Position numbers and translations under genes: made by a program
Notes under the pieces: model-generated
What the model was told of the DNA's origin: nothing
What the model saw: only the letters and a program-made list of their open reading frames with translations
Database searches by the model: none
Source: a virus
Lineage: Duplodnaviria > Caudoviricetes
Length of the DNA: 35,783 nucleotides
Strand: one strand, 5' to 3'
Virus record (IMG/VR): IMGVR_UViG_3300002986_000008
Location: 1 to 35,783 of that record
Shown: positions 1-35,783 of the stretch, piece after piece
Layout: each line of letters starts with the position of its first letter
Numbering within the stretch: position 1 is the first letter of the stretch

Positions 1-33
1 TCTTTTTGTATTGAAGCGGAAAGAGGTGGCTCG

Positions 34-423
34 ATGACAGATGTTACGAATGATGCTTGCAGCCGAACGCATAATGCGCTTGATAAGGAGTTAACCACTT
101 TGGACAAACGCTTAGACAACCATACAGGCGCAATTACGGATATGAAAGAGCTTTTAGTTCGCCTAACTGTTTTACAAGAGATTGCTATGAAAAATCAAGA
201 GAAGCAAAATGAAGCATTAGAGAGAATCGATAATAGAGTCCTAGATAGAACCTCCGAACGTGAAGAGAGAGAGGGAGTCATTGAAAGAGACAAGGAGGCA
301 AGGTTCTGGCAAAGTAATTTAGGGGAATGGGTTATTAAGGCAGGAACTGTCTTATTTGTCCTCATTGTGTTAGTTGCCCTCGACCAAAACATAGGTATTT
401 TAGATAAATTCTTAGGAAAGTAG
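34..423 (+). CDS. Coiled-coil protein with C-terminal TM helix (XhlA/holin-like lysis accessory)
   Basis: RBS GAGGTGG; heptad-rich N-terminus, hydrophobic C-terminal stretch (GTVLFVLIVLVAL); immediately upstream of endolysin. Confidence 0.6.
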   Translation: MTDVTNDACSRTHNALDKELTTLDKRLDNHTGAITDMKELLVRLTVLQEIAMKNQEKQNEALERIDNRVLDRTSEREEREGVIERDKEARFWQSNLGEWVIKAGTVLFVLIVLVALDQNIGILDKFLGK

Positions 424-434
424 GGGGGATTCGC

Positions 435-1091
435 ATGTCAACACCATTTAACAGAACAATCCAAGATATAGTAATCCACCACATGGGGGATGGCAAACCT
501 CCCGAAGTATCCATTCTTCAACGCTGGAATCCTTTCAACTATGATTATCCAGAGTATGACTTCGGCGTAGAAGCAGATGGAACGATCCGCAACGGTAGAC
601 CCCTCAATATTCAAGGAGCTCACACTATTTCAGATAAACCTCCTTATTCACAGAAGGGCTCCAACTGGTGGAATCAAAACTCTATCGGCATTGGCATTGC
701 TGGTGACTTCACTAAATTCCCAATGGGACAAATCCAATTTAACGCTCTAGTAGCCCTTGTAAGGCGCCTAATGTCTCAGTATGGGTTAACCCTAGACAAT
801 GTGTATCCACACGGTCAGGTGACGTATACAGACTGCCCTGGGTGTACTTATGGCAAAGTCCCTGCCCTGCATGGAATGTGGTCCTATGATGAGTTTGAAA
901 AAGCGGTATTAAACGGCCCTACAACAATCATACAAGGAGTGGTCAATGTGACTCCAGTAGTACAGGCAAAAAAGGTAATAGCACCCGATGACATTTATCT
1001 AACCGTAAGAGTTCGGGAAAGTCTCGCAGCTCAAGCCATTATCGATATCAATAAACTAGGCTTTGCAGCAAAAATAATGGAATTGGCATAA
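435..1091 (+). CDS. Endolysin, N-acetylmuramoyl-L-alanine amidase (Amidase_2)
   Basis: IVIHH, GRP...GAH, N..SIGIGIAGDF, YPHG...TDCPG motifs typical of Amidase_2. Confidence 0.9.
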   Translation: MSTPFNRTIQDIVIHHMGDGKPPEVSILQRWNPFNYDYPEYDFGVEADGTIRNGRPLNIQGAHTISDKPPYSQKGSNWWNQNSIGIGIAGDFTKFPMGQIQFNALVALVRRLMSQYGLTLDNVYPHGQVTYTDCPGCTYGKVPALHGMWSYDEFEKAVLNGPTTIIQGVVNVTPVVQAKKVIAPDDIYLTVRVRESLAAQAIIDINKLGFAAKIMELA

Positions 1092-1107
1092 GAAAGGATG
1101 ATTTTCA

Positions 1108-1293
1108 ATGGAAACTCAATCTAGACTTCGCTCATGGCCCCTTTGGACATCTATCTTCGCACTCGTCGTATTCTGTGCAAAAATGTACTTTGATTATGAG
1201 ATCCCAGGTGCTGACCAATTAGTCAATCTAGTTCTCCCTATCGTAGTGGGACTCGGTATTATCAATAATCCTTCCGACTCACAAAAGTTTTAA
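1108..1293 (+). CDS. Holin (two TM helices)
   Basis: QSRLRSWPLW...LGIINNP pattern of small Firmicutes phage holins; follows endolysin. Confidence 0.8.
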   Translation: METQSRLRSWPLWTSIFALVVFCAKMYFDYEIPGADQLVNLVLPIVVGLGIINNPSDSQKF

Positions 1294-1299
1294 CCCTTC

Positions 1300-1333
1300 G
1301 CCCCTGCTTTAATTAGTGGGGGCTTTTTATTTT
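1300..1333 (+). terminator. Rho-independent terminator of lysis operon
   Basis: GCCCCTGCT-TTAATT-AGTGGGGGC followed by TTTTTATTTT. Confidence 0.8.
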
Positions 1334-1352
1334 GCCCAAGTATAGATAAACA

Positions 1353-1381
1353 TTGCGTACCGTACCGAGCTATGATATAAT
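1353..1381 (+). promoter_or_regulatory. sigma-A promoter
   Basis: TTGCGT-17 bp-TATAAT with extended -10 TG; CGTAC direct repeats at the -35/spacer. Confidence 0.75.
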
Positions 1382-1410
1382 AAGTTAAGATCAATTTGAA
1401 GGAGGTTATT

Positions 1411-1602
1411 ATGTCAATAGCTAAAGTTACGTTAAGGTTTGATGTTCTGCCTGAAGAGAAGGAAAGACTAGAGGAAATTTGTGAGGTGCTTCATATAACT
1501 AAGATTGAGTTTTTGCGAAGATCAATGGCAGAAAATGAAGAAAAGAACAGATTGCTAGAAATGATAAATAAAAAGATTGAAGCAGGAGAAGACATATTTT
1601 AG
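1411..1602 (+). CDS. Ribbon-helix-helix-like DNA-binding protein
   Basis: ATG 1411 after GGAGG; VTLRFDV strand followed by two helices (EEKERLEEIC, TKIEFLRRSM). Confidence 0.6.
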   Translation: MSIAKVTLRFDVLPEEKERLEEICEVLHITKIEFLRRSMAENEEKNRLLEMINKKIEAGEDIF

Positions 1603-1624
1603 AGATACAGAAGGAGGAACACAA

Positions 1625-1879
1625 ATGAGTGATAATCCAAATGTAGCAAGGGAAATGCAATCTATCAGAGATTTAGCTAGAGAGATGAGAGCAGAACTAC
1701 CCGACACAATAACCCTAAAGCGCATCTACTCCACCCATTGCCAGGTATGCGGAGAATATTTTGGTAGCGGTTTCAGAATCGTTTATTTTGTCCCGCTAGA
1801 CAATAATATAGCTTGCCTAAAATGTGCAGTTGAGTCCTGCCTAAAGTTTGAGCCAAGGATATATAAGGAGGGTGAATAA
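1625..1879 (+). CDS. Small zinc-ribbon protein, unknown function
   Basis: ATG 1625 after AGGAGG; CQVC...CLKC. Confidence 0.6.
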   Translation: MSDNPNVAREMQSIRDLAREMRAELPDTITLKRIYSTHCQVCGEYFGSGFRIVYFVPLDNNIACLKCAVESCLKFEPRIYKEGE

Positions 1880-1882
1880 GTA

Positions 1883-2230
1883 ATGGCGGATGTCAGAATA
1901 GTTAGGGTCATAAGGGACCAAGATGGTAACTTTGTTAAGAGGAATAGTATCACTAAGAGCGGTAAGAACAAATATAGCTATACATCTTCTAGGACATTTT
2001 CCCGGGTATGCAGGGGTTACCTGAACGAAGAACTAGCAAAGGAAGTATTATCTGGTCTGAATGCAATGAACGACATATCTAATTTTGGAATAGTTTTTCA
2101 TATTGAGAAATTTAGTATGGATAAGACTAATGAAGAAAACGATATACCACAGTTATCACAGCTTATTAAGCAAGACCAAGAGTTTGAGGGAGAAAAGATA
2201 ATTGAAATATTTAAAACTGTGACACGCTAG
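1883..2230 (+). CDS. Hypothetical protein
   Basis: 115-aa ORF with RBS, coupled to upstream gene, followed by terminator. Confidence 0.65.
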   Translation: MADVRIVRVIRDQDGNFVKRNSITKSGKNKYSYTSSRTFSRVCRGYLNEELAKEVLSGLNAMNDISNFGIVFHIEKFSMDKTNEENDIPQLSQLIKQDQEFEGEKIIEIFKTVTR

Positions 2231-2236
2231 ACTAAT

Positions 2237-2258
2237 AAGGCCCTCCGGGGTCTTTTTT
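2237..2258 (+). terminator. Terminator between convergent genes
   Basis: AAGGCCC/GGGTCTT stem followed by T-run. Confidence 0.7.
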
Positions 2259-2685
2259 ATTTCCACTGCCACCACTTCTTCTTCCGTTGATGCTCTCGAA
2301 CGTGCTCCATCAGCAACCGATCATGCTCATCATTTCCCCTCGATAAGCTATCTATCTTCCCCTCCAATCTCACTATCTCTTCTCTAAGCGCACTTTTTAT
2401 CTCTGCTATAATGTCCAATTGAGTTTCTGCAACAACCGGTACTAAATCCCCAGCTATGGGGATTCCAAACCTCCCTTCTAACACATCTTTGATATCTTCA
2501 TAGGTTTTCCCCTCTGCATACATAGTTGACGTTATGGTCAATACTTCTACGGCTTCCTGCCCATAACGTCTTGCTCTACCTTCTCCTATGCATGGAATGA
2601 ACTCAGAAAAACGATCCCTTTGAAAAGCCCCTGTAGATTGATTTATACCCACCTTTTCACATACTTGTCTAAATGAGAGTTTCAC
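2257..2685 (-). CDS. MerR-like HTH plus coiled-coil protein with basic/aromatic C-terminus (pSK1 Par/TubY/RacA-like architecture)
   Basis: N-terminal HTH with GRARRY wing, coiled coil, C-terminal KKKWWQWK. Confidence 0.6.
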   Translation of the reverse strand: MKLSFRQVCEKVGINQSTGAFQRDRFSEFIPCIGEGRARRYGQEAVEVLTITSTMYAEGKTYEDIKDVLEGRFGIPIAGDLVPVVAETQLDIIAEIKSALREEIVRLEGKIDSLSRGNDEHDRLLMEHVREHQRKKKWWQWK

Positions 2686-2691
2686 ATTTTA

Positions 2692-2910
2692 TCAGTCCTT
2701 ACTAGTTACTTTCCCACGAGCGACCCAATTTATATATTTGCACCACTTGTCATAAATGATTATTTCCGCGCCACACCTTGAGCAAGTAACAATTATCTTT
2801 GCGCTTATTCTTTTGTCCTGCTTGTCTCCAATACTCATGTAGTCCTGAAATATTTCCAACATATAGGTATGATTGCAAAATAATTGCTTTAATTTTCTAA
2901 ATATATTAAC
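2692..2910 (-). CDS. Small Cys/His zinc-binding phage protein; start codon uncertain
   Basis: Open frame NIFRKLKQLFCNH...TCSRCG behind RBS AAGGAG; first ATG only at 2862. Confidence 0.55.
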   Translation of the reverse strand, partial: VNIFRKLKQLFCNHTYMLEIFQDYMSIGDKQDKRISAKIIVTCSRCGAEIIIYDKWCKYINWVARGKVTSKD

Positions 2911-2921
2911 ACAACTCCTTA

Positions 2922-3215
2922 TTAGTGGTCATAACCGCATAAATCACAAAGCATCTCAGCTATATAATCATACATGGATGCGGTACTCATTGTCTTAAGC
3001 TGATCTTCTGTTTTTATATGCTTATTTAATTTAGTGGATAGTTTCCTATAGATATGAATTAGGTCGTATTTCCTAGCGTTCGCTTCTCCTGTGTTATACT
3101 CTGCCGTATCTTGTAATTTTAATAAATATCCTCCACCAACTTTTTTAAGCCCCAACCAATCAGTTTTAAAGTTCACCTTGTCATTTCTTCCGGCTCTTAA
3201 TTCCTCTAATGTCAT
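2922..3215 (-). CDS. Hypothetical protein (possible ATT start at 3242)
   Basis: 97-aa ORF in leftward operon; RBS lies upstream of an in-frame ATT. Confidence 0.6.
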   Translation of the reverse strand: MTLEELRAGRNDKVNFKTDWLGLKKVGGGYLLKLQDTAEYNTGEANARKYDLIHIYRKLSTKLNKHIKTEDQLKTMSTASMYDYIAEMLCDLCGYDH

Positions 3216-3245
3216 AGTATTGGATATTGATATTCTTCTAATTTA

Positions 3246-3371
3246 TCAACACTCCTTAGTGCATATTTTACCATTCCAGAACGCACAGTCCGTATAACAA
3301 CTCCAATTATCTACACCGAGTCCCATATAACATTGCAAACGTTTTTGCATATCTTTAGGCGATTCTATCAT
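3246..3371 (-). CDS. Cys-rich 41-aa protein
   Basis: MIESPKDMQKRLQCYMG...CTKEC with RBS AAGGAG; fills gap in operon. Confidence 0.55.
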   Translation of the reverse strand: MIESPKDMQKRLQCYMGLGVDNWSCYTDCAFWNGKICTKEC

Positions 3372-3374
3372 TTA

Positions 3375-3761
3375 TCAACACTCCTTTAATAATTCTGAAG
3401 TCTCATAGATATTACCGATTATTTCAACACTTCTAAAGATGTTCTGAAATTCAATCCAATTCCAATTTCCAAACCAAAGAATGCCACTTCTCCACAAAAC
3501 TTTATCGGTGAATAAATCTTCATTGTGCTTCAACGCCTTGATAATATCACCCTCGTAAATTTCCTTACCATTCTTATCCTTTAACCCTGTGTATTGGCCG
3601 ACTGTGTTTTTGTCTATCTCGTTATGCTGGTATTGTCCGTAAGAATACCCATTTATAAAATACCTACTTCTTTCCTGATTTAATAAAGGTATTTCTAAAT
3701 TACCATATAACCATTTGCCATTTATCTTGTCTCTGCCACGAAACTTAATCTCTCTACTCAT
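3375..3761 (-). CDS. YopX family protein
   Basis: MSREIKFRG...VGQYTGLKDKNGKEIYEGDI...EIIGNIYE signature. Confidence 0.92.
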   Translation of the reverse strand: MSREIKFRGRDKINGKWLYGNLEIPLLNQERSRYFINGYSYGQYQHNEIDKNTVGQYTGLKDKNGKEIYEGDIIKALKHNEDLFTDKVLWRSGILWFGNWNWIEFQNIFRSVEIIGNIYETSELLKEC

Positions 3762-3773
3762 TTATCAACACTC

Positions 3774-3977
3774 CTATCTACTGAATAGTTCATAAAAATC
3801 TCTGCCAAGGGCAACGCATATTTTATGTGCAGTCCTTGGAGTTGGAACAGGTACTCCCTTCTCCATCCTGCTTATAGTGGAGTTGTTTACTCCTGCCTTA
3901 AGGGCTAGTTTACGTTGGCTTAATCCCTGCTCTAATCTTATTGCTATTAGTACGTCAACATCTGCTTTAACACTCAT
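3774..3977 (-). CDS. XRE-family HTH regulator
   Basis: GLSQRKLALKAGVNNSTISRMEKG. Confidence 0.88.
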   Translation of the reverse strand: MSVKADVDVLIAIRLEQGLSQRKLALKAGVNNSTISRMEKGVPVPTPRTAHKICVALGRDFYELFSR

Positions 3978-3990
3978 TGATCAACACTCC

Positions 3991-4009
3991 TTATTCATAG
4001 TTATCCACG
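3991..4009 (+). promoter_or_regulatory. Two tandem DnaA-box-like sites
   Basis: TTATTCATA (3991) and TTATCCACG (4001), each 8/9 to TTATNCACA. Confidence 0.4.
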
Positions 4010-4478
4010 TAATACCCAAGCAATCCGGTGGAGGGAGACGAAGAAGGACAAAGTACGCTCCTTCACCAAAAGAAAGTAAGATAATTCCTACAATCCAATG
4101 ATGAAAGAAGCGTAAATTAAGTTATCCGTTTGTCGGTCGCTTTAGATATCTCAAAACTCGTTCATACGTTGCTCTCACAAATATATCCTACTATTTCAGT
4201 CTGCCCAAATAGTTGTGTGTGAATATACCTCATCTAACACGGTTCCTTACTCCATGTTAGCCAGACCCTCCAGCCCGATGCTATTCTAATGGCCGCAAGT
4301 TGCCGACATAGCTTCAGTACTATAACGAGTAATAGCTCCACTACGCCACCAGTTTGTTTATTAGGGGCCGGTAACCCCATAGATTTTTAAGTGTTCTTCT
4401 ATGTCCACTAGACAAACAACAAAGCGAGCAAACCACTCATGTTGGCCTACTCGCTCGAAAAATGTCATATATTTATAC

Positions 4479-4507
4479 TTGCTCTAAGTTCTCTTAGAGG
4501 TTATAAT
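4479..4507 (+). promoter_or_regulatory. sigma-A promoter of antisense RNA
   Basis: TTGCTC-17 bp-TATAAT; inverted repeat CTCTAAG/CTTAGAG overlapping the -35 and spacer. Confidence 0.75.
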
Positions 4508-4513
4508 TACATT

Positions 4514-4590
4514 AACGGTTTTTCCTGCTGAGACAGGTTAAACATCAGAAGTCCTCTTTCGTGTCTAGCGAAAGGGGGCTTTGTATTTAT
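4514..4590 (+). ncRNA. ~75-nt antisense (counter-transcript) RNA
   Basis: Promoter, small hairpin CCTG/CAGG, 13-bp terminator stem 4549-4581 with T-rich tail; no ORF. Confidence 0.6.
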
Positions 4591-4638
4591 GTAGTTTTTC
4601 AAGCGAAAACGCTTGTTAATGTTTTAATATACACTTAT

Positions 4639-4667
4639 ATTATATCATCTAATAGTAGGCATGTCCA
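4639..4667 (-). promoter_or_regulatory. sigma-A promoter of leftward leader/operon
   Basis: Minus strand TGGACA-17 bp-TATAAT with extended -10 TG. Confidence 0.75.
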
Positions 4668-4733
4668 ACAAAATTAGTTAAATAAAAGCCCTCGGCTCTC
4701 ACAAGCTGGGGGCATAACTATTTTAAGTATGAA

Positions 4734-4943
4734 TTAGCTATAAGCCTTATAAATATGCACTAAAACCCCTACACAGTACAAGCATAAAGCCACTTTAGCA
4801 AAGCAGGCTATCTTATGCTTACAGCCGAGGCCCTTCTTCTTCCTTGATTTTGCGTATTCCGCAAGATATCTTCGATCAACTAACACCTTTTCTCCGATAA
4901 CAACCCACTTAACATCGTCCAGTTTGCAAACAATAATTTCCAT
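4734..4943 (-). CDS. Small protein with C-terminal hydrophobic segment, LexA-box controlled
   Basis: RBS AAGGAG; 69 aa; downstream of repressor. Confidence 0.6.
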   Translation of the reverse strand: MEIIVCKLDDVKWVVIGEKVLVDRRYLAEYAKSRKKKGLGCKHKIACFAKVALCLYCVGVLVHIYKAYS

Positions 4944-4974
4944 CCTTGCATCTCCTTAAATTTTGCTTATTACA

Positions 4975-4988
4975 CGAACATATGTTTT
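4975..4988. promoter_or_regulatory. LexA (Cheo/SOS) box
   Basis: CGAACATATGTTTT matches Firmicutes GAAC-N4-GTTY; lies just downstream of a minus-strand TGnTATGAT -10 (5001-5009). Confidence 0.7.
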
Positions 4989-5094
4989 GTTATGGTCATA
5001 ATCATATCACTATATTAAGTTTAAGTTAAGTAACGATTTCAGACTTAAAACGACAAAAAGCCAACATTACGTCAGCCTTTCTCTGATTATTCAA

Positions 5095-5484
5095 CTATTT
5101 CTTTAGAGTATCCATCATTATCTTGATATTATCAAACATTACCTGTAGTGATTCAGGGGATATCCCTTGTTCGCTCATTTGTTTGGCTAGAACGATGTAA
5201 GGGAGTTTGTCTTGCGATGTAATGAATTCCAATATATCTGCTGGGGGATCATAACCACTCACCTTAGACAGCTCAGTGAAGGTCGTGGCGTTATCATCGA
5301 GAAAGAACGCTGCATCGACTGACAGCGCCTTGGCGATCCTCTCAAGGCTTTTCATAGCGGGCCTTTTCTTCGAATTTTCAATATCTGATAGATAAGGGAT
5401 CGACAGGCCGCATAGTTTAGATAAATCGGAGAGCGTTAATTGCCTAAGCTCTCTAGAATATTTAAACTTTTCTCCATACTTCAT
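5095..5484 (-). CDS. Phage immunity repressor (cI-like, XRE HTH, no peptidase domain)
   Basis: ATG 5484 after GGAGGTG; LTLSDLSKLCGLSIPYLSDIENSK HTH; divergent from cro-like gene. Confidence 0.85.
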   Translation of the reverse strand: MKYGEKFKYSRELRQLTLSDLSKLCGLSIPYLSDIENSKKRPAMKSLERIAKALSVDAAFFLDDNATTFTELSKVSGYDPPADILEFITSQDKLPYIVLAKQMSEQGISPESLQVMFDNIKIMMDTLKK

Positions 5485-5500
5485 CTTTAGCACCTCCAAT

Positions 5501-5698
5501 TTATCATATAGTTAGAATACGGAATAACCCTTTTACTATACATCATAACAAGATACAACGTCATGGCAAAAAAATCCTTTTAGCTATTAGTTAAATTCTT
5601 TGCGTAAACTATTGACTATTTATCAAATAGAGAATATACTATGGATATCAGCTAGAAACAAGCGCATCACAGTGCTTTGAAAGTTAGCTATATGATAA
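5501..5698. promoter_or_regulatory. Four 15-bp operator-like pseudo-palindromes and rightward promoter
   Basis: TTATCATATAGTTAG (5501), TTAGCTATTAGTTAA (5580), TTATCAAATAGAGAA (5620), TTAGCTATATGATAA (5684); TTGACT-17-TATACT at 5612-5640. Confidence 0.7.
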
Positions 5699-5719
5699 CA
5701 GAGGTGGTGTAATTTAACA

Positions 5720-5935
5720 ATGAATTTAAAACTCGAAAAGCAAAGCATTGGCGAGAATGTCAGAGGCTATCGCAAGAAGCGTGGATTAGAACAAAAGGAA
5801 GTTGCAATGCTTACTGGGCTATCATGCCCGACAATCTCCAACATTGAGCTGAACAAGAAGGTTCCGTCCATTAAAACTCTGATTAAAGTGTCTCATGCTC
5901 TGAAATGTAAGGTAACGGATCTGATGCAGTATTAA
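5720..5935 (+). CDS. Cro-like XRE regulator
   Basis: GLEQKEVAMLTGLSCPTISNIELNK HTH; first rightward gene. Confidence 0.85.
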   Translation: MNLKLEKQSIGENVRGYRKKRGLEQKEVAMLTGLSCPTISNIELNKKVPSIKTLIKVSHALKCKVTDLMQY

Positions 5936-5942
5936 AAGGAGG

Positions 5943-6320
5943 GTGCTTATGGGAAAATTGATAATCGAAATTGATCCAAGTTGTGATTCCCTAAACATAA
6001 GGGTAAGCGGAGGAATTATCACAATCAGTAAGGATACGCAAGTCGCCACCCCAAAGGAAATCCCTTCCCCGAAGGAAAAAGAATTCCCAGCCCAACTTTT
6101 CATGAAGGAAGTCCCTGTAGCATTTTCCTACGGAAGTTACATCAGAAAGGGCAGGAAGTCAAAGGGGTGGACGCTAGGAGAACTTGGGAGGAAAACCGGC
6201 TTATCGATATCATACCTTTCGGAAGCTGAGAGAGACGTAAGCGAAATGAGCATAAAAAGTGCCAAAAAATGTTCAGACGCTCTAGGTATTAAGATGGCTG
6301 ACTTATTTAAAAAAGATTAA
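5943..6320 (+). CDS. Protein with C-terminal XRE HTH
   Basis: GWTLGELGRKTGLSISYLSEAERD. Confidence 0.8.
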   Translation: MLMGKLIIEIDPSCDSLNIRVSGGIITISKDTQVATPKEIPSPKEKEFPAQLFMKEVPVAFSYGSYIRKGRKSKGWTLGELGRKTGLSISYLSEAERDVSEMSIKSAKKCSDALGIKMADLFKKD

Positions 6321-6333
6321 AGGAGTGTTTTGG

Positions 6334-6687
6334 ATGAAAGTAACTAGTTTATCAGACTTCGCTAAATCTAGTGGTAGAAAGGATCTCACATCCTTCGCAA
6401 TTGGAGTTATCAAGATGGTCGCAAGAGATTGCAGCTACACGGATGCCGAGAAAGTCCAAGAAATTAAGGAAACCCTTTCCTCTCTGGAACAGGTCAGAAA
6501 CGATGATTCCCTCCCATGGAACTATGAGGACGCGCAAAAGGCCGATGCGCTAACACCGGCCCAGGATAAATTTCAACAATTGCAGTTTACCACACTTGAT
6601 GCAGTTATGGAAGGAATTCCTGTACCGTGGACCATAGATGATTTACCCAACTGGACACCAGAGAACATCCAACGGAATGAAGCATGA
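6334..6687 (+). CDS. Hypothetical early protein
   Basis: ATG 6334 after AAGGAG; in operon. Confidence 0.6.
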   Translation: MKVTSLSDFAKSSGRKDLTSFAIGVIKMVARDCSYTDAEKVQEIKETLSSLEQVRNDDSLPWNYEDAQKADALTPAQDKFQQLQFTTLDAVMEGIPVPWTIDDLPNWTPENIQRNEA

Positions 6688-6783
6688 ATTATACGCAAAC
6701 TGTTTTCTTAGCCCACTACATGCCGATTGTAACAGCGTTCTGGATCGCTTGTCAGGCGTATTCAATTAAAAGGAGGAAGTCAA

Positions 6784-7101
6784 ATGCGACAGAGATCAAG
6801 TGTAACACTCCAACCGTTGCCAACACTCAAGGAAGCAGTAGGAATATTGCTTAATGCTTATATGTCGGATCAAGGTTACGCCGAGTTCTACGATTTAACG
6901 AAGGTTATCTACTCTGAGAAGCATGAGGACATCGTCAAGGAATTGATCTACCAGGCAGAGGGGATTAACCATGAGGCCATGATTTCAGAGGGCTTGTGCC
7001 CTGAGTGTGGGAGTCGACTTATCTACAAGCGAAGTCTTTTCCGTCTTGACTGTAGTAATGCTGAGTGCGCTTTATCTTATAACGTGGAGGTGGCGAGCTG
7101 A
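6784..7101 (+). CDS. Hypothetical protein with C-terminal zinc ribbon
   Basis: RBS AGGAGG; CPECG...CSNAEC. Confidence 0.65.
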   Translation: MRQRSSVTLQPLPTLKEAVGILLNAYMSDQGYAEFYDLTKVIYSEKHEDIVKELIYQAEGINHEAMISEGLCPECGSRLIYKRSLFRLDCSNAECALSYNVEVAS

Positions 7102-7343
7102 TGAGCATAAACGAAGGAACAGACCGTGATTACGAGGAGCGAATGAATCTAGGCATACCTCAAGAAGATAACGAGGATAGATTAAGACGCCAACTTGATA
7201 AGGCGTTGGACATAATCGGAAGTTCCATAATTGGGACACCGTGCCCCAGCGATTACGACAGCGAATTAAAAGATACCAAAGAGCACGGAGTGTGTATCGA
7301 TTGCCGAGAGTGCTGGAAAAAAGCGTTGGAGGAGATGGAATAA
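7101..7343 (+). CDS. Hypothetical Cys-containing protein
   Basis: Coupled TGATG junction; PCP...CIDCRECW. Confidence 0.6.
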   Translation: MSINEGTDRDYEERMNLGIPQEDNEDRLRRQLDKALDIIGSSIIGTPCPSDYDSELKDTKEHGVCIDCRECWKKALEEME

Positions 7344-7913
7344 ATGAGTATGAACTGGCTTGACGAAGCAGAGATTGACGAGTTAAACGAAGCGCTTGCA
7401 ACACCAACATCCGTTGAAGTAGCTACACGTTTCCAGATAAACGACCTTTCTTCTCTTAATTGGACATTGCGAAAACTAAAAGCTGTAGAAAAGAGTTACA
7501 ACGAGGACAAGGCTCTATGGGACGAGGAAATGGCGAGGTTGACATCGTGGTTCAATAAGCAAGCCGAGGGGCACAACAGCACCACAGAGTTTCTAGAGGG
7601 ACTAATTAGGGAGTACGCCAACCGGCAGAGAACAGAGGACTCCAAGTGGAAAGGTAGCAAAACGCCTTATGGATCGATCGGATTCAGAAAACAATCCAAG
7701 TGGGATTATGGGGACGAGGAAGCATTGGTTAGTTACTTAGAGAAAGATTATGGTTTTCTTGTCAAGGTAGAAAAAACACCAATGAAAGCAGAGATCAAAA
7801 AAGACTTTGCCTGTGTGGATGGTAAGGCGGTAAACAAATTAACAGGTGAGATTATACCAGGGGTAACGATTAACGAGCTAGACCCTGCAGTGACAATTAA
7901 GTTGGGGGTGTGA
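7344..7913 (+). CDS. Mu Gam-like host-nuclease inhibitor
   Basis: FQINDLSSLNWTLRKL, coiled coil, KTPYGSIGFRK; next to ERF recombinase. Confidence 0.75.
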   Translation: MSMNWLDEAEIDELNEALATPTSVEVATRFQINDLSSLNWTLRKLKAVEKSYNEDKALWDEEMARLTSWFNKQAEGHNSTTEFLEGLIREYANRQRTEDSKWKGSKTPYGSIGFRKQSKWDYGDEEALVSYLEKDYGFLVKVEKTPMKAEIKKDFACVDGKAVNKLTGEIIPGVTINELDPAVTIKLGV

Positions 7914-7915
7914 GC

Positions 7916-8053
7916 ATGGCATACTGCAAAAACATTGACTGTGAATATAACGATGATGGCCTTACGTGTGAATACGAGAAACCATTATCCCTAGATGATA
8001 ATGGAGTGTGTGAGAATTTCAGATATAAAACAGAGGGGAATGATGAAGGGTGA
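7916..8053 (+). CDS. Small Cys-rich protein (45 aa)
   Basis: MAYCKNIDCEYN...GVCENF; overlaps start of next gene. Confidence 0.55.
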   Translation: MAYCKNIDCEYNDDGLTCEYEKPLSLDDNGVCENFRYKTEGNDEG

Positions 8054-8775
8054 ACATATATCAAAAGTTGATTGAGGTTCGGAAGTCGGTCCCATATCTC
8101 CAAAAGGAATCAAAGAGCTTTCAATACGCTTATGTCGGCAGCTCGCAAGTCTTAGGCGCCTTGAAACTTAAGATGGATGAATTACAGCTATTGCTCATTC
8201 CGAGAGTGACAGGCCACAAAGTAACTGAGTCAACAGTCGAGCAATACGAGAAGGACACAAATAATGTCACTAAACGCACTACAACGTACTTTACAGAGCT
8301 AGACATGACAATGACGTGGGTTAATGCGGAGAATCCAGAGGAAATGATTGAATGCCCTTGGTATGGTCAGGGAGTGGATACCGCAGGAGAGAAAGGCCCA
8401 GGAAAAGCCATGACGTATGCTGAAAAGTACTTCATGCTCAAATTCTTCAATATCCCAACGGACAAAGACGATCCCGATTCATTCCAAGCAAAGCACGATG
8501 ATAGACCCACGGCAGTAAAGCCAACGCCAGCACAAGTTAGTAGCGCAGTAAAGGAAAACACAACGACAATAACCGCGCAACAAAATGAACCTATCCAATC
8601 CGGTACGCCATTAAAATCAGAAACTAAACCCCCTACAGGGACTACGGCTAGCGGAAAATGTTCTGGATGTAGCAACACAATCAATGAAAATGTAGAAAAA
8701 TTCTCAGTGAAGAGATTTGGTAAAGCATTATGTATGCCATGCCAGAACAAACGGCAACAGATAGGAGCAAAATAA
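8050..8775 (+). CDS. ERF-family ssDNA annealing recombinase
   Basis: MNIYQKL..., GEKGPGKAMTYAEKYFMLKFFNIPTDKDDPD ERF motif; C-terminal zinc finger. Confidence 0.88.
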   Translation: MNIYQKLIEVRKSVPYLQKESKSFQYAYVGSSQVLGALKLKMDELQLLLIPRVTGHKVTESTVEQYEKDTNNVTKRTTTYFTELDMTMTWVNAENPEEMIECPWYGQGVDTAGEKGPGKAMTYAEKYFMLKFFNIPTDKDDPDSFQAKHDDRPTAVKPTPAQVSSAVKENTTTITAQQNEPIQSGTPLKSETKPPTGTTASGKCSGCSNTINENVEKFSVKRFGKALCMPCQNKRQQIGAK

Positions 8776-8940
8776 ATGGACAAATGTGGACAGTGCTGTC
8801 ACTGGATGATAAAGAGAGAGTGCCCGAAGGAAGCCAATGGTATTTTTGTGAATGCTGGAATGTGGGCTTGTGTTGAATATTTAGAACAGCCTTGGTTTAC
8901 TAAATTGAAATCAGAAAGAGGGCAGTTGAATGCTGAATAG
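8776..8940 (+). CDS. Small Cys-rich protein (54 aa)
   Basis: [10 protein letters not shown]..., RBS GGAG, fills gap between ERF and SSB genes. Confidence 0.5.
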
Positions 8941-9322
8941 AGTCGTTTTGATAGGCCGCCTGGTTAAAGATCCTGAGCTTCGCTACACCCCTTCGGGGGT
9001 GGCAGTGGTCAACTTCACCCTAGCAGTAGAACGCAACTTCAAGAACGCACAAGGCGAGAAAGAAGCAGACTTCTTTGCGTGTGTAGTTTATAAGCAACTG
9101 GCCGAACTAGTAAACAACTATCTTGAAAAAGGCAAGCTCGCTTCAATAGATGGCCGAATTCAGATCAGAACATACAACGATAAGGATGGCCAAAAGCATT
9201 GGGTTACTGAAATAATCGGAGAGAATGTTCAATTTCTTAGTCCTAAGAATGAGGAACAACAACATAACAACAACTCAACAGGTACCGTTGCCAATGTAGG
9301 AGATCCAGACATCCCCTTCTAA
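8930..9322 (+). CDS. ssb: Single-stranded DNA-binding protein
   Basis: [20 protein letters not shown]...DIPF. Confidence 0.96.
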
Positions 9323-9352
9323 ATCAATAACGCATGGGGTATAGGAGGTATT

Positions 9353-9460
9353 ATGAAATCAAAACTCTACACCATTAGGAGCCCTTATGTTTATTTGTTC
9401 AGGCTATATGTAAATGGTAGGAGGGCATTTCTAGTTCGTCATTTATGGGATCTTAGATAA
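9353..9460 (+). CDS. 35-aa ORF flanked by 13-bp direct repeats
   Basis: RBS AGGAGGT; AACGCATGGGGTA at 9329 and 9460. Confidence 0.5.
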   Translation: MKSKLYTIRSPYVYLFRLYVNGRRAFLVRHLWDLR

Positions 9461-9512
9461 ACGCATGGGGTAGAGTAATCCTTTACCCCAACTTAAATAA
9501 GGGGTTGAGCTT

Positions 9513-9656
9513 GTGCTTATCACTTTCAGATCAACTTGCTCATGTGGAAATAAGATTGAAGGAGCATTCTTCGAGGGTGACATTACAGAGAGATTGCACT
9601 GCAGCGTATGCGGATTAGTCTGGCACATTATGAGACCGACGAGAGAAGGGGAGTGA
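9513..9656 (+). CDS. Small zinc-finger protein (47 aa)
   Basis: GTG start after AAGGGG; TCSCG...CSVCG. Confidence 0.5.
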   Translation: MLITFRSTCSCGNKIEGAFFEGDITERLHCSVCGLVWHIMRPTREGE

Positions 9657-9660
9657 TCTT

Positions 9661-9948
9661 ATGAGAATCGGCATTAACAGTCTATACGTGATTACATCGG
9701 ATGCCGACAACTACACAGTATCAACCAAAGGGACGTACAAGAGCGATCAGAAGGTCGTAGATGGAAAAGAGGGCGCAAAGGCAGGGGATGAGCTTCTAAA
9801 GGCAGTAGGCTATGTCCACACGCTTGAGCAAGCATTCAGATTCCTTTTGCAACGTCAGATCAGAGAATCAAGCGCATCGGGTTTTAAGCAGGTTCTTGAG
9901 GAAGTTGAGCGCATCGAGAAAGAGCTTAAATTAGCAATAGCTATCTAA
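9661..9948 (+). CDS. Hypothetical phage protein
   Basis: RBS GGAGTGA; 95 aa. Confidence 0.65.
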   Translation: MRIGINSLYVITSDADNYTVSTKGTYKSDQKVVDGKEGAKAGDELLKAVGYVHTLEQAFRFLLQRQIRESSASGFKQVLEEVERIEKELKLAIAI

Positions 9949-10071
9949 TCTTAGGGAGTGGTAACACTGGGGTAAGTGCGTAGGATTTAGGGTAAATGGA
10001 CGGACCTTGGAAGGGTAAAGCGCTTTGCTCTCCCTTCCAGCCATTGGAAGAACATAAAAGGAGTTGTGTTT

Positions 10072-10386
10072 ATGAAAACAGGTTTTGTATATGCGCGGGA
10101 AAACTCACAACGAAAGTTCAGGAGAGTTTCAAACGGTGTCGAGTACGCCTTTTCTTCCGATGGAGTGTTGCGCGATCAACTTGGAGTTCCAGTTATGGGA
10201 GCATCCATGGATGAGGATTGGGTATTAGTCCGTGAACCAATTCCGTGGCAGGACGCCTTGGAATTTTGGGTAAAAGGCATAACCGTCACTCGCGAACTAG
10301 GTGGCACCAATTGCTCCTTTACGGAGCACACTTCATTTATGGTATCGAGGAATGAGTTAATTAATGGTAAATGGTATATCGAATAA
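10072..10386 (+). CDS. Hypothetical protein
   Basis: RBS AAAGGAG; ends GKWYIE. Confidence 0.6.
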   Translation: MKTGFVYARENSQRKFRRVSNGVEYAFSSDGVLRDQLGVPVMGASMDEDWVLVREPIPWQDALEFWVKGITVTRELGGTNCSFTEHTSFMVSRNELINGKWYIE

Positions 10387-10411
10387 AAAAAGAGCCGGGT
10401 TCAATCCCGGC
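10385..10411 (-). terminator. Terminator for leftward RHH gene
   Basis: GCCGGG/CCCGGC stem with T-run on minus strand. Confidence 0.65.
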
Positions 10412-10592
10412 CTATCTCATTCTTCTTCTCCCAATATGCCTTTAATCCAAGATCAACAAGATCCCGAATAGCTTCCGTGTTCGGAGGTATAGTTCCAACA
10501 TCCTTGCGATATTCAATAATCGCCAAGAGTTGAGAAGGTCGCAGCAATGCGTGAACGCTTTTAAAGTTTTCATCCGGGTTATCTTTACTCAT
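10401..10592 (-). CDS. Ribbon-helix-helix-like regulator
   Basis: ATG 10592 after AGGAG; TEAIRDLVDLGL helix; own promoter TTGACC-17-TATTAT (10640-10612). Confidence 0.65.
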   Translation of the reverse strand: MSKDNPDENFKSVHALLRPSQLLAIIEYRKDVGTIPPNTEAIRDLVDLGLKAYWEKKNEIGRD

Positions 10593-11020
10593 ATTATCAT
10601 CTCCTAAATCAATAATACCAGACAATCATAGCATGGTCAAATTGAGCATATAATTTCCCTTGTTCTATATGTACATAATGGACATACTGTGATATAATAC
10701 TTATATAGGAAATAAGCCCCATTCAAACGAAAGGAGCTGATCGATGGAAATTACATAAACAATGATTTGGCGTACTCCCAGTTCATCAATATTACCAGTA
10801 TTGATAAGCCGAGAACACGCCGAAGACCGAAAAACTTTGTTCCACCACAGAACACACTTTAGCTATTTCAGTAGCTAAGGAAAACGTACCCTACATGGGT
10901 TTATTTGTTGACGTCTTCTTGTTATTTATAATACAACAACATGTACAACATAGTCAATAGGCACAACATAAAAAATGTAAATAAATATAAAAGTTATGAA
11001 AAAAGAGGAGGGGTTTTTGA

Positions 11021-11263
11021 ATGAAAGCTTTAGGAATAACCAGAAATGTAGATGGACTGGGACGAATCGTTATCCCGAAGGAAGTTAGGAAATCACTCGG
11101 TATCGTAGAGGGTACAGCGATGGAAATGCTGGCAGACGATAACGGAGTTTACATGCGGAGATATGTTGCAGGGTGTACGTTCTGCAATGGGATGGACAAG
11201 CTCGTTGAGTTCGGCGGCACAAGAGTCTGCAAGGATTGTGCTGTAATGATTTTGAACGATTAG
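11021..11263 (+). CDS. AbrB-like transition-state regulator with C-terminal Cys4 motif
   Basis: MKALGITRNVDGLGRIVIPKEVR; CTFC...CKDC as in clostridial AbrB. Confidence 0.88.
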   Translation: MKALGITRNVDGLGRIVIPKEVRKSLGIVEGTAMEMLADDNGVYMRRYVAGCTFCNGMDKLVEFGGTRVCKDCAVMILND

Positions 11264-11291
11264 AGCGGAAGAAGAAAGTTGAGGGCATGAA

Positions 11292-11447
11292 ATGTTCAAA
11301 GTAACAGCAATCGTTAATTTTGAAATGGAAGCTGGCAGAAACCCCGAATTTATATTTGAAACATTTAACAAGGTGGTAGCGTTTACAAAACTATGCCTTG
11401 AAAACGGATACGAAGTGACAATATCAGAAATAATTCCGGAAGGATAA
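11292..11447 (+). CDS. Hypothetical 51-aa protein
   Basis: MFKVTAIVNFEMEAG...; fills gap before replication gene. Confidence 0.5.
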   Translation: MFKVTAIVNFEMEAGRNPEFIFETFNKVVAFTKLCLENGYEVTISEIIPEG

Positions 11448-11459
11448 GGAAGGGCTGCT

Positions 11460-12251
11460 ATGGCTGGGTGGGTTAAACTCCATAGAAAGATCACAGATAA
11501 TCCTATTTTCAAGAAACCGGATATATACCAGTTATTCTCCTATTGCCTACTAAGAGCAAACCATAGTGAGACAAAAGTTATCTGGAATGGCGAAGAGGAA
11601 GTATTGGAAAAGGGATGTTTCATAACTGGAAGAAAATCAATCTCTGAGGATACTGGGCAGAATGAAAGTGCGATTTACAGAAATCTCAAAGTTCTTCAGA
11701 AGTTAAACATGATTTCCGTAAAATCGAACAACAAATATAGTGTCGTGAAGGTGCTAAACTACTGCGTTTATCAAGGTTATGAAACAGAAAGTGAACAACC
11801 AGCGAACAACCAGCGAACAACCAGCGAACAACCAGCGAACACAGACAAGAATGTTAAGAAGGATAAGAATGAAGAGAATGAAAAGAAAGATACTCCTTTA
11901 TCGTCAAACAAGTTTGCCGACGATGCAATTGAACTTTCCCTTGCTTGTGAACTTTATAATCTAATCCTTTTAAATAATCCTAATACCAAGAAGCCTAACC
12001 TTCAGACATGGGCAAAGCACATTGACTTAATGATGCGAAGGGACAAGAGAAGCGCAACGGATATTAAAAGGGTTATCCAGTGGTGCCAAAAAGACACCTT
12101 CTGGCATGTCAATATTTTATCAACCGAGAAGCTTAGAGAAAAGTACGATCAGCTCACTATGAAGATGAACACTCCTAAGCAAGGTGGTCAATCAGGGCAC
12201 CCAGTTAGCGCAAAGCCGAAGAACAACAAATACGATGAGTTTTATCTATAA
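11460..12251 (+). CDS. Phage replication initiator (lambda O/replisome-organiser-like)
   Basis: GWVKLHRKI N-terminus, winged helix, internal iterons, DTFWHVNILSTEKLREKYDQL C-terminal domain. Confidence 0.88.
   Translation: MAGWVKLHRKITDNPIFKKPDIYQLFSYCLLRANHSETKVIWNGEEEVLEKGCFITGRKSISEDTGQNESAIYRNLKVLQKLNMISVKSNNKYSVVKVLNYCVYQGYETESEQPANNQRTTSEQPANTDKNVKKDKNEENEKKDTPLSSNKFADDAIELSLACELYNLILLNNPNTKKPNLQTWAKHIDLMMRRDKRSATDIKRVIQWCQKDTFWHVNILSTEKLREKYDQLTMKMNTPKQGGQSGHPVSAKPKNNKYDEFYL
11793..11841 (+). repeat. Iterons, 4.5 x GAACAACCAGC (lytic replication origin)
   Basis: Perfect 11-bp tandem repeats inside initiator gene followed by A-rich tract. Confidence 0.85.
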
Positions 12252-12264
12252 GGAGGGACAAGCC

Positions 12265-12558
12265 ATGGCATTAGGAGTAACAGCTCGACACTTCATCAAA
12301 CAACGTCCAACTTTTAAAAATGCACTCACCCCGGAGCAATCTAAAATAATGGGATCATTCTTAAGGACTCTACTATGGGCGGGAGAAAAGGCCATAGATG
12401 CTGGTGTAAAGCCAAACATAGGCGCGTTTATAGATTGCTGGGCCGGACGGACAAAGAACCAAGAAGAGTGGAAAGCAGAAGCGGTATGGAGAGATAGAGA
12501 AAGGAGGGCTAAGCGTAATGGCAATAGACAACGCCAAAGCAACGGCAATGTGGTTTAA
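12265..12558 (+). CDS. Hypothetical protein
   Basis: ATG 12265 after AAGGAGG. Confidence 0.6.
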   Translation: MALGVTARHFIKQRPTFKNALTPEQSKIMGSFLRTLLWAGEKAIDAGVKPNIGAFIDCWAGRTKNQEEWKAEAVWRDRERRAKRNGNRQRQSNGNVV

Positions 12559-12721
12559 CGGCTCTCTGGACAAAGAAATCGCAGAGGAGTTTGGGTGTAA
12601 ACGCTGCACGGTGTCGAACTGGCGCAAGAAGAATGGCATGAGTTCGAACAGTGGCATTTTCAACTGGGACAAGTTGGGGTATGTAGATCCAGACAAGAAG
12701 GGGTGCAAGAAATATGCTTGA
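12518..12721 (+). CDS. Small HTH protein
   Basis: DKEIAEEFGCKRCTVSNWRKKNG. Confidence 0.7.
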   Translation: MAIDNAKATAMWFNGSLDKEIAEEFGCKRCTVSNWRKKNGMSSNSGIFNWDKLGYVDPDKKGCKKYA

Positions 12722-13220
12722 CTACTCGTTTTACGTCACTCCCCAAGAATACGAGATAGCGCAGCAGAACGGCATAAGTTACTCCAATGTGAATCATAGA
12801 ATACGCGAACATGGATGGCACAAGAAAAGGGCTATAACTGAACCGCCTCGCAAAAGAAGGGATTTGTCGGAGTGGAAAAAGATTGCTGAATCCAATGGGA
12901 TAGGTCTTCGGAACATGAAATCACGATTGCAAAGAGGATGGACCATAGAGGATGCCGCAACAAGACCATTGATTGATATGGAAACTCAAATACAGCAGAT
13001 GAAGCAAAATAATAGAAAGTATCCGAATGTGGACGAAGTATTAAAAGAGATCGGAATAACCTACGCAGCATTCACACAACGCATGAGAAACGGATGGACC
13101 CTAGAGGATGCTATGAGTATAAAAAAGATGACGAAATCGGAATCAGCACAAAAGGCAAAGGGAGAAAGTTATTGGAGCAAGGGGCCGAGTTTATTTGTTA
13201 AGAAAGCGGTGAAGGTATGA
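12714..13220 (+). CDS. Phage protein with three repeated helical motifs (PVL ORF50-like)
   Basis: Three GI......R...GW....A repeats. Confidence 0.65.
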   Translation: MLDYSFYVTPQEYEIAQQNGISYSNVNHRIREHGWHKKRAITEPPRKRRDLSEWKKIAESNGIGLRNMKSRLQRGWTIEDAATRPLIDMETQIQQMKQNNRKYPNVDEVLKEIGITYAAFTQRMRNGWTLEDAMSIKKMTKSESAQKAKGESYWSKGPSLFVKKAVKV

Positions 13221-13540
13221 AAAATCCCTACACAGAACGAATCATAGCGAGAGTCAACAAACAAACAGAAAAAGGAATAAAGAAGTACGGATCAGGCATG
13301 CAAGCCAATCCTCTGAACCTATCGATACTCGAAGTTTTAGAATATGCACTTGAAGAAACAGCCGATTGCATGGTGTATCTGGAAAAGGTTAAGGAGATGT
13401 TGGAGGAAGAAAAGGACAGGAAGGAGATGATCTCAAAATCCCCTCAGAGGGGCGAGAAGGTATCTGTAGGGCGTTCAACTGGCGAAGCTATAGATTTGTC
13501 TTACTTAAGGCATAGAACAGGCCTACAGCATGGTAAATAG
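13217..13540 (+). CDS. Hypothetical protein, possibly MazG-like all-alpha NTP pyrophosphohydrolase
   Basis: KGIKKYG...ALEETADCMVYLEK. Confidence 0.5.
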   Translation: MKNPYTERIIARVNKQTEKGIKKYGSGMQANPLNLSILEVLEYALEETADCMVYLEKVKEMLEEEKDRKEMISKSPQRGEKVSVGRSTGEAIDLSYLRHRTGLQHGK

Positions 13541-13880
13541 CAGAGATAAGGGAGCAAGAGGAGAACGCGAGTTTGCAGGACTGTGCAGGGAACTTGGATA
13601 TAGCCAAGTAAGAAGGGGTCAACAGTTCTCAGGGTTAGAGGGTGAAGATTGCGTGGGACTGCCCGGCATCCACATTGAGGTGAAGCGTGTGCAAGCCCTG
13701 AACATACAGAAAGCAATGGACCAAAGCAAAAGGGATGCCAAGGTTAAACAATTCCCCATTGTTGCGCATAGAAAAAACGACTGCGAGTGGCTCATAACAA
13801 TGCCAGCATTTGAGTGGTTCGAGATATACAGAGAATGGGAAGCAAACAGGGACATAAGTACCTTTAAAACACAACAATAA
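13530..13880 (+). CDS. Holliday junction resolvase-like PD-(D/E)XK nuclease
   Basis: NSRDKGARGERE...D...HIEVKR. Confidence 0.8.
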   Translation: MVNSRDKGARGEREFAGLCRELGYSQVRRGQQFSGLEGEDCVGLPGIHIEVKRVQALNIQKAMDQSKRDAKVKQFPIVAHRKNDCEWLITMPAFEWFEIYREWEANRDISTFKTQQ

Positions 13881-13899
13881 AACGCTAATTACCATTAGA

Positions 13900-14496
13900 T
13901 TGAATGCAAATAGAGGGGGTATTTATATCTCGCTTCAACGCAAAACCAAATATACAAAAAAGCAAAAGTCAGTATGCCACAAATTTCCAGATGCAGTACA
14001 GGCAACAAGGGAGCAGACAGAACAATTTTGGAATGAACTCAGTCTGCCTAAGATAAAGCCTGTGAACAGAAAACCGAAACCCAAGCATAAGGGATCGCAC
14101 AATGTGATCAAAGAAAGGCTCAAGGCAAACGCATATAAGCAAGCAGAGGAACGCGACGAAGGATACTGCCTTATATGTGGAGGTCTTGCTAATCAGCATC
14201 ACCATGTAATACGACAAAGCACCAGGTATGGACCAGAATACATTCAGCGCATGGAGAACGTTGTGTCAGTTTGCTCTATGTGCCACACAATGGGAGCAAG
14301 GCCTATCCATGATCCCAAGGGAAAGGGAGATAAGCAAACATACTTAGAGGAGTGGCAACAAAGATATTATCCAGAATATGTTGCGATGATGAGGGAGTTG
14401 GCTAAGGTGACAGGATGCAAGGATCAATGGTTAATCGACAGGTGGAATGATAAGTACAACAACTCAACAACAAAGCAACAGGAGGTAGCGAGATGA
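13900..14496 (+). CDS. HNH-family nuclease; start uncertain
   Basis: RDEGYCLICG..QHHHV...N..SVCSMCH. Confidence 0.75.
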   Translation: MNANRGGIYISLQRKTKYTKKQKSVCHKFPDAVQATREQTEQFWNELSLPKIKPVNRKPKPKHKGSHNVIKERLKANAYKQAEERDEGYCLICGGLANQHHHVIRQSTRYGPEYIQRMENVVSVCSMCHTMGARPIHDPKGKGDKQTYLEEWQQRYYPEYVAMMRELAKVTGCKDQWLIDRWNDKYNNSTTKQQEVAR

Positions 14497-15116
14497 CGAG
14501 AAGAGGGCTAGGAAATCATAGTGTACTTAATGATAAGGAAATTACGCGTCTTGCTAACGAACAAGATTTTATTAATCCCTTTACATCTAAGAACTTACGG
14601 GAAGATCCTAACCGCAAATGGGTAAAGGTTTTATCTTACGGAGTCTCAAGCTTCGGATACGATTTCACTCTAGCAGATGAAATATATCAGATGGATATAT
14701 CGAATGGTCAAATTATTGATGTTAAAGACTTCCGACTTGACCAAAACTGCAAACGCTTGCCTATCTTCTCAGATTACGACAAAGGTAAGTATGTGATTCT
14801 TCCCCCACACAGCTTCGTATTAGCACGTACCGTGGAATACGTTAAAATGCCGGAGGATGTCGTAGGTATTTGTTTTGACAAGAGTACCTACGCACGCATC
14901 GGTGGCGTAATGACAAACACGACGGTACTGGAACCAGGGTGGGAGGGAACTATTACTTTAGAGATCAGAAACACGCTGCCTGCTTTCTGTAGACTTTATG
15001 TAGGAGAAGGGATTATGCAGACTATATTTTTCAGGGGACATAGACCTGAAAAAACCTATGCCGATAAATCAGGTAAATATCAGGGCCAACGCACGGTAAC
15101 TGGGGCCAAGGTATAA
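14493..15116 (+). CDS. dcd: dCTP deaminase
   Basis: LSYGVSSFGYD, KSTYARIG, EPGWEGTITLE, YADKSGKYQGQ. Confidence 0.92.
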   Translation: MTRRGLGNHSVLNDKEITRLANEQDFINPFTSKNLREDPNRKWVKVLSYGVSSFGYDFTLADEIYQMDISNGQIIDVKDFRLDQNCKRLPIFSDYDKGKYVILPPHSFVLARTVEYVKMPEDVVGICFDKSTYARIGGVMTNTTVLEPGWEGTITLEIRNTLPAFCRLYVGEGIMQTIFFRGHRPEKTYADKSGKYQGQRTVTGAKV

Positions 15117-15147
15117 CTTCAAAAGCAATAAGAAAGGGGTATCTGAA

Positions 15148-15339
15148 ATGATAGCAGGCATAGCAATAGGGGGATTCATCGGGACAATAGTAGGTATGGG
15201 TATTATGTGCTTAATGGCAGTTAGTAAAGAGCCAATAATGCAACCTGTAGCAGACATACCGGGGAGTTGCACACCGGGTAATTGCTGGAAAAAATGTGAA
15301 GTGTGGAACGTGTGTGATGATAAATGGGTAAGATCATGA
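15148..15339 (+). CDS. Small membrane protein
   Basis: N-terminal TM (IAIGGFIGTIVGMGIMCLM), Cys-rich tail. Confidence 0.55.
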   Translation: MIAGIAIGGFIGTIVGMGIMCLMAVSKEPIMQPVADIPGSCTPGNCWKKCEVWNVCDDKWVRS

Positions 15340-15426
15340 CAGATGAAGAAGTGAAAAGACGCATTGAAATACTATGGCTACAGTATGTTCCTGCACCTGC
15401 GGTAGATGCAAAGAAAGGGGAATAGC

Positions 15427-15972
15427 ATGGACATAAAACAAGCAAGCGAACATTGCGAGCGGCTGATGATCAAAGATGCCCTTTCTAGCGCAATTGAACT
15501 TACTAAGCTAAACCTCGAAGGATATAGAGGGCAAAAGGAATATGTCGGCAATCTGATCGAGCAACAAGCCGGGATGTGCCAAGATGTTCAGAGTATGACG
15601 GTAGTGTATGGCGAGAAGATAGGGCATGGTTCAGCGCCAAGGCCAGCACCGGGCGAGATTTTAGCAGAAGATCCGGAGTATCAAGAGTTGAAGCATAAGC
15701 TCAAGGAAGCGAGAGGAACACTTGAGCGCATAGAAAGAATAACATCGTTACTGGCACCAACAGAGAAAAAGATAATAGAGCTAAGATACTTCGGATCAAA
15801 GCCTGAGCAATGGCAGATCATAGCGTGGAAGGTCGGGTATTCTGAAACACAGTGTAGGAGATTGCATGTTAAGGCGTTAAGGTTTGCGGCAGTGAGTATG
15901 TTCGGCATGGATGATGTATATAGAAAACATGGACGTTTTATGGACAACATTCCCAATAAAACCGTGATATAA
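15427..15972 (+). CDS. ArpU/RinA-like late transcription activator
   Basis: EKKIIELRYF...WQIIAWKVGYSETQCRRLHVKAL sigma-4-like HTH; upstream of packaging genes. Confidence 0.8.
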   Translation: MDIKQASEHCERLMIKDALSSAIELTKLNLEGYRGQKEYVGNLIEQQAGMCQDVQSMTVVYGEKIGHGSAPRPAPGEILAEDPEYQELKHKLKEARGTLERIERITSLLAPTEKKIIELRYFGSKPEQWQIIAWKVGYSETQCRRLHVKALRFAAVSMFGMDDVYRKHGRFMDNIPNKTVI

Positions 15973-16040
15973 TCAGAGTGTCAAGAGTTGCGGAGAAATA
16001 CCGTCGCCTTGACTCTCTCTATTTAAGAGGGGTGTACATA

Positions 16041-16379
16041 ATGGAATTAACGCAGATAAATAGAGAACTTTGGAACGCCGGGCAACAACTCAAGGGAGAT
16101 GCTAAATACCTTAAAGAGTTGGCACAAGATAAAGCGGAGTCAGAGCGCAAATACAAAAAAGCTCTTGCCAAAAAGATAATGAGATTGAAGGATGAAAAGT
16201 ATCCGGCAACGCTCATTAATGATCTTGCAAGGGGTGACGATGAAGTAGCAGACCTTCGCTATTACAGGGACTTAGCGAGAGTGCAATATGATACAGCTAA
16301 ATCATGTATGAGGTCAGCAGAGGTACAGGTGAGCGCGATACAAAGCATATTAAGATATTCAGCAGACATCAACAAGTAA
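16041..16379 (+). CDS. Coiled-coil phage protein
   Basis: ATG 16041 after GAGGGGTG. Confidence 0.65.
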   Translation: MELTQINRELWNAGQQLKGDAKYLKELAQDKAESERKYKKALAKKIMRLKDEKYPATLINDLARGDDEVADLRYYRDLARVQYDTAKSCMRSAEVQVSAIQSILRYSADINK

Positions 16380-16400
16380 GACACCAACCGTAAGGACAAT

Positions 16401-16637
16401 ATGGGGGTGGATATCATGCCAGCTAAGGACACAAGGAGTTGCAAGGAATGGAAACCAGCACCAGGCTATGAGGGATATGATAAAGTACCTTGTGCAGCAT
16501 GTCATAATTGGGATAAGACAAAGTGCAGGGATATAAACGGAGTTAAACTGAGGGCGATGGAGTACGAGAACACACCAAACTTCGATACGTTCAACCGCAT
16601 GATGAGCGACAACAGATACGGCAATGTAACGGGATAA
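16401..16637 (+). CDS. Hypothetical Cys-containing protein
   Basis: 78-aa ORF, CAACHNW. Confidence 0.55.
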   Translation: MGVDIMPAKDTRSCKEWKPAPGYEGYDKVPCAACHNWDKTKCRDINGVKLRAMEYENTPNFDTFNRMMSDNRYGNVTG

Positions 16638-16652
16638 AAGGGGGCGCACTTA

Positions 16653-16799
16653 ATGAGGATAAGAAAGCTTGGCATATCTTGGGGCAGACAAAAGGGAGGT
16701 CCGAGGAATGGCAAGATAAACATTAAGATAGATTTTCCATTTAGATATGATGGGTACTGGTGTACAAATAAATGCTGGTTCATTAAATTGCCAGTATGA
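16653..16799 (+). CDS. Hypothetical 48-aa protein
   Basis: ATG after AAGGGGG. Confidence 0.4.
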   Translation: MRIRKLGISWGRQKGGPRNGKINIKIDFPFRYDGYWCTNKCWFIKLPV

Positions 16800-16885
16800 G
16801 CGCTGATATATGCTATTCATTCACACCATGCGAGGAATGCGATAAGTTTGTGGGGTGTGGGAAGGTTAAGAAATAGAAAAGACTC

Positions 16886-17056
16886 TCATTCGAGAGCCTT
16901 TCGTCTAACATATTCACTTGGTGTTATACCGTGGAGAGTTGCACCGACTATGATCTCATCCCATTCAGCCTGAGTAAAGCGTATACCACGAACTATAGTA
17001 GGGGAAGAGGTGCGGGGCTTAGCCCCGGCCCCTTCTCTCTTTCCACCCTTAGACAT
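16886..17056 (-). CDS. 56-aa ribbon-helix-helix protein with GGKREGAG N-terminus (absent from ORF track)
   Basis: MSKGGKREGAGAKP...VRGIRFTQAEWDEI...GITPSEYVRRKALE; overlaps stop of upstream gene; terminator-like hairpin at 16877-16900. Confidence 0.7.
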   Translation of the reverse strand: MSKGGKREGAGAKPRTSSPTIVRGIRFTQAEWDEIIVGATLHGITPSEYVRRKALE

Positions 17057-17288
17057 TGCATTTAGCTACGTATTCAAATAAATTATCATTAAAATAAATT
17101 CGTTTCCATACTTGACCAACTTCGTCCATATATAATTTAGTTGTCATGTTATCCCATATTTCAGTATAAAGCTGGTTAGAATCATTATTGCTTCTTGGGG
17201 ATAATTCTTCAACTTGTTCGCTTATGTTTCCGTTTAGGTTAAAATTGAATTCTTCTAATTCGTGTTTTTTGAAAAACATACAAGACAT
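17049..17288 (-). CDS. Hypothetical protein
   Basis: RBS GGGGAG; promoter TTGACA-17-TATTAT at 17351-17323. Confidence 0.65.
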   Translation of the reverse strand: MSCMFFKKHELEEFNFNLNGNISEQVEELSPRSNNDSNQLYTEIWDNMTTKLYMDEVGQVWKRIYFNDNLFEYVAKCNV

Positions 17289-17398
17289 TTTACATACTCC
17301 CCTTCAAATTTGCTTATGACTTATAATACCATGATATATTGATTATGTCAAACGAAATCATAGATAAAGATAAATATATTTTAGGGGTGGGTATCACA

Positions 17399-17527
17399 AT
17401 GATAGAGCTAACTTATATACCGGATGTGAGACTTACGCTTGAACAAATAAAGAAGTTTATACATTACCTTGATGTAAGAGAACAGGAAGAACTTTTAATA
17501 TGGCTTGAATGCGAAAAAGATAGTTAA
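17399..17527 (+). CDS. Hypothetical 42-aa protein
   Basis: ATG 17399 after GGGGTGGG. Confidence 0.45.
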   Translation: MIELTYIPDVRLTLEQIKKFIHYLDVREQEELLIWLECEKDS

Positions 17528-17545
17528 TTAGGGAGGTAAAGCACA

Positions 17546-17926
17546 ATGGCACTAACACCAAAGCAACAGGCATTTATAAATGAATATATGATTGACCTGA
17601 ACGCTACGGCTAGTGCTATTCGTGCAGGGTATTCAGCTAAGACAGCAAAGGTAATAGGATATGAAAACCTTACTAAACCTTCCATTGCTAAAATCATAGA
17701 AAAGGCACTGGAACAGAGGACGAAAGATAACGGTATCACGGCAGACTTTGTCCTTAACGGTATCAAGGGAATCGCATTAAAAGATGGCATAAAGGAATCG
17801 GACACGCTGAAAGCTTTTGAGTTACTCGGCAAGCATCTTAAACTCTTCACTGAGAAGATAGAAGAGAAGTCGGACCAAACGATCACAATCCGACTCGAAG
17901 GAGAAGCGGAAGAATGGTCAAAGTAG
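17546..17926 (+). CDS. terS: Terminase small subunit
   Basis: LTPKQQAFINEYMIDLNATASAIRAGYSAKTA...ENLTKP (Terminase_2). Confidence 0.93.
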   Translation: MALTPKQQAFINEYMIDLNATASAIRAGYSAKTAKVIGYENLTKPSIAKIIEKALEQRTKDNGITADFVLNGIKGIALKDGIKESDTLKAFELLGKHLKLFTEKIEEKSDQTITIRLEGEAEEWSK

Positions 17927-18169
17927 CCATTGGGTCCGATAATAGGTACTATGACAAGTTGCTATTTTACCAAACTCTTAAATTAAGCCATATTTAACCG
18001 TGGCAGCCGATTAACACGTTTCGATTCTCCTGTTTTAATTGAGAATGAGCGTGTTTTTATTAAAATATGCGATCTTTGATTATCTCTTGATTGCTTCGAT
18101 TAGCTATATCATACAAAAAGTGCTCGAAAACACGGGGTTATAACAAAAAGGAAGTGACTCATACATTAG

Positions 18170-18198
18170 TTGCCGAGGCGGAGGAAAGATGATATAAT
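18170..18198 (+). promoter_or_regulatory. sigma-A promoter of HNH gene
   Basis: TTGCCG-17 bp-TATAAT with extended -10 TG. Confidence 0.7.
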
Positions 18199-18216
18199 GT
18201 ACATGAGGTGAAGAAC

Positions 18217-18732
18217 ATGGAAGTTGTATCAAAGTCCTGTACCAAGTGTAACCAAGAGAAACCGCTAACTGAGTTCAATAACCAAAAGGCTGGTAAGTAT
18301 GGCAAACGCGCTACTTGTAGAGTATGCCAAAACGCAGAGAACAGAGCATACAAGCAGACTCCTAGGGGAATAGAGTTAAGACATGAGTGGAAATGCTCAG
18401 AGGTAGGGCGTGAAGGAAGCAGAAGATATAGGCGTAACAATAAAGATAAGACATACGCTTACGGACAAAGGGAATATGTGAAGGTTAAGAAACGCATTCA
18501 GGTAGACAACCTTAGATTTGGTGGCAATAGAATAAAAACACTCGAACGAGACAATTATAAATGCATTGAGTGTGGATCTGATTACCTAGTCCAAGTTCAC
18601 CATAAGGATGAGATGGGGCGAAACAAGCCAAAGGAATTGAGAAATAACGATATGTGTAATTTAACAACGCTATGCGCTAGGTGCCACATAACGCAACATA
18701 ATCCAGTATTGAAAAGATGGGCGAAGGTGTAG
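18217..18732 (+). CDS. Free-standing HNH endonuclease (homing-type, N-terminal zinc finger)
   Basis: KSCTKC..EKPLTEF...TCRVC; RDNYKCIECG...VHH...N...LCARCH. Confidence 0.85.
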   Translation: MEVVSKSCTKCNQEKPLTEFNNQKAGKYGKRATCRVCQNAENRAYKQTPRGIELRHEWKCSEVGREGSRRYRRNNKDKTYAYGQREYVKVKKRIQVDNLRFGGNRIKTLERDNYKCIECGSDYLVQVHHKDEMGRNKPKELRNNDMCNLTTLCARCHITQHNPVLKRWAKV

Positions 18733-18769
18733 AAATACATCTTCTTTCTTATTGTAGGAGGTGAGGCCA

Positions 18770-20143
18770 ATGTCCACCATTACGCTAGCAGGCAGACCGT
18801 ACCCAAAGCAAGTGGAGTTCTTTAAGAGTACTAAACGTTATATAGCGTATGGCGGATCTTAGGCTCGTGGCGGAGGCAAGAGTTGGGGGGCAAGGCGTAA
18901 AGCTGTGCTTCTGGCACTTAACTACTCAGGCATACAGATACTACTCGTTAGAAGGACGCTGGCGGAGCTTAGAGAAAACCATGTGCTAGTGCTTCAAATA
19001 GAATTAAGAGGCATTGCTAAGTTTGATGCACAAAACAAAGAGTTCATCTTCCCTAATGGGGCGCGGATCAAGCTCGGGTATATGTCGGCAGAGTCGGACG
19101 TATTACAGTATCAAGGCCAAGCATATGACGTGATATTCATGGAGGAGAGTACACAATTCACAGAATTCCAAAAGGACACATTAACCGAAAGTAATCGCTC
19201 ATCCGGGTTAATGAAAGAGAAGTTCACTCCTCGCATGTATTTCACATGCAATCCGGGAGGAATTGGACATAGCTGGATGAAGCGTTTATTTATAGATAAG
19301 GACTACAGAAATAAGGAAGATGCAACGAATTATGAGTTCATTCCTTCTACTGTGTATGAAAATAAATTCCTAATGACAAATAATCCCGAATATGTAGAGA
19401 ACTTAGAGAATCTTCCTGAGATGCGTAAACGAGCTATGCTATATGGCGATTGGGATGCGTTTGACGGTCAATACTTCGATGAGTTCAGCAGAGATATTCA
19501 TGTTATTGACTACCCTGAAGAAGGATTCCCCTTAGATTGGCGCCGATACATCGTCCTAGATTATGGGCTTGACATGCTGGCGTGTTATTGGATCGCAGTT
19601 AATTCGCAAGGAAAGGCGCACGTCTACAGAGAGTTGTACCAATCAGGACTGATAATCTCGGATGCAGCTAAGGCCATCATTAAGGCAAGTGGGACAGACA
19701 ATATATATCAAAGGATCGCACCACCTGACTTGTGGAATCGCAGACAGGAAACAGGCAAGAGTGCAGCAGACTTATTCAGGGATAACGGCTTAAGTTTAAT
19801 TAAGGCAAACAATGACAGGGTTATGGGCTGGTATGGCCTTAAGGAATGGTTAAAGCCTTATGATGATGAGCAAGGGATCAAAACAGCATCGTTAGTCATT
19901 ACCAAGAATTGCTTAAACATCATTAGAACCTTGCCACAACTCCAATATGATGATCATAACCCTAACGATGTGAGCAACGAACCGCACGAATTAAGCCACG
20001 GGCCAGACGCAATCCGTTACTTCATCGCAGGTAGGCCTAGGCCGAACACACCACAACAAAAGAAAAAGCGAGACGATTTCATGGACCGTGAGCCGAGGGA
20101 TACGTTTATCCTGGATAATAGTTTTATCAATATGGGCAGTTAG
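18770..20143 (+). CDS. terL: Terminase large subunit with in-frame TAG at codon 31 inside Walker A
   Basis: RBS AGGAGGTGA, ATG 18770, PYPKQVEF, YIAYGG-S-TAG-ARGGGKSW in frame with the ORF from 18905; Walker B (VIFMEE), TCNPGG, nuclease LDYG...HGPDAIRY. Confidence 0.9.
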
Positions 20144-20158
20144 TATATAATATAGATA

Positions 20159-20332
20159 GTGTAGTGGCGGAATAAGTAGACGCATGGTAGCTCAGTTGGT
20201 AGAGCGGAGGCAAATATCGGTGGTAATACACCGAGGGGAATAAAAATACCCCTTTGTAAAGCCTAGTGTCGAAGCTTCGATACCTTCCCATGGCTTAACA
20301 GGCTTTGTATGGTGTAAATCCATACCTACACA
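20159..20332 (+). ncRNA. Nested tRNA-like RNA without anticodon loop
   Basis: Outer acceptor GTGTAG/CTACAC, D-arm GCGGAATAAGTAGACGC, T-like arm GTATGG-TGTAAAT-CCATAC; inner TAGCTCAGTTGGTAGAGC D-arm and TTCGATA T-loop; TATAAT at 20146-20151. Confidence 0.7.
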
Positions 20333-20356
20333 TTATTAAAGAAGGTGAATAAATAA

Positions 20357-20551
20357 ATGGAGACTAAACTCTATACAGTTCGCTATGTGAACGCAGGAAC
20401 GGAAGAATACTTTTGTGAGTTTGTAGTTGCATCCGATGACCCTATTGGACTTCTAAGTAAGTTTGCAGAGGATAAAAATAATGAGGGCGTAGAAGTAGAG
20501 GAATTCGCGATAGATGGATACAGGATAACCGTGGAGAAGGTGAATAAATGA
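20357..20551 (+). CDS. Hypothetical protein
   Basis: RBS AAGGTGA; 64 aa. Confidence 0.6.
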   Translation: METKLYTVRYVNAGTEEYFCEFVVASDDPIGLLSKFAEDKNNEGVEVEEFAIDGYRITVEKVNK

Positions 20552-20808
20552 ATGATCTAATCGGACTGAGCATCGGCTTAGTTCTTTTTTTGTCGTGTAT
20601 CAAGGCATACACACTAGGGTACAGCCATGCAAAAGAGCTAGCGAAGGGTAACACACCAAAGCTATCACTTAACCCTATACGGCCTATTATAAAGGCTGTA
20701 GAGAAGCACAAGGAAGATAAGAAGATTGAAGAGTTGACTGATGAACTGTCCATAGCTATGGGATATAGCAGAGAGAGTGCGCTTGAGTTTGTGAAAAAAG
20801 AACGTTAG
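20548..20808 (+). CDS. Hypothetical membrane-anchored protein
   Basis: N-terminal hydrophobic helix; ATGA coupling. Confidence 0.6.
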   Translation: MNDLIGLSIGLVLFLSCIKAYTLGYSHAKELAKGNTPKLSLNPIRPIIKAVEKHKEDKKIEELTDELSIAMGYSRESALEFVKKER

Positions 20809-20820
20809 GGGGTGATCTAA

Positions 20821-22659
20821 TTGCAGAAGGATTACACGCAGGAATGGCGGGATTATCAGGATGGCCTTACCTATAACCAACGCCTTGATTATTACAGCAA
20901 AGTTGACCTAAACTGGCGCTTTTATAACGGAAAACAGTGGGTAGGCATCGTGACTAATGGACTCAGCAAGTGGGTTTTCAACTTCTGCCGTTCATCTATT
21001 AACTACTTCATTGCATTTATGGTGTCGCAAAAATTAAAGATGCAATTCAGCGCGGAGAACGTGCCCGACGAACCTGACGAACAAAGTGCAGACTTCCAAA
21101 AGGATACACAAGTCAAAGAATTGGTAACATTGCTCTCTGACATGGCCGACATGAAGTGGGAAAAAGACAAAATGGACTCACTATTGAAGGACCTCCTATT
21201 GGATGCTGCCAACAGTGGCGATATGTGCGCTCATGTTTATTGGGATAAGGCAATCGAGACAGGGCAATTGGAAAAGGGTGACTTCAAAACGGAAGCTGTC
21301 GATGGTGGCAACGTCATGTTCGGCAATCCTAACAATAAGATGGTCGAACGACAGCCTTATATCCTCATTATAGGCAGGGAAGCCGTGAAGGATCTCAAGG
21401 AGCAAGCCAAGGCAAACGGAGTATCTAAGGATGATTACGAGCAGATAGCATCGGACGAAGAGAACACCTATCAAGCAGGGGAATTAGGCAAGGTTGAACT
21501 TGAAAACAAAGGTGAGACTGGCAAAGCTTTAACGCTCATCAAGTACTGGAAGAAAGATGGTAAAGTCTTCTGGAACAAGTCAACTAAATACTGTGCAATT
21601 TGCAAAGACAAAGACTTGGGAATATCTCGCTACCCTATCGCCTGGGCTAATTGGGAATCAGTCAAGAATTCCTATCATGGCATGAGCGCAACAGAACAGA
21701 TCATTGATAATCAGATCAGTGTTAATCACATGTTCGCAATGGTTAGCTATTGGATGCGAATGTCAGCGTTTGGCAAGACAATCATTGACGAAACTGCCAT
21801 AACTTCATGGTCTAATCAATTAGGGACAGTGGTAAAAGCGACTCCTAATGGAGGTCCTATTAGTGGAATGGTTCATCAACTCCAAGCTGGAAACTTCAAC
21901 GAAGCCATCCTGAGAGTCATAGACATGGCCATTAAGTACACAAAGGACTTCATCGGTGCAAGTGATGCTTTAATGGGTCAAGTCGATCCCGAGCAAGCAT
22001 CAGGTGTCGCTATCATATCCACAGCAAAGCAAGCATCAATGCCTCTCATTAATATGACGATGAATCGCGACCAACTTGTCGAAGACTTAGGCCTTATTTG
22101 GGGTGAGTTCTTCCTCAAGAAATACGTCAATCGCAAAGTGAGCATTAGACAAAAGGAAAAGGTTGTTACGGCGCAATACAACACACAAGCGATAGAAGCC
22201 GTTAAAGATATACTCCTGCAATGTAAAGTCGATGTAGGGCCATCTCAGATATGGTCTGAGCTAATCGGCATACAGGCACTAGATAAGCTTCTAACCGAGG
22301 GTCATATCACAAAGCTACAGTATTTCGAGAGAGTCGCTAAGATGGGGTTAATACCCGACACAGCAGGACTTATCGAAGATGCTCAAGCAGAAATGCAAAT
22401 GTTACAACAGCAGGAACAACAACAAGCCATGGCTCAACAGCAACAAGGGCAGATGCAACAACAAGCCGATGGGGAACAGCAAGCGCAGCAACAGCAAATG
22501 CAAGAACAGAAGTTTGAGCAAATGGCACAATGGCTTGAACAGCAACCCACAGAAATGCAACAAAAGATCATGTCATTGCCGGAGGGCGAGAAGGAAGCTA
22601 CTATCATGAAGACGATGAAGAGTGATATTCAACAGACAATGAAGGGTGGTAGCCAATGA
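20821..22659 (+). CDS. Portal protein (podovirus/P22-like), Gln-rich C-terminus
   Basis: 612 aa after terL; FYNGKQW, ASGVAI motifs; Q-rich tail. Confidence 0.85.
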   Translation: MQKDYTQEWRDYQDGLTYNQRLDYYSKVDLNWRFYNGKQWVGIVTNGLSKWVFNFCRSSINYFIAFMVSQKLKMQFSAENVPDEPDEQSADFQKDTQVKELVTLLSDMADMKWEKDKMDSLLKDLLLDAANSGDMCAHVYWDKAIETGQLEKGDFKTEAVDGGNVMFGNPNNKMVERQPYILIIGREAVKDLKEQAKANGVSKDDYEQIASDEENTYQAGELGKVELENKGETGKALTLIKYWKKDGKVFWNKSTKYCAICKDKDLGISRYPIAWANWESVKNSYHGMSATEQIIDNQISVNHMFAMVSYWMRMSAFGKTIIDETAITSWSNQLGTVVKATPNGGPISGMVHQLQAGNFNEAILRVIDMAIKYTKDFIGASDALMGQVDPEQASGVAIISTAKQASMPLINMTMNRDQLVEDLGLIWGEFFLKKYVNRKVSIRQKEKVVTAQYNTQAIEAVKDILLQCKVDVGPSQIWSELIGIQALDKLLTEGHITKLQYFERVAKMGLIPDTAGLIEDAQAEMQMLQQQEQQQAMAQQQQGQMQQQADGEQQAQQQQMQEQKFEQMAQWLEQQPTEMQQKIMSLPEGEKEATIMKTMKSDIQQTMKGGSQ

Positions 22660-22877
22660 AGGAATACCTAATTTGGCTTAGAAGTGGGGCTTGCATCGAA
22701 GGTGAGATTGATGAGGAAACCGCAAATATCATCATGGCTGCATACGCATTTAATCCAAACTCAGGGGATATAAAAAGGTATCGAGATAGCAACGGATTCT
22801 TATTGATTAGCTTCAAATTGATTGAAGCAATGTCTTTTAATGATGTAGAACCTAGTAAGAACGCAGGGTTTGCCTAA
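22656..22877 (+). CDS. Hypothetical protein
   Basis: ATGA-coupled 73-aa ORF. Confidence 0.55.
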   Translation: MKEYLIWLRSGACIEGEIDEETANIIMAAYAFNPNSGDIKRYRDSNGFLLISFKLIEAMSFNDVEPSKNAGFA

Positions 22878-23200
22878 TGATTACGATCAATGTTTATAAA
22901 AATGGCTATGAGATAATAGGCCATGCAAAAGAAAAGATATGTCATCAAGTATCCCTTTGGCATTGGATTAGCAGTAATTTGATTCTAGGACTTGATAAAG
23001 ATGCAAGAGAGTACACCTCTCATGCTGATAACCCTAATAATCTAAACGAAGGACTATCATGGGTGATATGTAACCCTCAAATGGGTAATCTCGAATGGAT
23101 ATTAGAGGATTTGGTTGTTAGCGCAAATCTATGGGGTGAAAAGTATTGGGAAAAACAAGTTTCCATAGAGCGCATTGACGATATTTTGACCAACTGTTGA
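22877..23200 (+). CDS. Prp-like cysteine protease
   Basis: MITINV...IIGHA....ICHQVS matches Prp GHA...C..VS catalytic pattern; upstream of scaffold. Confidence 0.6.
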   Translation: MITINVYKNGYEIIGHAKEKICHQVSLWHWISSNLILGLDKDAREYTSHADNPNNLNEGLSWVICNPQMGNLEWILEDLVVSANLWGEKYWEKQVSIERIDDILTNC

Positions 23201-23271
23201 GCCAATAGGCTTATTTTTTATGCGCAAATACGCTATGCCAAGCGCAAAAAGGCAATTGAAAGGAGATTCTT

Positions 23272-24027
23272 ATGTCTGATGAAGTTTTGAACTCTGTAGA
23301 CGCAGGGGCAGGGAATGTCGTGGATTCTCAAGAGGTAGAACAAGCCGAAGTACAGGAACAATCTGAAAGTGTCAATGAGGAAGTCACGGCCTCACAGGTT
23401 GAAAAGCCAGTACAGAGCAAAGAGGACAATGCCCAATACGCTCAAGTTCGCAGGGATGCCGAAGCAAAGACACGCGATAAGATGATCAGCGAGATGTATG
23501 GATCTTCACACAATATTCATACCTACTCTGATTATCAGAAAGCGGTTGAGCAAGAAGCTGAACAGCAACGCAGGGCATCGCTTGAAGAAAAGGGTATTGA
23601 TCCTTCAGTCTTTGAAGAATACATCAACAACAACCCAACAGTAAAGCAATCACGCGAAATATTAGCGCAACAAGAAGCACAACAGAAGCGCAACGAAGAA
23701 TATGGCGAATTCCTCGAATACTTCAAAACCGAAAACGGCAAAGACTTTAACCCTTCGGCGGATAAGATCCCTGATGAAGTGTGGGCGCAAGCCGCAAAAG
23801 GGAAGAGTCTCACTGATGCCTACGCCTACCATGACAGTAGACAACTTAGGGCGAAGCTGAAAGCATTTGAGACTAATCAAGCGAACGCTCAGTCCTCGCC
23901 TGGTAGCTTGACAGGCAATGGCTCATCCAAAGACACAACGCTGACACCTGAGATGATCGACAGCATGACCGACAAAGAACGCATGGCGCGGTGGCCTGAG
24001 ATTAAAAAAGTATTAGGAATGAAATAA
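23272..24027 (+). CDS. Capsid scaffolding protein
   Basis: Acidic N-terminus, coiled coil, IPDEVW...SLTDAY, SSPGS; precedes capsid gene. Confidence 0.8.
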   Translation: MSDEVLNSVDAGAGNVVDSQEVEQAEVQEQSESVNEEVTASQVEKPVQSKEDNAQYAQVRRDAEAKTRDKMISEMYGSSHNIHTYSDYQKAVEQEAEQQRRASLEEKGIDPSVFEEYINNNPTVKQSREILAQQEAQQKRNEEYGEFLEYFKTENGKDFNPSADKIPDEVWAQAAKGKSLTDAYAYHDSRQLRAKLKAFETNQANAQSSPGSLTGNGSSKDTTLTPEMIDSMTDKERMARWPEIKKVLGMK

Positions 24028-24042
24028 AAGGAGTGATCTATA

Positions 24043-24885
24043 ATGGCAATTCTCAGTTCAATTCCAAAATTAGTATCGACCAAGATCCTCATGACTCTTC
24101 AAAATGACCTGGTAGCGAAGAAAATTTGCACAATGGACACAGGCAGCCAGATCAAAAAAGCAGGGGATACAGTAACCTTTACCGGGCTTGCTCGACCAAC
24201 GATTGCAGCCTACACAGGATCATTGACCTATGAAGAACTGGAAGATGCAGGAGTGACACTCTTGATCGACCAAAAGAATTCTTACGCATTCAAAGTGGAT
24301 GATATCGAAGCATTCCAATCCATCATTGATGTGAAGGGAACAAGCGTTGAAGAAGCCGCCTACGGACTCAGGGACACAGCAGATCGCTATGTGTTCGGCT
24401 TACACGCTGGCGCAGGTACAACCATCACAGCAACAGTGAGTGAGACAATCGCACTCTCTACCACTTCTACGGTCATTCGTAAACTTGAAGAGGCCAACGT
24501 TAAGCCAAACCAAAGATGGCTCGTAATTCCTCCATGGTACAAAGAAAAGTTAATGTTGGCAGGGGTGAAATTCCAAGTCAACGATGGCATGAACGGCGAA
24601 AAAGGTGGACTGTCATGGGTCAAGTACAATGATACCGACATCTTTGTTTCTAATAACCTCGTTACAACCGGGGCAGAGGGTTCCTATGTCACCCAGTGCT
24701 TAGCTGGTTCCTACAATTCCATCGTCTATGCTGAGCAAATCCTCAAGTCGCGCTTCATTGCTGAGCTAGAGGGATCTTTTAGCGGTGGAGCAAGCGGACT
24801 CCATGTGTTCGGAGTGAAAATACTGAAGCCGAAAGAACTCGTTCGCATCGCCGCAACTCAGGCAAGTGCATCCTCAAGCATCTAA
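24043..24885 (+). CDS. Major capsid protein (P22 coat-like, HK97 fold)
   Basis: GDTVTF, LLIDQKNSYAFKVDDIE, RWLVIPP, GLHVFGVKILKP. Confidence 0.88.
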   Translation: MAILSSIPKLVSTKILMTLQNDLVAKKICTMDTGSQIKKAGDTVTFTGLARPTIAAYTGSLTYEELEDAGVTLLIDQKNSYAFKVDDIEAFQSIIDVKGTSVEEAAYGLRDTADRYVFGLHAGAGTTITATVSETIALSTTSTVIRKLEEANVKPNQRWLVIPPWYKEKLMLAGVKFQVNDGMNGEKGGLSWVKYNDTDIFVSNNLVTTGAEGSYVTQCLAGSYNSIVYAEQILKSRFIAELEGSFSGGASGLHVFGVKILKPKELVRIAATQASASSSI

Positions 24886-24909
24886 TCTAATAAAGGAGAG
24901 TGAATTCAC

Positions 24910-25308
24910 ATGGCCGTAACTATTACCAATTCCCCAGTAATCGCCTTTAACACTATTCTCGCAGGAACAGCAAACCTCGCAACCGCAGATACAGACGCAC
25001 TAGCAGAGGTATTCACCTATACGCCAACCGCAAACGAAGGTAAGATCCTAATTGAGTTTGACTTATCCAATAAACTTGCAACAGCCGCCGCCGATGCAGA
25101 TGCAACATTTAGCATTGCGGCAGGAGATTTTTGGGCTAGCGCAGCAGTAACCGGCACAATCACAAAAGCAACAAAAAAGGCTATCCAGGTGGAAACAGCC
25201 AAGGTATTGCAGGATGATGGCACAATTGCTATTACTCTAACACCTGGGGCGGCAGACAAGCTGTTGTCAAATCACGCAGCGAACATTGTAGTCTACGAAT
25301 TACTGTAA
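24910..25308 (+). CDS. Putative capsid decoration protein
   Basis: Ala/Thr-rich 132 aa directly after capsid gene, before terminator. Confidence 0.55.
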   Translation: MAVTITNSPVIAFNTILAGTANLATADTDALAEVFTYTPTANEGKILIEFDLSNKLATAAADADATFSIAAGDFWASAAVTGTITKATKKAIQVETAKVLQDDGTIAITLTPGAADKLLSNHAANIVVYELL

Positions 25309-25314
25309 TCAACC

Positions 25315-25344
25315 AGGGGGAAGAAATTCCCCCTCTTATTTTTT
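25315..25344 (+). terminator. Terminator after capsid genes
   Basis: AGGGGGAA-GAAA-TTCCCCCT followed by T-rich tail. Confidence 0.75.
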
Positions 25345-25360
25345 AGCGGAGGTTATTTTT

Positions 25361-25588
25361 ATGATGAAATTCTTCGGTCCACCACTAAAAGAGATCAAAA
25401 GCAAAACGAGTGGAAAAATGATGTTTCGCTTTGACACAAAAGGCGAGTTTATCACTGATGATGAAGAGATTATTAAGCGCGCAATGGGCTTTTTTGATCA
25501 TATGCCATACAATGCGGAGCCAGCAGGGAAGAAAGTTAAGAAAACAGTAAAAGAGTCAGCAATGACGATCACCACGAAGGAGGGATAA
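25361..25588 (+). CDS. Hypothetical protein
   Basis: RBS GGAGGT; 75 aa. Confidence 0.6.
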   Translation: MMKFFGPPLKEIKSKTSGKMMFRFDTKGEFITDDEEIIKRAMGFFDHMPYNAEPAGKKVKKTVKESAMTITTKEG

Positions 25589-25591
25589 GCC

Positions 25592-26518
25592 GTGAACATT
25601 AGAAATGTTTCTAGCCCTACGGTAACAGTAGATCTCAAGGATTCAATGGTAAAGTGTAGTTGTAATTCGTTTGCTATAGACGTAACCCTCCAACAAGCCA
25701 TAAAAAGTCAGCAAGTAACAGTTAAAAAAGTTGATTCAAGCGCAAACGCTGTAACAATTTACCCAGCAGCAGGGGAGACGTTCGATGGAGCCGCAAGTGC
25801 CACATTGACAAAAATAAATGATAAAAAAACATTCGCCCCTACAAATGGTGGATGGGTAATAATAGATGAAGTCGGTGTTCCCCTTAATGTGCTTACGGTA
25901 AATGGCGTAACTAAATTACGGAATCGTCCTACCACAGACGAGTATGCAGTTGAAATTAAATCTGAATTTACAGACACAGACGCAGCGCATTACTGCGTAC
26001 CAATAACCTGCGATTGGAAGCCTACCGGTGGCACAGCTACCGCAGGAGGCGTACAAGCGCTACAGGGTACGTCAAGGCTTGCATCAACATTTACCTTAAC
26101 AGGAGGGTCAATTATAGGGACATACGGTCAAGCTTGCAATCTTGGCACCTTAAACGGCGCGGGAATTATGATTGCCGGGCTGTACGGCCTCATTGAAGAT
26201 GGTGGAGTTTACACGGCAGTTTCGCATGTTGCGTCAGCGTGGCTTGATTCACATCTTGGCCAAGCTGTAACAGCCGGAGAAGCCGAGCTATTGTATATGA
26301 CAAATAACGGCGAAACCACACTTGACCAAGCAATATATGTTTACGCAGGGAACAAGATAACCAACTTATTCAACATAAATACAGCTTCGGGCATGGTGTC
26401 TGCAAATACGGAGGCAGCAACCACATTAACATTTACCAACTGGAAAACAATAAAAATAGTCATTGATGGCACAACGCATTATATTCCTGTGGCACAGACG
26501 ATAGCAGCGACCGCATAA
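25592..26518 (+). CDS. Virion fibre-like structural protein
   Basis: VKKVDSSANAVTI..AAGETFDG module seen in phage fibres; Gly/Ala/Thr-rich; C-terminal IKIVIDGTTHYIPV. Confidence 0.6.
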   Translation: MNIRNVSSPTVTVDLKDSMVKCSCNSFAIDVTLQQAIKSQQVTVKKVDSSANAVTIYPAAGETFDGAASATLTKINDKKTFAPTNGGWVIIDEVGVPLNVLTVNGVTKLRNRPTTDEYAVEIKSEFTDTDAAHYCVPITCDWKPTGGTATAGGVQALQGTSRLASTFTLTGGSIIGTYGQACNLGTLNGAGIMIAGLYGLIEDGGVYTAVSHVASAWLDSHLGQAVTAGEAELLYMTNNGETTLDQAIYVYAGNKITNLFNINTASGMVSANTEAATTLTFTNWKTIKIVIDGTTHYIPVAQTIAATA

Positions 26519-26527
26519 GGAGGATAC

Positions 26528-26668
26528 ATGGAAGAGTTATTGATCAAGATGGAAGAACACCTTGCTCAACTAAAAATAGGTTATGAGCGACAAAAAGCCA
26601 ACATACACGCGCAAGAAGGTGCAATCCAAGAGTGTGAAAATTGGATTAAGGAGATTAAGGAGGACTAA
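26528..26668 (+). CDS. 46-aa coiled-coil protein (possible fibre chaperone)
   Basis: RBS AAGGAGG; heptad pattern. Confidence 0.55.
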   Translation: MEELLIKMEEHLAQLKIGYERQKANIHAQEGAIQECENWIKEIKED

Positions 26669-26671
26669 TCA

Positions 26672-26827
26672 ATGATATTCTACAATGCTTTTGATCACGT
26701 CCATTACGGCACTAACGCCGAAAGACTTGCAGACACTTTGATTAAAGCGCAACCATCTGCTAAATTCTACGAATATGACACTAAGGCAATCTATATAACA
26801 GACGGTACAACATGGTACTTAATGTAG
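26672..26827 (+). CDS. 51-aa virion-associated protein
   Basis: RBS AAGGAGG; FYEYDTKAIYITDGTTW motif. Confidence 0.55.
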   Translation: MIFYNAFDHVHYGTNAERLADTLIKAQPSAKFYEYDTKAIYITDGTTWYLM

Positions 26828-26838
26828 GGGGGTGGAAC

Positions 26839-28023
26839 ATGAACGCTTTAGAAATATCAACTAGATCAAGACTTGAGTCGTATAAGGCTGAAAATGCGCT
26901 ACAGTTATCAGCTTTGGAAACCAACAAAACCCTATCGCCAAATCTATTTAATACGTCTACGATGACAGCAGGGTATTTCGCGGATCGCACTACAGGAAAT
27001 CTAGTCGCACACCCAGCGTTATCCGTATCAGATTATATACCAGTCATAGGTGATTCATATTACGATGTATCAGGGACGACTCAACAGTGTGCTTGGTACG
27101 ATACTGATAGAGTATTTATTAGTGGTGTGTTAACGGTAGGTGCTGGTATCTATGCACCTCCTACAGCCTCATTTTTGCGACAATCTATATTAAATACAGA
27201 TGCTAATATTCAAGTTAAGAAGACTAAACTATTAGGTGTGTTAACGGTAGCTAAGAGTGGGAGGGATTATACAACAATTACAGAGGCAATCAATAACGCC
27301 CAAGATAGTGTTGATAATCCTGTCACTATACTAATTTACCCAGGTGTTTACCTAGAACAAATTGATATAGTGTATGGTCGTTATATATCCTTAATTGGTG
27401 TAAATAAAGATACATGTATAATACGTAAAAATGTTGCTGTTCCTGCGAATGACCCATTAACTTTCGAGGGAATTGGGAGAGTAGAAAATTTAACAGTAAT
27501 TTGTACTAGAGATGATATGGTGGACCCTGGTGTTAATGATTTCAGTTACGCTATGCACTCTGACAGTTCAACGGGATTGGGTGGGCTTATTGAGGTACAC
27601 AACTGTGTATTAATGAGTGATTCAAACGCAGGATATGGTTTGGGGATGATGCCTAATCAGACTGTAAAGATAACAAACTGTGAGTTTGTTTCAACAAACA
27701 TAGCAACTGGTGCGATGGCTAATGGAAGCTTTATTGTACACTCATGCAATAAGAATAGTGATAATTTGAACCAACACTTATTTGTAAAAGATTGTTATTT
27801 CAGATCAGCGAATGGTAATGTAATGCAAATCGCAGATATTGGAACTGGAACTGTAGGGATGGATGTAACATTTTTAAATAATACTGGATGGTCGGATACA
27901 AGTGGTGCTGTTGACTCTACGATTAATTTTAACGGTGGTGTCCCAACAACAGGGAACCTAGTAGGGGCAATAAACTTAACTGGGTATAGTCATGGTAATA
28001 ATATAGCTAAATTAAATGCTTAA
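26839..28023 (+). CDS. Pectin-lyase-like beta-helix spike/depolymerase
   Basis: TVAKSGRDYTTITEAI...ILIYPGVYLE pectinesterase-like start followed by beta-helix repeats; visibly AT-richer than flanks. Confidence 0.7.
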   Translation: MNALEISTRSRLESYKAENALQLSALETNKTLSPNLFNTSTMTAGYFADRTTGNLVAHPALSVSDYIPVIGDSYYDVSGTTQQCAWYDTDRVFISGVLTVGAGIYAPPTASFLRQSILNTDANIQVKKTKLLGVLTVAKSGRDYTTITEAINNAQDSVDNPVTILIYPGVYLEQIDIVYGRYISLIGVNKDTCIIRKNVAVPANDPLTFEGIGRVENLTVICTRDDMVDPGVNDFSYAMHSDSSTGLGGLIEVHNCVLMSDSNAGYGLGMMPNQTVKITNCEFVSTNIATGAMANGSFIVHSCNKNSDNLNQHLFVKDCYFRSANGNVMQIADIGTGTVGMDVTFLNNTGWSDTSGAVDSTINFNGGVPTTGNLVGAINLTGYSHGNNIAKLNA

Positions 28024-28024
28024 T

Positions 28025-28228
28025 TTAGTGAGTAGTTGACGCAGGAGAGGTGAACAAGATGTTATTTACTGAAAATGAAAAATTAATTATGAAAGTGCAA
28101 ATTTGTAATCATCATTCATTTTGGAAAGGTAAGAGTATTAAAGAAATTGATTTCCTTGATACTGTCGAGGACTATATCTTAAAACAAATATTCCTAGATT
28201 CATTAATTTCTTAGTTCGTAGTTGACGC
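28025..28228 (+). repeat. Direct repeat TTAGTnnGTAGTTGACGC
   Basis: 28025-28042 and 28211-28228, 16/18 identical, each at the end of a gene. Confidence 0.75.
28059..28214 (+). CDS. 51-aa AT-rich ORF between the repeats
   Basis: RBS GAGGTGA; stop TAG lies within second repeat. Confidence 0.55.
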   Translation: MLFTENEKLIMKVQICNHHSFWKGKSIKEIDFLDTVEDYILKQIFLDSLIS

Positions 28229-28259
28229 GTTATCCGACAAACCTAAGAAAGGAGATACT

Positions 28260-29201
28260 ATGGAAACAGTAAGATCCCTATTCCTCAAAGCTCGCGTCCT
28301 GCTCGATGAATACACTGACGATGGGGTATTAATCCCCGAAGCAGAAGTGGCAGACATGATGGCTAAATCAATCCTCTTAGCAGACCTTGCCCAAAAAGAG
28401 CTACACAAGATCGGCAAGCTCTACAACACCTTTGAGTTCACCAACAAGCCAGCGCCAAACCTTCTCGGACTCTTCTCCAACTTTGATATAATAGACTTCA
28501 TCGGGGATGCGCAGTATTATCCCAACTCAACAGGGATAGCAGGAGCAAAAGCCTATTATTTCGAAGCAGATGGAGAAGGAACAGTCACAGTCGAAGAGAA
28601 TCAAAGCGGAGTATGGACAGCACTTGCCACTATCACAATACCTAGTGCTGTAACGTCACTGACGGCCTACAAGGGGCTAATAACCCCTCTATCTAGCGCT
28701 AATAACATAAGACTCACATTCGATGGTAGCACGCACTACAGGCACTCTAACAGGTGTCTTTTTTCATACCCATTCGCAGGTACCAAAGTGCCCTCATATC
28801 GCCCATGGATAAAAGTTGTCATGCCAGCAAACTTCCAAAGCCGTGACCAGATCATTGAGGAAACAGCAACGAGACAGTATCAAAATTCCCTCTCATACAA
28901 ATGGGAGGGCTGGAAAGACCTCTATATCAACTACTATTTCGAGGGAAATATCAGAGTAGTCTATAAGCCTGTTCCGACTCCATTAACACTCATTGATGAT
29001 GTGTTAGAGATTGATGATATTACAGCGCAGGGCATTGTTTATTACATCGCAGCACGCCTCGCCCCCTTCGAAAATAAAGAGCTAGTCAACTTCTTTGAAG
29101 GGAAGTTTGGTGAACTGAAGATGGAGAACACAAGATCACAACCATGCACAGAAGAGCAAATTATTGATGTCTATAGCGGAGTATGGGGTGGTGATAGCTA
29201 A
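28260..29201 (+). CDS. Head-tail adaptor (tail tubular A-like)
   Basis: Position before nozzle gene; C-terminal IVYYIAARL helix. Confidence 0.6.
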   Translation: METVRSLFLKARVLLDEYTDDGVLIPEAEVADMMAKSILLADLAQKELHKIGKLYNTFEFTNKPAPNLLGLFSNFDIIDFIGDAQYYPNSTGIAGAKAYYFEADGEGTVTVEENQSGVWTALATITIPSAVTSLTAYKGLITPLSSANNIRLTFDGSTHYRHSNRCLFSYPFAGTKVPSYRPWIKVVMPANFQSRDQIIEETATRQYQNSLSYKWEGWKDLYINYYFEGNIRVVYKPVPTPLTLIDDVLEIDDITAQGIVYYIAARLAPFENKELVNFFEGKFGELKMENTRSQPCTEEQIIDVYSGVWGGDS

Positions 29202-31846
29202 TGGCGAACTTCAAGCCAAGCAAAGCTCCTGAACCCATAGAAATATCTCGCTACTTGGGCATCAATGAGGCAGTCGGAGAAACAGAGATCGAAATCGGTC
29301 AAGCGACCAAGCAAATTAACTGGCGTATAACTCAAAACTACAAGCCACAAAAGCGCACAGGGCATAAAACATGGTGGGACTTCGGCAACACAAAGAATGT
29401 ACAAGGCGTATGGGAAGGCACAGTAGGAGCTAAGCACGTTCTAATCGCCATCAATGATGGAAAGGTATATGAGCGTGATTTAAGCGTCTCCACAGCAGCC
29501 ACAACAACTGCAGACCTCATCACAGCAACAGCAGTAACGCAGGTCGGCACGATGACGGATGCAAAAACAACCATCTTCTACTTTGAGTCAAATCTCTACT
29601 TCTTAAATGGGACCGAGTATAAGCAATACGATGGAACGACATTCGCTGACGCTGATCCCTATGTCCCTACAGTAGCAATCGGCACACCTCCTGCCGGAGG
29701 GGGCACGCCGTTCGAACCAATCAACCTTCTAACGGGGAAGAAGAAGCAAGAGTTTTTCGCTGATGGGGTCCTAACAAGGCATTTTATAGCAGAACGAAAA
29801 GTTGATTCAATAGATCATATTGAGATTGATTTAGGTAAACTGTTGGGCGATTCCACGACCCAATACAGTATTACTAACCCATCAGGGAAGACCTTTCGCT
29901 ACACGTGGGACACAGTAGGAACCGACCCGCTTATTGATACGCTCGTAGTCGCCAATTGCAATGTTTATATTAACGCTCAAAATTTCAACCTTGACAATAA
30001 TGGTGTATTCAGAGTCACGGCGAAAGGAGTAAATTACTTTGAGGTTTATAACCTTAAAGGAGTAGTTGAGCCCACCAAAACCATAGGAACAGGTTCGATT
30101 GGGGCAACTTCGATGTATCAGCCGAGTGTGAATTTTGCAGCCGACACGGTAGAAGGGGTCGTTGACACGTTCCCCATCGGCACCCCCTTGGGCGATTCGA
30201 CAACTCAGTACAATATCACGAATCCAACCGGAACAACTTTCCGCTATACATGGACTACAGTAGGTACGGACCCACTTATTAATACTACCCTAGCGGTCAA
30301 TGATTGCATTCAGATCCTTGCTGAAAATTTTAACTCTTTCAATAATGGCATATTCAAGGTAACGGCAAAAGGTGTTAATTACTTTGAGATCGTTAACGCG
30401 TTAGGAGTCAAGGAAACCGCAAAGACCATAGGCGCGGGCTTAATACGCACTACTTTAGGGGATGAAACAACCGGCTTTAGTATTACTAACACATCGGGTG
30501 ACACATATCGCTATACGTATGACTTAGGCACAGCCCCATTGATGGGGACTAAATTGGTAGTCAATGATTGGTTATGGATTAATGCTCAAAACTTCAACGC
30601 CAATAATAATGGAAAGTTCAAAGTAACAGCGAAGGCTGTAGATTACTTTGAGATAACGAACGTAAATGGAATAGTAGAAGCAACTAAAACCTTGGGATTG
30701 GGATTCCTTAATAAAGCATCTACAACAGGCGAACCACTTGGGGTAGTAGCCGATGAAACGACGTCTATTGTCCAATGGACCAAAATAGAAGCCGGAAATG
30801 CTGATTTAGTCAAAAAAAACAAATATGCAACGATCAACGGTCCTGGCAATGACACGGCTGTTTTTTTATGGGGAAATCCAAGCGCAAAGAATAGGCGTAG
30901 TTGGTCAGGAACGCTCAAGGCGAACTATTTCCCTGTTATTAACTATACTTTGATAGGGTCGAACGAATACGACATTACTGATATAAAACCTCAGTACGAC
31001 AGGCAAATCATCTTCAAAAAGGGTGGAAAAACTCATTTCTCATATCCTGAGTGGAATACAACAGCTATGGCGTGGGATTATCCAGTCTACGACCTAAACG
31101 ATAAGATAGGAAATGATGCCTTCGGACAGGTTCAAATCGTCAAGAATAATCCTGTGTCGCTTCATGGTCAATCGTGGCATGAGTGGACCTCTACGACTGT
31201 CAAGGATGAGCGCAATGAGAATGTTATTAGCGAACGCTTGAGAATTTCCCTAGCTGAACTAGACATCTCGACAGCAATAACCTTCGACAATCAACGAGAG
31301 AAAGAATACTGGTGCAATGTCGGATCAAATGTCTATATTTGGAATTATGGCAACGACACCATGTACACCTACGACAACATTTCTGGCACCTGCTTCCTTG
31401 ATATTGGTGGTCTAATTTACTATGGCTCACAGGGCACCATGGAGCGCGTAGAAGGACTAAATGATAATGGTGTAGCAATAGCGGCAAATCTTGAATTAGG
31501 CTTTACTGACTTTGGTGTAAATCATCTACTAAAGAACACAAGGAAAATATGGGTGACTATTCAGCCAGAGAACAAAACTTCCTTAGATGTTCTGTATACC
31601 ACGAATAAGAACTTCCTTAGTGATGTGCAGACGATAAGCGTAGGGTTCACCTTGTTAGACTTCGACGCGCTTGATTTCGATAACTTCTCCTTCGAGACAA
31701 ACCGCGCACCACAATCATTCCGCAAAAAAATTAGAGCAAAGAAATATTCTTACATCAAGTTTAGCTATAGAAATGACAAGGTTGATGAATCAGTCATCAT
31801 CTTGGCGATTAAGTTAACGGCAGACACGACTTCGGAGGTGAAATAG
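29201..31846 (+). CDS. Tail nozzle/stabilisation protein (P22 gp10-like) with three inserted ~85-aa repeats
   Basis: FEPINLLT, beta-propeller-like segments, DFG....KNTRKIWV C-terminus; repeats begin 29843, 30188, 30455. Confidence 0.7.
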   Translation: MANFKPSKAPEPIEISRYLGINEAVGETEIEIGQATKQINWRITQNYKPQKRTGHKTWWDFGNTKNVQGVWEGTVGAKHVLIAINDGKVYERDLSVSTAATTTADLITATAVTQVGTMTDAKTTIFYFESNLYFLNGTEYKQYDGTTFADADPYVPTVAIGTPPAGGGTPFEPINLLTGKKKQEFFADGVLTRHFIAERKVDSIDHIEIDLGKLLGDSTTQYSITNPSGKTFRYTWDTVGTDPLIDTLVVANCNVYINAQNFNLDNNGVFRVTAKGVNYFEVYNLKGVVEPTKTIGTGSIGATSMYQPSVNFAADTVEGVVDTFPIGTPLGDSTTQYNITNPTGTTFRYTWTTVGTDPLINTTLAVNDCIQILAENFNSFNNGIFKVTAKGVNYFEIVNALGVKETAKTIGAGLIRTTLGDETTGFSITNTSGDTYRYTYDLGTAPLMGTKLVVNDWLWINAQNFNANNNGKFKVTAKAVDYFEITNVNGIVEATKTLGLGFLNKASTTGEPLGVVADETTSIVQWTKIEAGNADLVKKNKYATINGPGNDTAVFLWGNPSAKNRRSWSGTLKANYFPVINYTLIGSNEYDITDIKPQYDRQIIFKKGGKTHFSYPEWNTTAMAWDYPVYDLNDKIGNDAFGQVQIVKNNPVSLHGQSWHEWTSTTVKDERNENVISERLRISLAELDISTAITFDNQREKEYWCNVGSNVYIWNYGNDTMYTYDNISGTCFLDIGGLIYYGSQGTMERVEGLNDNGVAIAANLELGFTDFGVNHLLKNTRKIWVTIQPENKTSLDVLYTTNKNFLSDVQTISVGFTLLDFDALDFDNFSFETNRAPQSFRKKIRAKKYSYIKFSYRNDKVDESVIILAIKLTADTTSEVK

Positions 31847-32689
31847 ATGTCATTTACTCAATTTACAACAAGCACAGCAAACGTCCAAGGATTGGCCACT
31901 AAGCCGACAGAATCCGGCACTCAAGTTAAGGTGATCATGGACAAGGGATCGACAGATATAAAAGCATATCTGAATAGCACATTAATAGCAGAAATGGAAG
32001 CAATAGCGGATGGAACAAGCGGAGCGGATAGCATTGGAGCGACAGCAATTAGTACGAGCCCTGAAAGCGTACAGGGTATCCTAGAATGGCTATTCACTCA
32101 GATTATTGCCGTATCGTTATCTGAAATAGTCGATGGGTCGATAACTGATGCCAAATTATCATCTTTGGCCGGTGATCTCTTGGCGAGATATGCGGCGCAT
32201 ATAATATTAGCTTCGTCTGAAACGGTTAAGGCGCACGTTGAACTAGCGACAGCAGCAGAGACAACGACAGGAACGAGTAGTTTGTTGGCAGTACATCCAG
32301 CGGGGTTGAAGGTTGAGACTGATAAGCTGATACCGCTGACTCAGAGAGCGGCGACTAACGGTGTTGCCACATTAGATAGCGCTGGTAATCTTGCTCAAAT
32401 GCCATATGTAATAGGAACCTATACGGGAAATGATGCAACATCAAGGCTTATAGTCCTTGGATTTCAGCCCTCAGCGGTCTTAGTCACAGATGCAACTGGA
32501 AGGACTACCGCCGCTACTCAAACATTCGGAGGATTAGCACTACCTTCATATCCGTCAAAGAATAGTGCTGGTGCAGCGGCTGTCACGGTAGAGACAACAG
32601 GATTTACCGTCTATGATAATAACACGACGCTTTTTACCAACACTAGTGTCACAGACCTCAACCCATATAGGTATATAGCATTCAAATAA
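31847..32689 (+). CDS. Tail fibre-like protein
   Basis: DGSITDAKL, VELATAAETTTGT...AVHP, NGVATLD, GTYTGND...LGFQPSAV motifs. Confidence 0.7.
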   Translation: MSFTQFTTSTANVQGLATKPTESGTQVKVIMDKGSTDIKAYLNSTLIAEMEAIADGTSGADSIGATAISTSPESVQGILEWLFTQIIAVSLSEIVDGSITDAKLSSLAGDLLARYAAHIILASSETVKAHVELATAAETTTGTSSLLAVHPAGLKVETDKLIPLTQRAATNGVATLDSAGNLAQMPYVIGTYTGNDATSRLIVLGFQPSAVLVTDATGRTTAATQTFGGLALPSYPSKNSAGAAAVTVETTGFTVYDNNTTLFTNTSVTDLNPYRYIAFK

Positions 32690-32695
32690 AAAGGG

Positions 32696-32995
32696 GTGGA
32701 TGATACATTGATTGTGCGTGAAAATAAACGATACGAGACACTAGGCCTATACCCTGACAGTGATTGGTACACTGAGGGAAACTACGTTGTCAATGAAACT
32801 ACCGAAAATGGGAAACTGATAGCCTCTAAAATAATTGAACATTGTCCTTATTTTGATTTTGTGTTAGATGGAAATGGAAACCTGATCGACATTGCACCAA
32901 CAGAAAGATCACCCGAACCACCTTCTGAACCAACCCAAGACGATTATATGCTCGACTTAGATTTCCGACTCTCAATGATTGAATTAGGAATATAG
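32696..32995 (+). CDS. Tail fibre assembly-like protein
   Basis: C-terminal EPTQDDYMLDLDFRLSMIELGI typical of genes preceding XkdX-like proteins. Confidence 0.6.
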   Translation: MDDTLIVRENKRYETLGLYPDSDWYTEGNYVVNETTENGKLIASKIIEHCPYFDFVLDGNGNLIDIAPTERSPEPPSEPTQDDYMLDLDFRLSMIELGI

Positions 32996-33007
32996 GAGGA
33001 ATACAAG

Positions 33008-33154
33008 ATGACGTATATTTATTGTAAAAAAGTAATTTTAAATGGGGCTTATGGCACAAAAGAGGAAATGATGATCAAGCTTGACGTATTCCTACTTAAC
33101 AATAGAATCACACAGGACCAGTACAACGAGTTAGTCGCATTACTTCCTGTATAA
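33008..33154 (+). CDS. XkdX-like 48-aa protein
   Basis: KLDVFLLNNRITQDQYNELVAL; RBS AGGAGG. Confidence 0.65.
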   Translation: MTYIYCKKVILNGAYGTKEEMMIKLDVFLLNNRITQDQYNELVALLPV

Positions 33155-33174
33155 CAGAATAACAACAACACAAC

Positions 33175-33200
33175 AAGAGGGGATAAAACCCCTCTTTCCT
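33175..33200 (+). terminator. Hairpin/possible terminator
   Basis: AAGAGGGG-ATAAAA-CCCCTCTT. Confidence 0.5.
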
Positions 33201-33219
33201 TACGAAAGGAGCTGATTCA

Positions 33220-34542
33220 ATGGCAGCCTATAATGAAAATCCCGCAGGGGATGCAAACGCCAATTCAGAAAAATTACTCAGGGCAAGAGGCATGACCTCT
33301 ACAGGGGTATCGACAAGTCCTGACAATATGATGAATTATGCCACTGGTGGAATGTATGCATTACCGAAATCGAGCGGAAGCTCGAGGGTCTCTAGCGCAA
33401 AATCTTTAGGCAGTGCATCTTCATCCCAATACACAGACCAGCTAACAGCACTTAAAAATGCACAAATGACAAGAGATATGGCAGGACTCGACAAGCAAAA
33501 GAACGCTTCTCTTTCTAACCTCTCAGCAGAAAAAGCAACGATAGAACCTGCATACCAAAAAGAGAAGATGCAAGCAGGGGTAACGGCAAAGCAAACTGAG
33601 CGAAGTTTTAGCGAATATATGGCGCAGCGTGGTGGCGGGGCGGGGGCGAGTGGGATCGGCGGGCAGGGTGAGTTGCTGAATAATGTTGCTTATCAGAGAC
33701 AATATGGCGAGTTGGGGCAAGCCGAGGCGAGTGCAATCTCTGATAACGCGCGAAGGGTAACGGACACGAATAATGCGTATGAGAGTGATAAGGTCGGAGC
33801 GGAAGCTGGCATTCAGGCTCAGTATTTGCAAGCATATATAAACCAGCTCAACGCTGACCGTAGCTTTAATCAGAGCACTGATCAGTTTAACAAAAACTTT
33901 GGTCTATCGGAAGCTGGACTCTCCGGAAATTACAATGGCGCGAGAACTATGGCTGGCCAAACGTCTGACGCTAACATAGCACAATCCACAGCAAGCACAG
34001 CACTTTCCAATGCTCAACTTAAAGAAATGACAGATCCGAACAGCACAACGAACCAAATGTCTAAGATTGGGTTAGATACGGCGAGGTTAAATTATAGCGC
34101 CTTGCCTGATCAATTAAAGGCACAAGCACAACAGATCGCACAGAGTTTGCAATCGGGAGCAATTAGCATTCAGACCGCGCAGCTACAATTGGATTATCTG
34201 CCAAAACAGTTAGAATTGAGTTATGCCCAGGCTACGCAATCCTTGGCATCTTCGCAAGCTAGCGCGGCCAGGGCAGCAAGTGGCGGGACATCTAGGTCTA
34301 GTGGAAGCAGTGGTGGAAGTAGTGGTTCTAAGGCGATAACGCAATCATCAAATCAAGGAAGAACAAATACAGATGATGCGCTTTTGGAAATAGATAATCA
34401 ATTACAATCAGGCACAAGCCCGGGAAATGTGGCATATAGCATAGAGCAACAGCGAGAAGCACTCACAAAACAAGGAGTCAATGTTAATACGCTGATTAAG
34501 CATGTTTGGGCCGGGCTTGAGACAACTCCTGGCGAATTGTAA
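33220..34542 (+). CDS. Internal virion/DNA ejection protein
   Basis: Ala/Gln/Ser-rich helical 440 aa at the podovirus ejection-gene position. Confidence 0.6.
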   Translation: MAAYNENPAGDANANSEKLLRARGMTSTGVSTSPDNMMNYATGGMYALPKSSGSSRVSSAKSLGSASSSQYTDQLTALKNAQMTRDMAGLDKQKNASLSNLSAEKATIEPAYQKEKMQAGVTAKQTERSFSEYMAQRGGGAGASGIGGQGELLNNVAYQRQYGELGQAEASAISDNARRVTDTNNAYESDKVGAEAGIQAQYLQAYINQLNADRSFNQSTDQFNKNFGLSEAGLSGNYNGARTMAGQTSDANIAQSTASTALSNAQLKEMTDPNSTTNQMSKIGLDTARLNYSALPDQLKAQAQQIAQSLQSGAISIQTAQLQLDYLPKQLELSYAQATQSLASSQASAARAASGGTSRSSGSSGGSSGSKAITQSSNQGRTNTDDALLEIDNQLQSGTSPGNVAYSIEQQREALTKQGVNVNTLIKHVWAGLETTPGEL

Positions 34543-34554
34543 GGAGTGGTGTAA

Positions 34555-35783
34555 ATGGCTAAATTCAATTTTGGGCAGGTAAATGGGAAGAAGTTTGAAC
34601 CTACTTCGTGGGTAGCTGATGAAAACGCATGGAAGGGAACGGATATAACCCCTATGGCTGACCCTCAACCTCTGCCGGCGGCAAATTCAACATGGGATCA
34701 AATTAAGAAGTTCGACTTCAAGGGAATAGCAAACGACATAGCGCCCGGTGGTTTTCTCCACGACACCGGGATAGGGTTATCGCATTGGCTAGCTGAGCAC
34801 GGAACAGGGCAACAAAATAGGGGTATGGCAAACACCTTCGCGGATAAGCCTGGCGCGTTGCAACCCTTCTTCCAACAGCAACAAGCAAATCAAAATAAAG
34901 AAGATAGCTATTTAAAAGCAAACCCTGTTAATTCAATCGCTGGTCAGTTTGGGCAACAACTCCCAACCCTTCCATTGTGGGCAATGGGTGAAGGGGCAGT
35001 CGGTCTTATGGGCAAAGGTCTAACTAAATCTTTCCCTTCCCTCCTTCCTATGGCCGAAAAGGCAGGAAATCTATTGCCGGGGTTCATAAAGGGTGGATTA
35101 AAAGATGCTGCCACATATGCCTCAGTAGTAGCCCCTACTGAAAATATTCAGCAAGGAGGGAACCTGCAATCTCTTCTTGATAAGGAAAGACAGATCCCCG
35201 GCGTATTTCTCGGAGGAGCAGGACTAAGGGGGGTCGGCGCATTAGGCGGCAAGGGTATAAACGCGGCTAAGAGCGTGTTTAGTCCTCGTGGTGTACCATC
35301 ATCACCGATTAGACAAACACCCCTTGATATGGCACCTGTGAGACCTATGGAACCCATTGCAACAACACCGCAACAAGTCAACAACCCGGCTATGGGTGGT
35401 CCATTGAACAGGTTTGAAGTCCGGGCTGATACGAGGAACCCAGGGACAGCAATACCAGGGAGTTCTCCAAGTCCTGTAAATCCTATGAGCGAATTGCCTA
35501 GGCAGCAGGGAATAACAACACCACAGCAACCCAACATAAGGGGGGCGAAGGTAGTCAACGAAAGACAGTTCGCCCAAAACGTGCGCGATAGTCAAGTCGC
35601 ACCTGAAAACGTAAAGCAGAACACTTTAGATAATCAAATGACCTATGAGCCGATAACGAATAAAGAAACTCTCAATAAGGCGAATGCGATAGTTAGTTCT
35701 GACTCAGTTAAAGCGAGAGAGCTATTTGATGCTCCATCAAAAGGGATTAGTGCCGATGATGTGGCATTAGGGGAATCCTTAAT
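34555..35783 (+). CDS. Large internal virion/ejection protein, 3' truncated by window
   Basis: ATG 34555 after AAGGAG; frame open to window end (MAKFNFGQVNGKKF...); Gly/Ala- then Pro-rich. Confidence 0.7.
   Translation, partial: MAKFNFGQVNGKKFEPTSWVADENAWKGTDITPMADPQPLPAANSTWDQIKKFDFKGIANDIAPGGFLHDTGIGLSHWLAEHGTGQQNRGMANTFADKPGALQPFFQQQQANQNKEDSYLKANPVNSIAGQFGQQLPTLPLWAMGEGAVGLMGKGLTKSFPSLLPMAEKAGNLLPGFIKGGLKDAATYASVVAPTENIQQGGNLQSLLDKERQIPGVFLGGAGLRGVGALGGKGINAAKSVFSPRGVPSSPIRQTPLDMAPVRPMEPIATTPQQVNNPAMGGPLNRFEVRADTRNPGTAIPGSSPSPVNPMSELPRQQGITTPQQPNIRGAKVVNERQFAQNVRDSQVAPENVKQNTLDNQMTYEPITNKETLNKANAIVSSDSVKARELFDAPSKGISADDVALGESL

Follow-up and report, generated by a model that had tools for sequence, protein, structure and literature searches.

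Natural translational bypassing in bacteria and phages has so far been represented by gene 60 of phage T4 and by a candidate from phage Hau3. The T4 MobA/gene 60 element combines a free-standing endonuclease, a replacement 5′ part of the target gene, a topoisomerase gene, and a stop-led coding gap of about 50 nt (10.1101/2022.08.31.505936; PMC5009743). Its codons for take-off and for landing are paired with a wobble rule for Gly codons, and the endonuclease can be lost or swapped (HNH, GIY-YIG) with the gap staying in place. The cassette has been called unique in one of these papers (10.1101/2022.08.31.505936). In Streptomyces phage phiHau3, the terminase gene terL contains short non-coding blocks of 10 and 7 nt, and mass spectrometry of material made in E. 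coli is reported to demonstrate bypassing with the UUA codon replaced by a stop (PMC10732093). Synthetic constructs in E. coli support stop hopping at a low level, in which nine bases yield one residue (PMC5009743; 10.1101/2024.12.09.627546). A natural in-frame stop hop was then unknown, according to a 2016 review (PMC5009743).

Here we analyse a stretch of DNA of 35,783 nucleotides from a soil phage (Duplodnaviria, Caudoviricetes; IMG/VR record IMGVR_UViG_3300002986_000008), called the window below, whose terL carries a stop-led gap in the Walker A motif. The gap is real, recurrent and selected, and ribosomes most likely hop over it, which would make it a natural miniature of the T4 gene 60 bypass. 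As a family, the gap-bearing loci share with the T4 element the three components of the cassette, paired codons (in most gap types) with a Gly rule, and the loss or exchange of the endonuclease with retention of the gap. However, the target here is the Walker A motif of terL and not a topoisomerase gene, and the gaps are only 5-26 nt long (6 nt in the window, about a tenth of the T4 length). Short gaps have no take-off hairpin, and hairpins occur only in some gaps of at least 10 nt. In addition, 13 of 47 events, the window included, are unmatched, take-off occurs at several codons, terL is not split into two subunits, and the endonucleases beside the gaps belong to several unrelated families. 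By analogy, the window is a locus that would work like the T4 MobA/gene 60 element and not a member of it. The phiHau3 terminase resembles our loci in its short blocks and in having two gaps in one gene, as in two loci described below. Unlike our loci, it uses a hungry UUA codon instead of a natural stop, belongs to another terminase lineage and represents 3 of 100 genes, and the word HNH is absent from the main text of the paper (PMC10732093). The synthetic stop hop has the same geometry as the window, codon-stop-codon followed by resumption in frame, whereas the landing codon of the window is not synonymous with the take-off codon.

Results

The terL Walker A site

The terL gene of the window is arranged as follows.

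18770..20143, + strand, terL, with its ATG at 18770; the sole terL on the contig
18770..18859, + strand, terL ORF1, 30 codons, the last being the candidate take-off codon TCT (18857-18859)
18860..18865, + strand, 6-nt coding gap, consisting of the stop TAG and the candidate landing codon GCT
18866..20143, + strand, terL ORF2, RGGGKS onward with the ATPase and nuclease domains; its first start codon is GTG 18905

The earlier note had described an in-frame two-codon insertion in the Walker A motif, and our alignment agrees with it: the P-loop has exactly two surplus columns relative to 11 gap-free relatives. The site reads YGG-TCT-TAG-GCT-RGGGKS, the six extra nucleotides being TAG-GCT. Its codons are TAT GGC GGA TCT (18857-59), TAG (18860-62), GCT (18863-65) and CGT GGC GGA GGC AAG AGT, and the translated stretch is MSTITLAGRPYPKQVEFFKSTKRYIAYGGS, the stop, and ARGGGKS. 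Two ORFs of one conserved protein are separated by a non-coding gap, with a stop directly after the candidate take-off codon, as expected of bypassing. ORF2 matches the PHROG terminase large subunit (E=1e-45), and portal and capsid genes lie downstream of terL. In the predicted TerL model, the gap falls in the loop between the first strand (24-28) and the helix at 36-51. Foldseek with this model finds the D6E TerL (E=4e-18), and the fold also matches the Sf6 and T4 large terminases; a PDB sequence search with the TerL protein, also with a 12-row profile, gave no match. Beyond terL, a non-coding stretch (20146-20330) precedes the next gene, and loose contig ends at 20164-20207 bear tRNA-like letters; neither a tRNA nor an Rfam match was called in this stretch.

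A sequencing or assembly error is one rival account of the extra bases. Logan contigs of run X1 (depth 32, covering 18116-21500) and run X2 (depth 45, covering the whole stretch) show 0 differences from the window and no deletion at the site; both are assembled contigs, either of which may be the window's own source, and X3 leaves the site uncovered. The same design is found in the independent records L421, L001 and L456, and gaps of this kind occur in 42 protein clusters. The probability of an error is negligible.

No RNA structure above shuffles is predicted at the gap of the window (z=-0.56), and no take-off stem-loop is seen. A group I or II intron was rejected, with no Rfam match in the window and a gap of only 6 nt. 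The landing, as read from the sequence, is the weak point of an explanation by hopping: TCT and GCT differ at base 1 and pair only at bases 2-3. In addition, a Ser codon, TCG, lies out of frame at 18865-67, 2 nt past the landing codon, with a stop after 10 codons; a hop onto it would yield a dead product.

Stop-led gaps recur in terL

A protein search returned 41 viral loci, several of which have a stop at the same place and 5 or 17 extra bases. We then scanned IMG/VR with stop-blind patterns for extra bases between YGG and GGGK[ST], which gave 243 loci from 16 + 18 of 64 parts. These include 67 terL with extra Walker A bases, and an in-frame stop is present in every one (67/67). None of the 67 has a stop-free insertion or only 1-4 extra bases, and the shortest gap is 5 nt. 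By comparison, a control scan for the normal length found 119 terL in 120 loci, with an in-frame stop in 0/119. Scaled up, these scans give an estimate of ~250 gap-bearing versus ~24,000 normal stretches, roughly 1%. A metagenome pattern and one further search required a stop; their matches are outside the 67/67 count and inside the total of 98 loci, which also takes in those of the protein search. Left out were 167 non-terminase pattern matches, the 38 of 58 metagenome matches that are not terL, and L467, which equals the window in length and position and was taken as its own record; L044 and L046, each with a double gap, fall outside the counting pattern.

The earlier note had proposed a survey of terL homologues for stop-containing inserts and upstream HNH genes. 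The 98 loci found here form 42 clusters at 80% identity, with 47 gap types of 5-26 nt. The insert is not unique to this genome, and the gap is not due to chance, since the same kind recurs in 42 protein clusters. A GTDB scan yielded 41 loci, 39 of which have the motif, and all 39 are gap-free. Relatives with names belong to Bacillota. Among the tblastn matches listed for cultured phages (60 of 778 records, none of them close), no gap-bearer was identified, and in Arthrobacter phage Abba terL is a single annotated, unbroken CDS. A DNA query from a gut-phage family of gap-bearing loci matched 4 unannotated records. A literature search outside the subscription journals turned up no paper that describes such gaps at this site of terL. 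The two loci L044 and L046 have two stop-led gaps (6 and 5 nt) in one Walker A motif; the second landing is unmatched, and the downstream ORF of 418 aa is intact.

Gap geometry and codon matching

In a set of 40 events, gap lengths cover all frames (remainders 0, 1 and 2 on division by three in 11, 5 and 24 events), 29 events being out of frame, and the stop is TAG in 22, TGA in 14 and TAA in 4. These figures bear on amber readthrough, which the earlier note had offered, with pyrrolysine, as an alternative to hopping. TAG would then be decoded by pyrrolysine, a suppressor or a near-cognate tRNA, and the P-loop would gain two residues. The window's gap is a multiple of three and uses TAG, and the Bacillota origin of the named relatives would be compatible with this idea. 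However, most events are out of frame, 18 use TGA or TAA, stop-free insertions are absent, and the two closest relatives of the window have 5-nt gaps. Moreover, TAG is an ordinary terminator in the window, ending 11 of the 51 listed genes, in one case directly before the next ATG, and a tRNA scan of the window contig found none. Readthrough is therefore very improbable.

The landing codon equals the take-off codon at bases 1-2 in 34 of the 47 gap types, the others being unmatched. In the first set, 29/40 are matched at these bases (p about 1e-26 against 1/16), a null that overstates the case because duplication at insertion also yields a codon match. Base 3 is identical in only 14/40. Where the pair differs at base 3, Gly codons stay in one wobble class in 7/8 and Ala codons in 6/12, in small numbers and with transitions also being commoner. 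Manning and Atkins describe the same Gly rule for the T4 element, and also considerable latitude in P-site re-pairing. Among the five-base gaps, 14/15 use TAG, whose G is base 1 of the landing codon; the lower limit of 5 nt is explained by this double use of the G. Six of the 13 unmatched types have an Ala codon before the stop and GTN as the landing triplet, a combination that would allow a G-U pair. When the two codons differ in meaning, the conserved residue (Ala) is mostly the one encoded before the stop, and the landing triplet would specify Val, Thr or Glu instead, so that the first codon is the decoded one. The candidate take-off codon is any of at least four, with Gly, Ala, Ser, Leu and Cys represented.

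In the window, the GGA of a Gly codon forms a mini Shine-Dalgarno sequence 5-7 nt ahead of the landing codon; L421 and L001 have none. Over all, it occurs in 19/58 cases before landing versus 5/58 before take-off, an excess expected partly from the Gly codons. Shine-Dalgarno-like pairing before take-off is no stronger than in normal genes. One locus, L136, with eight extra bases and the reading YGGSAPK-stop, fits neither the take-off nor the landing rule. Gaps of 10-26 nt in L140, L139, L243, L432, L469 and L027 are predicted to fold into hairpins; in L140 the stop is in the 5′ arm and the loop has four bases, as in the T4 take-off stem-loop.

Alternatively, the gap might be removed from the RNA before translation, either as a micro-intron or by cutting and ligation with phage or host enzymes. 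This would account for the 13 unmatched events, and the long gaps of L139, L140, L243, L432 and L469 are predicted to fold such that their ends are brought together. On the other hand, most gaps are 5-8 nt long and unstructured, there are no common splice ends, and a rule of U before the gap and G as its last base fails for L018 and L105. In addition, the 5′ boundary is tied to the reading frame, as the pre-stop codon gives the conserved residue. We consider removal from the RNA improbable.

The clade of the window

In a quick IQ-TREE run, the window groups with L421 (86% identity) and L456/L001 (82%) with an SH-aLRT of 96. Of the 52 rows in the tree, 11 have the gap, and their distribution calls for 5 changes, of which at least 3 are forced; several origins or transfers are likely, not proven. 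All members of the clade read Ser-TAG-(G)CT-Arg; the gap of the window has 6 nt, that of the other members 5 nt. The clade has thus tolerated a difference of one base in the length of the gap, which shifts the frame, which fits skipped bases and not readthrough. Between the window and L421, pN is 0.087 and pS 0.81 before the gap, and pN 0.104 and pS 0.78 after it. No endonuclease gene is seen upstream of terL in L421 and L456.

These comparisons also bear on whether the window copy works. The gap class may be real and the window copy may still make no useful TerL, the phage being defective or borrowing the terminase of a helper. The unmatched landing and the competing out-of-frame Ser codon would be in line with a dead copy. 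The contig is incomplete, with no terminal repeat and its last ORF cut, so a second terL may lie elsewhere. Against this, three lineages whose synonymous sites are nearly saturated have all retained the Ser-TAG-(G)CT design in intact genes, and no other broken gene is apparent among the 51 listed in the window. A dead copy seems to us about as improbable as removal of the gap from the RNA.

Both halves of terL are under selection

The downstream ORF, of at least 380 aa, is intact in all 63 gap loci with enough DNA. In the gut-phage family, 23 non-independent pairs of 13 loci give a dN/dS of 0.048 for the 24 codons that lead up to the stop and of 0.066 for the part beyond the gap. The take-off codon GGT and the TAG are fixed in 22/22 distinct sequences of this family, and synonymous variation is seen in the Gly, Ala and Lys codons on either side. 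Both halves of the gap-bearing terL are under purifying selection; the genes are in use.

Translation could in principle stop at TAG and restart at GTG 18905, so that a split or P-loop-less terminase is used. An ORF of 412 aa with this start codon exists, and as the earlier note had pointed out, it lacks the P-loop motif; this form is the version of the window's TerL found in the protein collection. Split genes with free-standing endonucleases have also been described for T4 MobA and MobE. However, the GGGKS codons, which a restart at the next start codon would leave untranslated, are conserved and vary synonymously, and in only 5/98 loci could initiation at a start codon include the catalytic lysine. 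A restart is accordingly the least probable of the biological alternatives, and we give it hardly any weight.

The endonuclease gene and the putative replacement terL start

The region between terS and the gap contains the following features.

17546..17926, + strand, terS, small terminase subunit (Pfam Terminase_2, E=7e-30)
17914..17997, + strand, possible decayed original terL 5′ end; its ATG overlaps a terS Trp codon, 27-codon ORF
18170..18198, + strand, sigma-70-like promoter site before the HNH gene (10/12 consensus, with TG)
18208..18732, + strand, HNH gene for a free-standing, zinc-binding endonuclease; candidate homing endonuclease (Pfam, PHROG)
18723..18744, + strand, terminator-like hairpin and T tract between the HNH gene and the terL ribosome-binding site
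18756..18772, + strand, replacement terL start with a strong Shine-Dalgarno, GAGGTGAGGCCA-ATG type

The ORF immediately upstream of terL was called an HNH gene in the earlier note; it matches a PHROG endonuclease (E=8e-12) and also Pfam HNH, below the cut-off (E=0.0056). HNH genes adjoin terminase genes also in the case of terminase-associated HNH cofactors such as HK97 gp74. The window HNH differs from gp74 in its 174 aa with a Cys-rich N-terminal part, in its position between terS and terL, and in that its gain and loss go along with those of the gap-bearing terL start. It had further been credited with its own promoter. The site is present, but promoter-like sites in the region are not in excess of chance (4 versus 4.7 expected from shuffles). 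Terminator-like hairpins number 2 versus 1.3 expected, not significant alone; the one at 18723-18744 could shut HNH transcripts out of terL.

The sequence AGGAGGTGA at 18756-18764 precedes the ATG at 18770. This strong start motif is found in 6/6 gap-bearing versus 0/41 gap-free relatives (at least 58% identity), the motif having been defined post hoc from the gap-bearing sequences. In many gap-free relatives, terL starts inside the terS Trp codon. The ATG at 17914 has this same arrangement, and the ORF that it opens can be aligned with the terL starts of gap-free relatives; in 1 of 12 shuffle tests, the one against L006, p is 0.003. The alignment is suggestive of a decayed copy of the old terL start at 17914..17997.

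In a Pfam scan of the longest ORF just upstream, an HNH or GIY-YIG gene was found in 7/22 cluster representatives versus 0/45 controls (Fisher p=2e-4); 15/37 clusters with <800 nt upstream and 1/46 controls without an ORF were left out. Counting any cluster member, an upstream endonuclease is found in 11/22 clusters, and none is seen upstream in the other 11/22. One counter-example is L007, whose gap-free terL has a short HNH upstream. An endonuclease gene thus adjoins the altered target site, as in a homing cassette. The window HNH is 54-55% identical to the HNH beside the 5-nt-gap terL of L021-L023, and a similar HNH adjoins a 10-nt gap at the same codon in L432. A query of viral contigs with the HNH gave 8 weak partial matches, which are uninformative.

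L021 and L022 differ at only 5 positions in ~700 nt, from the end of terS/HNH to 11 nt past the gap. Outside this tract, the terS genes are 36-54% alike, with unrelated bodies, and the downstream sequence is mostly 72-94% alike, divergence setting in right after the gap. Such a homing-like tract is the footprint expected of homing; as a possible co-conversion tract it covers both the endonuclease and the target in these relatives, whose HNH is of the same family as that of the window. In L018, the HNH has been lost and the gap kept.

Discussion

The earlier note had proposed a ribosomal hop together with a mobile cassette. Recurrence of the gap, the matched codons, selection on both halves, the enrichment of endonucleases, the homing-like tract and the shared replacement start all speak for it, and we regard translational bypassing of a six-base insert from a homing cassette as the probable explanation. 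The cassette would consist of the endonuclease gene, a replacement terL start with ~30 codons, and the gap, and would target the conserved Walker A codons; the gap would most likely be the 3′ end of the arriving cassette. According to this model, the ribosome would stall with TAG in the A site, and the peptidyl-tRNA-Ser would release TCT and re-pair on GCT with two of the three bases, so that decoding resumes at CGT. Some fraction of ribosomes would thereby produce the normal YGGSRGGGKS loop and a normal TerL. By analogy with T4 MobA, the gap may block re-cutting of the converted DNA with the protein left unchanged; the nuclease would later often be lost and the gap would persist. The gap may also have a regulatory role, such as the control of packaging suggested in the earlier note.

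We lean slightly towards a broader reading, in which stop-led micro-gaps are a common and repeatedly invented entry of homing endonucleases to the terminase Walker A codons (about 1% of this terL type). This would be a third route beside introns and inteins, with neither a ribozyme nor a splicing domain, and it would depend on an intrinsic ability of the bacterial ribosome to cross 5-26 nt when it meets a stop, including hops to a codon that matches at only two positions, as in the window. With 47 natural gap designs (5-26 nt, matched and unmatched) in a packaging ATPase that the phage needs, one could test directly what hopping minimally requires. The same designs would illustrate how a selfish nuclease may change an invariant motif with the protein unchanged. 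In addition, gene callers make truncated terminases of gap-bearing terL, and phages that are in fact intact may be taken for defective ones.

Other traces of mobile elements were seen near these genes. In L071 and L121, the HNH ORF opens with an old terL-like N-terminus that runs up to YGGG, so that the Walker A codons are marked as the place of insertion. In L040, near 1440, an apparent intein C-terminus (HN) directly precedes the Ser of the terL Walker A motif, as judged by eye. Finally, a second HNH-like ORF of the window (13900-14496; PHROG E=8e-09) immediately precedes its dCTP deaminase gene.
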